Source of the DNA: Heteronotia binoei | Lineage: Eukaryota | Direction: 5' to 3' | Assembly (NCBI RefSeq): GCF_032191835.1 | Contig: NC_083237.1 | Span: 29,946,001 to 30,010,000 of the forward strand | DNA: 64,000 bases | Shown: piece after piece, positions 1-64,000 of the stretch | How the letters are laid out: the number at the start of each line of letters is the position of its first letter | How positions within the stretch are numbered: the stretch's first letter is position 1 | Program-made: the position numbers and the translations under genes | The notes under the pieces: generated by a model | Seen by the model: only the letters and a program-made list of their open reading frames with translations | Databases searched by the model: none | Told to the model about the DNA's origin: nothing

Positions 1-261
1 GGGGATACACCCCCCCACCCCAGCAATAAATTTTTCCGGGTTGGGGGGGCAGGGAGATGTGCTATGCTTCTGCCAGTGCAAAATGGCATCCAACATGCAT
101 GCAAGGAATGTATATGGTTTGCACACAAATATGCAAATTAAAAAGAACAACAGCAAAACCGAGTTGAAATAAGATTTTAGGAAACTGCTGGGGAAAAGTA
201 GGGACAGCAACAGTTACTGAAAGGAAGCTGTGAGGAAGCCAAGAAATATAACCAGATCAAG

Positions 262-392
262 TTAGATTCAGGCGGGTAGCCATCTTGGTCACAAGCAGCA
301 GAATAAAGTTAGAGTCCAGTGGCACCTTTAAGACCGACAAAACTTTATTCAAAGTATAAGCTTTTTTGTGCAAGCACATTTCTTCAGATAAA
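262..392 (-). mobile_element. Penelope-like pLTR fragment with decayed hammerhead core
   Basis: Reverse strand TATCTGAAGAAATGTGCTTGCACAAAAAAGCTTATAC followed by the AATAAAGTTTTG..GGTCTTAAAGGTGCCACTGGACTC tail shared with copies at ~14772, ~17283 and ~43734. Confidence 0.6.
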
Positions 393-1399
393 AGGTGGAA
401 TAAAATCTCCTCATCAAGGATAAGGTGGCCGGTAAGATCAATGAATGGCAGCAAATTAGCACGTAAATGCAAGAGCTAACAAAGAAAGAGATGAGAGAAG
501 GAAGCTAGAGTCTTGGGACTGCAATGTTGCAGGCACTCTGATACTGTGCTTAGCCTCAGACTTGTGGGGGGGAGGGTTATGAGTGAGTCAGAGAGACAGC
601 GTAAAGTCCTTCACTTTCAGTACCTTTGGCTGAGGCCTTCTCTGGAGTACTTAGTCTAAGTTAACTCTTAACTCAGCCCTCTCTGAGACTCTTCTGTTCC
701 CATCAGGCTCCCAGACCTATGAAGAGATGAATGGAACCTTGAGCCCCACGCCCAGCAAAGGTTTCCATACAAGCAATGAAGAGGGTGAGTGCCAACACTC
801 CAGGGTTCTCTGGGCTGAAATACCACAGGTGATGCTTTCCCCATCCCTCTACTTGCACACTGCAGAAACCTATCCATACTACAACTCTGTCTGAAACAAA
901 GGAAAATTTTGCAGCTGATTGACACCTCCAACCATTCCCGGTCCTGGAAACTGGGTTGCCAGCTCTGAGTTGGGGAATTCCTGGAGATTTGGGGGTAGCA
1001 CCTGGGGAGAACAGAGCTTGGGGAAGGGAGGGAACTCAGCGGGGATGTGATGTCAGAGGCCACCTTCTGAAACCGACCTCTGTAGTCTGAAGATGAGCTA
1101 TGATTCCAAGAGAACTCCAGCCAGCACCTGGAGATTGGCAACACTACCTATAAAATATGTTTAAGGAGTTGGGATTGAGGGTTGGGTCCATCTCTGACCA
1201 AGTGCCTCCTGCAGATGCTGATTCCTACGAAAACATGGAGAGCCCCAACTCCTTCAGTTTACCAAAGGAAAGCAGCCTGGATTTACAAGGGGAAGGTAAG
1301 TGAGTAGGACCAAAGTTCTGGGACTGGAAGGAAGGGTGCTGACAAGATAAGAATGCAGTGTTGCAGGCACTTTGATATTGTGCTCCTTCTAATATCTCT

Positions 1400-1830
1400 T
1401 TTAAGCAGCACATTTACCTGGTACTGAGTATGGGTGAAGGAAGTTCTATGGCACCCATGGGCAGTTTTGCAACCTTGCTAGACTGTGTGAATTGGGAATT
1501 TCACTAGGTATTACCCACATACCCAAGGCCCTTTTTTCATACACAGAATTAGAAACCTGTATTCTTTTATAAAATAAATTAAAACTGATACTGTACAGAT
1601 GGTGAATTCTGTACCCAAGTTCTAGATTTGCAGAGCATTACAATATTCATGTAGTCTTAGTCTTTTTAGGATGAGCAGCAAAGATTTTTTTTTCAAAGTG
1701 CATGTTTTTTTCAGCTGATAATTCGCATAATCTCTTTCACAGGAGCTGCCTTTGGTTCTGTGCGGCAAAATCTTTCCATTTCTTTTGGGGCTGATCTCTA
1801 AGGTAGTGCTTAGTCTACAACAAGCCAAGG
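1400..1830 (-). mobile_element. Possible heavily decayed L1 ORF1 remnant
   Basis: Weak, stop-riddled similarity (FEKKIFAAHP, FYKRIQV..YEKR) to L1 ORF1 motifs. Not convincing without an alignment. Confidence 0.25.
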
Positions 1831-3663
1831 CAGAGAGCCCAGATGGGGAGCTGGGTGGTCTACAATTCCTCTTTTCTCTCAGGCTAAAGTGATGTCACCG
1901 ACTTTGGGAAAAGGCACTCTGCTCTTTGCAACATCTTGGCACCCTGGATCCTCCTGGAGCAGAGGGGTAGGAAAGTAATTTGATAATGATGGGAGATTGA
2001 ACTCCAGCATGGTTTGATCCTCAGCATGGAAAGCAGCATGGAGTCTTCCATTCCTGAGTGGGAGGCAGGAGGGACTGACTTGGAGACAGTTTTGACAAAG
2101 CTGAAAGTAATCAGAGAGGCGGGGCTTCCAATTGTATATGTACAGACATTTCCTTTGTCCTCCTGTCACAGCTGGCTAAAGTTTCTTACAGCAAGAAAGA
2201 AACATGTTTATCGATATGTCTTGAGTAGTGACATATCGATATGTAGTTTATCGATATGTCTTGAGTCACCTGAGTAGTGAGCCTGTCTGTTGTAGATTCG
2301 TATCCATTCCTTTTTGGCCAGATGTACTACTACCTCAGGGAATGCACCTAAAGAGCAATCAGTTCTTTCATGCTTCAGCATAAATTAACTGTTCAGGATT
2401 CCAGTTGTTTGGCCCAGGTGACAATCACAAAACTGCCTCCCTCCTTCCCACTTGTCAAGTTGGTTTATAGCTGTGTTGGTCCAAATGCAAGCCCAAAAGC
2501 CAGAAATATCATCCACACAGAACACCTTTGTTAGATTCAGTTCAGTGCCACATCACAGTATGCAAGCTATGAAGTTCCCTAGAACTCAGGGAGTCACTCC
2601 TAGTAGACAATACTGACCTTGATTGGCCAATGACTGATTAACTCCAGTACCCTGTGTTCCTTGTTAACTGATTCAATAGAAGGCAGCTTCATGTGTGGGC
2701 TTATAAATAATTAATGGGCCTTTTAAAAAGAAGGTCATCCGGTCAATATTTAACCTCATGAATTTGCTAGGTGCCTAAATATTTTTTTAAAGCTGCATGC
2801 AGCCTGGGGTTGGTGGATGATGAAAAAGAGGACATCTGCGCAAAAGCTGCAGGCAGATCGGTCATGAGGAAAGGCCGGAGGCAGAAGCAGAGCAGAAAAG
2901 GCTGCATCAGTACATGTAGATAGGGGTGTGTACAGAAGCAGCTATCAAAACCTACAGTGGGATGAGTGTGCACAGATCTACAGCAATCTCTTTTTCAAAC
3001 TGCCTTCAGCTCTCTGGAAAAAATGCATATTGTCTGTCTTTGTTGATGGATTTCTCTGTGGGATGTGGCTTTTGTATACATATTCATACTGAGGGTAAGT
3101 TGCCATGGAGTTCTGCCCTGACTTTATTTCCCCTGCTGCGGCCTGCTTTGAAAGGCTCACATGTCTTGTACAATAAAAAAATGTTCTATTTAACTCTGTT
3201 GTCTTCTTAGACCATTTGTTGCTTACCTATTTCCTCACTGAAGCAAAGCCGGTTTTGATATTTTGTGGGTGAATTGGACAGGAGGTGATCAGGTCCCTCC
3301 AGGTCTACGTTTTTCTTGGTCATGTGATAATAAAGAATTCCCCTGAGGCATGGACAAAGGGTTTTTGGTTACCATCCATAACCACAGCCAGCCTCAACAC
3401 TGCTGAGATGCTAGGGGGTTGTAGATTGTAGGGGGTTGAGATGCTAGGGGGTTGTAGGGCATTTCTGATTTCTTACAGTTATCTACTGTCTGGCTGTAGA
3501 TTTGTTTGCTCCAGCAGTGAAAAGCAGTGCTCAGTGACAGAACACAGTAAAAGGCTGGGTCCATTCAGTTTGTCACAGTTGGATATTTATTTTTTAAATT
3601 TTATAACATGTATTCTGTCATTAAAGGGCTTCAATGGTATATTCATTTACTTTGCAATAAGCC

Positions 3664-3705
3664 TGTTTCTGCCATTGATTTAAAAGACTGTATTCACCTT
3701 TCTTG

Positions 3706-3749
<44 letters not shown>

Positions 3750-3816
3750 CTGGGGCTCTAGGGGGACTGTTCTTTGTTTCTGCCATTGATTTAAAAGACT
3801 GTATTCACCTTTCTTG

Positions 3817-3860
<44 letters not shown>

Positions 3861-3885
3861 CTGGGGCTCTAGGGGGACTGTTCTT
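3664..3885 (+). repeat. Perfect 111-bp tandem duplication containing a (CA)n microsatellite
   Basis: Units start at 3664 and 3775; both carry a 37-nt CA tract of identical length. Confidence 0.9.
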
Positions 3886-4755
3886 TGAGACAGAGGCACC
3901 AAATTTGCAGCCTAGCATCCGATGCCTCTCCTCAAAACACCCTCCAAGTTTCAAAAAGATTGGACCGGGAGTCCAATTCTATGAGCCCCCAAAGAAGGTG
4001 CCTCTATCTTTCATTATTTCCAATGGAGGGAAGGCATTTAAAAGGTGTGTGGTCCCTTTAAATGTGATGGCCAGAACTCCCATTGAAGTTCAATTATGCA
4101 TGCCACAACGTTGCTCCTGCCTCCGCCCCCAATGTCTCCTGGTTCCACCCCCAAATATTTATTGAATTGGACCTGGCAACCCTAGTCATCCAGCAACTTT
4201 CCATGGCAGAAGGGAGACTTGACTTAATTTCTCCCATATTCTAGTCCGATACTAACACATTGAAATGACTGTAAACACCTGAGATGGTCTGGCAAGACTG
4301 CCCATTCCCAGCGGGAGACCTTCTCTTCAATGATGTGAATTGGGCCAGTTGCTATTCTAGCAGACGGCCGGGTCTCCCGGGGCAGGGGGCACGAATGCTA
4401 TTCGGTACGGGAGAAGAGAGGCAGGCAGCCCCGCCCACCCCGCAGTTTCCTGCAAGGAAACACACGAACTTCTTGGCGTCAGCAGAACAGCTGAAATCTT
4501 CCTTTACAAAAAGTAGTACGCTGAAGCGAAAACGCAGCGAGAAGGCAAGGGGGCTGCTCAGAGAAAGCAAACGAATGAAAATGAAATAACGGGCTGGAGG
4601 ATGCATGCAAACGTTTGGGTTTCACAGAACTTATCCTCGCCGCGTTCACTGTCGTATGAACTAGGGCCTTAGTGGAAGGTGCTGATCTCGGCCGAACTCG
4701 CACTCGGGGCTGCAGCAATTGGTTGATTTCCCGAAAGCATCCAGTGGTTTCTGTT

Positions 4756-4773
4756 AGGAAACGAAACTGAAAC
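4756..4773 (+). promoter_or_regulatory. ISRE/IRF-binding element upstream of the IgSF gene
   Basis: AGGAAACGAAACTGAAAC has three GAAA cores with 1- and 2-nt spacing and ends 18 nt before the ATG. An inverted CCAAT (ATTGG) lies near 4718, in CpG-rich sequence. Confidence 0.7.
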
Positions 4774-4791
4774 GGCACTGCCGCCGCCGCC

Positions 4792-7700
4792 ATGCGGGGA
4801 TCCCGTCGAACCTTCCCGTGTCTTCTGCTGCTCTTGCAGCAGTCTGCTTGTAAGTAGAGTAGAGGTTGCTTCCTGCCCTCCACACGGAGGGGAGCACGCA
4901 GCTTGCTCTGGCTAGTGGGAATCGAAGCGGGCTGCTGCCTGCCGCTGCAGTGGTTGGGCGCGCGAGTCAAAATATTTGGACAACCTGCGTACTCCCCCCA
5001 CCCTCGCGGGAGAAGAGGGATCTAAGGGGGCAGGCACAAGAGGGAAGGGCTGGAGACCGCAAGAAAAGCATTTGGTTGTATTTCTCCTGGGGGGTGAAGA
5101 GAAATTATTAGGCTTTAGCCAGTACTTCCAGTCTAAACTGTGGAGTCAAAATTCTACTTTGTGAGCTACTAGCATTAAAAGTTGTGAGCTCCTACATAAA
5201 TTAGTTTCCTCTGGGACCATTTTTCCTAAGGTTGCCAAGTCCAATTCAAGAAATATCTGGGGACTTTGGGGGTGGAGCCAGGACACATTGAAGTGGAGCG
5301 AAGATCAAGGCTATGACAAGCATAATTGAACGCCAAAGGCAGTTCTGGCCATCACATTTAAAGGGATGGCACACCTTTTCAATTCCTTCCTTCCATAGGA
5401 AATAATGGATAGAGGCACCTTCTTTTGGGGCTGACAGAATTGGACCCCCTGGTCCATTCTTTTTGAAACTTGGGGGGTATTTTGGGGAGAGGCACTAGAT
5501 GCTATACTGAAATTTTGGTGCCTCTACCCCAAAAAACACCCCCCCCCCGGATACCCACGGATCAATTCTCCATGATTTTCTATGGAAATAAATCTCCATA
5601 TGGAATAATAGAGTTCCCAGCAGACATTTCCCTCCCTCCCCCCCGCTTTCTGATGACCCTGAAGTGGGGGGAGGGCCTCCAAACCGGGGGATCCCCTGCC
5701 CCCACCTGGGGATTGGCAACCCTAATTTTTCCTGAGCGAAGGCAAAAACGGGTGAGCCGGGGCTAAAAAAACCTGTGAGCTAGCTCACACTAACTCAGCT
5801 TCGAGGAAACAGGGTCAGAGGAAAATGCTTCACTAAAGGGAGCTGACCTGTTGCAGTTGTTCATATCAGCAGGAGGCCAGAAGAGCTGCAACAGGCGCCT
5901 GTTTCTGTCACATAGACCTCATGAACGACCAGCTAAGTGTGGTTAGCTGGGGGTGCTGGACTTTTGCTCCCTCGGCTGTGGTCTTCATTTTACCCTGTCT
6001 GAGGGGGAGAAAGAGCATGGCGCCTGCCTTCAGTGGGGCACAGTGGATGGGTTGGGACAAGGTGAACAAGGGAGCCACATTTACCTGTGCTGCAGGCAGC
6101 CTGAGGTGTGTTTTGTATGGGATGTTTCCCCCTTGGAAATATATTTTTTTAAAAACAAGCCATGAACAGAAAGGGAGGGAGCCAGAGCCTTTAAGTTCCA
6201 CCGTAGCATTCGAAAGGCTTATTTAAACTGATTGCTGTAGGGAAAGGTTTTGTTGTTCAGTCACACAGTCGACTCAGACTCTTTGCAACCCCATGGACCA
6301 AGTTACGCCAGGCCCTCCTGTCTTCCGCCATCCTCAAATTCATGTTAGGTAGCTACATTGTATTAGAGCAGGGGTGGCCAAACTGGCTTCACATGAAAGC
6401 CACCTAGAATAGATGCCAGATGTTTGAGAGCTGTGGTGGAGGTGCTTGAAGGCCACCCCCACATGGACAGCTGGGCTTGGACTCAACCATTGGTGCCCTC
6501 ACTTCCCCCTGTGCAGGAGGAGCCAGTGAGCAAATCATATCACTGCTGGCTGGGGCTGAGCAAAGTGGTCCCTTGTAGCATTACTTGCATGTGGGACCAC
6601 CTGGTGTACCTTGTTCCTTGGCTATTTGCATAGCCTGCTCCTGCAGAACCCTTCTCTTTCTTTTTCAGGGGCAGTTCTGAGGGTGTCAGTGCCCTTGTCG
6701 CCAATCCGTGCCTTGCCGTCCTCTGATCAGCGGCTGCCGTGTAACTTCTCAGACCCTTTGAAGCCCATAAACCTGCGTAACTTGGCTGTAGTGTGGAAAA
6801 GAGGCACAGAGAAAATTGCTGAGTATTTAGGCCGCTTTGAGGCAATGAGGCAAGGGGCAGAGATGTCAGTGGAGCGGCTGCAAGTGGGTGATGCTTCTCT
6901 GCTGCTCCCACAATTACAGGATTCAGATTCTGGTGTCTATACCTGTGTTGTTATTTTCACACCTGATAAAGATGAGGGGAGATTTGAATTGAAGTTGGAA
7001 GGTAAGAGAAAAAATAGCTGAGGAGGCCAGTGTTCTCTAAGGAGCTCTTTCTCCCATACGATGCGTACCTCTCCAGACAATTAGATGTTTGGAAGAGGTG
7101 CTACCAGAGAATTAATTTGAGGAAGGTAATGGTAGCAGCTCTACAGAGCTAACTTCTCTGTGGCAGCTCTACAGATACAAAATGCCGACTGTCTGCTCCC
7201 CTAGGTTCCTCTGAAGTTGAGCAGGATTGAAAACATACGTGATAACTAAGGGCCCTCCTTTCTCCAGAGTAGCCCACCTTGTCCACTGCTAGGGGATATG
7301 GTAACTACATATCAAGTCAAACCCAGGACTGGTCAGCGTTACTGACTGTTTGTTCTAAATGGCAGCTTCCCAGAGTCCCTGACAAACAAGGATGTCTCCC
7401 AACTCCTGGACCCTCAAGGCTAATTCATGAGTTATGAAGGCCTTGTGTACCCTGTGTGGCTGGTCTCAGAGCATGTGGCCTAGGAGTTGGAATTTATTTC
7501 TCAGTGGTGCTCAGACCTGATTCAGATTGAGACCATAGAGGGAGGGGGTTTCAGCCTTCCATCCAGAGCTGTAGCCAGGATTTCATGTTTGGTGGGGCCC
7601 ACAGCACAATTCGTTGTTTGGGGGAGGCCAGGGGGGCACCCGGTTTGGTGGCCCTGGGTTCCCATCACTGTAAGCTGCCTTGTGTTCCACAAGCTAACCC

Positions 7701-10700
7701 CTCTTTGCCTGGGCAGTCACAGCAGCTCTGCTCCCCCCACCCTTTTCTTATGTGCCCCTCTCTCAGAGACAGAGACCTCTTGGCTCTCCCCCCCGCCCCC
7801 ACCCCACACACTGTGTTAGAGAAGGGGAGAGAGAAAAGCGAAAAGACCAGCAGCAATGATACTGCTTGTTCAGAGTGCCGGTGAGCAAAGGGGACAGATT
7901 GGGGGCCCTCCAATGGAGGGACCATATAGTTCAAAGGGGGGGGGGGGTTGAAAGGATGGGCCTGGCCCCACTGGGCCACACTGTAGCTACGGGTCTGATC
8001 CTGTGCCATTTTTGCAACCTAAAACTGTCCCAGGGAGCCACCATTTGCCTTGCTGAAGACACTTACATGGTAGTTTATCAGTATATGTGAGGCATCCCGA
8101 TGGGGCAAATAACCTGCCTCTAGGATCATACCAAGTTATGAAATGATGTGTGTGTGGGGGGGAAGGGGGGCAGATTTAAGCTACTTTAGTGGGAGGGAGG
8201 CTTTAGTCCTCTTTTCCTGGATCTCATGGTCCCAAGCTGATTCAGGCCCACTGTGTCTAGGGAATGAAATTCCAAGCATGCAACTCCAGATGCACATCCA
8301 ATCCACAAGACCTGGGGGGACACAAGGCCTTTATAATGCATGAAGCTGGCCCTGGGCACCTTTAAATGGTGATAGTGGTATGATGGATGGAGACCTTCTG
8401 TGCACAGAGCATATGCTTTGCCACTGAGCCATGGCACCTTCCAAGGGTGGAATTCTAGCAGGAGCTTCTTTACATATTAGGCCGTATCCTCCTGGAGCTT
8501 ACAAGGCTCTTTTTTGTAAGGTCCTGGAAGATTGGCTACATCAGGGGTGTGTGGTCTATTATGCAAAAGAGTTCCTGCTAGAATTCCACCCTGAAGGCAT
8601 CTTAAATTCCAGCAGGTCTTCGGTAGTGCCTGAAAGGTGCCTTTTTAACAACCCCTGTTCTTGGCGTTATTTATGATTGCCATTTCTAACATCCAGTGTC
8701 TTTTATTGACATTAAATATATATTCTATATGTTATGCATAGCTTGAAGCACTTTACTGAGGAGTGATGATGACTTTCATATTTAAAGGTTTTCACCAGTT
8801 TTGTAAGGTCCCCAAATTGCTGTGTAAACAAAGCTTGCTTAGAGTTAGAGCTTCCTTGCAAGCTTAGGGTAGAGATGAGAATGATGCCCATACTCCACAC
8901 AATATACTAGTTCTCATGGTTCTTCATTGCTGGAGGTGAAGTGAAGGAAGAGGCCCCTTTGGATATTTCTTGAGAGGATTAGAATTGGGCAGTCCAAAGG
9001 GAAATATGGTGGAATGAACTGTCCTGCTCACCTCCAAACTAAGCTGCAGTGATGGATCCAGACTGGAGATGTTACTGAACCGTGTAGCCTCAATCCTTCA
9101 ACTCAGCCCCTTCCCCATTGTCATTTCTGCTTTTCCTGGCTATTTTATTTGGATGCATTTGATGCATTGTCTATTCCCTGCAGTGACTGTTCCCCATCAT
9201 GTTTATGCATGTTACTGTTATTTTTGCATAATTTGCAGATACATATAATGGCTTAAAACTTTTGCAACACTGCCCCCCCACCAAGAAAAGGAAAATCTAG
9301 CAATGAAAATCATTAAAATGTAAAGGCTGACACCCACCAGTGAAAACCAAAAAGAGCATCTTTGACCGTTATGTGGTCGAAGGCTTTCACGGCCAGAGTT
9401 CATTAGTTGTAGATTTTCTGGGCTGTATGGTTGTGGTCTTGGCATTGTGAGACCTGACGTTTCACCAGCAACTGTGACTGGCATCCTCAGAGGTATAACC
9501 CAGAAAACTGGAGTTCTTTCTGGGTCCCAGAGACCTCCAGATTTCTGGGTTATATCTCCGAGGATGCCAGTCACAGTAGCTGGCGAAACATCAGGTCTCA
9601 TAATGCCAGGACCACGGCCATACAGCCTGGAAAAATCTACAACAACTAATCTTTGACCATTGCTACTCAGGAGAGAATGGGAAGGCTCTGGGGCTGAGAG
9701 AGGGCTTCAGGTGGGTCTCTGGTGGATGAGATCTTCTCCTAACTTTCCTCTCTGCCTCCAGCTGAGCCATGCATAGCACTTGGATCCACAAAGCTGCAGC
9801 TGGCCAGTCAAGGTGCTGTCACATGTACGATATCTGGTTTTTACCCTGGTGATATCTCTGTGGAATGGCTGAAAAATGGTGCGGTTATAAAAGGCCCCCA
9901 AACATCTGTTCACCAGGACAGTCAGAATGGCCTATACAATGCAAGCAGCATCTTGGAACTCACACCAGACATTGCTGATGCGAATGCCAACTTCTCCTGC
10001 CAGGTCAGACACCGATCGCTCGAAGGCCCACTCAAAGAAAACTTTCAACTGCAATTGCAAGGTAAGGGGGAGCCTTTCCAGAGGAACACTGAAGACCCGG
10101 CACTTTCCTTCCATCCATACTCCAAAAACTAGGAGCCTTGACTCACAACTGCTTATCCAACTATTACAATCTGTTCCTCAAAAGCATGAAAGTACCAGCT
10201 TAGCCCACACCTTTGCTCTTCCCAGCTAGGCTGCCACCCCATAAAAGAGGAAAATCATCAGAACTGCCTTGTAGGGTCACCCTGACATCTTCCCAGATCC
10301 TGGTCCTATGGCGTCTATATAGGTGGGGAGTAGTGTTATTGCTTCTCCTTAGGATGCACCTTAGAGGATCCCATCCTCCCATTCCTCTCCTGATGCATAA
10401 GAACATAAGAGAAGCCATGTTGGATCAGGCCAACGGCCCATCAAGTCCAACACTCTGTGTCACACAGTGGCAAAAAATGTTATATACACACATACACTGT
10501 GGCTAATAGCCACTGATGGACCTGTGCTCCATATTTTTATCTAAACCCCTCTTGAAGGTGGCTATACTTGATGCCTCTTGTAATGCTCTCTTAACAGGAA
10601 TTTAAAAGAAGAAGAAGGTGGTATTGGATTTATATCCCACTTTATACTCTGAATCTCAGTCTCACAGCAGTCACAAACTCCTTTACCCCCCCCCCAAAAA

Positions 10701-11670
10701 AAAACACCCTGTGAGGTAGGTGGGGCTGAGAGAACTCTTACAGCAGCTGCCCTTTCAAGGACAACTGAGATAGCTATGGCCAACCCAAGGCCATTCCAGC
10801 AGGTGCAAGTGGAGGAGTGGAGAATCCTGGTTGCTGTCATTAGATTTTCAGGGAACTTTTGTGGGATTTGTGCATCTCACTGTTCATTATCCAGGATCAT
10901 GTTCTCTTCTTACAGCTCTCCCAAGCCTTCAAGTCTTCACAGGGGTGTCACAGAACACTCTTGAGGTGCTGGAGTGCCTGGTGAGTGGATTTTACCCCCA
11001 CGATGTTCAAGTTCATTGGCTGCAAAATGGGGTGCCCCAACAGCAGGTAGAGTCTAGAGAACCCCAAACACTGCCTAATGGGACATTCCGCATGCGGAGC
11101 ATGATCCGGCCCGAAGAGGTGGACCCTGGAGTCAGCTACGTCTGCCAGGTGCAACACAATGCATGGGACAAGCCGCTGGAAATGAGAGCCCACTGGCAAC
11201 CGAAAGATGAAGTTGAAGGAGTTTCTTGCCCTACACCTCAGCACCCCCCGAGTTCAGGGACAGAAGGAACACCTCATTCATGCTCACCCACACCTGTCCC
11301 TACATCTCCAACTTCTGCTACAGGAACCGTTGTTTGGCCTTGGATAGTATTCACACTCGGATCGATGCTTTTCGTTGCAGGTGGAATAATGCTGTATATG
11401 GCTTTTAAGAAAGGTGAGTTGGTATTTCTGCAAGGGATTGGGATTGTGGGTTTGGGATAGTGAGGGTAGTGGTGGGCAGCAGAACTAGTGAATGGGCTGT
11501 GTGGATGTTGCAAATCACAGTGCTAACTTTCTCCCCCACCTCCCTTTGTAGGCAAGAATAAGTCGTATCCAGATACCAAAAGGAACAGCCACCTGGATCC
11601 TGAATCAGTACAATGCATGACGAAGCCAGAAAATGACTATATCCCTGACTATACAGGTACATCGATGTGA
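4792..11670 (+). CDS. Ig-superfamily type I membrane protein, SP-IgV-IgC1-IgC1-stalk-TM-cytoplasmic tail (NCR3LG1/B7-H6-, tapasin- or SIRP-like); 5 coding exons, ~435 aa
   Basis: Exons 4792-4849 (gccgccATG; MRGSRRTFPCLLLLLQQSAW signal peptide; donor gtaagt), 6669-7001 (V: LPCNFS..LAVVWKRG..GDASLLLPQLQDSDSGVYTCVVIFTP), 9762-10061 (C1: VTCTISGFYPGDISVEWLKNG..FSCQVRH), 10916-11413 (C1: LECLVSGFYPHDVQVHWLQNG..NGTF..YVCQVQH, plus stalk and TM), 11552-11670 (tail ending TGA). All introns are GT-AG and phase 1, and the joined frame is open (1308 nt). The 3' end is less certain because of a possible donor at 11657. Confidence 0.9.
5227..5724 (+). mobile_element. hAT-type MITE (TAGGGTTGCCA TIR) nested in another MITE in IgSF intron 1
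   Basis: Termini TAAGGTTGCCAA/TTGGCAACCCTA with perfect 8-bp TSD ATTTTTCC. It splits a host element (~5120-5810) whose intact sibling is at ~35000-35190. Confidence 0.8.
6240..6340 (-). mobile_element. BovB/RTE LINE 3' fragment
   Basis: GTTGTTCAGTCACACAGTCG..GACTCTTTGCAACCCCATGGACC..ACGCCAGGCCCTCCTGTCTTCC. Confidence 0.65.
9452..9494 (-). ncRNA. Minimal type I hammerhead ribozyme motif (near-intact)
   Basis: Minus strand reads ACCU-CUGAGGA-U-GCCAG(ucacaguug)CUGGU-GAAA-CGU-C-AGGU: 4-bp helix I, complete core, 5-bp helix II with G10.1-U11.1 wobble, palindromic ACGU helix III and a GUC cleavage triplet. Confidence 0.7.
9554..9596 (+). ncRNA. Degenerate hammerhead ribozyme motif (sense copy)
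   Basis: AUCU-CCGAGGA-U-GCCAG(ucacaguag)CUGGC-GAAA-CAU-C-AGGU: U4>C in the core and loss of the helix III palindrome. Confidence 0.55.
10395..10570 (-). mobile_element. CR1 LINE 3' fragment
   Basis: CATAAGAACATAAGAGAAGCCATGTTGGATCAGGCC... Related fragments at ~38760-39150 (-), ~57310-57510 (-), ~27815-27960 (+) and ~16740-16900 (+). Confidence 0.6.
10607..10830 (-). mobile_element. Squam3-type SINE (5'-truncated)
   Basis: Reverse complement of the 34460 and 50488 copies. Confidence 0.7.
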
Positions 11671-12206
11671 AGCCCTTTTGTGTTACCTCAGTAATTTGCT
11701 GAGACAGACTGCTTCACTGAATCAAGAGGGGTGCAGTTAACAGACTCTATGCATCTGTGGCTCCTTATTCAGCAAGCTGTTTTGGTGGCATGTGAAGTGC
11801 TGGAATTGGGTGGCTAGCTTCTGACATCCTGCAGTGATTGCAAATCTATTAGCCCTGGACAATTCAAAGGGCAGCTGTCTTTGGAGTTAAAGGTGTCCTT
11901 CTGTGACCCAAAGGAACTAGATTTGTTCCTAGCAGTACTCGATCGATGAGGGTAAATTTCATTTGTGTTTTGTTTTTATTTTAAAATATGCAATGGATAT
12001 TTTAATATTGGCCTTCTATATTTCAGAACTCAGTCTTGAAATTATCCTTTTTTTAAAAAAAGGGGGTTGCAGCAACAAGCTAAAGTAATCTCAATGCATT
12101 TTGAGACAATGTTAATTATAATCTTCTCAAGGGAAGTATATCAGGCTGTCCCCCCCTGCCCCCCCTAAAACCTCATCAAACTCCTAAGATTCCAGGAGAA
12201 ACTGTG

Positions 12207-12470
12207 GAGAGCCAGCTTGGGGTAGTGGTTAGGAGTGGAAGACTCTATTCTGGAGGGTTTGATTTCCCCCCTGTTCTTCTCCACATGAAAACAGCTGGAT
12301 GACCTTGGGTCAGTCACAGTTCTCAGAACTCTCTCAGCCCCACCTATCTCACAGGGTGGGGAGATGTCTGTTGTGGGGAGATGGAGGGAAGGCGATTGTA
12401 AGCTGCTCTGAGACTCCTTCGGGTAGTGAAGAATGGAGTATAACCCCCCCCCCCCAACTATTCATCTTCT
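12207..12470 (+). mobile_element. Squam3-type SINE (older subfamily)
   Basis: GAGAGCCAGCTTGGGGTAGTGGTTAGG head, CTCAGCCCCACCTATCTCACAGGG core, GGCGATTGTAAGCTGCTCTGAGAC tail. Confidence 0.7.
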
Positions 12471-13851
12471 GTTCAGAATAAAGTAAAACACCTCCATAAG
12501 GGGCCAGACTAGACCATATGTTTTCCCATGAATTGGGTCAGGGTTTTTAACAGTCTTCTAAATAGTCACATGGCAGTTGCTGGGAACACAGTGTGCTGGG
12601 ACTCAACCTGGAGAGGATTCAGGAACCCAGCTTGTGGGAAAATGTGTTGCTTGGACCTAGGAGATACCGGATTTTGAGTCTTCACAAGCAATTAGGAAAA
12701 GTTTGTTCAACCGTCCCTCCCACTACCTTCAGCTTTACTTAGCAGCAGAAGCAGAACCCTTTCTACTGTCCTGTGGTGAAGAAGAACCCAGTCATATGGA
12801 AGTGTTTAGCATGCACATCATATATGCCTCCCTCCCCGGTGTAAATGTCAGCTTTTGAAAAGTAGCCAAGACCCTCATTTTTATGAAGACTTTGGAGTCA
12901 ATGGACTTACAGCCCTGTACATACAATGTGCATCAAGCAAAATCATGCCACAAGTCCTGCCCCTTAACCTCTGCATATTTCTGCTCGTCATTGGCACAGA
13001 GACTTCTGCAGACTCCGTGGGCATAAGTTCTGTCAATCTGCAGCACTCCAGGCAGCATGGATGCTCGCACTGTGCAGTTTGTAGGCATACAGACTCTGCC
13101 AAAGTAGGACTGAACCTAGTTAAGTGGAAGGTGAGAGCCCCAGTCCAACTTGTGTCTCTTGTACCTGCAGACGTAGCAGATTCATAGGTTTTTAAAAAAC
13201 ATTTGCTGTTTCTACTCAGTGGATGTATTTTTATACATCCTACAGTGTGGTTTGTTTAAAGCATGGTCTCTTGTGTGCCTCACCATTGGTTCATCTGTTC
13301 TAGTTAACCTGCTCTCCTGCCTCCAAGCATAATCCCTGGAGTCTCCCAAGCTCCCTTGTATTGCCTGACTGCTGACAGAGCTTCAGTTTGTATACTGTCC
13401 GCTTGGGTTTCCGTAAATGGGAAGGAAATGGGCAAGGAAGCCTAAAGCAAGTCAAACCTTGGCTAAACAAGATCTGCTCTTCCTGTTTAGCTGCTTTCAT
13501 GCAGCAGGGTTATTGTGAACTCCTTTCAGCTGTTTGCAGTATTGTAACTGAAATGCCTTCTGTTGTGTATGTTGGTAATAAAATAATGTGATCAAGAACT
13601 TTTGTCTTAGAACCTCCCATTTGGAGAAGATGGAATTACACAGGCGGGGTGGGGGGGGGCAAAAGAGTGAAAGCAGAAGGAGGGAGGGGTTGTTGTGACA
13701 AAGCCCCCTGATGACTGAATGCAGGTGGAGTGGCTTGGATTTTCCTGTTGCTCTGGTCAGCCTCCTCTGGATGCAGGAGGCTGAGCAGAGCAGTGCTACT
13801 GAATAAAGGCTTTCTGCATTTGGATGGTCCAACAACCACAATCAGTACTAA

Positions 13852-14117
13852 CAGGGCTTTTTTTGAGCAGGAACACAATTCCAGATGGCTTGGTGTCAGG
13901 AGGTGTGGCCTCAAGTGCAAATGAGTCCCTGCTGGGCTTTTTCTTTAAAAAGCCCTACATGAAACAATGGTGATGTCAAGGAGTGTGGCCTAATATGCAA
14001 ATGAGTTCCTGCTGGGCATTTTCTTTTAGAAAGCCCTACGTGAAACAATGGCTATGTCAAGGGGTGTGGCCTAATATGCAAATGAGTTCCTGCTGGGCTT
14101 TTCCTACCAAAACCCTG
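13852..14117. mobile_element. hAT-like MITE with internal tandem units carrying ATGCAAAT octamers
   Basis: CAGGGCTTTTTT...AAAACCCTG; TSD AGTACTAA/AGTACTAG; three ~80-bp units GGTGTGGCCTAATATGCAAATGAG. Confidence 0.7.
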
Positions 14118-14771
14118 AGTACTAGGCACAGTGAACAAGCCCGTTGGAAGCGATGCATCAGAATCTTACTTTAGCACCTGACAACAAATCACCGTTCACT
14201 AGGCAATCATCGTTAAACAAATTTAATCAAGCCATGTCTTTATAAACATTGGTTTACCACAAGACTTTTAGGATGCTGTCAAGACTGAAGCAATTAAAAG
14301 GATTCACCCACTGCTGCCTCAAAACCAGCATCCAGCTGAATGCACATACATGTTGTGCTCCATTCACTTGAATGCAGAAGTGTTGTGCTTTCACCCCTTT
14401 AACCAATTTAACAAGGAAATGTCAAAACAGGAAATTGAGGGAGGGGTATGGGAGTGACTTTTTAAAAATATCTGTGGTAAATGCCACCCTCAAGTCACCT
14501 GGCTTGGGTGCACCCAAGTGCAACAGCTGACTAGCTTGATGTGCCTACGTCTCCCTCCTCTGGTAAGCTGCAACTTTGGTGGCACATCAGGTGCTGGAGT
14601 CTGGCTGTCAGCATCTCCAGTTCAAAGTGCATGATTTATATCTTGGAGTACAATAAAACCACCTTTAAGACTGGGAGAGTGCTACTGCTTTTTCTGCTCA
14701 GTAGAATAGCTCTATAGTAGGTATTGCTAACTGGTTCTAATAGAAATATGTTTACACTGTCACTGATTCTT

Positions 14772-14885
14772 CTGCAAGCACATGAAAGCTGATACCCAGA
14801 ATAGCACCTTGTTGGTCTTAAAGGTGCCACTAGACTCAAACTTTGTTCTGCTGTTTCAGACCAACATGGCTACCTACCTGAACCA
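14772..14885 (+). mobile_element. Penelope-like pLTR fragment (truncated)
   Basis: GAAAGCTGATACC..GTTGGTCTTAAAGGTGCCACTAGACTC..GACCAACATGGCTACC matches the other copies. Confidence 0.55.
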
Positions 14886-14982
14886 TTTCTTATGTATGAC
14901 TAGATATAAGCAGTGAAGCCTGAAGTGGAAAAAATGCCATATTTCTTTAACAGAGGCTGAATGGGATGCTACTTAGCATCAT

Positions 14983-15225
14983 GAGAGCCAGCATGGTGTA
15001 GTGGTGAACAGCCGTGGACTCTGACTTGGAGAACTGGGTTTGATTCCCTACTCTTCCTCCATGTAAAGCCTGCTGGGTGACCTTGGGCCTGTCACAGGGC
15101 TCTCAACTCTCTCATCTTCACCATCCTCACAAGGTGCCTGTTGTGGGAAGCAGAAGGCGATTGTAAGCCACTTAGAGACTCCTTAGGTTAGAGAAAAATG
15201 GGGTATTAAAAACTCTTACTCTTCA
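14983..15225 (+). mobile_element. Squam3-type SINE
   Basis: GAGAGCCAGCATGGTGTAGTGGTG head, GGGTTTGATTCCC B-box, GGCGATTGTAAGCCACTTAGAGAC tail. Confidence 0.7.
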
Positions 15226-16914
15226 CGTCATGTAAAACTTCAGCTGCCCATTTCCCTACATAAAGCCTTAGCAGTTGGCAGCCAGCCCTAGTCAGAGAAC
15301 TTCTATAGAGGTAAGAGAGATTTTTGGAGGCTTTACATGTTTTAACATCTGGTTCTGAGTTTGAGCAGCAACAAGCCTACAGTATAATTTTAAAAATTGT
15401 AAACATTTCCAGTAGCTGGACAAATACATTCAAAACAGCAACTAAATATCAATAGTTTACAAAATTAATAGTGCAATCCCAAACTGAGCCTTTAACAGTG
15501 GCATGCCCAGCAGAACACAACCAATGCTTCCTCTAACTATTGCCTCTCCAGGTTAGAATTTTTTTTTGAATTTGTGATGACCTAGGAAGTTTTTGAATCC
15601 CTAAAGCCAGGGGGAAAGCCATTTTGTACAAGGGAAAATCCCAGGCTTCTCTCATGATACGCCGCTAGAACAAAAGAAGTTCTTTGCTCTGCAAATAAAA
15701 AGGCAAAGGTAGTCTTGTGTGCTAGCACTGAGTCGTTATGGACAGATCTCCACCCCACCCCTCTTCATAACACAGAAGGAGTTAACGGATACACATGGAC
15801 AATAACCATGCGGGCCACAGGAGACTGCAGTGAGGAGGGGAAGTTGGCAACATCCCATTATTTCTTCTGCCAGTGATACTTCCCTTGGTGCAAGAAGTTC
15901 TCCTTGTGCAAGGCCAGTGTCCAGGCAGTTCTGCCTCCTGGCTGGCCTGCGCAGCTTCTTGTTAATCCTGAATCTCCATTAGCTTTTCAGGGGTCTCAGG
16001 GGCTTGCTGGGAAGGCAGGAAGGAGTTGTATTAGTGATGCTTTTACCCTTCAAAAGATCTAATTGAAATGGGTTTTTTTGTTTCATTTGTACTGATTTGT
16101 TTCCCCACAAAGTGTATTATTGTTAAACAGGAACCAAAAAATTATCTTCTAATCTGTTCAGAAAGGGACAGTAAAGTCTCTATGTGTGACTCAACAGTAA
16201 AGAGACCTTGGAGTGATGGTCAATATGAAATGCCAGTTCAGTGTGTGATAGAAGACAGGGCATATTAAATTTCAGACATTATTAGAAAAGGAACTGAAAT
16301 CAAATGGTCACTACCTTAATGACCTCCTGTACATATGAGGTAGCTGCATTTAATAAACTGTGCATGCTTCCAATCACCTAATCTCAAAAAGAATACCATA
16401 AAGCTCAAAACTAAGGTTGTCATCTCCAGGTTGGAAAATACGTGGAGATTTTGGGGGTGCAGACTAAGGAGGGTCGAGTTGGGGGAGGGGCAGAACTTCA
16501 ATGGGGTGCAATGCCACAAAGTCCATCTTCCAAAGCAGCCGTTTTCTCCAGGTGAACTGATGTCTATTGCTTGCAGATCAGTTGCAATCCCAGGAAAGCT
16601 CCAGCCACCACCTGGAGACTGGCAGTCCTACTCAAAGCACAGAAGAAAAACGTGACCTAGAACATACTAAGAGGACCATGATAGAGGTTTCCAAAGCATA
16701 TGAACATGGAAATAATTTCTCTGTCTTTTAATGTGAAAATTCTGGGCCACCCAATGAAGTTAGTGGACAGCAGAAGCAGATACAGAAGATTATTTGGATT
16801 TTTTTCCACATAATGCATAATTAACATGAAGAATTCACTGCTCCAAGATGTAGCAGTGGCTATTAGCTTAAATGCAGTAAGAAATGGACCAATTCAGGGA
16901 AGATAGATCCAGAA

Positions 16915-17372
16915 ACACTGATCCAGGTGGGTAGCCATGTTGGTCTGAAGCAACAGAATAAAGAGTCCAGTGGCACCTTTAAGACCAACAGTTTTACCAC
17001 AAAAAATACTGTTTGTTACCTTCACAGTTGATGGGAGACAGATGGGGCATTGTAAAGGAAACTCAGAAACCCACAATTAGAAAAGATTCTCTTACACACT
17101 TATCTCCTGTTTTGACATATTTATTGCTTGAACTGTTGTTCCCCCTCAATTGGATCCATACAGCTATTGACCATGTACACTTGCTTGTTCTCCCTGTTGT
17201 CTCAAACTGTCGACAGCGTGTTATATGCTAATTTGTATTTCAACCCTGTCTATAAATTTGTATAACTTTCTTCTATTTCATTGTATCTGAAGTGTGTGTG
17301 TACACTTGAAAGCTTATGCCTTGAATAAAACTTCATTGGTCTTACAGGTGCCACTGGACTCTAACTTTATTT
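16915..17372 (+). mobile_element. Penelope-like element remnant with oppositely oriented terminal fragments
   Basis: 16925-16990 (GGTAGCCATGTTGGTCTG..GAGTCCAGTGGCACCTTTAAGACCAAC) is inverted relative to 17283-17372 (GTATCTGAAG..GAAAGCTTATGCC..GGTGCCACTGGACTC). Confidence 0.55.
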
Positions 17373-19312
17373 TATCACAAATACAGTTTTTGGAACAACC
17401 CTACATTTATTCCCAGTCTCAGTCAAGGAATTAGCAAGCCAATCGGGGTGTACTTGATCAATTTTGTTATGTTTGCCTGGTACTTGGATCTACTTCGGCT
17501 GCAACAGCACATGTTTTTAATTGGGACCACTGCTACAAAAGCTGATCTCTATTCTACAAAGATCTAGGTAGCAACATGTAGTCATTTCAAACATATGCAG
17601 CTTGCACTTCACAATTGGGGACAAGAAAAAAATGTTTCTTGTTTAGTATTTAGAGCACTGCACATTGAAATATGCTCTCAAGGGATAAGCAGTTGACTTT
17701 GTCAGGAGAGGCAGTTTGGTGTAATGGTTAAGTGCCTGGACTCTAATCTGGGAGAACTGGGTTTGACAAAACCCACCCCCCCCAACAAGGTCTACATATT
17801 TAGCTCAAAAAAAAAAAGAGCACATGTAATGCTTTGGGGCCCTATTTTGTGGTTACTTTTTTCTGTTTGAATATATTGCCAAATAGATTTTTTAGAAGAA
17901 TTTTGATTGATTTATGTTAATTGATTGATTTAGCTGTTTTAAAATTGGCAATTTATCTTTTCTGTGGCTTTAAATTTATGACATTCATTTCTGTTAATAT
18001 GATAATATCCTTGCAGTATTATAGGCACTGGATGTATGGACATTAATTTTTTCATTTGTTACTGCTCCTCTCTTGTTTATAATGTTATTTTTTTAAAAAA
18101 AGGAATATATTCTCAAGGATTGGTTTACAATACTGTGGTATATTACCTGTTCATACTTTGGCTTAAGTGTGATTCCATCTATCAACACAAAATTAATCAT
18201 GATTTTCTGTGTTTTGCACAGTCAGTGCAGAATCTCCTGAGTCACCTAATCAGACAGAGTGAAGAGGAGATTGCTAATGCTTCCAAGGAAAAAAAATCCT
18301 TTGAGAATACCTTGGCGGATGTATGTGGTTTAATACTTATCCCCCATCAGAGGTCCTTTGCATTATATCCTATAATCAAGTACCTATGCCCAGCTCTGCA
18401 GTACAGGTTTATGTAAGTGGAGCGGTCAGAGGGCTGGGACAGGATTGGGAAAGTCACTTTCAAATCCTTGACTTGAAGCTTGTGGGTGACAGGAGAAGAG
18501 ACCAAGAAACATCTTCCTGATTTCTTTGGAGAAGAGATGGGATTTCCCAAGTCCTAAATAAATAAACCCAATTGCCCATAAGCACAATGGGGCAGTTGGG
18601 TAAGCGGAAACTGATGAATAGCTTTTCCCCCTTCAAATTCAATGGGAGTTGAAGGGAAAAGGGCTATTCATCGGTTTCGGCAGCCTCATGATAAAACAGA
18701 CCTTCCTCCAAATTTCAGCTAAACTTTCTTTCCAACTCCTACCCAAGCAAGGATGAAGTGGCCAGTTAGATATAAGCCAGATACAATCCGAAGTGTTACA
18801 GCCTATGGTCTCTTTCATGTGTACCCTCAGACTTCAGAACTTTGAATTTGGATTTTGGACATTCACCCTGGACCTTGATCAATTTGGGGGAATTAGGGAA
18901 AATCTCTTCTTCCTTCCACAGACTGGCTAGCTTGGAAAACTGATGCACTTGCCACCAATTAGTGGGAGTGGAACGTGTGGTTTAGGAATCTCTACCTGGA
19001 TCATGGTACGGAAGCTCTTAATGTGTCTAGTAGGTTACCAGTAACCCTGAAATAATCTTTATCTGTTCCAAAAGTTCAGAATTTATTGAGGGAATTATAG
19101 GGGTATAGGAATTGAAAAGGCAGTCAGGCATAAGAACCATGAAACTGCTGTGTTCAGGGGGATGTGTGTATGTGAATGGAAAGTGAAATGAGAGGTGTGA
19201 AAGGCAGCCAAGCCTCTGGCTGAGTGGGAACTCTGTCCCAGGAACAGCCACTAGGAAGAGAGAGAGAGTTAAAGAAGGGGAAAGGAAAAATGTTAAGAGA
19301 AAAGTATGACTC

Positions 19313-19648
19313 TGCTCCCGTTGCGCAGAGTGGTAAAGCTGCAGTACTGCAGTCCGAACTCTCTGCTCATGACCTGAGTTCGATCCCAGCGGAAGCTGGT
19401 TTCAGGTAGTTGGCTCAGGCTGACTCAGCCTTCCATCCTTCCGAGGTCGGTAAAATGAGTACCCAGCTTGCTGGGGGGAAAGTATAGATGACTGGGGAAG
19501 GCAATGTCAAACCACCCTGTAAAAAGTCTGCCGTGAAAAAGTTGCTCACCCCAGAGTCAGAAACAACTGGTGCTTGCACCTCTCATTTCACTTTCCATTC
19601 ACATACACACATCCCCCTGAACACAGCAGTTTACCTTTTTTTTTAATG
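19313..19648 (+). mobile_element. Sauria-type SINE (tRNA-like head, BovB-like tail)
   Basis: A/B-box-like head (GTTGCGCAGAGTGGTAAAG...GAGTTCGATCCC), core GACTCAGCCTTCCATCCTTCCGAGGTCGGTAAAATGAGTACCC, tail GGAAGGCAATGTCAAACCACCC. Confidence 0.75.
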
Positions 19649-21127
19649 AACAGAGAACGACCTAACCTATCTTCAATCTGCTCAGCAGGGTATGTTGTCC
19701 AGTGACTGAAAAACTGAGGGTAGGGGAGTTAGAGCTTCACAAGGTCCTAGGGAATGATCAACAGTGAAAGTGAGGGTGGGACACTTTGTGGCAAGGAAAC
19801 ATCTCAGAGACGACAAAGCAGAGTTTTCAGCTTCTGAGTGCCACTACATTTTGGCTTAGGTTGCTAACCTCCAGGTGGTGACTGGAGTTCTATTATAACT
19901 GATCTAGAAGTGATAGACATCAGTTCACCTAGATAAAATGGCTGTTTTGGAAGTTGGGCTCCATGGCATTATGCCCCCAACCCCACCCTCTCAGGCTCTA
20001 CCCTGCAAATCTCCAGGTATTTCCCAATCCAGAGCTGGCAGCTCTACTTGGGCTAGCAAAGCAGCAGTGGTTATAGCAGCCACTACAAAGAAATGCCAAA
20101 TACATAACAGTAAAGTCCAGGAATGTAGTCTGAGTCTAGGATGAGCGTCTATGGATTTCTTAGCTCTGACTGATTGGGAGGGGGGAGCCTTCCCAGAGGG
20201 GCAACAAAAGGTGATTTATCAGGCTGGGGAATATCCTGGGTGGACTAGACGGCTGGCAAGGTGGAAGCTTCATCCATGCATGAGGCAGGCTGGTAGGAGA
20301 AATTTAGGCAAAGTCAGTAAGTATTATTAAGCCCACTGGGCTGCTTGATTGTAACTAGATTTTGTACTCAGGAGGACCTGCATTTGCTGACAAAAGCAGA
20401 TTGATAGGACCCTATAGGGATGCCAGATAGGACCTGGAGATCCCCCAGAATTACATTTCCATCTCCAGGCTACAGAGATCAGTTCCCCTGGAGAAAATGG
20501 ATGCTTTGGAGGGTGGACTCCATGGAATTGTACTCCACTGAAGTTCCTGCCCTCCCCAGGCCCTACTCCTGAATCCTCTGGAGTTCCTCAAACTGGATCT
20601 GGCAACCTTTGTGGCAATGGGTAGACATGCAGATGCCCCATTAGTGAATCAGTCTCCCACCCAAGGTTGTGGTCACTTGTTAGCACAACCTGATTAAGGA
20701 GATGCATGAATTCACCTTCTCCAAAGTAGGGTTACCAATCTCCAGGTGGTGGCTGGACATCTCCTGGGGTTACCACTGATGTCCAGGTGACAGAACCTGA
20801 AGAACATGGCCACACTAGAAGGTGAACTGTTCTACTGCCAACTGAAAATTCACACCATGCATTTGATGCTTCAGTAAAGTTATTTTACAAAATGTCACAA
20901 GACTGCTTTTTTGGTTTTGCTACAGCCAATTACTACAATTATCCCACTGGAATGTTTGAAAGCTACAGATAGTGCAGCAATCGAGCTTAAAAATCTAACA
21001 AATAAATGCTATATCTATCTATCCTTTTTTAAAACTAAAAAAGTTTGCTCTCTTTCTCTCCTTTTTAAGCAAGACTGAAATAAAGACGCAATACTCCGCC
21101 TTTATTCACACACACAAACCCTGCACC

Positions 21128-21637
21128 TATTTCACACTAGACCAGGGGTCCTCAAACTACGGCCCGCGGGCCAGATGCGGCCCACTGAGGACGTTTATGC
21201 GGCCCGCCGGGTTATGGCAAAATCAGACCGGAAGTGACGTTCGACCTAAACTCGCGTTAGCAACGCACACTTCTGGCACTGGGCTGAGGCGGCGGAGACA
21301 GAGTGTGAGGCAATACCGAGGTGAGGTGAGTTCCCAGGCCAGGGGGTGTGGTGTGGGGAAGGGAGAGAGATGCAGAAGACGGAGAACTGACGGCCCGCGG
21401 CCTTGTACAGTAACGGCAGTCTGGCCCTCCAACAGTCTGAGGGACAGTGAACTGGCCCCCTATTTAAAAAGTTTGAGGACCCCTGCACTAGACCTTTAAT
21501 CCTGAATTAATCCTGCCCCCAAACTTACATTCTACACTAAAATCATACAATCATAGAGTTTGTTTCTCTGATTCTAGTGTAGAATGTCAGTTTGGGGACA
21601 GAGCTAAACCAGGATTAAAGGTCTAGTGCGAAAATGC
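21128..21637. mobile_element. Palindromic MITE interrupted by the OC1-like element
   Basis: The left arm TTCACACTAGACCTTTAATCCTG..CCCCAAACTTACATTCTACACTA (split by the insert) is an imperfect reverse complement of 21575-21637. Confidence 0.6.
21143..21485. mobile_element. hAT MITE, OposCharlie1/OC1-like
   Basis: Perfect 16-bp TIR CAGGGGTCCTCAAACT/AGTTTGAGGACCCCTG and perfect 8-bp TSD CACTAGAC (21135-21142, 21486-21493). The termini resemble the OC1 consensus as I recall it. Confidence 0.8.
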
Positions 21638-22059
21638 TTAGCAGCATTAACCCGTTACAGTCAGGCCTCGGATTCAGTGGGAGCTCACAGGAGCGCAGCT
21701 CCTGAACCTTTCTGAGAGTTCCACCTCCTTGTCCATTGAATAGTAGGTGCAGCTGCATAACAATCCCTGGATGAGCTCCTCCACCTATTTTTCTACAAAA
21801 TGACCCCTGGTCATTTTGAAATGAAATCGGAGGCGAGAGGTACCATAAAAACTAACATTTTCCTCCCAAGCATGAGCTTTCCCTAGTCGCCGGAACTTCA
21901 CCAGATGCCGTGCCTCACGAAAGCTTACGCTGCTGCAAAAACTTTTGTTAGTCTTCTGAGGTGCCGACGGACTCCGCTTCCATTTCCCCGACCAGCTTTC
22001 CGAAACGCTTCAACCTGGCACACGGGTGGACTTGAAAGAAAGAAAACTACACTCCCCGG

Positions 22060-22204
22060 GATTCCTTGCGCGCCCCGCCCGAATAGCTCCTTCTGGGCGA
22101 ACTTTTCCTTTGTACCGGGACACGGGGTGGGGCGGAGCCCGATCGGAAGGCGGGTGGGCGGATTTAAGAGAATATTGAAACCAATTAGGAGAAGCGCGTT
22201 TGCC
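22060..22204 (+). promoter_or_regulatory. NFATC2IP CpG-island promoter (GC boxes, CCAAT)
   Basis: CGCCCCGCCC at ~22071, GGGCGG at ~22129 and ~22157, CCAAT at ~22181, high CpG density immediately before the ATG. Confidence 0.65.
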
Positions 22205-25200
22205 ATGGCGGAGGTGGTGGTAAAGAGGGAAGGGCCTGAGGGGTGGGGGACGGAAACGGGAAAGGTATTTTGGTGGCCCCTCGTTAACCGCTCTCCGCTC
22301 TGCTCCCTAGTTGGATTCGTGCTCCAGCAGTGACTCGGAGCCAGAGGGACCCCCCAAGAAGCGCCTCCCCAAGCGCCGCCGCCTCTGCCCGGACACTGCA
22401 GTCCTGGCCGTCCCGGTCTACTCCAATAAGGTGCGTGGAACCCACAAAGCCCCCAGAGTATCGTTTACTTCCAGTGCCCCTTATAGAGTGATTTGAAGAG
22501 CCGTGTTCGTCTGCGGCTACTGCAGCCAACATTTAAAAAATCAACCCAGGCATGCATCCCGCCGTGCCTTTCAAGGCGTGACACTTAAAAATAATAATAA
22601 TAACAACACTAAACCTGTGCATTTTTGGTCAGAAGAAAGCCCTGCAGTTTTCAGTTGAGTTTACTCCCGTGTAGTTGTCAACTCCAGAGGGATTTTCCTG
22701 GAGATCTGGGCTGGAGCCTCCACAGGATGTAATTTACGGAGGGGAGGGAGCTAAACAGGGAATGTGACACCACAGAGATCACCCTCTTAAGCCGCAGTGT
22801 TCTTCAAAGAAACTGATCTCTTTGATCTGGAGAGGAATTGTAATTCCAGCAGGTATCCAGGCCTCACCTGGAGGCTGGCAACCCAAGTACATAGGATTGC
22901 AACCTTTTTAGGACAAACTGTAATGAACTGTAACCTGCTTTGTCAGATGGAGGCATATGCTATAATAAAAGGTGCTGGGCTGTTAGTACCCGAATGCATG
23001 TAATTTGGAATTGCCCTTGTCTCAAAGAGTGCCACAGAGTTTCCCGATTTCTCCCATCCCTTGTGGTACAGTAAAACAGGTTGCCCTTCTTTTTACCATG
23101 CTGCTTTTTGCGATTTTGACCCAGAAACACTCTCTGACCACTCTGGTGTCTGCTGAGCTGAAGAGATTTAGCTTTTCAGCCCCACAGTGAAGGAATCACC
23201 TCCTTGCTGCTCCCTTGTCTATTCTAGTGGCCAGCTCTGCCTGTTTGTTGCCCATCTTGAAGGAATCTTAGTACCCTGAGTTTTTTCCTCTGCCACTACC
23301 CCACACAGGTTCAGAACAGCCTCCAGCTTTTCCCTGAATCTCTGAAGCTGCCGGTTCAAGGCCTGCTAGTGTCCTCTGGGCCCCAGGGTGCATCTGATGT
23401 GGAGGAGGAGAAAGCAGAATTAGTGGCAGTGTCCCCCACAGAAGAAGAAAAAAGGTTGGGTTCCTTCTCTTCCCCACTCCTCCTGTCCACTTACCTGCAG
23501 CCCCCAGTTAACAACCATCCATAATCTGTGTATTCCCTTCAACAGGTGTCAACTTTCGCCATCGTCACCATCCCCTCCGCCTTCCCCACGGCCACGGAGA
23601 CGGTGCCATGGAGCCCAGTAAGAGGCTGGGGTCCTTCAGAAGGGGAGGGGGGTTACATGGACTTCTGGGAAAGGGGGGGAAAGAGGGGAACCCCCAAGAT
23701 TGTTGGGATCTTCCATAGGTGGTGATTTCTATGAAGGCCTGTCCTGTGTTGGATGATCTGGGACACCTCTTGCTTGTGTGGTCTGACTTGGAAGTACTTG
23801 CTGGGGCTCATTATATGTTCAGAAGTTTTACGCTGCATTGTTCAGAAGTTTTACGCTGCATCTGGCAGTTTTACGCTGCCAGAGCCATCTGGGTCCTCTC
23901 TTGAGCTTTGTCCATGAAGTTACCGAGATTTGCTTGAAACATTGGGGGTGAGCAGGTAGGTGCTTAACAAAGTCCACAGTCTTCCTTCCCAGGACACCAC
24001 TTTGCCTCATTTCCAGTAGCTTCCCAAGTACAATTCCTGTGAGGGACATTACAAAAGGCAGAAGATCCAGGATCCCTTGTAGACTCCTGGCACTGGGTTA
24101 GAGGGACATGTATTCTGAATCATCATGTAGCTCTATACTATCTTAATTGCATATAGTCTGTCCTCAGAGTAGACACACAAGGTAGGTCACAGACTGAATT
24201 TCAAAGATGGGAGAGCTTGGGCAAAGAATGATTTATTCCATGCTCTCTAGGGAGCCTGGGAACAAGAGATGGGGTTTGAATTCTGACCTTCCAGTGCTCT
24301 GACCTCTGATCTATGCAATTCAGAGCTATTTTCATTCTAGCAGGGATTATCTCAACTTTCAAATGACAGGTTTCTCACTCTGGTTTCTAATCCCCCCACC
24401 CCGGGTCAGAATTCTTGACCAGAGGCTCAGAAATCTGACATCCACCCTCTCAGCTGTCAAGAAGAGCTTACAGGATGATGGGGATGATGTGATTCTGATT
24501 GACTCGCCTGAACCCTCAGAATCCCAGGAGCTGGTCCTGAAGATCCGGTGCCGGGCTGATCTCTACAGAGTTTCTATCCAGATGGTGAGACCTACTTAGT
24601 ATCCGCTCTCTTCCTCTGCGGAATCTTGCCTTTGCCATCATTCATCTCAGTTTTGCTTTCACCATTCTGAACTACGTGTTCCTCTTTCCTTCCTTATCTC
24701 TGTCACATACTCACCTCCTGTCTCTCCCATGGCGTCTTCCTTCTGCCAATAGCCCCTCTGGGCCTTCAGGAAAACATGGTTCTGTCTACCTAGAACATTT
24801 TTAATCCTATCCTGCCTCCAAAGAAGCTAAGAGAGGCATTCACATCTCTTCCTTCATTTCATTATCACCCAGCCCTGCAAGGTAGGTTAGGTTGAGAGAA
24901 AGATCCAGGGTTGCCCAGTGAGTTTAATGGGTGGGTGGGGATCTGAAACTGATGTCTCAGCTCCTCGCTGGACATTCTTGCCGCTTAGGCTTTCAGTAAG
25001 TCTGGCGGTGTGCAGTAAATACCATACTTGTGATATGATATTGTATAATGTTAATATATACAGCAAATATATTAATAGGATTAATATATATATATTTAAT
25101 TTATATTTTTTAACCTTTTAATAACAATTTTTAAACAAAATAAACCAAAATATATTACAAACTTTGGGTCCATATCCTTCTATCATATATAGTGTTTTAA

Positions 25201-28167
25201 GTACAACTAAAACAAATCATAGATAAATATAAAGAGTTGTTTGGAATTATTTCTTCTTGAGCTAAGTATTCAAGTACTGGAAACCATACTGCAACTACCT
25301 TTGCGTCATAATTTTTCGGAGACAAAATTAAATTTGAATAAGCCAATTTCAAAAGAATAAAGTAATCCCACAGTTTCCATAACCAAAGTGGTATAGAAGG
25401 TGGCTTTTTATCTAACCGTTTTGTTGCAATAATGTTTCTTGCAATTGATAGTAATATTGATATTAGTTCACCTTTTAGGATTAATATATTAAATAACTTG
25501 TATGTTTTTGAATAAATTATATGTAACAGTAAATACAGCTAACAAACCCCAGTAACAAGCATTGAACTGATTAGGTAACAGCTGTATATGAGGTTGCCCT
25601 GACCTGAATAGTTCAGGTTCCCCAGTGTCATCAGATCTTGGAAGACAATGAGCAGAGTTGGCCCCAGTCAGCATTTCAGTGGGAGAACACCAGGATAAAC
25701 CAGGTGTTCCTTCCAAGCTGTGTATGTGAGCACAGGAAGCTCATTAACCGGGAAGCCCCACTCAGCAGCAATCTGCCCACTGTTCATTTTAAGCCTGTGC
25801 CAGCAGTTGTATTCTGCTCAGGTTGTGAACTGCTCCACTCAGTAGGGGAAAAAATTTAGAGAGAACATTGGCTGCAGCCCCTTCTCCCTCAGAGAAACTT
25901 CTGGCACAGGTTTGCTGCAGTGCTTTACACACAGCTTCTGCAAAATTGTGAATGTTTGTACAAACCCATAGGGAAACTGGGAGGGTTGGGAGACATACTG
26001 ATCAGGATCTTCCTGATTGGCTAGGGTTGTTCTTTGGTGCTCTGCACTCTCAAACAATGTTCATACTTTCTTAGACTGACCGCCTTCAGCGAGTGGCTGA
26101 ACATATGGGACAGACGCTGAAGGTTCATCCAAGCAGAATACTCCTCCTGCTCCGGGACCGTGAACTTGCAGCTGATGCCACTCCCGGTGGGCTGGGCCTA
26201 GGGGTGGCTGATATTATTGGTAAGCTGTCAGTCTCCTTCCATCAGCCTTCTTGTTCCTCTGTCTTGATCTCCTGCTCCACTCCTGCCTTGCTCCTAAACT
26301 TCTAACACAGGCATGTCAAACATGTAGCCTGGGGGCTGAATGAGGCCCCCAAGCAACTGGCTGTGATTTGCTTCCTTCTCCCTCTCTCGTTTCCTTCTGC
26401 ATAACAGCTTGCTTTGCAAGGCTTGCTCAATCGCATAGGAGCTACAGAGCAAAACCTCTATTTTCTCCATTGGCTGAGGCTTCTCCCATGGGAAGGAAGG
26501 GGGGGAGGGACAGCTTGCTTTGCCAGGCTCTCTCAATTACATAGCAAAGCTACACTTCCAAGCCTCTTTTCCTTTTTTTGGCTGAGGCTCCTCCCCTTGT
26601 GGTCCCCTGGGGAAGGAAGGAAAGAGCCAGAGCTTCCTTTGCCCAGTTCCCTGGATCCCATGGGAGAGATACAAAGAAAGCATCTTTAAGACCAACAAGT
26701 GCTAATGTTTTAAGCATGTGTTATTTTAAGTTTAAACAAAATCTGTGTGTTCTTTATGAAGTTTATATTTCTGCTACCTAATCTTAAATAGGTACACACA
26801 GGTTCCAATGCTGATCCCAACATGGCCTGACCCAACAAGGTCTCATTTATGTCAGATCTGGCCCTCCTAACAAATGAGTTTGACACCCCTGTTCTAATGC
26901 TTCCTCGTGGCCATATTTTTCCCTCCAGATTGCGTAGTGGAGGCGACTAGCAAAGAGAGTGGTGAGGTGGGAAACTTGCAGCTGCATGTGCAAGGGAAGG
27001 ACAAGAGCTCCCACATGGACATCACAGTCCGCAGGGTAAGAGTATTACTCGGAGGGGGGATATTATTATTAGTAATAATAAAGATAAGCCAGTTTAGGGC
27101 GGGGGAAGGATACAAAGAAATTAACTTTTTTATCCAAAAAGTATTACAATAAAATTGTCAAGTCTAATCTCAGCAAAGTCAGTAGAGCAGCAAAACACCA
27201 GAGCAGAATCATTCATAGTAAAGGGGCTCTTCTCCTGTCTGTGTCGAACTGGGCCACCCACAGACAAGACCAGGGTGTCCGCATGTTTGGGAGTATCCCC
27301 TGATATGCAGGAAAATGTAACTTAATAAATTAACCTAAAGGAATCCCCTTCCCTCCCCCAAAAGCATCCTGATGAGGACTTGGAATATCCTTCAGGAAGC
27401 AATGAGGTGTTGGCAGCACCTGAGAGTCAGTTAAAAGAAAAAAAAATGGGAGATTGGCCTGCTGAAGGCCCTGAAGATTTGTAGAGTCCTGGAAGAGGAG
27501 ATCTTGGGGTGGAGAGGAGGACTTCCCAAATGATTTCCCACATCCTATGACTTCTCATAGGCCCCCAGCTTGTAATAATTCAATCTGAAAGCAGAGGGGG
27601 GAAGTCTTTGCCTGGCACCAAAACACTAGCAGCAGCCTCTGGAGATGCAGCAGTGAATTTGAGAAGGGCTTTTTTTCTAGGTCCCACCTGCTCTCCCTCC
27701 ATAGGTGATAGGACCAAGGGAAAGGCCTCTGATGCAGACTTAAGTGAAATGGGCAGGTTCTTGCAGAAGGAGGGCCTTCCAACTGAGGATATTCATTCTA
27801 ATCAGCTACCTAGGAAGGTGGTGGGCTGCCCCTCCCTGGCAGTCTTTAAGCAGCGGTTGGACAAACACCTGTCAGGGACGCTCAGTGCTGATCCTGCATT
27901 GAGAAGGGGGTTGAATTCGATGGCCTGTATGGCCCCTCTCAACTCTGATTCCTCTTATGGGTTAGAAAACATTGTAGCGCTTTCTCTCTCCGTCTTGTCT
28001 CTTGGCAGAATGAGCCGTTGCGGACACTGATGAATTGCTATCGTCAGGCCCAAGGACTTGGGAGGCGCAAACTGACCTTCTACTTTGATGGGCAGCGTTT
28101 GGAAGAAAGCTGGACCCCAGAAGACATGGGGATGGAGCGTGGCGACGTCATTGAAGTGTGGAGCTAG
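22205..28167 (+). CDS. NFATC2IP: NFATC2-interacting protein (NIP45; tandem SUMO-like domains), 8 coding exons, 312 aa
   Basis: Exons 22205-22219, 22311-22430, 23309-23454, 23546-23617, 24410-24584, 26075-26219, 26929-27035, 28009-28167 (939 nt, open frame). Motifs VPVYSNKV, LKIRCRADL, PSRILLLL..LGVADIIDCVV, LQLHVQGK, LTFYFDG..MERGDVIEVWS* match NIP45. It lies next to SPNS1 and LAT, as in mammals. Confidence 0.95.
25090..25580 (-). mobile_element. L1 LINE ORF2 3' fragment in NFATC2IP intron 5
   Basis: Reverse translation with one frameshift gives LLSIARNIIATK-(W)LDKKPPSIPLWLWKLW...VWFPVLEYL, the typical C-terminal pattern of non-mammalian L1 ORF2. Confidence 0.65.
26308..26891. mobile_element. 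hAT MITE (CAGGGGTGTCAAAC TIR family)
   Basis: CAGGCATGTCAAAC...GTTTGACACCCCTG. Flanks TTCTAACA and TTCTAATG are consistent with an ancestral TTCTAACG TSD decayed at its CpG on opposite strands. Confidence 0.7.
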
Positions 28168-28817
28168 AGAGCTCTTCTCTCTTGGGCAAAGAGGCCATGT
28201 CTCTTTGGGGTCTCCATCAGGATCCGAGCTCTGACAGACTTAAATCCATGCTACTTCTTACTTATCCCTACTTTACCTTTTGCTATTGGGGGAAGGGGGT
28301 GGAGGGACGAGGAAAAGAAATGTCACTTGGTGTGGAGGAATTGCCTACATTTTCTATCCTTTCTGGGCCACAAGAGGCAAAAGACTGGGATCTCTCTCAT
28401 TTCTTTCCATCTTCCAAATATTTGGAAACCACAAATAAAGAATTGTTTAAATTGACCTAATATAGGAGCTTGGATGGGAGAGAAAGTGGTGTTTAGCAGT
28501 GGACAGATATATATTCAGAGGCCCTGATAAATCCTGTTTCAATAAACTGGATTGATCACAATCCCACAAACAGTCCAGCAAAAATTTGGTGATGGGGGTT
28601 TCAAAGCAGTTTGCAGTTGTGCTGTGCAAGCTGTGCTTAACAGACAGTGACTCCAGAATTCACAAATCATAGTTGGGAGTAAAGCTGTTCCTTGTGGCTG
28701 TCTGGCTCTGGCAAGGTTATCCTCTCTGCTGGCAGGAAACCAACAAGCTAGGCTTTGTGCATAAAATGAGGGTTACTGTTTATGTGTGGAAGCATAACTG
28801 GAGTTGGTTGCACAAAC

Positions 28818-28910
28818 TGTCAGGACACCTAAACACAGCTGTAGTGCCCTATAGGAGTTGGGACCTTGTCAGGACATCTAAACACAGCTGTAGTGCCCTA
28901 CAGGAGTTGG
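28818..28910 (+). repeat. 49-bp period tandem duplication downstream of the NFATC2IP stop
   Basis: TGTCAGGACACCTAAACACAGCTGTAGTGCCCTATAGGAGTTGG occurs twice with 2 mismatches. Confidence 0.85.
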
Positions 28911-29144
28911 AATGAGGGTTAATCTTTACTGTAGTCCATGTGGTCTCAATTGATATTTTAAACCTGTCTTTTTAAAATATGTATATATACTTTTGTAATA
29001 TATAAATAACTAGAAAATAAAGAAGGAAAAAAATTGCATTTCTTTAAATGAATTAGTGTAATGAGTGCAATTGTTGGTGAAAAGGGGGAATAGAAAAGGG
29101 AAAAAACACAGAACTTAATGCTTGTTATTTATTGCTGCTAGGCC

Positions 29145-29290
29145 AGGCTATACTGATTGTGTCAGATCTTGGAAGCTAAGCAGGGTGGGCCCTGGTAGGT
29201 ACTTGGATGGAAGACCAACAAGCAAGTTCAGGGTTGCTATGCAGAGGGGAGGGGGGAAATGGCAAACTACCTTTGTTCATCTTACCTTAA
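29145..29290 (+). mobile_element. 5S rRNA-derived SINE (5S head plus Sauria/BovB-like tail)
   Basis: GATCTTGGAAGCTAAGCAGGGTGGGCCCTGGTAGGTACTTGGATGGAAGACC resembles the 5S internal control region, followed by AATGGCAAACTACC. Confidence 0.7.
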
Positions 29291-30763
29291 GGAAATGGAT
29301 AGTATCGAAATTCCACGGTCAGTCATGAAGTCATAGGGTTGAATCCAGCCAGCTTTCCCCCTAAACCTCATTCAATCCCACTCCCTATTTCAGCTCCTTT
29401 CCCACATGGCTTTTCCCCTCACACAAGTCCCATTTCCCCTGGCATAGGCTTTTTGTAGATCACAGGGCTTCCTCTTTTTTTTTTCACCACCAGAAAAGCT
29501 GGTGCAATTCAATCTACAGTTTCAGTCTCTGCCCAGTGCTAGTTTCTTTGTACATTAGCTAGCAGTCTTATGTATATTTAGCTAGGTAGAAGTCCCATTG
29601 AATTCAGTGGGATTTACTTCTGCATATGAATATGTATTGGACTGAGCTGTCTGCTTCTGAAGGTGGATCTCAAATTTTTTTTCTTAAAGAAGCTGGTTCA
29701 GGTGAATAAGCCAAGTTGTGAACCATGGCTTGGATCTTGTGATAAGTTTCCATTAATGGAAGAGGCAATGTTTCCAAGTGTCCCCTGTTTGGAGCTGCAG
29801 AGGGATGTGAAGGGTGGAAAAGTGCTCCTGACAGCAATGCTTCCTAGTAGTAGAGGCTTACTGTGGGATCCAAGCCCTACAGCACAGGATAAGATGGCAG
29901 CGATGAGCTCGAGATGCCTTCTCCAACAGCCATATCGTGGTGAGCTCAGAAGACGCCTTCTAACAGCCATATTCAAAGAAGAATTTTGCACTCCAAACAA
30001 CAGCAGGTCTTTGACTAAGAGCCAACAGCAGTCAAGCTTTCTTGAAAATATTCTTTCTGGCTTCTCTTGTATGTCTATTCTTTGCACCAGATACAGCCAG
30101 CTTTTTCACTCCCATCTTGCATAATTCCCTTCTGTTCCAAGTGTTTGTTGTCCAGATCCCATTATCTCAACTATAGCCTTTTAGATGGCCATAGGGGCAT
30201 CCCACCTCCCTTTTTCACCAGAGGATTTGAATGTTTCCTCTTTATAACCCATGAAGGCTGCTGTCATTATGCATAAGAAACAGGCAAGATGCCCTTTAAA
30301 GGGACAGTTTCCAAAGTGCCAGAAAGAAAAATCTTCCTCGTGCTCGGGTTGTGAATTCATACACAGGCGAGATTTTTCATTGTGCATAAGGAAGAAGTAG
30401 CACAATAATAGGACAACCTCTGCCAAATAATTGGAGTTCTACTCCTTGAATGTTGCCTAAGTGCCAAAACTAAACAGCAAAATCAAACAACGGCAGGAGT
30501 ATAGTATGACAACCCTTCAGCAGGCTCTTGTGGGAGTCAGCAGTACACTTGTTTCCTTAGATGCAAAGAGTATCCATAGCAAATAGATCTGTATGTTAGT
30601 TACAAAGAGAAAAAGTATAAATGGGGAGCTAGGGTTACCTGCAGGCCTCCGATTCAGTGGGAGCTCACAGGAACCTTTCTGAGAGTTCCACCTCCTCCTG
30701 AGAGTTCCACCTCCTTGTCCATTGAATAGTATTGCAGCTGCATAACAATCCCTGGATGAGCTC

Positions 30764-31148
30764 TGAAAGGGGGAGCACTGTTGTTTAACTCTAGTTCTGT
30801 AAGCATGTGTGGTTACTATGGAAACTAAGAAAAAGTAGCAGTAACAATGGTTGGAAGGAGAAGAGGGGAGGGGGGAAGATTAGGAGTGTTATACTTTTAA
30901 AACCTGCGCGCGTTGGTGCTAGGCAAGATTGTGAGGGAATTCACCAATCAGTGAGTTCCACAGGGGGTTTGGCTTAGGTATATAAGGACTGTGCTGCGAC
31001 ACAGAAGGCGGAGTCGACGGGTGGAAGCTAATCTATCCGGGCTCCCTGTGCTTTGCAAACCATGTTCTATTAAACAATCCTTGTTGGACCCTCCCGTGTA
31101 TGAGTCATTGTTTAACATACAACATCTGGACAGGCTCTACACGTAACA
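30764..31148 (+). mobile_element. Solo LTR (retroviral or Gypsy-type)
   Basis: TG...CA termini, 5-bp TSD AGCTC (30759-30763, 31149-31153), CCAAT 30944, TATATAA 30979, ATTAAA 31069. It interrupts a MITE (~30640-31195) whose uninterrupted sibling is at ~21660-21810. Confidence 0.75.
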
Positions 31149-31569
31149 AGCTCCACCACCCATTTCTCTACAAAATGACTCCTGGTTATCTGCATCCAGA
31201 TGGGGTCTGGGACCCCTGGAATTACAACTGATTTCCAAGCTACACTGTTGTGCATAACAGTAGTACAATGTATAGAGCACATTTTCTCCAGTGGAGCTGA
31301 TTTCTAGTCTGGAGATCAGCTGAAATCCTGGGAGATCCCCAGGCCCCATCTGGAGGCTGGCAACCTGCAGAGATCAGTTCCCCTGGAGAAAATGGCTGCT
31401 TGTAGGTACTGTATGTCTGCTGAATGTACTGTATGCATGTCTGCTGAAGTCCCTTCCCAATCTACACTCCCAAATCTCTTGGAGTTGGTAGCACTATGGT
31501 GAGCCCCTTAAAGGCTAAACGAGTGAGAAACAATAAGCTACGCAAGGCATTTGTTCTGTTCAGCGTCTT

Positions 31570-32002
31570 TAACGTTACTAGCAACACAATGGAACGAATA
31601 CCAGGTTACCATTTCTCCAAGCTCACCTCTATTGCTTAGTCACCATGGCAACGGGCCCCACGCGGAAGAACAACTTGTGGTTGCGGTTGCGCAAAGGTGA
31701 GGGAGCGAAAACAAACACGGGAGAAGATTGGCTCTCGCCGCCAAAAGTCACCTCACCGCAGTGCCCTGATGAAAGGAAAGCGCCTATTGGTTGCTCCAAG
31801 ACGTTGGAGGGCGGGAGGGAGAGGGTGGCCCGTTGTCGCCACAGCAACCCGGGTCGCCGAGCCGTGGCGGCGACGGAAACAGAAGAGGTCATGTGACGCG
31901 AGAGCAGTCTGAGGGGGAATATCACGTGATGTCAGCCGGCCGCTTCCCTTATTGAGGTGGGGAGGCCGGCTGGATCAGCTTCTGGGGGAGGGAAGGCCTA
32001 GG
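31570..32002 (+). promoter_or_regulatory. SPNS1 promoter and probable non-coding first exon
   Basis: CpG-rich. RFX X-box-like sites at 31574, 31639 and 31835; inverted CCAAT at 31727 and 31786; GTCATGTGAC at 31888; ATCACGTGAT at 31921; donor AGG|gtaagt at 32002/32003. Confidence 0.7.
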
Positions 32003-32203
32003 GTAAGTGAGCACCGGGGGGAACTTCCTGGGTGATTCTGCAGTTAAATTAGAATTTGGAGCCTGAGAATCTTGGGGGTTTCTGGCCCTTGGGTGGGATG
32101 AGGGAGCCTATCGGCTCGCTTGGTGAATGGCGGGGCTGTTCCCATCCTCAGCCCACCCCCCTTTCGCTCTGCCTGCCCTTCAAGGGTGAGAACGGTGCTG
32201 ATC

Positions 32204-32718
32204 TAGGATTGCCAATCCCCAGGTGGAGGCAGGGGATCCCCCGGTTTGGGGGCTTCCCCTCCCTTCAGGGTTATCAGAAAGCGGGGGTGGGGGGGTGGGG
32301 AGAGAAATGTCTGCTGGGCACTCTATTATTCCCTATGGAGATAGATTCCCATAGGGCATGATGGAGAATTGATCCGCGGGTATCTGGAGTTTTGAGGAGG
32401 CTGTTTATTGTGCTAGAGGTGCCAGATTTTCAGCATAGCATCCAGTGCTTCTCCTTGAAATACCTTCCAAGTTTCAAAAGGATTGGACCAGGGGGTCCAA
32501 TTCTACGAGCCCCAAAAGAAGGTGCCCATATCCTTCATTATTTCCAATGGAGGGAAGGCATTTAAAAGGTGTGCGGTCCCTTTAAATGTGATGGCCAGAA
32601 CTCCCTTTGGAGTTCAGTGATGCTTGTCACAACCTTGGCTCCTGGCTCTACCCCCAATGCCTCCTGGCTGCACCCCCAAAGTCCCTAGATATTTCTTGAA
32701 TTGGACTTGGCAACCCTG
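32204..32718 (-). mobile_element. Same hAT-type MITE family, reverse orientation, in SPNS1 intron 1
   Basis: TAGGATTGCCAA...TTGGCAACCCTG with perfect 8-bp TSD TGCTGATC; reverse complement of 5227-5724. A partial copy lies at ~3870-4185. Confidence 0.8.
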
Positions 32719-32771
32719 TGCTGATCTTTCTTGTTTGTGTATCTCCCAGCAGGGCCCTCCCTACCCCTGCC

Positions 32772-35700
32772 ATGGCATCCCCGTGGATCCCCTATGCTGA
32801 TACGGCCCCCGTCCTCAGCCAGCCCGATGACACAGAGGAGGAGGAGGACCTCCAGGCCAAGAGGGAGAGGGAAGAGGAGGGAGATGTGCAGACCATCACG
32901 GGGATCTCTACTTCACACGGGGTCCGCATTGTGGGGGTCCTCTGCTTCGTCAACCTCCTGAACTATATGGACCGCTTCACCGTGGCTGGTGAGGAGATTG
33001 GAGGAGTGAGCTTAGAAAGTGGGGTGGGAGCTGGTGTTTTAGTCCCTACGTATATGATGTTGAGAGGGTGGGGTGGGGTAGCCAGCTGGTAGAACAATTT
33101 AATTTAATTTTTAGATTTATACCCCGCCCTATCCCACAAGCGGGCTCAGGGCAGCTCACAACAATAAAACAACAGAGTTAAAACAATACCATAAAAAGAG
33201 ACATTACAAAACAGGAGCAGCACAGTAAACAGTCTTACAGACATGGGCAGTAAACAGCATGCAGCTGATGGCTAGTAGTATAACATAACACCATAAAGGT
33301 AAAATGCTGGGGGAAGTGATTACTTTCAGAGGCCCTGTGAAACAATGAGGAATTGGCCCCTTAAATTGTTCCCTAGCTTTATTTTTAAAACGATAAGTTG
33401 TAGGAGTGAGCGTTGGTTTTGCAGAAAGAAGATACGTTGCTTTGTTTCCTGGATTTTAAGAGCTGTCTTCCTGCTTTGCATCAGGTGTTCTTCCTGACAT
33501 TGAGAAGTTTTTTAATATTGATGACAGCAAATCAGGACTCATACAGACAGGTAAAGAATGGGGGGAGGGGAAGGCTTGAACTCTGGGTTGCTCCCCTACC
33601 CCCGCTATGTGTTTTATAGGGGCAGCAGTCCTGGAGCTGGAGCTGAATGGGAGCTGATGGACATTCTCTTAACCAGTTTTCTCTGTGGGCAGTTTTTATT
33701 TGTAGCTACATGGTACTGGCACCAATTTTTGGTTATCTGGGGGATCGCTATAATCGCAAGTACCTGATGTGTATCGGGATCACCTTCTGGTCAGGTGTGA
33801 CTCTGGGGAGCAGCTTCATTCCTCAAGAGGTATGGGGGTTGTATGGGTGAAGCAGGGATGGGTATAACTGAGAAGATTCTTTATCTCCAGGACATAATGA
33901 AAGACTCTGGGTTTGGATTTTGGATGTGTTTGTTTTCCTTCCTATCCTGTCCTCATCCAAACTTCTGGACTCATGAAGTGGGGGAGGGCTCTGGCATTGG
34001 TGCCCTTTTGGGCATTCTTGTGACAGTTTGCCTGGAAGCTGTGCTTTAGTAGAGCAATAATCCTTGCTCTGTTTGACCAGCTGTTCTCAAAGCTGCAGCA
34101 TAATTGTTCAGCTCAGGAGGAGACTTTCACAAGGGATAAAGTCTTCCTTATGCTGATTGTCCTGTTGGCTTAAGCAGATCTGTTTGCGTGCATTGTTCTC
34201 TCCCTCCCCATCTGCAATCTCTGTGTTTTTTGTCCTATTAGGAATCTTCACTGTTCTGATTACTGATTGACTGAAAGGGCTTTTTAAATCATAATCTGAT
34301 TTGGGTGTGTCTTAACAAGTTTAAAACCTGCTTAACTGTCACAGCACCTGACCAGGTTCCTCCAGGAAATGTTGTTGGGACAATTCTCAGCACTCGCGCA
34401 TGACTACAACTCTGCGTTCTTTACATTCAACTCTGTGGAATAGCTGGGTCTTTGGGGTGTTCTCTTTGGTGTAGTGGTTAAGTGTGTGGACTCTTATCTG
34501 GGAGAACCGGGTTTGATTTCCCACTCCTCCACTTGCACCTGCTGGAATGGCCCTGGATCAGCCATAGCTCTCATAGGAGTTGTCCTTGAAAGGGCAGCTG
34601 CTATAAGAGCTCTCTCAGCCCCACCTACCTCACAGGGTGTCTGTTGTGGGCAGCGGGGTGGGGGGGGGGAGGTAAAAGGAGATTGTGACCACTCTGAGAT
34701 TCAGAGTGTAGGGCGGGATATAAATCCAGTATCTTCTTCTGATACTTCTTGTCTGTTTCCCATTCTAGTATTATGGGTTGCTGCTGCTGACACGAGGCCT
34801 GGTAGGTGTTGGGGAAGCCAGCTACTCTACCATTGCCCCCACCATTATCGCTGACCTCTTCGTGGGCGACCGGCGATCCCGCATGCTCAGCATCTTCTAT
34901 TTTGCCATACCAGTAGGCAGGTGGGAACACTTAAGTGTCTATTGCTGCAGAGTTTAGAATGCTGCCTTGTAATGCTTGCTTACTGTCAGTCAGAATCAAT
35001 ACTCCCTCTAAGCTGTGGAGACTTGGGAACAAAAATTCTACTTTGTGAGCTACTGGCATTAAAGCTGTTAGCTATTGCATAAATTAGTTTGCCCTGGGGC
35101 CATTTTTCCTGAGCTAAGACAAAAATGTGTCAGCTGGATGTTAAAAAAATGTGAGCTAGCTCACACGAACTCAGCTTGGAGGGAACACTGGTCAGAATAC
35201 CGCTTTACTGTCAATTAGAAACTTTTTCTACCAGAACAGCCCATTGTGCCCTTCGATAAACCACAGATTACGTTAAACCAGTGGCAGAAACCAAGTGAGT
35301 GTTTGGTTGTTTGGTGAGTGTAGAGGTTGGCGAGCCTGCATGGGAGGAGAGGTTCTGACTGCTCCCTCTTCCTTCCCTGCAGCGGTCTGGGCTACATTGT
35401 GGCATCGCAGGTGAAAATCCTGGCTGGGGACTGGCATTGGGCTCTGCGGGTAAGTAGAGTGGGGGATGATACGTTGTCAACATTTGTTGCCTTGAATATG
35501 TATTTTTGCATGTCGTTTTCAGGATCCCTTTCCCACAGAACAGTGGCACACCTTGCCCCTCCCCCCCACAGCACATGGGGCTTGATTGGCCCTCTTTTGG
35601 GCTGCCTGAACTGAGAACTGGTCTTCTCTGCTCTCTCTCTCTCCAGGTGACACCTGGCTTAGGGCTCTTGGCTGTGCTACTGCTGGTGGTTGTGGTGCGA

Positions 35701-38700
35701 GAGCCACCTCGTGGTGCTGTGGAGACGCACTCTGATGCTCCTCTGCAATATACTTCATGGATAACTGACCTAAGGGCCCTCAGCAGCAAGTGAGTGATGC
35801 AGGAGAGATGGAATCCTCTGCTACTACATCCGCAGGAGCTTTCTTTCCCTTCCCCTCTGTCCTCTTCTATAGCTTCCTATCCTTGGTCGTGTGTTCCCAG
35901 TGAGTATTTCAGACTTACAATCCTTGCTTCATCTTCCTTTTGTGTTCACTACGCTCTGCTTGTGAGCTCAGCACATGTGGCTTGAAAGTGAAGGAACAAC
36001 ACAAGCTCTGTAGGGAGGCTGAGCAAAGTTGGATAGGTGAGCCTCCAGGATGCTTTAAGATCGTGGCTTTCAGGTGTGTTCTAGGAGAGCCTTGGCGTTC
36101 TCCCTGGAGAAGACCAGCTTCCGAGGAAAATAGCTCTTCTGCTGCCAAAAAAGGGGTCCTGGGTATCCTGGGAGATATTTTTGATGTCAGGCTCATGAGG
36201 AGAATGTGAGCCACGGCTTCTGCCCCAGAATCCTTTGTGACAAGCCACTGTGGCTTGGCTGTCAAGTCAGTGGCAAAACCGTCTTCTGAAGATAAAAAGC
36301 TCCTTTTCACTACCAAGAAACTTTTGCCAGGAAAGACAGATCCCATGCGGACACAACTCACACATGATAGGGGCTTCTTTGGCGGGGGAGGGCGGGATAT
36401 AAGAATAAATTTATTATTATTATTATTATTATTATTGAAGAGGGAAAATGGGGTTCAATCAACTGGAATAGCTGATCTGATCCAACCCAGAAAGTTTCAT
36501 ACTATTACGTTAGGACTTGTGGTTAGACATCCTGGTAAATGTGCTAGAAGTCGAGTCCAGTTTGGTGTAGTGGTTAAGTGTGCGGACTCTTATCTGGGAG
36601 AACCAGGTTTGATTCCCCACTCCTCCACTTGCAGCTGCTGGCATGGCCTTGGGTCAGCCATAGCTCTCCTTGGAAGGGCAGCTGCTGGGAGAGCCCTCTC
36701 AACCCCACCCACCTCACAGGGTGTCTGTGGTGGGGGGAGAAGATATAGGAGATTGTAAGCCACTCTGAGTCTCTGATTCGGAGAGAAAGGTGGNNNNNNN
36801 NNNNNNNNNNNNNNNNNNNNNNNNNNNNNNNNNNNNNNNNNNNNNNNNNNNNNNNNNNNNNNNNNNNNNNNNNNNNNNNNNNNNNNNNNNNNNNNNNNNN
36901 NNNNNNNNNNNNNNNNNNNNNNNNNNNNNNNNNNNNNNNNNNNNNNNNNNNNNNNNNNNNNNNNNNNNNNNNNNNNNNNNNNNNNNNNNNNNNNNNNNNN
37001 NNNNNNNNNNNNNNNNNNNNNNNNNNNNNNNNNNNNNNNNNNNNNNNNNNNNNNNNNNNNNNNNNNNNNNNNNNNNNNNNGTGCCAGTGTGCAGGCTGTG
37101 GCACATCAGTTGCTCCCAGTGCCTTGGTACAGTTTGCTTGCAAGCAGTAAGTGGAGAGACAGGCAGGGATGCCAGAGCTGGGTATCCTGGCCCGTGGGTT
37201 CCATCCAGCCTGTGTGCCAAAACCTCCCGTTACCAGAGTCAACTCCTTTTGAGTATTAGCCATTTGTAGCTGAGGATATCTTGTCCTGGGATTGCAGTGC
37301 AGTTCTAAGCAATGGTCTGTATCTGCATTAAGACCATTTGATCCTTCAGCTCTTGAAGTCTGGCAAGTGTGAATGGGTGAACTGAGTTCCCTGAAAAGCT
37401 TTGGGCATGTATGAGTTCTGCCTGCGACAACTGTCCTGTCTGACTCACCTGCTCATCGTTGCTTGATGTCGCTGTCAAGGGGTGAGCTTGCCTGCTTGGT
37501 CCTGATCAGGCCAGCACGTGGATGAGAGCTCTCCCAGAAACCCCACATAGGGGCCACCTTGAGTTCCATGATGGGAAAGAGAGGCCAAATCTCAGTGCAA
37601 TGACTGTGCCCCTAAATTCTATTCTTAGAAGTTAGCTGCAGGCATCTTGTGGGGCCAAAGGGCATTCACTTGCCTTCCCTTTCTCGTCCACCAGCCGCAG
37701 CTTCGTGTTGTCGTCTCTGGGCTTCACGGCCGTGGCCTTTGTCACAGGTTCCCTTGCGCTGTGGGCCCCTGCGTTTCTGTACCGTTCGCGCCTGGCCAAT
37801 GGGAGCCTTCCGCCTTGCCCCTCAGAGGCGGCTTGCAGCACTTCAGACAGGTGAGTTATCAGGGTGGGGCGGGGAAGCCCCCTGACTGTGATGTGTTGCT
37901 CAGGTCCCCCTTGAAGAACTTCTGATTCAATGGTTATTGTCTACAACCTTCCTGAGCTGGTGTAGCTGGCTTTGCTACAAATGCCAAAGCTGCCTGTTTT
38001 GACTACAGTCCCTGGGAAGACGCTCTCTGCCTGGCCTCCCTGTCGTCAGTATAGGGGTAATAATGCTTGTTGGCAGGCAGGGTGTGTGTCAATTGCTCAG
38101 TATCTCCATTTTTGCAGCCTCATCTTTGGAATTATCACTTGCGTGACTGGCGTGCTGGGTGTCGGCAGCGGGGTGGAGATTTCCCGGCACCTGCAGCGTA
38201 GCAACCCTCGCGCCGATCCCCTGGTTTGTGCAGCTGGTCTGCTTGGCTCGGCCCCCTTCCTCTTCCTGGCTGTGGTGTGTGCTCAGGGGAGCATTATTGC
38301 CACTTATGTGAGTTTACCTTGCCCCTCGAGTTTCCCCACTCCCTGCAGAATAGCCCTTGGACCCCGAACATGGCTGGCATAATCTGTTTCTCCTCTTCAT
38401 GCCCGATAGGTTTTTATCTTCATTGGCGAGACCCTCCTTTCGCTCAATTGGGCCATTGTTGCCGACATCCTTCTGGTGAGAAACCGGAAAAAGGGAAGTG
38501 GGGGGGGGGGCGGGAACAAAGCTCTGTAGTTTGCTGCAGTCACAGTATTAAACCTATTCTCTTACCTCCTCTCCTCCATTCTCCTAAACATTTCAACCTT
38601 GCATTTTGGCACAAAAGTACACCCCCTACATGCCCTTAACAGCTGCAGAACATCCTTTTTCTTTTGTTAATGTTTTGTTAATGTTAATGCCAGATTTGAT

Positions 38701-41700
38701 GCAAATCATTGTTCTTCCCCTCAATCCCATAGAGCAGTAACACAGCACTGTTTAAGAACACAAGGGAAGCCATGTTGCATCAGGCCAGTGGCCCATCCCA
38801 GCCAATACTTGGTGTCACACAGTGGCCAAAACTCAGGGGGTCCACCAGCAGGGCCAGAATTCCAGAAGCTCTCCCACTGTTGGCCCCCCAAGCACCAAGA
38901 ACACAGAGCATCACTGCCCTAGACATAGTGTTCCATCAATATCTTGTAGCTAATAGCCACTGATGACTTCTGCTCCATAGGTTTATCCTATCCCCTCTTG
39001 AAGCTGTCCTAAGCTTGTAGTCACCACCACTTCTTGTGGCAGTGAATTCCAGATGCTAATAACTCTTTGGGTGAAAAAGTACTGTTCTAAGCATATTACT
39101 CATTAGTTTCATTGAGTGTCTGCAAGTTCTTGTGTTGTGAGAAAGGGAGAAACATCAGCCAACTTTGAACAGGTTTGATTTTTTTTTTAATCAAGCACTT
39201 ACGTCCTGTTTTAGTATATCCAATTGCCAAAGCTGCTCACAATCAAGCTTTAAAAGTCAGAAAGATTAAAGCATAAATAAAGCCAAGTACAGTGAGGATC
39301 ACCAGGCAGATGGGGTGTGGTGTGGTGGTTCAGTGGTTCAGACAGCAAGAAGCACCACATTAATAGGCGAGCAAGATTGTATTGCTGCTTAGGGCAAAAT
39401 GAATGGCAGTGTGTTGACATTTGGTGCATCTGAGTTTTGCGTCAAATGCAAAAGGTACAACCTGTGATCATTTGTCCCATTCTCATTTTCTCCATGTATG
39501 TAAGAGGGAGAGAGACAAATTGCCTTTAGTTTTCAAAAGCTTGTTATGATAAATCTTCTCAGGGCTTTTTTTGAGTGGGAACGCAATTCCGGCTGGCTTG
39601 GCAACAGGGTGTGGCCTAATATGCAAATGAGCTTCTGGGCTTTTTCTACAAAAATGCCCTATGCCGAACAATGGTGATGTCAGGGGGTGTGGCCTAATGA
39701 TAATGAGTTCCTGCTGGACTTCTACAAAAAAGGCCCTGAATCTTCTACTGCAAGACTTTTTTTTTTGCATGTGCTGTTAAAAGTTTGATATTGCATATTT
39801 TTACTAATGTGTGGAGGACCCTGAGGATGCCTCCTTTCTCCAGCAGAGGTCGCTAGTAGTCTTTATCCTCTCTCCCCAGTATGTCGTCATCCCCACCCGT
39901 CGCTCCACTGCCGAAGCTTTCCAGATCCTGCTTTCCCATCTCCTGGGTGATGCTGGGAGCCCCGCGCTTATCGGCTTGGTAGGCACTGGAAACAGTCTGT
40001 CCTGAGTTATTGTGAAGGCCCTTTTCATAACCTTTGCAAGGTTCATCTTCCCACCCAGTCTGTTAAACCGAACGGCTCCTCCCCTTCCTTGTGCTGCCAC
40101 ATCTTGGGGTTCCCTTCAAACTATAGGGATATTTTGCAGAGCCACTATAGCCGCATCTTTTCAGATTTGGGAGGATACAGCCAGGGTCTGCCTGCAGCGT
40201 TTGTTCAGGCCTACGGGAAAACATGTTGCTATGTTGACAGATTGGAAAGTGTGCCATCTTGTGTGGCCTCCGCTGCATTCTTTTCCTCACCTGCCTGAAA
40301 GGATTTAGATGCGTTTTTTCTGAAGCAGCATTCTTTCCAAATAAGAGGGAGAGTGATAGAGGCAGGTTTTGCCATTGCTTCCCTTCCCCGTAGGCAATTC
40401 TTACTTGCCTTGGGTGACCAGCTAAGTGGTGTTTCTTGTCTCCGGCCCAGGTGTTCTTCCTTTTGGAGGGACTGTGCCTCCACAGTTACCCTCTGGGAGT
40501 GGACTAACCTGTCTTCTCTCTTGTCCCTGCCCTGCCCCTAGATCAGTGACCGAATCCAGCACAATCGCCCCGCGTCGTTCATGACGCAGTTCCGGAGCCT
40601 TGAGTATGCTCTGATGGCCTGCGCTTTCGTGGGAGTGATCGGTGGCGGTTTCTTCTTGGCCACGGCCTGCTTCATCCAGGCAGACCGCAAACGCACTGAG
40701 CTGTATACGCAAGGTAATAAACCCCCTTTCCCCACTAGTGAGCTTATGTATTGACCACTTATACAGTATATCTGAGAAGACAAAACATCAGAACTGTCAT
40801 CTTAAAGCAATAATAGGTTTGCAACATTACAAAACTGCTTCAAAAATGCAAAGTAGCTAGACTGCGAAAATCCATCCAAGGAAAAGTCCCAATAGGAGAG
40901 AAGAATGCTGTTGCAAAGGAGGACTTCTCATCTCCTACTGAGGATCATTTGTCAGGCTCAGAGATAAAACTGAAGGCCTTGCTTCTGGTAACCAATGATT
41001 ACAATCATGTGCAATGATGGTATCAGAAACAGGGTGCGGTTTTACAAAAGAGAGGGTGAATGCAGGAAGAAGTGGGGTCCAAGGCATGGCCATCACAGGC
41101 CATGAGGAGCTCTGCACTTCCGGATGGATCTAGATCACAAGTGGCCAAATTTGCCTAACATAAGAGCCTCATAGAATAAACATCAGATGTTTGAGAGCCA
41201 CAAGATATGCAGGGAGGAAGGAAGGAAAGCAAATAGATTGGGGGGGAAAGGAAGGGTGGAAAGAAAGCCACTTTAAATGTCTGGCTGGACTTAGAGAAGG
41301 GATTTAAAGAGAGTCACAAGTGGCTCCCAAGCTGCAGTTTGGCTACCCCTGATCCAGAAGCAAGCCAGCAGCTGATGAAATTAAAGCCAAGCAGTCCAGT
41401 CTCCTAGTATCTATTTAGGCCCTGCCATTCTTCCCTCAGTGGGGATCCCAAATGGCTTAAATCCTCCTCCTCCTCCATTTTGGCCTCATAACAATTTACA
41501 TGAGAGAGGATATGCTGAGAATATGTGACTGGCTCAGAGAGCTTCTGGGGCAGACTGGGGATTTAAACTCCTGTCTCCCAGATCTAACACAGTAACCATG
41601 ACATAATGCTGGCATGTGCTGGGAAATGAGCTGTGACACTCCACAATGACTGTAGCTTTTGAATAGTCTTCAAGGGAAATCCCACGTGGAATGTCTCAGA

Positions 41701-43113
41701 GCAGTCCAGCCGGTGAGTAACCAGAAGCATAGGAGGGGGCACAGCCTACAGAGCAGATGTTGTTCTGTAAACCGAGTTGTGAGTGGAGGTGTAGAGTTCT
41801 CAAAATCTGCCATGACCGTCTGAGAGCAACCGTGGCCCATGTGTGCCGCTTCCCAATAGCAAAAATGGAGCCTTACGTTTGCGGCTTTGTGGAGCGCTTG
41901 GGTGGGTGGGTTGGCATTGGCTTTGTACCCTGGGGAAGTGCACCACCACTCTGACTGTGGAATGAGTGGGTTTGCCCTGCAGCAGGCAATAGAGTGGCTG
42001 GAATAAGACCACCTTGGTGCTGTTTTGCAACAACCAGGGTTCGGTGGGAAGCACCTGACTTCACGACACAGGTTAGCTCCTGGCTTTACGACACAGATGA
42101 GCTTAGAGCAGGGAGAGGTTTGAGTGTTGGAAGTCACATATGGGGCTGTTCCAGAAGAACAAAGATGGCTGTTCTAAGGCACTTGTGAGCAGTTGCTAAG
42201 CTTTGGACACGTGGTTCTTTGAACAAGTGAAGCTGCTTTATATGGATTTAGGCCCTTGGTCTGTCAAGATCATCATTGCCTATTTTGGCAGGCAGGGAGG
42301 CTCTGCAGGGTCGCAGAGCTTTCCCATCACCTTCTGCCTGATCATTGAGATGCTTAGGGTTGACTCTTGACACCTTCTCCATGCTTGCACTACCCACCCT
42401 CTGCCACTGAGCTGCCCAGCTCCAGCTTGAACTTTCTTTGAAGTTCTAAAGTGCAAATGCGCCTGTTGTACAGAACTTGTGTGCGAGAGTCACTTGTGCC
42501 CAGATGTGTCTCCGCCAGCTCAAAGCTATGCCTAACAGCAAGCCAGTCAGCTGATTAAACCTTCTCTGCCAAGGGGTTCCGTAGACCAGGGGTGTTGAAC
42601 TCATTTGTTATGAGATCTGGATCTGACATAAATGAGACATTATTGGGCCAGGTCATGTCGGGTTGGGCCAAGCCATGTTGGGCTGGGCCATGTGTGTACC
42701 TATTTAAGATTAGGTAGCACCAGGGAACTGGGCAAAGGAAACTCTGGTTCTTTCCTTCCTTCCCCAAGGGACCAGGAGGGGAAGGAGCCTCAGCCAATGG
42801 AGAAAATAGAGGCTTTGCTCTGTACCTCCTGTGCAATTGAGCAAGCCTTGCAAACCAAGCTGTTATGCACAAAAGAGAGGAAGAAGGAAGCAGATGACAG
42901 CTAGTTGCTCGGGGGCCTGATAGGAGCCCTCTGGGAGCCTGATTCAGCCCCTGAACTGCATGTTTGACACCCCTGCCGTAGACCATCCAAACCGTGACAC
43001 TTTCTTCTTATCCCTCAGGGCAGCTGAACGAGCCATTGGAAGGCGAAGACCGCATTGTGGTTCCTCAGCGTGGCCGATCGACGAAAGTCCCTGTTTCTAG
43101 TGTCCTCATATGA
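32772..43113 (+). CDS. SPNS1: Spinster homolog 1, lysosomal MFS transporter, 12 coding exons, 519 aa
   Basis: Exons 32772-32988, 33485-33550, 33693-33829, 34769-34920, 35383-35449, 35647-35789, 37695-37850, 38118-38307, 38410-38475, 39880-39978, 40542-40713, 43019-43113 (1560 nt, open frame). Motifs [76 protein letters not shown] and the C-terminus [21 protein letters not shown] are specific to SPNS1. Confidence 0.97.
34460..34740 (+). mobile_element. Squam3-type SINE (young subfamily)
   Basis: TTTGGTGTAGTGGTTAAGTGTGTGGACTCTTATCTGGGAGAACCGGGTTTGATTTCCC...GGGCGGGATATAAATCCAGTATCTTC. It ends just before the acceptor of SPNS1 coding exon 4. Confidence 0.8.
35000..35191. mobile_element. MITE with CAGTGTTCCCTCTAAG-type ends
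   Basis: TACTCCCTCTAAGCTG...CAGCTTGGAGGGAACACTG. Siblings at ~50133-50320, ~61240-61395 and (split) ~5120-5810. Confidence 0.6.
36555..36793 (+). mobile_element. Squam3-type SINE running into the assembly gap
   Basis: Same consensus as the 34460 and 50488 copies. Confidence 0.8.
36794..37080. other. Assembly gap (287 N) in SPNS1 intron 6
   Basis: N run. The SPNS1 frame joins across it without a missing exon. Confidence 0.99.
39560..39738. mobile_element. Same octamer-bearing hAT-like MITE in SPNS1 intron 9
   Basis: CAGGGCTTTTT...AAAGGCCCTG, perfect TSD AATCTTCT, ATGCAAAT at 39621. Confidence 0.75.
42587..42975. mobile_element. hAT MITE (CAGGGGTGTCAAAC TIR family) in SPNS1 last intron
   Basis: TIRs present, perfect TSD CCGTAGAC. 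Confidence 0.8.
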
Positions 43114-43430
43114 AGACAGTCCCTGCCTCTCTTATCTGGCATCGGGAAGGTGTGGACTCGTGCCCTCTGTGCTCAGCCAATCCATGGAGCCAGGGAGGGA
43201 GGCTCTCGGAATGGACCAAGGCGGGTGGTCTCATGGACAGCTGCTTTTTGGTGTACATGGGATTTTTATAAAGCACAAACCTTATCCAGATTCACGTGTC
43301 TTTATTTTTCAGGTGGGTGGAATGGGGTGATGCAGTGGGTTCCCTGCTTGTTGCATTTTCATTCGCCTCTGAAAAAGAAAGAACTTTGGGTGATGAAGTC
43401 TAGGGGAGTTCTTTGATGTATGGAATAGAG

Positions 43431-43565
43431 CAGGGGTGGCCAACGGTAGCTCTCCAGACTTTTTTGCTTACAACTCGCATCAGCCCCAGCCAGCATGGCC
43501 AATGGCTGGGGCTGATGGGAGGTGTAGGCAAAAAACATCTGGAGAGCTACCATTGGCCACCTCTT
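43431..43565. mobile_element. Short hAT MITE (CAGGGGTGGCCAA TIR) in SPNS1 3' UTR
   Basis: TIR-like ends, perfect TSD GAATAGAG. Confidence 0.75.
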
Positions 43566-43656
43566 GAATAGAGGAAAACAGTGGGGTTGTTGCTTGGTTT
43601 TGACAGAGGGGAGGCATTCTAAAGCTTTTGGCTGATGGACAGTGGTTACAATGTTT

Positions 43657-43860
43657 GGAACAAAGTTTTCAGTCCTGTGGCATCTTTAAGACCAGCAACA
43701 TTTTATTCTGGCTATAAGCTTTTGTGTGCATGTATATCTGATGAAGAGTGCATGCACGTGAAAGCTGATACCTGGAATAAAACTTTGTTGATCTTAAAAG
43801 GTGCCACTGAATTCAAATTTTGTTCCATTGCTTCAGACCAACACAACTACCCAACTGAAG
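43657..43860. mobile_element. Penelope-like inverted pLTR pair downstream of the SPNS1 stop
   Basis: Arms 43657-43732 and 43751-43826 are imperfect reverse complements around a CTGATGA..GAAA motif. Confidence 0.6.
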
Positions 43861-44777
43861 TTAAAATGAGTGCGAGAAGCTGTAACTTGGCTGCATGAAA
43901 TAGGAGAGCAGCTGTGTGTATGTGTGTATTTGTGTGTGTGTGCACATGTGTACCTGGAAGTCATGGCGACCTGGTGACTGACCCCTACTGGGGGCATGGA
44001 GAGAGGTGGCTGAATAAAGCCTGCCCCTGCCTTCTGGTTCTGGTATTTCAAGGCGGTCTCCCATCCAAGTACTTGCCAGAGTTGACCCTGCTTAGGTTCT
44101 GAGATCTAATGAGATCAGGCTTGCCTGGGCTGTCCAGGTCAGGGCAATAGGAAAACAAAAGGGAACTGTTCATAGTGGTTGATAACGCTATGAATGATAA
44201 TCTGTGTAGCTCAAAACTATTATGATTGTAATGTGGCCTGTTTCAGGGGCTCCAAAATTTCTTTTCTCTTACTTTCTTCCTCAACAAGCAGCATTTGAAG
44301 AGACTGCAGTCAACTTGGATCACATTTTAGTTGAAATTGTGGGGGAAATTGTAGCTTTTTGCTTCTAACTTTTGACCTGAGACTGTGTGTATGTACCTGT
44401 GAATGGATTGATCTCTTCCTACTTTTGATGGTTTGCTGCTGTGTATAGGGAGCTGCATCTATTGGAAAACGGCTGGCAAGACTTTGGCTATTCGGTTGAT
44501 GAATTGTGGCTATTTCATCTATGCGAGCCTTTGCTTGGTTCTGTGATCCTTGTGCAGAGGACATGGCTTGTGTGAACTCTTGTATTATGAGATTGGAATG
44601 GATTCTGGGGCCCCTGGGAGCACACTGTGCTCTTTTCCCTATAGTAAGTGGATTGGGTTATTGTTGTGATTTGCTAACTGGTGCATTTTGCTGTGCCGTC
44701 ACTTGATGTGATATGGCTTGTGCGTTTCTACTTGCAGTGCCCAAGAATCTGAGAGGTTTTTTTTAAAAAAAAACCCC

Positions 44778-44783
44778 AATAAA
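44778..44783 (+). terminator. Candidate SPNS1 polyadenylation signal
   Basis: AATAAA after a GU/U-rich 3' UTR-like stretch. Alternatives at 43776 (inside the PLE fragment) and 44013. Confidence 0.4.
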
Positions 44784-47764
44784 ATGAAAAGTTTTTAACA
44801 AACTTTCATAGGGGACGGCTGAACTGTGGCCACTTTAATCCTCCCCCCCTCCAGATTGTCAGTTCAAAAGCTTCTGCTTCTGCAATTAAGAGTAGAATTC
44901 AGATTAACTGCTCTTCAAGTCTTGAGTGCCGATTCAGAGCTGGAAGGGGTGTTGTGATGGATACCTGTTTGTTCCCCTTTTAGAATTAACTTTATGCCTT
45001 GCTGATTTGAAGGGGGCTGTGAGGGGAACTGTGTGAAGGAGGTGCGAAGTGCCCTTTCAGAGAGCATGGAGGAGGGGAAATCAACACACACTCAGTTCAG
45101 GACCAGAGAGAGAGAAACGATTTGTCAGTGTGTGCAACTCTGTGAGTCAACTGGTGTCTTGAAGCAGCGGGTGGGTTCACACCTGGTGTGCGGCCTTGCT
45201 AGAAACGCAGGGTTGTTTTTAATGGCTCAGCGTGCTGGAGATGCTTGTAAGTGCTTTTGCTCAGAGGGCCAACAAATACAATTGACATTTATCAAGTAAT
45301 TAAAAGCTCTTCCTGGACTGTACCACTTCAAGCGGGAGTTGGGAGGGGGGGCTGGACAGCATGTTATAAGGAGGAAAACAGCATGTCTACAGAAGGGGAG
45401 GTGGAGCTCTCTGTTGTCACATACACCACCTCCTGACATGCTGTTTTTCTGCAGGCAAGGAGAGATCAAGTTTTCCCAGGAGGAGCATAGAAATAGGCAA
45501 GCATTTACCTGCAACCAGAAAATTATCCAGGACAAGCTTTACCAGTTGATTTTACTGTCTGAATAAAGAGGTCCATAGGGCTTGTGTCTGTGTTTGGACA
45601 TGGATAAAAATCTGTCTCGAACTGTGGACGATTCTCCCCCAACCTGTTCCAAAAGTAGTTTAGCAATGAGTGGAGCAAGACTAGACCATGTCTGGAACTC
45701 TGGAAAAGAGGATTCTTCCAAGATTTGAGCTGTCATCTGTCTGTCTTTGCTTTTCCCTGGTAAACGGGGGTGTTGTAGGCATTCTCAGAAGTGGCTGCTT
45801 GTAATGGCCATCACTGGTCTGTCACAGAATCATAGCAGCACATAACTGGGCCTCTACCAGCCACTCTTGCTGGCAAGTCAAAAAGGAGAGCAGGTTGGTG
45901 AAAAGCTACATTATTCAAAAGCCAAACCCTACTTTTACCTTTGCTGGTTTGATCTGTTTGTGGAGCTTGTGAATAAACCAGGCTTGAAAATAGATCTGAA
46001 AATGTTATAGCCTGTGATTGATTTTACTAGCTTGCATGGCCACAAGTTGTCTTTTTGTCACACCAGCTGGTAGGTGGGAGAGAAAATACATTGCGAGCTT
46101 GCCTAAAGCATTTTGTTCACACCATAAATGAGCGGCTAGGCGTAAATGCACTAGAGACCCAGTTTGCCATTTCAAGGGCACTTTGAGTGGTGGTGGTCCA
46201 TCAACCTTTTAGTAAGTGTGGTGTGACCCTGGGAGGGTACTTGTGCTGCAGGAGAAGTTTGGGAGCCCCTTGAGATTGAGACGTGGTTGGTGGCTTCCAG
46301 CACAGGGATTGGGAGCTTTTCAGAGACCCAAGCAAGGTCTAAAGAAGCTTTGTTGGGGTGGGGGGAGATCTTGATGCCTGGTTATCATTCCCCAAGTGTC
46401 TGAATCTTCTGAATGCAGTGGAGTTTCAGCTTCCCCCTCCTGTGTCACTCAACTGTACCTGCCCTGTGACTTCCTGCTGGTGACTGTGGCATTTCCTTCC
46501 TGCCTGAGCTATCTGAACAGCAGCAGCATCGGCGCCGCAGCAGAGAAGACTCATCCAGGCGTGGAATTGGCGAAACCCTTCCCAGATGTGAGTTGCACAG
46601 CACGGAGGGTGGGGAAGAGGACCGACTAGGGCATTGACCTGTATCCCAGCAATAGCATCTCCTAGGTGGGCAGGCTGCAGTCTTGGACCCTTTGGAGGGT
46701 GACCGTGGTTCCCAAAGGCAGGACTTTAGGGCTGGATCAGAGTAGGAGAATGGGAGATCGCTGCAGAGCAAATGGCTAATGAAAGGGGTTTGCGGGTACA
46801 AGATGGAGAAGGCTTAATCCAACAAAAGGAGCAAAGTTTGAGTCTCTTTCTCCCCCACTCTGTTGCCCACACATGGCTTTTCTCTGTTCTCTGCACGTCC
46901 CCACAGCGCTGCTCGATAGCATCTCTTTTTCCTGTCTTGCTGTCACTGCCTCTTGCTCACTGATACCAATCTCCTTAAGCTGAGTCAGTTCAAAGGAGGA
47001 GGGTAAGCATGATGGTGGCGGACTTAAAAGGAGCGGGGTGATGGCTGTACCAAACGGCCTCACATTTTGACCAGGGCCTTCACGCACTTGTGCTCCTCAG
47101 TTTTTCTCCATGCCCCATTTCCCTCCAATGAGCCCTTAAAGCAGTGCCAGTTTCCACCATGTAACGAAACCTGTGGTTTGCGGTTGTGTTGGTCTGTCGC
47201 CAGGGCTCCAATCAAGTTGTGGGGAAGTGGAGCATGTCTGCGATGTGGAGCTGCAGAGATGGTCATCTGGGCCCTCTTGCTGGCCTTTCCCTTTCTCTGC
47301 CCCTTAAAGGTCTTGGCAATTCTATCTCTAGGTGGCCAACAAGACGCCTGTAATCCTCTCCCTCACCCCAAGCAGGTTCTACAGCACTGCAGCTGCAAAT
47401 TCCCTCCCACAGTGCCCACAACACAAGAGCAGCAATACGCCTGCAGGCACCCAAATCCGGCTGTTACTGGAGTGAGTCACTCCTGTTCCCACAGCCTTGG
47501 GGAGGGGGCACAGAAGAAGGGCTGAAGAACCTCCCAGAGAACCTCAGAGTTAGTGAGTAATGTTTCTGCAGCGGAATTTTCGTGAGGAGACTTAAAGATT
47601 CATATATACATCCATTTTGTTCACATTTGTTCACTGTTAGAAACTTGGTTCTCTCCCATGATCCTCTTCAGCACAGCTGTAGGAGGACTGAAGAACCTTC
47701 CAGAGAACCTTGGAGTTAGTGAGTAATGTGTCATGACATAGTATGCTGGCGGAAAGTAACATCA

Positions 47765-47962
47765 AGTTGCAACCAACGTATGGCAACCCCCATAGGGTTT
47801 TCAAGGCAGGAGACATTCAGAGGGCATTTGCTATTGTTCAGCTCTGCGTACCGACCACAGGCTTCCTTTGTGGTCTCCCATCCAATTGTGAACCAGGGCC
47901 AACCCTGCTTAGCTTCCAAGAACTGACAAGATGGGGCTAGCCTGAACCATCCAGGTCAGGCC
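47765..47962 (-). mobile_element. 5S rRNA-derived SINE
   Basis: GGTCTCCCATCCAA..AACCAGGGCCAACCCTGCTTAGCTTCCAAGA is the reverse complement of the 5S core. Other copies at ~44020-44146 (-) and ~25590-25690 (+). Confidence 0.7.
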
Positions 47963-50487
47963 TAGAACAACTGGGATGAAAAACCTGAACAGCCACCAGA
48001 TCTTCTCTCAGATAGAACACTTCTGAGATAAAATCTGGTGGCTGTTTAGGTTTTTCATCCCAGCTCTTACCCATATATTCTTTGTTGCCGAAGGATTTGT
48101 GCCAGAACACGCAATTTCAACAGGACATTCTAGTATACATGTAGAACAGTGTCTGGCTTTGCCTTTTCTTTGTCAAGGGGAGAAATCTAGTGTATCACCT
48201 AGTCAACAAAAGTCACTAGCCTACAAGAAACGTTCATTAGCCTGGCTGTTGTGATTAAACTACTGGAGTTGTTTGGTGGTTTGCTGACAACCACAAGAAG
48301 GCAAACTTTCCTAGGGAACAGCAAACTTCTTGCCTGTTTCCCTTGAGGTGTTTTCCAATTGCCATAATCAACCAGTACAATCACTTCTATGAAAGGACTG
48401 ACGGCATTTGTCTGGTCCATTCGTTCTGATCTGAGACATGTAATATTAGACTGCTTTGACTTCACTGAGAATTACATTAGTTTTAAAAAGCACCAAGGAT
48501 CATAACCTAGAATGTGGCCCCTCTCCAAACTTTTGGCATTGATGGGCCCTTTGTCAAAATTTAGCTTTGCAAACCTTCCAGGTGCATGGAGACTCTTGTG
48601 CTGAAGAATGATGGGTGTTACACTGTTTCATCCATCATCCACACGATGGATATTAGACTATTTTAGTAGGAACAACTACCCCTACCCTTGTTCCTACCTT
48701 GATCATATTAAAGGGCCTTAGACTGAGTGAAACCATCCAATTTACTATATGTCCAATCAGCAGTAGCTTTCCCAAGTCTTTTCCCCAGCACTGCTACTTC
48801 AGAGGTGGAGCTGGGGGGGGGGTCTTTTAGATGCAGGGGGTGGACTCTGCCACAGGTGCTCACATTATTGGGTGCAGCAATCTGGCTGGTCTAAAGGGGG
48901 TGGGGATTTAGACTCTGCTGGAAATGCCCAGGTTTCTTTTGTGAAATAAAATGGCGGACAGGATTCTTTGAAAGGCTTTTTGGGTACAGGGTGTGCTGAG
49001 AAACATTCTCAATTCAGGCAGAGCCATGGTGAAGCCTCACAGGCCTAGCTGGCTCCCTGCATTGAACTGGGTATTTGTCCTTGACTTCTGCCCCAGAATC
49101 TGTCTGATCACACTGGCAGAACAGGCAACAGCCTGAGGTTCCATAATTCCAGAGGTACCTGCCTCAACTATGCTAGTAGCTTGCTTCCCACACGTTAAGG
49201 TTTCCCTGTCGTTCCCCCCCCCCCCCCATGTATGCTTATCTGTGAAATGGGACACTCATCTCTGCTAGTATCCAGGAATCTAGGGTGAATATTTAGTCTG
49301 GACTGACCAATGTGGACCACAATAGCATACCAATTTAGTCACTGAAGCGAAATAAGAAAATATAATCTTGGTGGATTTGAAGTCATCTGGGCTACCATGA
49401 TGCTTGAGGAGCAGGCAGCAGCTACACAGCTTCAGGGAGCCTTGGAGGAGACAGATTACCTAGACTCATTTCAGATTCAGGCATGGCTTGGGGATGGAAA
49501 CAGTTTTGGTCGCCCTTTGGTTGCCGATGACCTTCACCAGGAGAATGACAGGGGGGAATGCACTCCTGTTGATTCTCCTGCAGCTGTTTGCAGCTTTCAG
49601 CACTATTGGCCGTGGTGTCCTTCTGGAGAGGTGAGGTGGGCTGGGAGTGGGAGGGCATTGTGCTTTGGTGGTCTTGCTTGACCTTCTGTGATTTTTAATT
49701 GGAAGCCATCTTGAGCAGGACTCTGAAGAGGAAGCATAGAAGTATTCTAAATAAACAAGTAATGCTGCTCAGAATATAAAATACAAATCCTGCAACATTT
49801 GAATTGGTGTAGTAGCTCCCTTTCTCTTGTGGGCACTTTCCAGAACCCCCTGGCAACATGCAGAGATTCCAGGACAGGAATGCAAAGTTCCTTGGCAGGT
49901 TTGTGGGAACAAAAAGAGTTCCTTGGAGTTCTATTTATATGGAAGGTTGAACTGTTGAGCCAGCTAGCCACATGGCCTGCAGAAAGCTTGAAGACCACCT
50001 TTCTCAAAATATTGTCAAACTGAGGAACTGCTTGCTGTCTTGATGCTGCCAGAGCTTCAAATTAGGATACTGAAGAGAAAGAAGCATCTTCTCACAATGG
50101 TGGATCATTCCTAGTCCCACAACACTTGAACCCAGTGTTCCCTCTAAGCTGAGTTAGTGTGAGCCAACTCACAATTTTTTAGCCTCTGGCTCACACATTT
50201 TTTGTCTTAGCTCAGGAAAGATGCCCCCAGAGCAAACTAAGTTATGCAGTAGCTCACAACTTTAATGCCAGTAGCTCATGACATAGAATTTTTGCTTACA
50301 AGACTCCACAGCTTAGAGAGAATATTGTGACCCACCCCCCACCCCCATATCTTGTCAAGAGTAGAGACTGCCAAGCTACAATAGGAAGGCCTATATTGTA
50401 TCTCCCCTCTTTCATCTCCAGTCCAACTTTCTTTGCTTTGAAAATCCAAAAGCTGTCAGGAATCACTCTGACTTCCAAATAAGGCAT

Positions 50488-50772
50488 AAAAGAGCCAGTT
50501 TGGTGTAGTGGTTAAGTGTGCGGACTCTTATCTGAGAGAAACGGGTTTGATTCCCCACTCCTCCACTTGCACCTGCTGGAATGGCCTTGGGTCAGCCATA
50601 GCTCAAGCAGAGGTTGTCCTTGAAAGGGCAGCTGCTGTGAGAGCCCTCTTCAGCCCCACCCACCTCACAGGGTGTCTGTTGTGGGGGAGGAAGGTAAAGG
50701 AGATTGTGAGCCGCTCTGAGACTCTTTGGATTGGGGGGCGGGATATAAATTCAATATCTTCTTCTTCTTCAA
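50488..50772 (+). mobile_element. Squam3-type SINE
   Basis: Full length with (TCT)n tail. Confidence 0.8.
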
Positions 50773-51392
50773 AAAGCCTTGGTGGCTCTGGATGAGTCTT
50801 TTTTTGTTTTTGCTGTGTTGTTGAATTATTTTTTCATTATTTTTTATTCCCAATTCATCTGTTCTTTTTTACATTATTTGTATGCAACAGCTGCAAATAT
50901 ATTGCCTTGAAGGGCACCTGCTGTTTCATTTAAGACTGGATGTTTTAATTGTGCTAGCGGCCTGTGGCTCCCAGTTTTGGAGAGGAGAAGGGCATGCTTA
51001 TACATATTGTCTTTAATTTTTTTTTAAAAAGTAAAATGGTGTCCTTACAATGCAAAGAGCTTAGCGAGAGGAAACTGAAAATGCTGCAAATGCAAAGCCT
51101 TGTGGGTTTGATTCACATGAGGGAAAGGTAACGTTGAGATCACAATTTTTAGTCAAGATGGTGGGGCTCCAGGTTTCACTAGCACCCATAAGGGAAACAG
51201 AACTCTGTACAAAAAAGGTTGCATCATGTGTTTCCTTAAAAAAAATGTAAAAGCACTCAGTGCAAAAATGTGGCTCTTTCCTACAGGGCTCTTCTGGCTT
51301 GGCACAGCTAGCCTGTTCGATGCCGTTCTTCAACTTGGTATCTGCTCCTTCCCAGAGTCCGTGGTATCTCTACTGCCCACCTTGCAGGTGGC

Positions 51393-54300
51393 ATGGATAC
51401 CTTCCAGACGGACGCCAACTTCTTGGTCTGGTTGTTGACATTTACCGTCCCATCTCTGGTGGTTCTACTTGTGCTTTGTATTGGCTGCCGGGACCCTGAA
51501 TCAGACAGTTAAGTCCTTCCTCTGACCTCCTTCCTCATGGAGAGCCTGTTTGGTTCATGGCTTCCACCCCTCTCAACAAACGTTTGCAGACTTCTAATAT
51601 TGTTGGTTTCTCTCTCCCAACAGTGCCACCTATTGATGATTACCAATATAAGTGAGTCCATGACTGTCTGTCTTGTGGGGGAGGGGGCTAAGGGGGGGTG
51701 GGAATTTGGAATTTGGCAGGCTTGGAAAATGATGGTCTGAGATGATGAGAACAGAACTAGGGAACCTTTTAGTGGCAGAGGCATCTTCTCACTCTCAGGC
51801 AAGCTGCTCCTCCCTCAAAGTTCCTGTTCCATACAACTAATAATGGCATAAGAGCTGCATACAAAGTGGGATTATTAACTCTGGATTGGGAAATTTCTAG
51901 AGAATTGGGGACGGAGTTTGGGGAGGTCAGAGTTGGGGAGGAGAGGGAGCTCCGCAGGGACATGCTACAGAAGCCATCCTTTAAAGATACCTTTCCCCCC
52001 CACGGGAAATTATCTGTGCAGTTTGGAGATCAGTTGTAATTTGTGGAGAATGCCAGCCTCTAGCAGAGGGCCCTGCTGGATCATCAGGTCAAAAGTCCAG
52101 TGAGCTAGGCCAACATCCTATTTCCCAGATCTCAGCCATTCCCATGTAGCTACCCTTTCCCTACCCTTTGCGTTTTCTGTCCCCCACACTGCCTGAAGAC
52201 ACTCTTGAAAAATAACTACCCCCAAAGGAAGTAGGATCAAGGAAAACAGACTATATCAGCTTTTGGTGGGGGCATTGACTGTGGTCTGGAGGAGTGGGTT
52301 TTGAACTGCTCTTGTGAGCGCTCCATTGTTTGTTGAGTTACTGAGAACCTGCTGGCTCTGATTCAGTTTGTGGTTTGGGAGATTGCCCCCCCCCAAGAAC
52401 CAGGATGTACATTATTCTGTTCCCAAGTGAACAACAGCTGTGTGAAGCTGCCCTGAGTTATAGTTCCAGAGCTTGGTTCATCCAGCTGTGTTGTGCCAGG
52501 TTTAGACAGGTGGCTCCCTGATAGCCAGAGCTAAACACAATCTGGATGGCAATAACAATTAAAATGTCTGTGAAGGATATTTCAAAGTACTTAATCATGG
52601 GCTCCCTTCTTCCTTCCCTAGTCATTAAAGTGTGCAATCAAATTAAGAATGCCAGTCTCCATGAGAGGCCTGGAATCCACCCAGTCTTTCAGATGCTCTA
52701 CATAGATTATTTCTTCTGGAGCAAATGGTAACATTGGAGGAGGGTGGACTCTATGGAATCATGTGTCTCCTCAACTCCCTTTCCAGCTCGCTCTCCAAAA
52801 TCTCCAGGAATTTCCCAAACCACAGTTGGCAACCCAGAGTCATAGCTAAGTGAGGCATTTACCTCAGACAGCAGATTGTGAGCAGGGTAACAAGGTCACT
52901 ACTATCCTGTGACTTTGCTTCCACTTACTTCCATGCCTTTCCCTTGGCTGCTCTTGCCCTGGGGACAGAACAACTGCTACTCCTTGCATCCCAGACCTCT
53001 TAAAAACCAATGTGACCAAGCCGCAAATAAAATTGGTGACCTGAATTGTGTGAGAAAGGAACCTTGTAAGGTTTTAGAAAGTCCTATTGGGCATGTGTGG
53101 CTTGTTGCAATGTTTTTTGAAGAGGCTTATTGTAGGAGTGGAGGCCAAGGACATCATGTGTTCCCAAGACTACTTTATCTTATCTGCTGCTTGTTTGGAG
53201 AAAGAAAATGAGACTCTGAGCTGGCATTTAAAGAAAGTTCTACTTTTCCCTCCTCCACTCTCTGTAATATCTAGTTTGGTCTTCAGTGTAAACCACAGGA
53301 TTCAATTTTTTGTCTTGTTGATGGGGAGCCAGTTCACAACCATTTGTTAATACTCCATGACTAATGTTGATGCTGTTCATATGTTTAAAAATGAGGCTCA
53401 AAATCATGCATATTCTCTTCAGTAGGCTGATCTGCTTCTTAAAGGCTTCATGTGGCTGATAACAGGAGAATGGGGCAGCAAATCCCTGGGGTGGAAGAAT
53501 AGATTCCTCTACCTCAGAATATTGCTTTTATTAATATTGTATTGTTATTAATAGTCCACCTTTCTCACTGAGACCCAAGGCAGATTATGAGTATAATTAA
53601 ACTGTTAAATAATTTTTAAGTTGAGCAATATGCTGGTGGACTTCAACAGTGAAGATTCCTTCCCATTAAAGAAAACAAATAACTCAACAGGGAGAAAAGC
53701 TCTGCCCTCTAAAGTCTCTGCTGCCCCATTCCCTGGGATGTGTGAACTTGTTTTACTCATCCAAATTGCTGTATATTACTGAGGAGTTCTTTGAATACAG
53801 AGCACCAGTCTGGAAAGGTTTGTAAGGCTACCTCAGCTTAGTTTTAATATGAGGGAAGGAAGTGGCTGGTGCTGATAAAAGGTAGCATTACAGAGGATAA
53901 ATTTCAAAAATGGCAGTTCTGGCATATACCAGTGCTAGATGGTGTCAGGCTGCAACAGAAAGTTGAGGGATGGAGGGGATTACTCTGTTCTACCCAAAGC
54001 TATGGAAAGGCAGAGATTCTGAAGGGCTTGAAAACTGAGGGGTGTGTGTGTGTGCTATGGACTGTCAGGTAAAAGTCAGAAATGAGCTCATTGTTGTCCC
54101 CACAGGCCCCACTCTTCTGGCCAACACGAGACTTTCAGGGTGCTGCGGCGTAATCCCTGTAAGTAAAATGTCTGTTGTGTCCTGTTTCAAGTGGACGCTC
54201 TGAACTGGTTGTTCCCCGTGTCAGTGCTTCCCTCAGCTGTTCCTTTGTGAACTCACCACTGAAGACTGTGGGATATCACTATGTAGTGGCCACCTGTTGG

Positions 54301-57300
54301 AGCTCTGCGTCCATAACTTCTCTAACACAGCACCTCTCTTCAATTTACAAAGCCATTTCATGAGCTGGAAACTCAGTTTCCTTTTTCCTCCTGTTTTCCC
54401 ATCGATGCCTCCCAGACTTCAGATAGCCACCTCACCTCCATTAAAATTAGAAAAAACATTTCCTAGAAAGGTTTGTTTTGTAGTATGTGTAAGAGCAGGA
54501 AGTTCCCAGTTTCAGAGGAGCTCTGGTGTTCTTTATAATTTTTGTTCTAGATATGCCTCCTGGCTTGGAAACTTTAAAAGTAAAAGAATTTAAAAAGCTT
54601 AATTCTTTACCCAATACCTAATTTTGTGTTTTATTGATGGCCATACACGGCTAAATCTTTGCCCATCTAACAGCATCCCTTAATAGAAACAAAATATTGA
54701 GCTTCAAGAATCCACCCCCCCAAACAAGTTTCTAGCTTTTCATGATAGAGAAAGCTGTTCAGAAAAGGGCCCTCAAAAGGGACATAGGAAACTCTCTTAT
54801 ACAGGATCACACCACTTATTCACATAGCCCCTACTGCCTAGTCTCTAAGGTCTGTAGTAGAAAAAAGACCAATTCTTGCTGCTCCAGTTCATTATTTGGT
54901 AGGATATGTCAAAGACTGAACCCAGGAATCTCTAGCATATAAATATGAGCCATAGCTGCAACTCCCATGTGAAGACCTTTAAATGTGCCTCTAGCCTGTG
55001 TCTCGTGATGCTTTTTTCTCTTGGGTCTGGGAAGTGGTATGGAGGGAAACTGGGATTCAGCCCAGCCCCACTAATGATGGAATCTGTTCTTGCTTCCCTT
55101 GGCCTTACAGCTCCACCTTGTGCCCCTGTCCAACGGCAGCCAGATTTGCAGAGGTGAGTAATCCTTGAAATTTGTAAGTTGTTTGCTGTGTCTTTTGGCC
55201 CTCTTCCAAATATCTTTGCGGAAGGGTGCAAGCTTGGTGAGTGAGCAGATATTTTTGCAACTTTGTTCTCTAGTTAGAGGTATATGGCCTTTGAACATAG
55301 GGGTTCCATTTGGTAGCCAGATAGAGGTTTTCTGGGAATATGCCAAAATCCTGGTTTTTATACATTTTTTCCCCTGGCTTTTCATTGATTTTCTAGCTTT
55401 TCTTATAGTCCAGAGCTACTGCCATACAAAGCTCCTGCCACCCACTACCCACCTGGGCCTCCCTAAGCTTCAGCCAGGCATACGAGTCAGCTCCTGCCTA
55501 CTTCAGCCTCTCTGGGGCAGACAGGCATTATTGGCACACAGTGGCCAGCTGCTACCCAAACCCTGGGGGTAGACAGCAGCCAAGCCAGCCAGATGGCTGC
55601 ACAGCAGCCAGCTGTTTCTTTCCCATTCTTTGTGGGGGGCATTGGGGACTCACTCAGTGTGAGTGAGACAACAGCCCCAGATACCCCATAGTGACCATCC
55701 CTGTGTGTAGCCATTTAAGTAACATGGTTTTTACAATGGAGCCATTTGAAATGTGTAGATGGAAGCCTTCAAGTTGTTTTACTTTTATTTATTCTTGGAT
55801 GCATCAGCCCATCGCCTAGTCCAGGGGGCTGACACTCCTGTGAAACTGTTCAATGGCTTGAGGGCTGGAGAGAAATATTCCTGTGAGTTGGACGGGGCTC
55901 CTTTAATTTAGTTAAGAATGCTTGGCCTCTTCATGTCATCTGAGTGGAGTGCGGAATAAGGAGGATGTAGGTGTGGAGGGAAGTATGGGATGCTTTTGTG
56001 CTTCTTTGTGCACACTGTGTTGGAGAGGGACATAATCTCATCTCGTTAGGCAATTCTTCCTTTGCTGTCTGCAGATGCCCTCCGCAGAATCCTCCCAGGC
56101 CAGCAGTTCCATTTGGTCATGAGGATAACAGTGAGTTGCAATGGAAATGGATGTGAAGATTTGGGGGTGGGGAGTCTGTTTTCCTACATAAGATATTGAT
56201 GGGCAAGTGGATCCCACAGAATTGTACAACCAGCTACTGTTTAGAGCAGGGATGTCAAACTCATTTGTTATGAGGGCTGGATCTGACATAAATGAGACCT
56301 TGCTGGGCCATGTGCGTCATCAAATGTAATGCCAGGTAGCAAAGATATAAACTTTATAAAGGACACAGACAAACACATTTAAAGATTTTGTATCTCTCCT
56401 GTGTGATCAAGGGAACTGGGCGAAGGAAGCTCTGGCTCTTTCCCTCCCTCCCCAGGGGATGAGGAGTGGGTGGAGCCTCAATCCATAGAAGAAAAAGAGG
56501 CTTGGCTCAGTAGCTCTGCTGTTCAATTGAAAGAGCCTGGCAAAGCAAGCTCTCCCTCCCCCTCCTTTCCTCCTCAAGGGAGGAGCCTCAGCCAATGGAG
56601 AAAATAGAGGCTTTGCTCTGTAGCTCCTGTGCAATTGAGCAAGCCTGGCAAAGCAAGTTATAACACAGAAGGAAACGAGAGGGGGAGAAGGAAGTCAAGT
56701 TGCTCACAGGCCTGATAGGAACCCTCTGAGGGCTGATCTGGCCTTGGGCCACATATTTGACACCCCTGGTTTAGAGTGTTTTTCAGAATAAATAAGCTCC
56801 AGATAGGAAACAGGAGAGAAGGAAGATAAGACATACAGGGGTTGGCAAGCTGGGGTTGTTTGGAAGGCTCAGCCAGTAACTCCCCTTTCTTTTGCTTCGT
56901 TCTTAGGAAGCATTCCCAGTTACGAGAATGAAGGTGAGTAATAGCAGAAACTGTAGCTCCTGCCCCAGTGACCATCCCTTATTCTAGAGCATGCAGCTTG
57001 GCTCACTCGCATGATTTGTCTTTTTTGGTATTGGTTGTGATGTGCTGTAGGCTGTGCAGGGCAGTTTGGTTTGTGGCACTTTCCTCTTGTTTGGCTCTAA
57101 CATGGCCTTTTGTGGTTCCCTCTGAGTTCTCATGAGCCCATTAAGCCAGTATCTGATAACACTCTTGATTTTTCCTGCCTTCAGAGCAACCTTGTGCGAC
57201 TGATGATGATGAAAACTATGTCCCAGGATACATGTAAGAATGGGGGGTGGGGTGGGGGTGGGGATGTTAAGTATAATGGAGCATAGCTGACGGTAAACAA

Positions 57301-60300
57301 CAGCAGATAAGAACACTAGCTGTGCTGGATCAGACAAATGATACATCTAGGCCTGTTTCCTGTAATGACCAACCGGATGCTTCTAGAAGGTCTGCAAGTT
57401 GCAAATGTGAGGAATCCTGCTGGTGTTGCCTTCCCCAGCTGCTGGCATTCAGAGGAATTCTGCCTCTGAACTTTCAGGTCCCATTTAGCCATCATGGCTA
57501 CTTAGATTTCTTAACACTGCCTTGTAGAGGTGCCAACTCCAGGTTGAGGGATTCCTGGAGATTTGGGATGGAATTTGGGGAGGGACCTCAGTGGGGTGAT
57601 TACCCTCAAAAGTAGCCATTTCTTCTGAGTGACCAGATGTTGAGATTCTGGGAAATCTCCAGGCCCCACCTGAAGGCTGGTGATTCTACTTCCTGGGCAA
57701 ATGGCAGGAGACTTTGGCAGATGGGCCTGGAGAGAATGGAGTTTGGGAAGATTCTGATGTCACTTCTAGGCAACACTTTAGTTTGCCTGAGAGCAGCAAA
57801 TTCTTTGAGTGTCGCTGTGAGGAGGCCATTTTTTCCTCCTGCTCCTCAGTTCCTTGGGGTTGGGGTGGATAGGTAAACGGGAGACCTATGGCTACTGGCC
57901 ACTGGTGGACCCTTCTAATTTATCTGGTCGTGTTTCAAAGCAATGAGCCATCACTACTCGCTGTGACAGTGAGTTCTGCCAGTTAATTATGCAGCTTAAG
58001 AACTACTTTCTTTTTGTCAGAGGCTTTTTGTCTCATGCTTTGCAATTCTTGAGTTCAGTCTCTGACATGTCCAGTTAGTGAATTTTGGTAAGTAGGGTTG
58101 GCCCTGACCCTAAAGAGCTGCTGCCAGCCAAAGTAGACAGTATTGAGTGTGATGGAGTCAGTGGTCTGACTTCTGTTTAGGGGCAACTGCTCAGACTCTT
58201 CATTCAGTGCTACTTTAAGCTGCTTTCTTCTCTCCTGCAGTGAAGTGCTGCCTGATGCTCCAGTTGAGGACCAGGGAAATAGGGATGGTGCATCCACAGG
58301 TAAGTTACTAGACATCCACCTGACCTTTTAGAGAATGCTGAATTAAGCTGTCCTTAAAATACAGACCATTTGAATAATAAAATATCTCTGAGCTCTCTTG
58401 GTTGCAGTAGTGGCTGGCTGGCAGACCTTAGACATCTGTCTGACTCTTAGAAATCATGCTATATTGCTCTGGGTTCTGGCTGTTTCCCCTTTGAGGAAGA
58501 AACAACTCCCCACAGTTATCCATGCTTTAACATCCAGGCTTGATTTGCCACAGTGTGTTGTATTGGGGAAAATCTTCAGGAACTGCTGCTGATCCTGAAT
58601 GCGACAGGATCTAGTCAGTACTGGTTGAGAGATCTCTTAGCATCCCTCTACACACAGCTGTGAATATTGAGGTGGAAGAAAGGCAAGATGAGAGATTAAA
58701 TGCATTAAGTAAACAATTTGCGCCATATTGAGCTTCCTAACCCTGCTCTCTGTTTCAGGTTCCATAGGGGATCAGTATGAGAATATATCCGAGTCTCCAG
58801 CGTCCTCACGGCATTCGCTCGGTGAGTGAGGAAAGAGAAGGGGGGGGAGGAAGGGAGGGCACAACAAATCAAGGTTGCATCAGAAATGACTTGGGAAGGG
58901 AGAGAGAAGTTTTCAAGAGAATCCTGCAATGTGGAATTAGCTGATTAAAATTGGAACCTAGGTTTTCATTTTTTGGATGCAGTTGGATGTAAGAGTGTTT
59001 CAGAAAATAAGTCTCTGTCACTCACAGATTCTTTCTGATGTGTTAAAAGTGTAAACTTTAAAATATTGGGATGTAACCCCAAAGAAAAGGACATTTCTCC
59101 ACAACTGCCTTAATGTTTGTTAATGAGTTTTAGATGTTGTTTTCCTGAAGTCTCTTTTAGAGTTCAGAAACTAAATTTCAAAGTTGACGGTTTTAGAATT
59201 CTTGAAAGACTTGATGTGACTTCTAAAAATGTGACTGATTTAAAAAACAAAATGTTACATGCTTTTCTCATATTTCTAGCCTGTTGCCCTCTGAAGATCT
59301 CTAGAAGTCATTTATCCAGACATGCCCGCAGCCTGAGCATCAAGGCTGAGTGGGATCTCCTTGGAGGCAAACTAGGGGCGGTCTTAGGGGCAAACTAGGT
59401 GTGACTTGAAAATTGATCCCATCCTCCTTGTGTTTAAAGTGATGCTGTGTGCATGTTTAGTAAAAAAAAAGATGCAAGTGTGTGCCCAAGTGAGAGAAGC
59501 TAAACCATGCCCTGTCCCCAGAGACAATGAGTTGAGGCCAGACAGGACATTTGACCAGCTCCAAAAGTACCTTGAATATAGCTCCCTGTTAATTGTTTAG
59601 CATCTGAAAGGCTTCCCGCTAACATTGCCAGCCTCCAGGTGGGGCCTGGAGATCTCCTGCTTTTAAGTGAACTCCAGCTGGCAGAGATCAGCTCCCCTGG
59701 AGGAAATGGCTGCCTTGAAGGGGGGACTCTATGGAATTGTACTATGCCGAGGCCCCTCCCCAAACCCCACCTTCTCCCAGATCCGCCCCCCCAAGTCTCC
59801 CAAGTATTTTCCAACCCAGACCTGGCAACCATATTTCCCACCTTGGTTTTATGCAAATCCCTATTGGATCAAAATGTGACATATACATAATGCTAACTTT
59901 TATTATACTGAGGGTCTGTTCAAGTTACTGGGGCAGACCTTCCACTTTTTAAAAGGCACTCCCTATGAATTTTGAGTTCCCCATCTGCTAACTGGGTAGC
60001 CTTTAGGTAGTGTGTCACTCTTCTGATGTGGTAAATGAACTTTTATTATAATACCATTGTCTCACCTTATTACTATTTGATATTTGGTAGGGTTATACCC
60101 CAAATAAGGAACTGTGTTTGAGAAGGGTCTTTGCCTCTATAAATTCTCACTCAGAAGTGGGTGCCTAGGCACCCTGAAAGTTGAAACAGAAATCAAATTT
60201 ATTAGAATAAACCAGCAGGGGATGGAAAAGTATATTTACAAGTGAGCTTTGGTTAGGATTGGTAAAGAGACGTTTAAAGATACATCTAAAAACTGCTTTT

Positions 60301-61859
60301 TACAACACTAGAGATACTTAGAGAGTTTTTTTTTCTCCCTTTGGTTTACTTTGGCTTGCTGCTGTTATAGATATTCCATTGCTTATACCATGATACAGGT
60401 ATTACTAGAGTGTCTTATACCTCCTTTTGCTCTTTATTGGTCACACAGATTTGAGATCTTATTATGATTTAACCCTGTGTTTATAGACCTATCTGCCCCT
60501 ACTTTTTCTGGCCAGATTGTTGTTCTCTTCTCCTTAAGAGCAATAACTTCCTTTGACTTGCTTGCAGGACTCCTATGCCTCCTCAAACCTTTCCTGTCTT
60601 CCTGAAAGACAGTCTGTGTAAACTGGTTAATAAGCCTTCATACTGAGAATGGGCTCTGTGAACTGTCAATCATTTTTCAGCTAGTTCACCCTTTCTCAAA
60701 CAGCATTGCTTAAAAGCCTGCAATCGTTTGCTGTCCATCACAGAAGCCTCTATTTTGTATTGCTTCCTTGTCTTGAGTTTTTAACTACACAGGCCTTTGT
60801 TTAGGCTTGGCAGTGCCTTTCCTAAACTGTGGAAGGCATTCTATCTGGGCTTAAATTAGTATGGTTTTAAATAGTTTCCAAGCAACCTGTAGGGCAGGGG
60901 TGGCCAAACTGCGGCTCGGGAGCCGCATGTGGCTCTCACACATATTGTATGGCTCAGTTTCAAAGCCCCCACCTCCCCATCAGTTGCGTTGAAGAAGGCA
61001 TGTCTCTCTTTAAATCACTTCTCCAAGCCCGGCCAGCTGGCTGCTTGGAGAAAGCATTTAAAATTGCTTTCTTTCCACCTCTCTCTCACACCTCTCCTTC
61101 CTGCCTGCCTTGCAGCTCTCAAACATCTGACACTTATTCTATGTGGCTCTTACGTTAAGCAAGTTTGGCCACCCCTGCTCTAGGGAATCTGACTCTCTTG
61201 TGTTTCTCTTTCAGCTTCCTTTTAAGTATTCCGCAAGCAGTGCTCCCTCTAAGCTGAGTGTGAGTTAGCTCACCATTTTTTAGCTCAGGAAAAATGGCTT
61301 CAGAGCAATCTAAGTTATGCTGTAGCTCACACTTTTAATGCCAGTAGCTCACCAAGAAGAATTTTTGCTCACAAGACTCCACAGCTTCGAGGGGAAAGCT
61401 TCCTCTTTTCAAATCAGTTTTGGACTTTAGGGGTAAACTTTCCATTGACCTGAATGCTGAACTTAACAGCATTGTGGTTACTTAAATGTTTGGCTCTTAA
61501 ACTTTTGACTATTTTCTAACTATACAATATTGGCTCTGCAGTAATAGTGAGGTAAAGGAATTACTGATTTGCCTTAGTGTGACTCTCTCTTCTTGCCTCT
61601 TACTACAGGAGAATATGTCAATGTGCTTGAACCAGATCCCACCATCCTAGACTTTTGTGTTGGTGAGTGAAGGGGAAACCTTCAGTACAAGGGTGGGGCA
61701 AGAGTCAACCCCTCTCCATCTTCATCAAGCTCTACCATCTTCATCAAGTACCCCCTCAGGAGTGTGCAATTTTCTTATCTTCCAGAGGGTGGCAATAGTG
61801 ACCTGGAAAGTGAAGATGACACCCCAGACTATGAGAACATCATCTGCCCTAGAATTTGA
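51393..61859 (+). CDS. LAT: Linker for activation of T cells, 11 coding exons, 206 aa
   Basis: Exons 51393-51507, 51624-51651, 54106-54158, 55111-55153, 56075-56130, 56907-56933, 57185-57233, 58241-58299, 58759-58821, 61609-61662, 61786-61859 (621 nt, open frame). Type III TM followed by a CIGC palmitoylation motif; tyrosine motifs SYENE, PGYIEVLPD, QYENI, EYVNV, DYENI. A donor lies just after the stop (61861), with a non-coding last exon from ~62008. Downstream of SPNS1, as in mammals. Confidence 0.92.
56247..56768. mobile_element. hAT MITE (CAGGGGTGTCAAAC TIR family) in LAT intron 5
   Basis: TIRs present, perfect TSD GTTTAGAG. Confidence 0.8.
59618..59830. mobile_element. Short GGGTTGCCA-family MITE (representative of many copies)
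   Basis: Core GAGATCAGTTCCCCTGGAGAAAATGGCTGC..GGTGGACTCTATGG also seen at ~955-1145, 16420-16630, 19855-20045, 20420-20610, 22675-22885, 31190-31495, 51870-52070, 52730-52835 and 57530-57680. Confidence 0.6.
60895..61177. mobile_element. hAT MITE (CAGGGGTGGCCAAAC TIR) in LAT intron 9
   Basis: TIRs CAGGGGTGGCCAAACT/AGTTTGGCCACCCCTG; TSD CTGTAGGG/CTCTAGGG (7/8). Confidence 0.75.
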
Positions 61860-62376
61860 GGTACTTGGAGTCTAGAAAATGGGGTTGAAAAGAACTTAAT
61901 GCACAACAAGGCACAGTATTTAAAGCCAGCAATTGGCCATGGTGTGAGAAATGAGAAGAATTCTAATTGTATATGGAGTCTTAACTCTCTTGTTTTTCCC
62001 CACTTAGGCTGAGAAGCTAATTCTGAGGCAGTATTCTTTAGTGACTCTGATTGCCTCCATCTGGGATGGATCACGGATGATCTTGTTACCTGAGGACACC
62101 CCACCTACTCCCAATCAGCTGCCCCAAAGGCTGCCATAATTTATTGCCCTTCTTTGCACTTTGGTTGACAAATCCTGAGAATTTCCTGAGAACTTCCTAC
62201 AATCTTTTGGCGTCTCCCCATCAAAGTTCAGCAACTTGACTGTTGAAGTGGGGTCTGATTTCCTCGCAAAAGCAATCTGAGTCGAGTTTCTCTTAGAAAT
62301 GAATAAAGAACCTGGAGTTCTGTCATCTTTGTATGTGAATGAAGATTGGGGATGGGGGTTGGGTTCAACAAATGAA

Positions 62377-62641
62377 GACATTGGATTTATATCCCGCCCT
62401 ATACTCTGAATCTCAGAGTCTCAGAGCAGCCACAATCTCCTTTACCTTCCTCCCCTCACAACAGACACCCTGTAAGGTAGGTGGGGTTGAGAGAGCTCTT
62501 ATAGCAGCTGCCCTTTCATGGACAACTCCTATAAGAGCTATGGCTGACCCAAGACCATTCCAGCAGCTGCAAGTGGAGCAGTGGGGAATCAAACCTGGTT
62601 CTCCCAGATAAGAGTCTGCACACTTAACCACTACACCAAAC
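62377..62641 (-). mobile_element. Squam3-type SINE downstream of LAT
   Basis: Reverse complement of the same consensus. Confidence 0.8.
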
Positions 62642-63447
62642 CATAGCAACAGTTTGCATGATGGGCAGATAGCTAAATTTCAGTAATCATTAAAGGTTGG
62701 ATCTTCAGTTTTGGTTTCCACTAAAAGCAGAAATAAGTGTGTAGGTAAACATGTTTATGAAAAACTGTTCATATTTTGATTCAAAAGATTTTCCCTCTCC
62801 CCACACACCCCTCCTGGATATGACCACACATTGGAATTTTCAACAGAAAGAGTCACCCTTCTTTACAAAAGGCTTCTGTTTCACTGGTAGATTTCCTTTA
62901 CAGTACTGTTTCTTTTCCTTTGTCAGTGACAGTCACTTCAAGAGGAGATGTCTGCTGGGCAAATGACATTTGGGTGGGTGGATGGCAATTAATTCACATC
63001 TTTCTTTCCTCACATCTTCCATAGCCCTGATCCACATCAGCCTTCTCACCACCTCAGATTTTTATTTAGATATTTGTACCCCGTTTTCTGCCCAGTGGGG
63101 ACCCAAACCATCTTACAGCATTCCTCTATCCTGTTTTAGCCTCACAACAACCCTGGTTAGGTCTGCAAGGCTGAGACTGGCCCAGAGGCACTCTGTGAGC
63201 TTTGGTGGCACGGAGGAGGTTAAAACCGGAGTCTTCTGCATACTAGGCTGCCTCTAACCACTGCGTGTTGTGTCTGCTTTTTACTGGCATGGAAAACACC
63301 ATAAGATCTTGTCATGACTTCCCTCTTAATGTATGTAATGCATTAAGAATTTAATTCCAAACACTTCATTTAATGTTCCTCACTGAATTGTGCCCAAGCT
63401 CTAAGGCCTCTTCATTGGACTATGTGGCCCTGCGGATGAGGCTCTTA

Positions 63448-64000
63448 TGTTATACTAATATATGAATCCAGGTTTTAATAAAGCAAAAGAACACTTTATT
63501 TGTATACAAAGTATATTGGTTTCAGGATGTATAACTAATAATTTCAGTGGATAAAACAGTGGGAATTAATAACTACTAAGTGCGGTCAAACTCATTCACT
63601 TCACTAACACTCCTCACTCTCAGTTCCTTCTTAAACTCAAGGTTCTGTCAGCTTCTCTCTCACACACTCTTATAATACTTTGACAGTATTAGAGTGGACT
63701 CTGTTTAGCCTCTAGTATGTGTTTAGCCTCTAGTATGTCCTTAGTATTATCAATCTCTTTTTTCGAAACTTTAATGCCTTTTACAGCACTAAATGGATTT
63801 CTAACTAGAAGACTGTGATTTCAAAGTCCCTAGGCTGCTGCTTGACCACGACTGATGGTAAAAACTGCTAATACTCTGCTGAGAGTTAACTGCTGGCTGA
63901 CTTCTGTCTCTCTCTCCCCACACACTTCTTAGCTCTGTCCACACTCTGAGTCACCAGCCAATCACCTCACTCACCCCCCTCTTTCACCCACCTTTCTCTA
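63448..64000 (-). mobile_element. Probable LTR, truncated by the window end
   Basis: Plus strand begins TGTTATAC (a ...TAACA terminus on the minus strand). Minus-strand AATAAA/ATTAAA lie near that end and ATTGG near 63957-63962. The other terminus and TSD are not visible. Confidence 0.45.

Follow-up and report, generated by a model that had tools for sequence, protein, structure and literature searches.

What kind of protein does the immunoglobulin-type gene at positions 4792 to 11670 of this locus encode, and to which family does it belong? The window is the whole 64,000-nt stretch of Heteronotia binoei contig NC_083237.1 that we analyzed, and an initial sequence-only reading had placed in it an orphan V-C1-C1 gene with traits of B7-H6, the SIRPs, and tapasin. 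We confirmed that the gene is real, intact, and expressed, and that it encodes an immunoglobulin-type surface protein. Our preferred reading, to which we assign a probability of roughly 0.6, is that of an intact, transcribed, selectively maintained B7-family gene whose product is a 435-amino-acid (aa) type I membrane glycoprotein and a putative B7-H6-like cell-surface ligand.

The open reading frame of 1308 nt (435 aa) extends from an ATG at 4792 to a TGA stop at 11668-11670 without an internal stop. It is divided among five exons, with canonical AG...GT borders throughout and phase 1 at every junction:

4792..4849, + strand: coding part of exon 1, with the start codon and a hydrophobic signal peptide, ending in phase 1
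6669..7001, + strand: exon 2, a B7-type V-set domain without a J-like G-x-G motif
9762..10061, + strand: exon 3, the first C1-set domain (C1a)
10916..11413, + strand: exon 4, the second C1-set domain (C1b), a Pro/Ser/Thr/Cys-rich stalk, and the transmembrane (TM) helix
11552..11670, + strand: coding part of exon 5, a 39-aa cytoplasmic tail ending in T-S-M, then TGA
11671..12323, + strand: 3' untranslated region, continuous with exon 5, in RNA contigs of X1 and X2

The conceptual protein is identical at every residue to an NCBI Heteronotia binoei model named “SHPS-1-like” (P0168). RNA contigs of X1 (a single contig of 2568 nt) and X2 carried the joints 7001>9762, 10061>10916, and 11413>11552, with exons 2-3, 3-4, and 4-5 thus exactly joined in two runs. 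Contigs of X1 and X2 also covered 11550-12323 without a joint; given that the RNA is unspliced over 11552-12323, the predicted stop is the real end of the coding sequence and no further coding exon follows. Extra cytoplasmic exons past a GT at 11657 were considered and are ruled out by the RNA unspliced to 12323. On the 5' side, the X1 contig covers all of exon 2 (6669-7001) together with 666 nt upstream of it, and X1 contains 57% of the words sampled from 4150-4849. Exon 1 is predicted, with support from this X1 5' sequence and the X1 words, from conservation of the exon and its GT donor in Paroedura and Python, and from the identical NCBI model. Almost no reads were seen in a further two Heteronotia binoei RNA runs. 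A tandem-repeat search of intron 3 found none, although the RNA shows back-joints, and an Rfam scan of 4000-12600 at the gathering threshold gave no matches.

Pfam identified a V-set domain in exon 2 (2.9e-7) and C1-set domains in exon 3 (5.7e-18) and exon 4 (5.7e-16), the latter followed by the stalk and TM segment. The AlphaFold model contains three confident Ig domains (pLDDT about 90 to 97) and a TM helix at residues 372 to 398. Together with the RNA, these results bear out the intact five-exon frame first read from the sequence (signal peptide, V, C1, C1, stalk, TM, and tail, the last being 39 aa) as well as its SIRP-type V-C1-C1 layout, and the motif quoted for the end of the V domain is present. 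When 17 orthologue models were scanned for motifs, the window protein and its orthologues from geckos, lizards, and Python showed neither an ITIM nor an ITSM; among the 17, the pattern was matched once, in the Vipera model, at the TM border. The TM segment of the window protein has no charged residue, and none of the 17 models has a basic TM residue. The scan agrees with the earlier statement that the ITIM of SIRP-alpha and the charged TM residue of SIRP-beta are both missing, and the 39-aa tail is, as also stated there, not the Gag-derived tail of human B7-H6. The tail evolves neutrally (dN/dS, 1.1), and a C-terminal [S/T]-x-[L/M/I] is found in 10 of the 17 models, several others ending without it. 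In a domain tree, the first C1 domains of every B7-H6-like clade formed one group with C1a, to the exclusion of C1b; C1b is therefore not a recent copy of C1a, which rules out an origin by recent tandem duplication.

Like B7 family members, the gecko protein is a type I membrane protein with an IgV and then an IgC domain, encoded by separate phase 1 exons, and its V and V-C sequences are also nearest to recognized B7 members, led by CD276 and B7-H6. In a V-domain search of solved structures, these two were the best relatives (4.8e-12 and 1.4e-10, respectively). A squamate and turtle V-C1a profile gave a full-length match to human B7-H6 of 115.7 bits; against CD276 the same profile scored 158 bits, spread across two V-C units, and among solved structures the best match for a single unit was human B7-H6. 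Although CD276 has the best V-domain E-value and its V-C units align over their full length, it is built as V-C or V-C-V-C rather than V-C1-C1, its per-unit score is below that of B7-H6, and its Foldseek identity is 16 to 17%. Foldseek identity to B7-H6 was 30 to 32%, with a TM-score by target of 0.66 (30% identity for the Swiss-Prot B7-H6). The initial description of a B7-H6-like V domain with an extra C1 domain thus holds for the V-C1 half of the protein. “B7-H6-like” here denotes profile and structural similarity only, as mammalian B7-H6 is absent from our tree.

Orthologues were found in geckos, skinks, iguanians, a monitor, and snakes, that is, in every major squamate lineage sampled. In the tree, which contains no mammalian B7-H6, CD276, or SIRP sequences and is rooted with tapasin sequences as the outgroup, squamates were monophyletic (96/93) and two turtle sequences joined them at 100/99. 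The V-C1 module appears to belong to a B7-H6 (NCR3LG1)-like branch, and the two turtle sequences are probably the closest outside relatives of the gene. The gene is therefore not an orphan, having orthologues in squamates and two turtles and an existing NCBI predicted protein. The wider B7-H6-like superfamily includes members in turtles, crocodilians, tuatara, amphibians, lungfish, bichirs, and a skate; deep nodes are supported at 68/79 and lower. Automatic names of the orthologues disagree (NCR3LG1-, SIRP-, CD276-, PD-L2-, and HLA-like), so that one gene carries at least six unrelated pipeline names. None of the publications searched describes this gene. The dN/dS ratio was 0.34 overall and 0.20 to 0.32 in the Ig domains, indicating that the Ig domains are under purifying selection.

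Three neighboring genes were recognized in the window:

655..1300, + strand: last coding exons of a CD19-like gene, with YEEM and YENM tail motifs in the translations
27949..28164, + strand: NFATC2IP exon with a Rad60 SUMO-like domain (Pfam Rad60-SLD, 1.3e-14)
37972..38382, + strand: SPNS1 exon, matching protein spinster homolog 1 among solved structures (1e-28)

CD19 is a B-cell co-receptor gene. The window order is CD19-like gene, V-C1-C1 gene, NFATC2IP, and SPNS1, and the first three follow one another in the same order in Paroedura, Python, and Pogona. The exons at 655..1300 are collinear with the 3' end of a 587-aa upstream gene in Paroedura, and a 564- to 587-aa gene lies upstream of the orthologue in three other squamates. 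The NFATC2IP exon is collinear with the downstream Rad60-SLD gene of Paroedura, Python, and Pogona, and one Crotalus tigris model fuses the V-C1-C1 gene to NFATC2IP. We conclude that squamates carry one copy of this gene, at a fixed position with a CD19-like gene on one side and NFATC2IP on the other. The exon matches sustain the linkage to NFATC2IP and SPNS1 claimed before; the gene had been said to head this cluster, and its position is more exactly between the CD19-like gene and NFATC2IP. The relatives in Chelonia, Polypterus, Hymenochirus, alligator, and Xenopus had no informative neighbor within 10 kb. We also considered whether the gene is the positional equivalent of CD19, which is ruled out by the CD19-like tail exons upstream in the same window. 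The tail motifs of CD19 are YEDM and YENM (PMC2228374).

Several other identities have to be weighed against the preferred one. The strongest is that the gene is the true squamate and turtle orthologue of mammalian NCR3LG1 (B7-H6) and the NKp30 ligand of these animals, the V-C1-C1 form being older and mammals having lost the membrane-proximal C1 domain while the gene neighborhood changed. We regard this as a serious contender, if on balance an unlikely one. Human B7-H6 is both the best single-unit profile match and the protein of highest identity in the structure search, and V-C1-C1 relatives in bichirs, lungfish, frogs, and a second turtle clade would suit an older three-domain form. Both the gecko protein and B7-H6 are type I membrane proteins in which a C1-set domain comes after a B7-type V domain, with one phase 1 exon per domain. 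However, a separate crocodilian, turtle, and tuatara “NCR3LG1-like” clade, distinct from the squamate clade (99/96), gave a profile that matches human B7-H6 equally well (111.3 bits), and the deep nodes are weakly supported in a tree without mammalian sequences. The gecko ectodomain has three domains (V-C1-C1), whereas that of B7-H6 has two (V-C1); the second C1 domain is accompanied by a Cys/Pro-rich stalk, and the tail is short where that of B7-H6 is long and Gag-like. The gecko gene adjoins CD19 and NFATC2IP, whereas human NCR3LG1 lies on 11p15.1, not 16p11.2.

Another candidate is a nectin-, CADM-, or PVR-like adhesion molecule that uses three Ig domains for cell-cell contact and anchors a C-terminal [S/T]-x-[L/M] on a PDZ scaffold, an identity that we consider improbable. 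Foldseek placed nectins, PVR, and CADMs just under the SIRPs for the whole molecule; they resemble the gecko protein in having three Ig domains and, after a TM segment, a short tail, and its hydrophobic C terminus, present in most orthologue models despite an otherwise neutral tail, recalls their PDZ ligands. Identity to these proteins is only 15 to 19%, however, and domains 2 and 3 are clearly C1-set, whereas the membrane-proximal domains of nectins and CADMs are C2/I-set (V-C2-C2). Sequence searches match the V domain to B7 members, and the C-terminal motif, missing from several models, is unlike the family-specific PDZ/4.1 motifs of nectins and CADMs.

Several of the automatic names imply a myeloid V-C1-C1 receptor of the SIRP family that binds CD47 and signals through ITIMs or DAP12, which we judge very improbable. 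The V-C1-C1-TM architecture is indeed that of SIRP-alpha, -beta, and -gamma; SIRPs superpose best on the whole ectodomain, with SIRP-gamma and SIRP-alpha as the top matches and nectin/PVR-type adhesion molecules next, and SIRP-alpha d2-d3 aligns to both C1 domains. Several of the pipeline names given to the orthologues stem from this resemblance. Unlike SIRP V domains, however, that of the gecko is not VJ-type: its G strand reads ...DEGRFELKLE, with no J-like G-x-G-T, and there is no SIRP among the best 60 V-domain matches in solved structures. The orthologues have neither ITIM/ITSM motifs nor a DAP12-type charged TM residue (save the Vipera pattern match), and identity to SIRPs is 19 to 24%, below that to B7-H6. 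The SIRP-alpha-type name given by NCBI is misleading.

A tapasin- or TAPBPR-like chaperone acting in MHC class I loading is close to refuted: the V-like and C1 Ig pair of tapasin is related to B7-H6-type V-C1 modules, tapasin could serve as the tree outgroup, and published clustering sets NCR3LG1 next to TAPBP and TAPBPL (PMC13262535), but the gecko V domain directly follows the signal peptide with no large tapasin N-terminal domain, the tail ends in T-S-M and not in a dilysine ER-retrieval motif, TAPBPR is not among the best 60 matches of the clade profile, and Heteronotia has a separate tapasin (P0274). The earlier suggestion of an MHC-pathway chaperone is thus without support, because the tapasin-type N-terminal domain is absent. 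Kinship with shark UrIg/UrIg2, raised by a C1 match to PDB 9dmx, is likewise ruled out by the B7-type V domain, that of UrIg being VJ-type (PMC12227049).

Returning to the B7-H6-like ligand, we propose that the protein would act as a cell-surface counter-receptor. Its two C1 domains and flexible stalk would hold the V domain far from the membrane, where it may bind a receptor of the IgV type carried by lymphocytes or NK-like cells. Such a role would parallel that of B7-H6, an NK-cell ligand that engages NKp30. With its uncharged TM helix and its short tail free of signaling motifs, the protein itself would probably not signal; PDZ scaffolds may hold it through the C-terminal [S/T]-x-[L/M]. A more far-reaching reading, which we offer tentatively and think rather doubtful, is that of an undescribed ancient B7 lineage: a V-C1-C1 ligand that would have stood beside CD19 since before the squamate-turtle split, would be absent from the same mammalian interval, would represent the ancestral three-domain form behind the two-domain mammalian B7-H6, and might bind an NKp30-like or other reptile lymphocyte receptor.

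To our knowledge, immune co-signaling molecules of reptiles are almost unstudied. One orthologue group, a fixed position at CD19/NFATC2IP, and a B7-H6-like V-C1 module with an extra C1 domain make this gene easier to study and offer comparative immunology a well-delimited ligand candidate whose receptor can be sought. The gene also bears on the evolution of the B7-H6/NKp30 axis and of the V-C1-C1 layout that it shares with SIRPs. Its practical value is modest, namely, a corrected name and a testable ectodomain-Fc reagent, with no new principle.

The sequence-only reading had further proposed that the gene may be interferon induced, for which there is one candidate regulatory element just upstream of the start codon:

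4757..4775, + strand: ISRE/IRF-like run of three GAAAC repeats, 17 to 35 nt 5' of the ATG

The GAAAC-repeat motif is the single feature that would point to interferon control. The window contains two copies of its core, GAAANNGAAAC, where 0.95 would be expected, and the motif is statistically unexceptional there. As much of the 5' region is transcribed, the motif may fall inside the 5' untranslated region. The tandem GAAAC repeats are kept in Paroedura and in part in Python.

The evidence shows that the V-C1-C1 gene of the window encodes a B7-H6-like surface protein. Sequence reading, scripted assembly, Pfam, and AlphaFold2 confirmed the five-exon V-C1-C1-TM open reading frame proposed by the sequence-only reading, which comprises 1308 nt and encodes 435 amino acids. 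Acceptors consist of a polypyrimidine tract followed by AG, donors are GT, and every junction is in phase 1. The gene and the features upstream of it are as follows:

655-800 and 1154-1300, +, 3'-terminal coding exons of a CD19-like gene (YxxM tail motifs YEEM and YENM)
4757-4775, +, triple GAAAC repeat, ISRE/IRF-like, 17-35 nt upstream of the ATG
4792-4849, +, exon 1 (sequence reading and scripted assembly)
6669-7001, +, exon 2, V-set domain (Pfam, 2.9e-7)
9762-10061, +, exon 3, first C1-set domain, C1a (Pfam, 5.7e-18)
10916-11413, +, exon 4, second C1-set domain, C1b, in the first half (Pfam, 5.7e-16), then stalk and TM segment
11552-11670, +, exon 5, 39-aa tail

The stalk in the second part of exon 4 is Pro/Ser/Thr rich and contains two cysteines. 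The AlphaFold2 model, built from a family alignment of 16 sequences, has three confident immunoglobulin domains (pLDDT, ~90-97) and a helix at 372-398 (mean pLDDT, 79).

Contigs from two RNA runs of one study (X1 and X2) contain roughly the exonic fraction of 9762-11670. Placed on 6600-12599, the X1 contig (2568 nt) and the X2 contigs cover exactly 6669-7001, 9762-10061, 10916-11413, and 11552-12323, with GT..AG joints, so that the predicted junctions between exons 2-3, 3-4, and 4-5 have transcript support. Because the contigs are unbroken from 11552 to 12323, we conclude that the transcript ends in a continuous 3' UTR and that splicing ignores the alternative donor at 11657. The 2568-nt contig extends another 666 nt 5' of exon 2, 57% of sampled words from 4150-4849 are present in X1, and exon 1 and its donor are kept in Paroedura and Python. 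One X2 contig omits 117 nt in frame (11205-11321, +; noncanonical ends AG..AC), removing the Cys/Pro-rich stalk. This may reflect a genuine isoform or allele lacking the stalk, since Paroedura isoform X2 and the models from Gekko and Sphaerodactylus also have none.

RNA depth was very high at 10396-10830 (intron 3), 8400-8599, and 12200-12399, where summed contig depth reached ~270,000 and raw reads numbered in the hundreds; these regions also showed loose ends and many joints going back about 66 nt. They look like an abundantly transcribed dispersed repeat that does not belong to the gene. TRF found no tandem array in its genomic copy, and an Rfam scan of 4000-12600 at the gathering threshold gave no match. 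Depth was also raised (~400) at 9400-9650.

The conceptual protein matches P0168, the Heteronotia binoei NCBI model, at all 435 residues, and the gene is thus already in the database under a SIRP-alpha-type name ([quoted passage not shown]). Nor is it the orphan first supposed: HMMER, run exhaustively with the V exon as query, together with word-filtered searches and cluster look-ups, recovered full-length V-C1-C1-TM orthologues from geckos (Paroedura, Gekko, Euleptes, and Sphaerodactylus), skinks (Tiliqua and Lerista), Hemicordylus, iguanians (Anolis, Pogona, Phrynocephalus, and Phrynosoma), Varanus, Podarcis, and snakes (Python, Crotalus, Vipera, and Ophiophagus). Names assigned to them by automatic annotation include NCR3LG1-like, SIRP-beta-1-like, SHPS-1-like, CD276-like, PD-L2-like, and HLA class II beta-like. 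Annotation artefacts in the public records include a read-through model joining the gene to NFATC2IP (P0208, Crotalus tigris) and orthologues labelled "HLA class II beta chain-like" (P0167, Gekko japonicus; P0210, Vipera latastei).

In a V-C1a maximum likelihood tree (75 rows, 211 columns, tapasin outgroup), squamates were monophyletic (support, 96/93) and formed a clade with two turtle sequences, from Gopherus agassizii and Chelonia mydas (100/99). A crocodilian/turtle/tuatara "NCR3LG1-like" expansion was separate (99/96). Further clades united other V-C1-C1 genes of turtles with lungfish and frog sequences, and contained bichir genes; deeper nodes lacked resolution. The "NCR3LG1-like" V-C1 genes occur by the dozen in crocodilians and turtles (P0226-P0270), and some in turtles (Mauremys and Chrysemys) lie on the same chromosome as V-C1-C1 genes. 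The expanded clade takes in the one tuatara sequence seen and zero squamate sequences. A single-C1-domain tree (100 columns only, weak support) grouped all first C1 domains and left C1b outside, which argues against C1b being a recent duplicate of C1a.

The V exon matched CD276 (4.8e-12) and B7-H6 (1.4e-10). The squamate-plus-turtle V-C1a profile scored 158 bits against 4Ig CD276, over two units, and 115.7 bits against human B7-H6 in a full-length alignment; the crocodilian "NCR3LG1-like" profile scored 111.3 bits against B7-H6, which was not among the best 60 matches of the third clade's profile. In structure comparison, the V-C1 half of the protein had its highest identity to B7-H6 (30-32%; TM-score by target, 0.66). 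A SIRP identity is suggested by the architecture and the database name, and SIRP-gamma and SIRP-alpha gave the best whole-ectodomain superposition (23-24% identity), followed by PVR and nectins. Its hallmarks fail, however: the protein has no J-like G-x-G motif, ITIM, ITSM, or charged TM residue (the missing ITIM and charged residue had already been noted), and no SIRP was among the best 60 V-exon matches.

The protein is best read as a cell-surface ligand from the B7-H6-like branch of the B7 family; its extra membrane-proximal C1 domain would serve as a spacer, and knowledge of the family suggests the ligand role, receptor, and immune context. The original interpretation is thus supported in part: its B7-H6-like protein with an extra C1 domain stands, and its chaperone idea does not. 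What is new is the variant architecture, together with a group of orthologues that had no name of its own in this known family, of moderate interest chiefly for comparative immunology and genome annotation.

The reported linkage to NFATC2IP-SPNS1 also holds. Two exons upstream of the gene encode ...GSQTYEEMNGTL... and ...ADADSYENMESP..., the second of which we take to resemble the human CD19 C terminus; squamates therefore carry a CD19-like gene directly upstream. On the downstream side are a Rad60-SLD exon of NFATC2IP and one from SPNS1 (1e-28). The orthologues of Paroedura, Python, and Pogona are each flanked by a Rad60-SLD gene and by a gene of 564-587 aa in which Pfam detects next to nothing. 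The exact order is therefore CD19-like, V-C1-C1 gene, NFATC2IP, SPNS1. CD19 and NFATC2IP are presumably direct neighbours at human 16p11.2, the same order as in squamates. The window and the Paroedura locus are collinear throughout. The CD19 tail motifs are YEDM and YENM (PMC2228374). A run of N at 36794-37080 in the SPNS1 region is an assembly gap or masked stretch.

The GAAAC triple repeat is kept in Paroedura and partly in Python. Interferon control through this candidate ISRE-like element is only a lead, because its core pattern is not over-represented (2 in the window versus 0.95 expected).

Exon structure is identical between Heteronotia and Paroedura, and the ectodomain is under purifying selection, whereas the tail is not (dN/dS: whole protein, 0.34; V domain, 0.29; C1a, 0.20; C1b, 0.32; tail, about 1.1). 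Despite this tail value, a C-terminal [S/T]-x-[L/M/I] pattern resembling a class I PDZ ligand is present in 10 of the 17 orthologue models.

What the first reader, a model, noticed from the sequence alone, without database searches (positions are those of the whole stretch)
9400..9650. Inverted pair of hammerhead ribozymes in intron 2: antisense copy near-intact, sense copy mutated in the core
Seen: a ~250-nt inverted repeat whose arms each encode a 43-nt minimal type I hammerhead. The minus copy (9452-9494) has CUGAGGA, an extra U after A9, helix II GCCAG/CUGGU, GAAA, palindromic ACGU helix III, a GUC triplet and a 4-bp helix I. The plus copy (9554-9596), which would sit in the IgSF pre-mRNA, has U4>C and ACAU in place of ACGU. 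Established: Penelope-like retroelements carry such minimal hammerheads, which cleave as dimers through the palindromic helix III, and an extra base after A9 is tolerated. Inference: the sense copy was inactivated, or is sequestered in the hairpin, because self-cleavage would break the host pre-mRNA, while an antisense transcript could still self-cleave. The hairpin is also a long dsRNA inside a probable ISG. Neutral decay could also explain the asymmetry, since this is a single locus.
Basis: partly seen in the sequence, partly recalled or inferred. Interest (0 to 1): 0.8.

Follow-up and report, generated by a model that had tools for sequence, protein, structure and literature searches.

The report
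Decayed Penelope-element hairpin with hammerheads
This is an old, ordinary insertion of a Penelope-like retrotransposon, laid down as two head-to-head copies that each carry the element's minimal hammerhead motif; it is one of well over a thousand such copies in this genome, and the difference between its two ribozyme copies is what neutral decay gives.

Summary

It is not a single locus. The 38-nt hammerhead matches 1,550 places in this genome (reversed-pattern control 0).

The anatomy is that of a Penelope-like element (PLE) insertion, as published:
- two head-to-head, 5'-truncated copies of the pLTR/ORF junction;
- a 33-nt "tail" on one arm only;
- one 13-bp target-site duplication around the pair;
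- ATG at stem II and the GUC cut site 26 nt after it, as in the Anolis Poseidon element PAc.

The element's own sense strand is antisense to the host immunoglobulin-superfamily (IgSF) gene. RNA-seq shows the splice joint 6999>9760, so the element lies in an intron.

The "near-intact" minus copy has lost the conserved G10.1-C11.1 pair through a CpG transition, the commonest decay in the family. The plus copy has four changes. One versus four changes in 43 nt is not significant (p=0.36), and the arms are equally diverged overall (14 vs 12 changes).

Either transcript folds into a roughly -190 to -200 kcal/mol hairpin that buries the ribozyme. No locus-specific antisense RNA, editing or cleavage ends were seen.

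The scan has noted such palindromes many times elsewhere in this genome. Verdict: real, already known in kind, no sign of selection.

The parts
9358..9370 (.). Left copy of the target-site duplication (ATCTTTGACCGTT)
   Evidence: Read. It matches 9649-9661 at 12 of 13 positions. Most sister copies have a 10-16 bp duplication flanking the whole pair.
9371..9403 (-). The 33-nt PLE 'tail'. It is the extra 3' extension on one arm only and spans the stretch between the two reverse-transcription start sites (about +86 to +118 from the ATG).
   Evidence: Alignment of 24 copies and arm end positions. It matches the 30-40 bp tail of PLEs (PMC8557442; PMC11167929).
9371..9526 (-). Long (tail) arm. This is the element's own sense strand: the pLTR 3' end plus the first ~118 nt of the PLE ORF.
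   Evidence: Local alignment to family copies, L001 1486-1642 = window 9370-9526. It has 14 differences from the family majority.
9452..9494 (-). Minimal type I hammerhead motif of the tail arm. The core is intact except C11.1>U, giving G10.1-U11.1. GUC is at 9458-9456, with the predicted cut between 9456 and 9455. The ATG of the PLE ORF is at 9484-9482.
   Evidence: C11.1>T is the commonest family change, seen in 24 of the 60 arms not selected for a perfect hammerhead.
9527..9530 (.). Head-to-head junction: the centre of the palindrome, where the 5' ends of both arms meet.
   Evidence: The centre varies in sequence and length between sister copies.
9529..9648 (+). Short arm: a second, inverted copy of the same segment. 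It ends at the proximal start site (about +86) and has no tail.
   Evidence: L001 1645-1766. It has 12 differences from the family majority.
9554..9596 (+). Decayed hammerhead motif of the short arm. Changes: helix I C>U (9555), U4>C (9559), loop 2 T>A (9578), G16.2>A (9590, a CpG transition). It keeps G10.1-C11.1.
9649..9661 (.). Right copy of the target-site duplication (ATCTTTGACCATT)
7000..9759 (+). Host intron of the + strand IgSF gene. It lies between the V-type exon ending at 6999 and the C1-type exon starting at 9760.
   Evidence: The splice joint 6999>9760 with GT..AG ends is seen in a 2,568-nt RNA contig of run X1 and in one read of X6. Ig-domain ORF pieces lie on the + strand.

Best explanation
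Window 9371-9648 is one old insertion of a Penelope-like retrotransposon (PLE) of the Penelope/Poseidon type.

Shown: the insertion consists of two head-to-head, 5'-truncated copies of the element's pLTR/ORF junction. Each carries the element's minimal hammerhead.
- One arm ends at the distal reverse-transcription start site (about +118 from the ATG, so it has the 33-nt tail).
- The other arm ends at the proximal start site (about +86).
- The pair as a whole is flanked by a 13-bp target-site duplication.

Inferred: both cut strands of the target primed cDNA synthesis on the same short pLTR-derived RNA, one at each start site. The two cDNAs were then joined at their 3' ends, near the RNA's 5' end.

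After insertion the copy decayed neutrally. Each arm is now about 9-10% from the family majority, mostly through transitions, several of them at CpG sites.

Neither hammerhead is expected to work now:
- the plus copy has U4>C and has lost the palindrome;
- the minus copy has G10.1-U11.1 and no same-strand partner;
- in any transcript spanning the element the ribozyme is buried in a duplex of about 120 bp.

The element lies antisense in an intron that is spliced out normally.
For: Family and copy number:
- 1,550 matches to the 38-nt hammerhead against 0 for the control.
- 2,436 first-look candidates for the whole hairpin.

Layout identical to the PAc element of Anolis (PMC11167929):
- C3 and G8 lie before the ATG, and the ATG sits at the start of stem II.
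- The cut site is 26 nt after the ATG.
- 3' ends cluster at about +79 to +91 and +115 to +119, against PAc's reverse-transcription starts 111-118 nt into the ORF and its 30-40 nt tail.
- PAc protein cleaves and extends both target strands in vitro.

Known PLE hallmarks (PMC8557442):
- An adjacent inverted 5'-truncated copy.
- A tail at only one end. Here exactly one tail is present in 23 of 24 sister hairpins and in 11 of 12 pairs found by anchoring on the hammerhead alone (P=0.003 against the most favourable independent model).

One event per pair:
- Duplications of 10-16 bp flank the whole pair in 26 of 33 copies.
- Subfamily-diagnostic changes occur on both arms of a copy.
- One copy, L025, has identical arms that share 8 differences from the majority.

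Parent element:
- Longer copies continue upstream into a pLTR, and beyond that into an ORF end with a GIY-YIG-like CCHH motif.
- Seven of 8 ORF pieces give weak Pfam T5orf172 hits.
- The nearest Atlas clusters carry GIY-YIG, score 0.97.

Neutral decay:
- Hammerhead changes 1 vs 4, p=0.36. Totals are 14 vs 12, and 19 of the 23 substitutions are transitions.
- CpG positions C11.1, G12, C15.2 and G16.2 are the family's hot spots.

Sequestration: -202 and -190 kcal/mol for the full hairpin, against -13 and -10 kcal/mol for the isolated motifs, which fold no better than shuffles.
Against: - No Rfam hammerhead model scores the motif, so the ribozyme identity is by anatomy and by analogy to published PLE hammerheads. 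It was not tested by cleavage.
- I did not recover a full-length element with a reverse-transcriptase domain.
- The endonuclease assignment is below Pfam's cut-off, and no PDB match was found.
- The two-strand priming step is inferred from anatomy plus in-vitro data on another species' element.
- The 24 hairpins were found by similarity to this locus, so their shared centre is a biased sample.
- The hammerhead is slightly less diverged than its flanks across the 24 sister hairpins (5.7% vs 7.6%, p=0.008). This I attribute to constraint in the source lineages, not at inserted copies.
Confidence: 0.85

Rival explanations
1. Selection inactivated the sense-strand (plus) hammerhead because self-cleavage would break the IgSF pre-mRNA, while the antisense (minus) hammerhead stays active in an antisense transcript.
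For: The plus copy carries a core change (U4>C) and a broken ACGU palindrome. The minus copy keeps all single-stranded core bases. The plus copy is inside the pre-mRNA.
Against: - The asymmetry is not significant (p=0.36), and the arms are equally diverged (14 vs 12 changes).
- Five of 24 sister hairpins show an asymmetry of 3 or more, and tail arms and short arms do not differ across the family (Wilcoxon p=0.19).
- The minus copy has lost G10.1-C11.1, a pair called highly conserved in PLE hammerheads.
- Such hammerheads need a second same-strand copy and show very low activity even then. PAc's needs its protein.
- Both strands fold into a hairpin that masks the motif.
- No locus-specific minus-strand reads or read ends at the cut site were seen.
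- Unchecked scan notes report intact sense-strand copies in other introns.
Confidence: 0.04
2. The ~280-bp hairpin is a non-autonomous element in its own right. On this view it is a SINE- or MITE-like unit copied from a master hairpin, and the palindrome was inherited rather than created at each integration.
For: At least 24 independent loci share nearly the same centre and ends. Three copies share an identical centre deletion (L006, L016, L024).
Against: - The outer ends coincide with the two PLE reverse-transcription start sites, one of each, which a read-through transcript of a master would not reproduce.
- Pairs found by the hammerhead alone have centres anywhere from about +35 to beyond -100.
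- Subfamily changes are symmetric between arms, and L025 has identical arms.
- The ends are asymmetric because of the tail, unlike terminal inverted repeats of DNA transposons.
Confidence: 0.1
3. The hairpin has been co-opted as a double-stranded RNA signal in the host transcript. Candidate roles are an ADAR editing substrate, a source of small RNAs, or a splicing modulator 110 nt upstream of the acceptor.
For: A hairpin of about 120 bp with 88% pairing would form in the pre-mRNA. Sub-threshold miRNA-model hits reflect its shape.
Against: - The RNA mismatches over the hairpin are the family-majority bases carried by reads only 90-95% alike that run on into pLTR sequence. They are paralogue reads, not editing.
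- Intron depth at unique flanks is zero in the raw-read runs.
- The intron is spliced at 6999>9760 as expected.
- The arms have drifted apart at the neutral pace.
- Thousands of equivalent hairpins exist.
Confidence: 0.03

Closest known systems
Poseidon_Ac (PAc), the Penelope-like element of Anolis carolinensis (Frangieh et al. 2024, PMC11167929)
   Same: - The hammerhead sits at the pLTR/ORF junction, with C3 and G8 before the ATG.
[quoted passage not shown]
- There are two reverse-transcription start sites in AC-rich sequence, the distal one about 111-118 nt into the ORF.
- A tail of 30-40 nt lies between the two start sites.
   Different: This is a different genome and family, and its sequence could not be compared directly with PAc. 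The copies here are old and broken: open frames are 383 aa or less. In vitro, PAc showed no difference in start-site use between the two target strands, whereas here paired arms almost always use one site each.
Metazoan PLE minimal hammerheads (Cervera and De la Pena 2014, PMC4209133)
   Same: - Type I architecture with a short helix I (4-5 bp).
- A longer helix II with an unpaired base between A9 and G10.1.
- A G10.1-C11.1 pair in the family majority.
- Almost no helix III, but a palindromic 15.2-16.2.
- Thousands of dispersed, mostly solitary copies.
- Pairs on opposite strands 100-700 bp apart were already noted in Schistosoma, and the motifs were reported in reptiles.
   Different: Both copies at this locus carry changes at defining positions. 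Activity is untested here.
PLE insertion architecture: partial tandems, an adjacent inverted 5'-truncated copy, and a tail at one end (Craig et al. 2021, PMC8557442; Arkhipova 2006 as cited there)
   Same: An inverted 5'-truncated copy is adjacent head-to-head, forming an inverted repeat. A 30-40 bp tail is present at only one end.
   Different: Here both copies are extremely short, about 160 and 125 nt. The whole insertion is therefore just the hairpin, with no ORF.
Animal non-LTR retrozymes (Cervera and De la Pena 2020, PMC7229834; Li et al. 2026 preprint, 10.64898/2026.07.22.740005)
   Same: They are hammerhead-bearing, non-coding derivatives related to PLE pLTRs.
   Different: Retrozymes are tandem direct repeats. 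Two same-strand ribozymes excise a circular RNA. This locus has one ribozyme per strand, in inverted order, and no tandem copy.
LINE-1 twin priming (5' inversion). Named from my own knowledge, not tested here.
   Same: A second priming event on the other target strand yields an inverted segment within one insertion, flanked by one target-site duplication.
   Different: In L1 the inverted part comes from an internal site of a long RNA. Here both arms start at defined PLE initiation sites and are near mirror images.

Membership tests
Hammerhead ribozyme, PLE minimal type I | Conserved core C3 U4 G5 A6 N7 G8 A9 ... G12 A13 A14 ... U16.1 H17 | tested here: met
   The minus copy, 9494-9452, has every core base. 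The plus copy fails at U4 (C at 9559). The family majority has the full core.
Hammerhead ribozyme, PLE minimal type I | Helix II closed by the G10.1-C11.1 pair, with an unpaired nucleotide between A9 and G10.1 | tested here: inconclusive
   The extra U is present in both copies. The plus copy and the family majority have G-C. The minus copy has G-U (C>T at a CpG). The effect on activity is not measurable here.
Hammerhead ribozyme, PLE minimal type I | Palindromic 15.2-16.2 (ACGU), allowing a dimeric helix III with a second same-strand copy | tested here: not met
   ACGU is kept in the minus copy and is ACAU in the plus copy. Neither strand has a second same-strand copy within the 64-kb window.
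Hammerhead ribozyme, PLE minimal type I | Match to a curated hammerhead covariance model | tested here: not met
   No Rfam hammerhead family matches 9300-9750 at E<=10. Rfam models describe canonical hammerheads with a real helix III, so this is weak evidence against.
Hammerhead ribozyme, PLE minimal type I | Self-cleavage after H17 | not testable with these tools
   No read ends pile up at 9456/9455, but locus-specific depth is nil. Published relatives cleave poorly, or only with the element's protein.
Penelope-like element (Penelope/Poseidon type) insertion | Hammerhead located in the pLTR at the junction with the ORF start | tested here: met
   The ATG lies at A9/stem II, with a short ORF start downstream. 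pLTR sequence lies upstream in longer copies.
Penelope-like element (Penelope/Poseidon type) insertion | A 30-40 bp tail present at one end, plus an adjacent inverted 5'-truncated copy | tested here: met
   The 33-nt tail at 9371-9403 is on one arm only. Exactly one tail is present in 23 of 24 and 11 of 12 family pairs.
Penelope-like element (Penelope/Poseidon type) insertion | Target-site duplication flanking the insertion | tested here: met
   A 13-bp duplication, 12 of 13 identical, lies at 9358-9370 and 9649-9661. Family duplications are 10-16 bp.
Penelope-like element (Penelope/Poseidon type) insertion | Parent element encodes a reverse transcriptase followed by a GIY-YIG endonuclease with a CCHH motif | tested here: inconclusive
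   - ORF ends upstream of the pLTR show VY-I-C-C-G-VYIG and EHERH motifs.
- Pfam T5orf172 hits are below the cut-off in 7 of 8 pieces.
- The nearest Atlas clusters carry GIY-YIG.
- There was no PDB hit.
Non-LTR retrozyme | Two or more same-strand hammerheads in tandem direct repeats | tested here: not met
   There is only one motif per strand. The repeat is inverted, not direct.
MITE (DNA-transposon derivative) | Symmetric terminal inverted repeats | tested here: not met
   The ends are asymmetric: a 33-nt tail on one arm only.

The most novel reading that the evidence does not exclude
The family of short hairpins, including this one, may be a genomic record of how PLEs integrate.
- Each hairpin would be two full-length cDNAs of one short RNA that starts at the pLTR promoter. 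The hairpin centre lies about 34 nt downstream of a TATAAAT box seen in longer copies.
- The two cDNAs would be primed from the two cut target strands at the two different initiation sites.
- The near-absolute 'one tail per pair' rule (34 of 36 pairs) would then mean that the two initiation sites are used in a coordinated, mutually exclusive way, for example by a dimeric RNP on one RNA.

In-vitro work on PAc did not see such coordination. This concerns the family and says nothing special about this locus.
Probability: 0.3. Interest if true: 0.4.

Novelty: already known. Interest (0 to 1): 0.12.

Why it matters
For this locus it matters little. It removes a tempting story, a host-tamed ribozyme inside an immune gene, and replaces it with a dated, neutral transposon fossil.

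For annotation, it shows that the many 'twin hammerhead palindromes' the scan flags in this genome are one PLE family with a predictable anatomy: two arms, one tail, one target-site duplication. They should be masked or treated together.

The family-level regularities are modestly useful to people working on the still poorly understood PLE integration mechanism:
- one tail per pair;
- arms identical at birth;
- a preferred centre near a putative pLTR start site.

These regularities agree with the in-vitro finding that both target strands are extended, and they add a constraint to it.

Tried and rejected
- Rfam at gathering threshold over the window, and at E<=10 over the locus: no hammerhead family. 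The only hits were miRNA-shaped matches caused by the hairpin, rejected as miRNA evidence.
- A generic CUGANGA...GAAA descriptor in the window gave 6 hits against 1.55 expected. Only this locus has the helices.
- Attempt to reach a full-length autonomous element:
  - upstream of L040 is truncated;
  - three further loci are also truncated;

  The reverse-transcriptase domain was therefore not shown, and a larger unbiased census of junctions was not possible.
- A profile of endonuclease pieces against PDB sequences gave nothing. Pfam gave only sub-threshold T5orf172 and MUG113 hits.
- The PAc paper's supplements contain no sequence text to compare the hammerhead directly.
- RNA-seq lay: reads over the hairpin are paralogue reads. 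The A>G and T>C differences there are the family-majority bases, not editing. No read-end pile-ups were seen.
- Covariation analysis of the helices was not run. All copies are decaying descendants of one family, so compensatory change is not expected and would not be informative.
- No tRNA was found in the neighbouring RNA-rich repeat.
- A test of orientation relative to host genes genome-wide was not possible without gene annotation.
- For measuring divergence, I computed a majority-rule state for the 171-nt arm inside a script. Only its 43-nt hammerhead was printed.
Full report
**1. Observation**

- The repeat finder reports arms 9414-9517 and 9531-9634 (104 nt, 88% complementary, 13 nt apart), with a weaker extension 9391-9417 / 9632-9658.
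- As RNA, the + strand folds at -202 kcal/mol (z = -24.5 against shuffles). The - strand folds at -190 kcal/mol (z = -20.4).
- On the minus strand, 9494>9452 reads ACCU-CUGAGGA-U-GCCAG-(loop)-CUGGU-GAAA-CGUC-AGGU.
- On the plus strand, 9554-9596 reads AUCU-CCGAGGA-U-GCCAG-(loop)-CUGGC-GAAA-CAUC-AGGU.

Two corrections matter.
- The minus copy closes helix II with G10.1-U11.1, not G-C.
- The plus copy has four differences from the family state, not two.

No Rfam hammerhead model matches the region even at E<=10. Only sub-threshold miRNA-shaped hits appear, and these reflect the long hairpin. The isolated 51-nt motifs fold no better than shuffled sequence (-13.0 and -10.2 kcal/mol, z -0.65 and -0.41). 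This is expected for a hammerhead with practically no helix III.

**2. It is a repeat family, not a single locus**
- The window is contig C15:29,946,001-30,010,000 of a 2.63-Gb assembly.
- The 281-nt hairpin has 2,436 first-look candidates. All 40 places that were scored match over essentially the full length.
- The 38-nt hammerhead pattern has 774 forward and 776 reverse matches at up to 3 mismatches. Sixty-five are perfect, and the reversed-pattern control has none.
- The one-mismatch variants are dominated by the two CpG sites of the motif, GGCG>GGTG/GGCA and ACGT>ATGT/ACAT.

**3. Anatomy from 24 aligned hairpin copies and 30 copies anchored on a perfect hammerhead**

*Asymmetric ends.* One arm ends in AC-rich sequence about 79-91 nt after the ATG. 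The other ends about 115-119 nt after it. The 33 extra nucleotides are window 9371-9403 in our copy.

*Orientation.* In our copy the long arm is on the minus strand.

*Target-site duplication.* The pair as a whole is flanked by ATCTTTGACCGTT (9358-9370) and ATCTTTGACCATT (9649-9661). Twenty-six of 33 family pairs show a 10-16 bp duplication at up to one mismatch. Each inverted pair is therefore one integration event.

*Parent element.* Copies found through the hammerhead alone usually continue upstream into a longer pLTR that contains a TATAAAT box. The box starts about 34 nt before the point where the short hairpins turn. Beyond the pLTR lies the end of an ORF with VY-I-C-C-G-VYIG and EHERH motifs.
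- That ORF end has at least 4,958 candidate copies, all with short open frames.
- It scores only below the cut-off for Pfam T5orf172.
- It has no PDB match.
- Its nearest ESM-Atlas clusters carry GIY-YIG at score 0.97.

**4. Comparison with the literature**

*Cervera and De la Pena 2014* (PMC4209133) define metazoan PLE minimal hammerheads by these features:
- a short helix I;
- a long helix II;
- a conserved G10.1-C11.1 pair;
- palindromic 15.2-16.2.

They report thousands of dispersed copies, opposite-strand pairs 100-700 bp apart, occurrence in reptiles, no monomer activity and only low dimer activity.

*Frangieh et al. 2024* (PMC11167929) show the following for the Anolis element PAc:
- C3 and G8 precede the start codon.
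- The ORF begins at stem II.
- The cut site is 26 bp after the start codon.
- Reverse transcription starts at two adjacent internal sites in an AC-rich stem-loop 111-118 bp into the ORF.
- The 30-40 bp tail is the stretch between those two sites.
- The protein cleaves and extends both target strands.
- The hammerhead cleaves only in the presence of the protein and is not needed for insertion in vitro.

In our family the ATG is A9-U-G10.1. Exactly 26 nt separate it from C17, the distal ends fall at +115 to +119, and the tail is 33 nt. The layout is the same.

*Craig et al. [quoted passage not shown]

Every structural feature of the locus is thus already described for PLEs.

**5. How it most likely arose**

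*Shown.*
- One duplication flanks each pair.
- Outer ends lie at the two start sites.
- Exactly one tail is present in 23 of 24 hairpins and in 11 of 12 pairs found by the hammerhead alone. Even if tails assorted independently with the most favourable frequency, P(at least 11 of 12) = 0.003.
- Subfamily-diagnostic substitutions are present on both arms of a copy. One copy, L025, has identical arms that share eight differences from the family majority.

*Inferred.* Both cut target strands primed cDNA on the same RNA, one at each initiation site, and the two cDNAs were joined head to head. The short-hairpin class turns about 34 nt downstream of the TATAAAT box. This suggests templates that begin at the pLTR start site. 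However, the 24 hairpins were selected by similarity to this locus, and pairs found without that bias have junctions from about +35 to beyond -100. The preference is therefore only indicated, not measured.

*Rival.* The alternative is a master hairpin copied as a unit. It fits the outer ends and the symmetric subfamily changes less well.

**6. Is there selection on the sense copy?**

Measured against the family majority:
- The tail (minus) arm has 14 differences over 160 nt, and the short (plus) arm has 12 over 121 nt.
- Nineteen of the 23 substitutions are transitions, and six lie at CpG sites.
- Within the 43-nt hammerhead the counts are 1 and 4 (Fisher p = 0.36).

The single change in the minus copy, C11.1>U, is the commonest change in the family: 24 of the 60 arms not selected for a perfect hammerhead. 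G16.2>A, in the plus copy, is also a CpG hot spot.

Among the 24 sister hairpins:
- the absolute difference between arms is 3 or more in five copies;
- tail arms average 2.25 changes and short arms 2.63 (Wilcoxon p = 0.19);
- the core is intact in only 2 tail arms and 5 short arms.

Nothing distinguishes this locus from neutral decay.

**7. Host context and RNA**

Ig-domain ORF pieces lie on the + strand. A 2,568-nt RNA contig of run X1 and one raw read of X6 join 6999 to 9760 with GT..AG ends. The element therefore lies in an intron, about 110 nt upstream of the acceptor, and that intron is removed normally.

Reads over 9403-9624 are 90-95% alike. More than 90% of them run on into unrelated sequence, and their loose ends read as pLTR sequence of longer copies. 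The 'other letters' are the family-majority bases, for example 9464 A>G, which restores C11.1. These reads come from paralogues and do not show editing.

Unique intron flanks have zero depth in the raw-read runs, and no read-end pile-up was reported. There is thus no evidence for a locus-specific antisense transcript, for cleavage or for A-to-I editing. The depth is too low to exclude them.

**8. Verdict**

The PLE and hammerhead identification and the 'sequestered in the hairpin' idea are supported. The selective-inactivation and live-antisense-ribozyme ideas are not.

The scan's index holds 119 notes mentioning hammerheads in this genome. Among them are several 'twin hammerhead palindromes' in other introns, one described as having an intact sense copy (unchecked). 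This fits a common neutral repeat.

The feature is an already known kind of object. The family-level regularities are the only part of wider interest.

Noticed in passing
window 44032-44138 (-): A 5S rRNA match above Rfam's gathering score (44.1 bits, E 7e-06), with the terminal helix partly deleted. It is probably a 5S-derived SINE or a pseudogene rather than a 5S gene.
   Followed up: no
window 8444-8592: A second hairpin-shaped repeat in the same intron, with 51-nt inverted arms, 78% complementary and 47 nt apart. It is covered by very large numbers of 90-95%-alike RNA reads and contigs (summed contig depth in run X1 up to about 24,000). Rfam gives only a sub-threshold mir-147-shaped hit, and no tRNA was found. 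It looks like a highly transcribed MITE- or SINE-like family.
   Followed up: partly
G000, e.g. C1:256607048-256607242 (-), C21:198788413-198788610 (+): A second PLE-like family, about 48% identical in the linker/endonuclease region, still has long open frames of up to 830 aa. It is possibly a younger or active relative of the decayed family studied here.
   Followed up: no
L025 (G000:C13:33620878-33624120), element about 1493-1744: A palindrome of the same family with two identical arms that share 8 differences from the family majority. It has no tail on either arm and no detectable target-site duplication. It is either very young or homogenised, and it is an exception to the one-tail rule.
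   Followed up: partly
L050/L051 (C5:22.69 and 22.88 Mb) and L055/L056 (C7:6.405 and 6.438 Mb): These are pairs of loci with near-identical flanks around the same PLE copy, so they are segmental duplications, the C7 pair in inverted orientation. They were counted once in the statistics.
   Followed up: no
family arms, -41 to -15 relative to C3 (window 9500-9525 and 9531-9553): The 5' end of each arm contains its own short inverted repeat, ACCCAGA ... TCTGGGT. In the cDNA this could help snap-back or mutual priming at the head-to-head junction. The centres of sister hairpins differ by small deletions exactly there.
   Followed up: no
window 9218-9601 (-) and 9447-9656 (+): Both arms still show the start of the PLE ORF (MPVTVAGETSGL...) as mechanical ORFs running out into flanking DNA. 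These could be mistaken for small genes by a gene caller.
   Followed up: no
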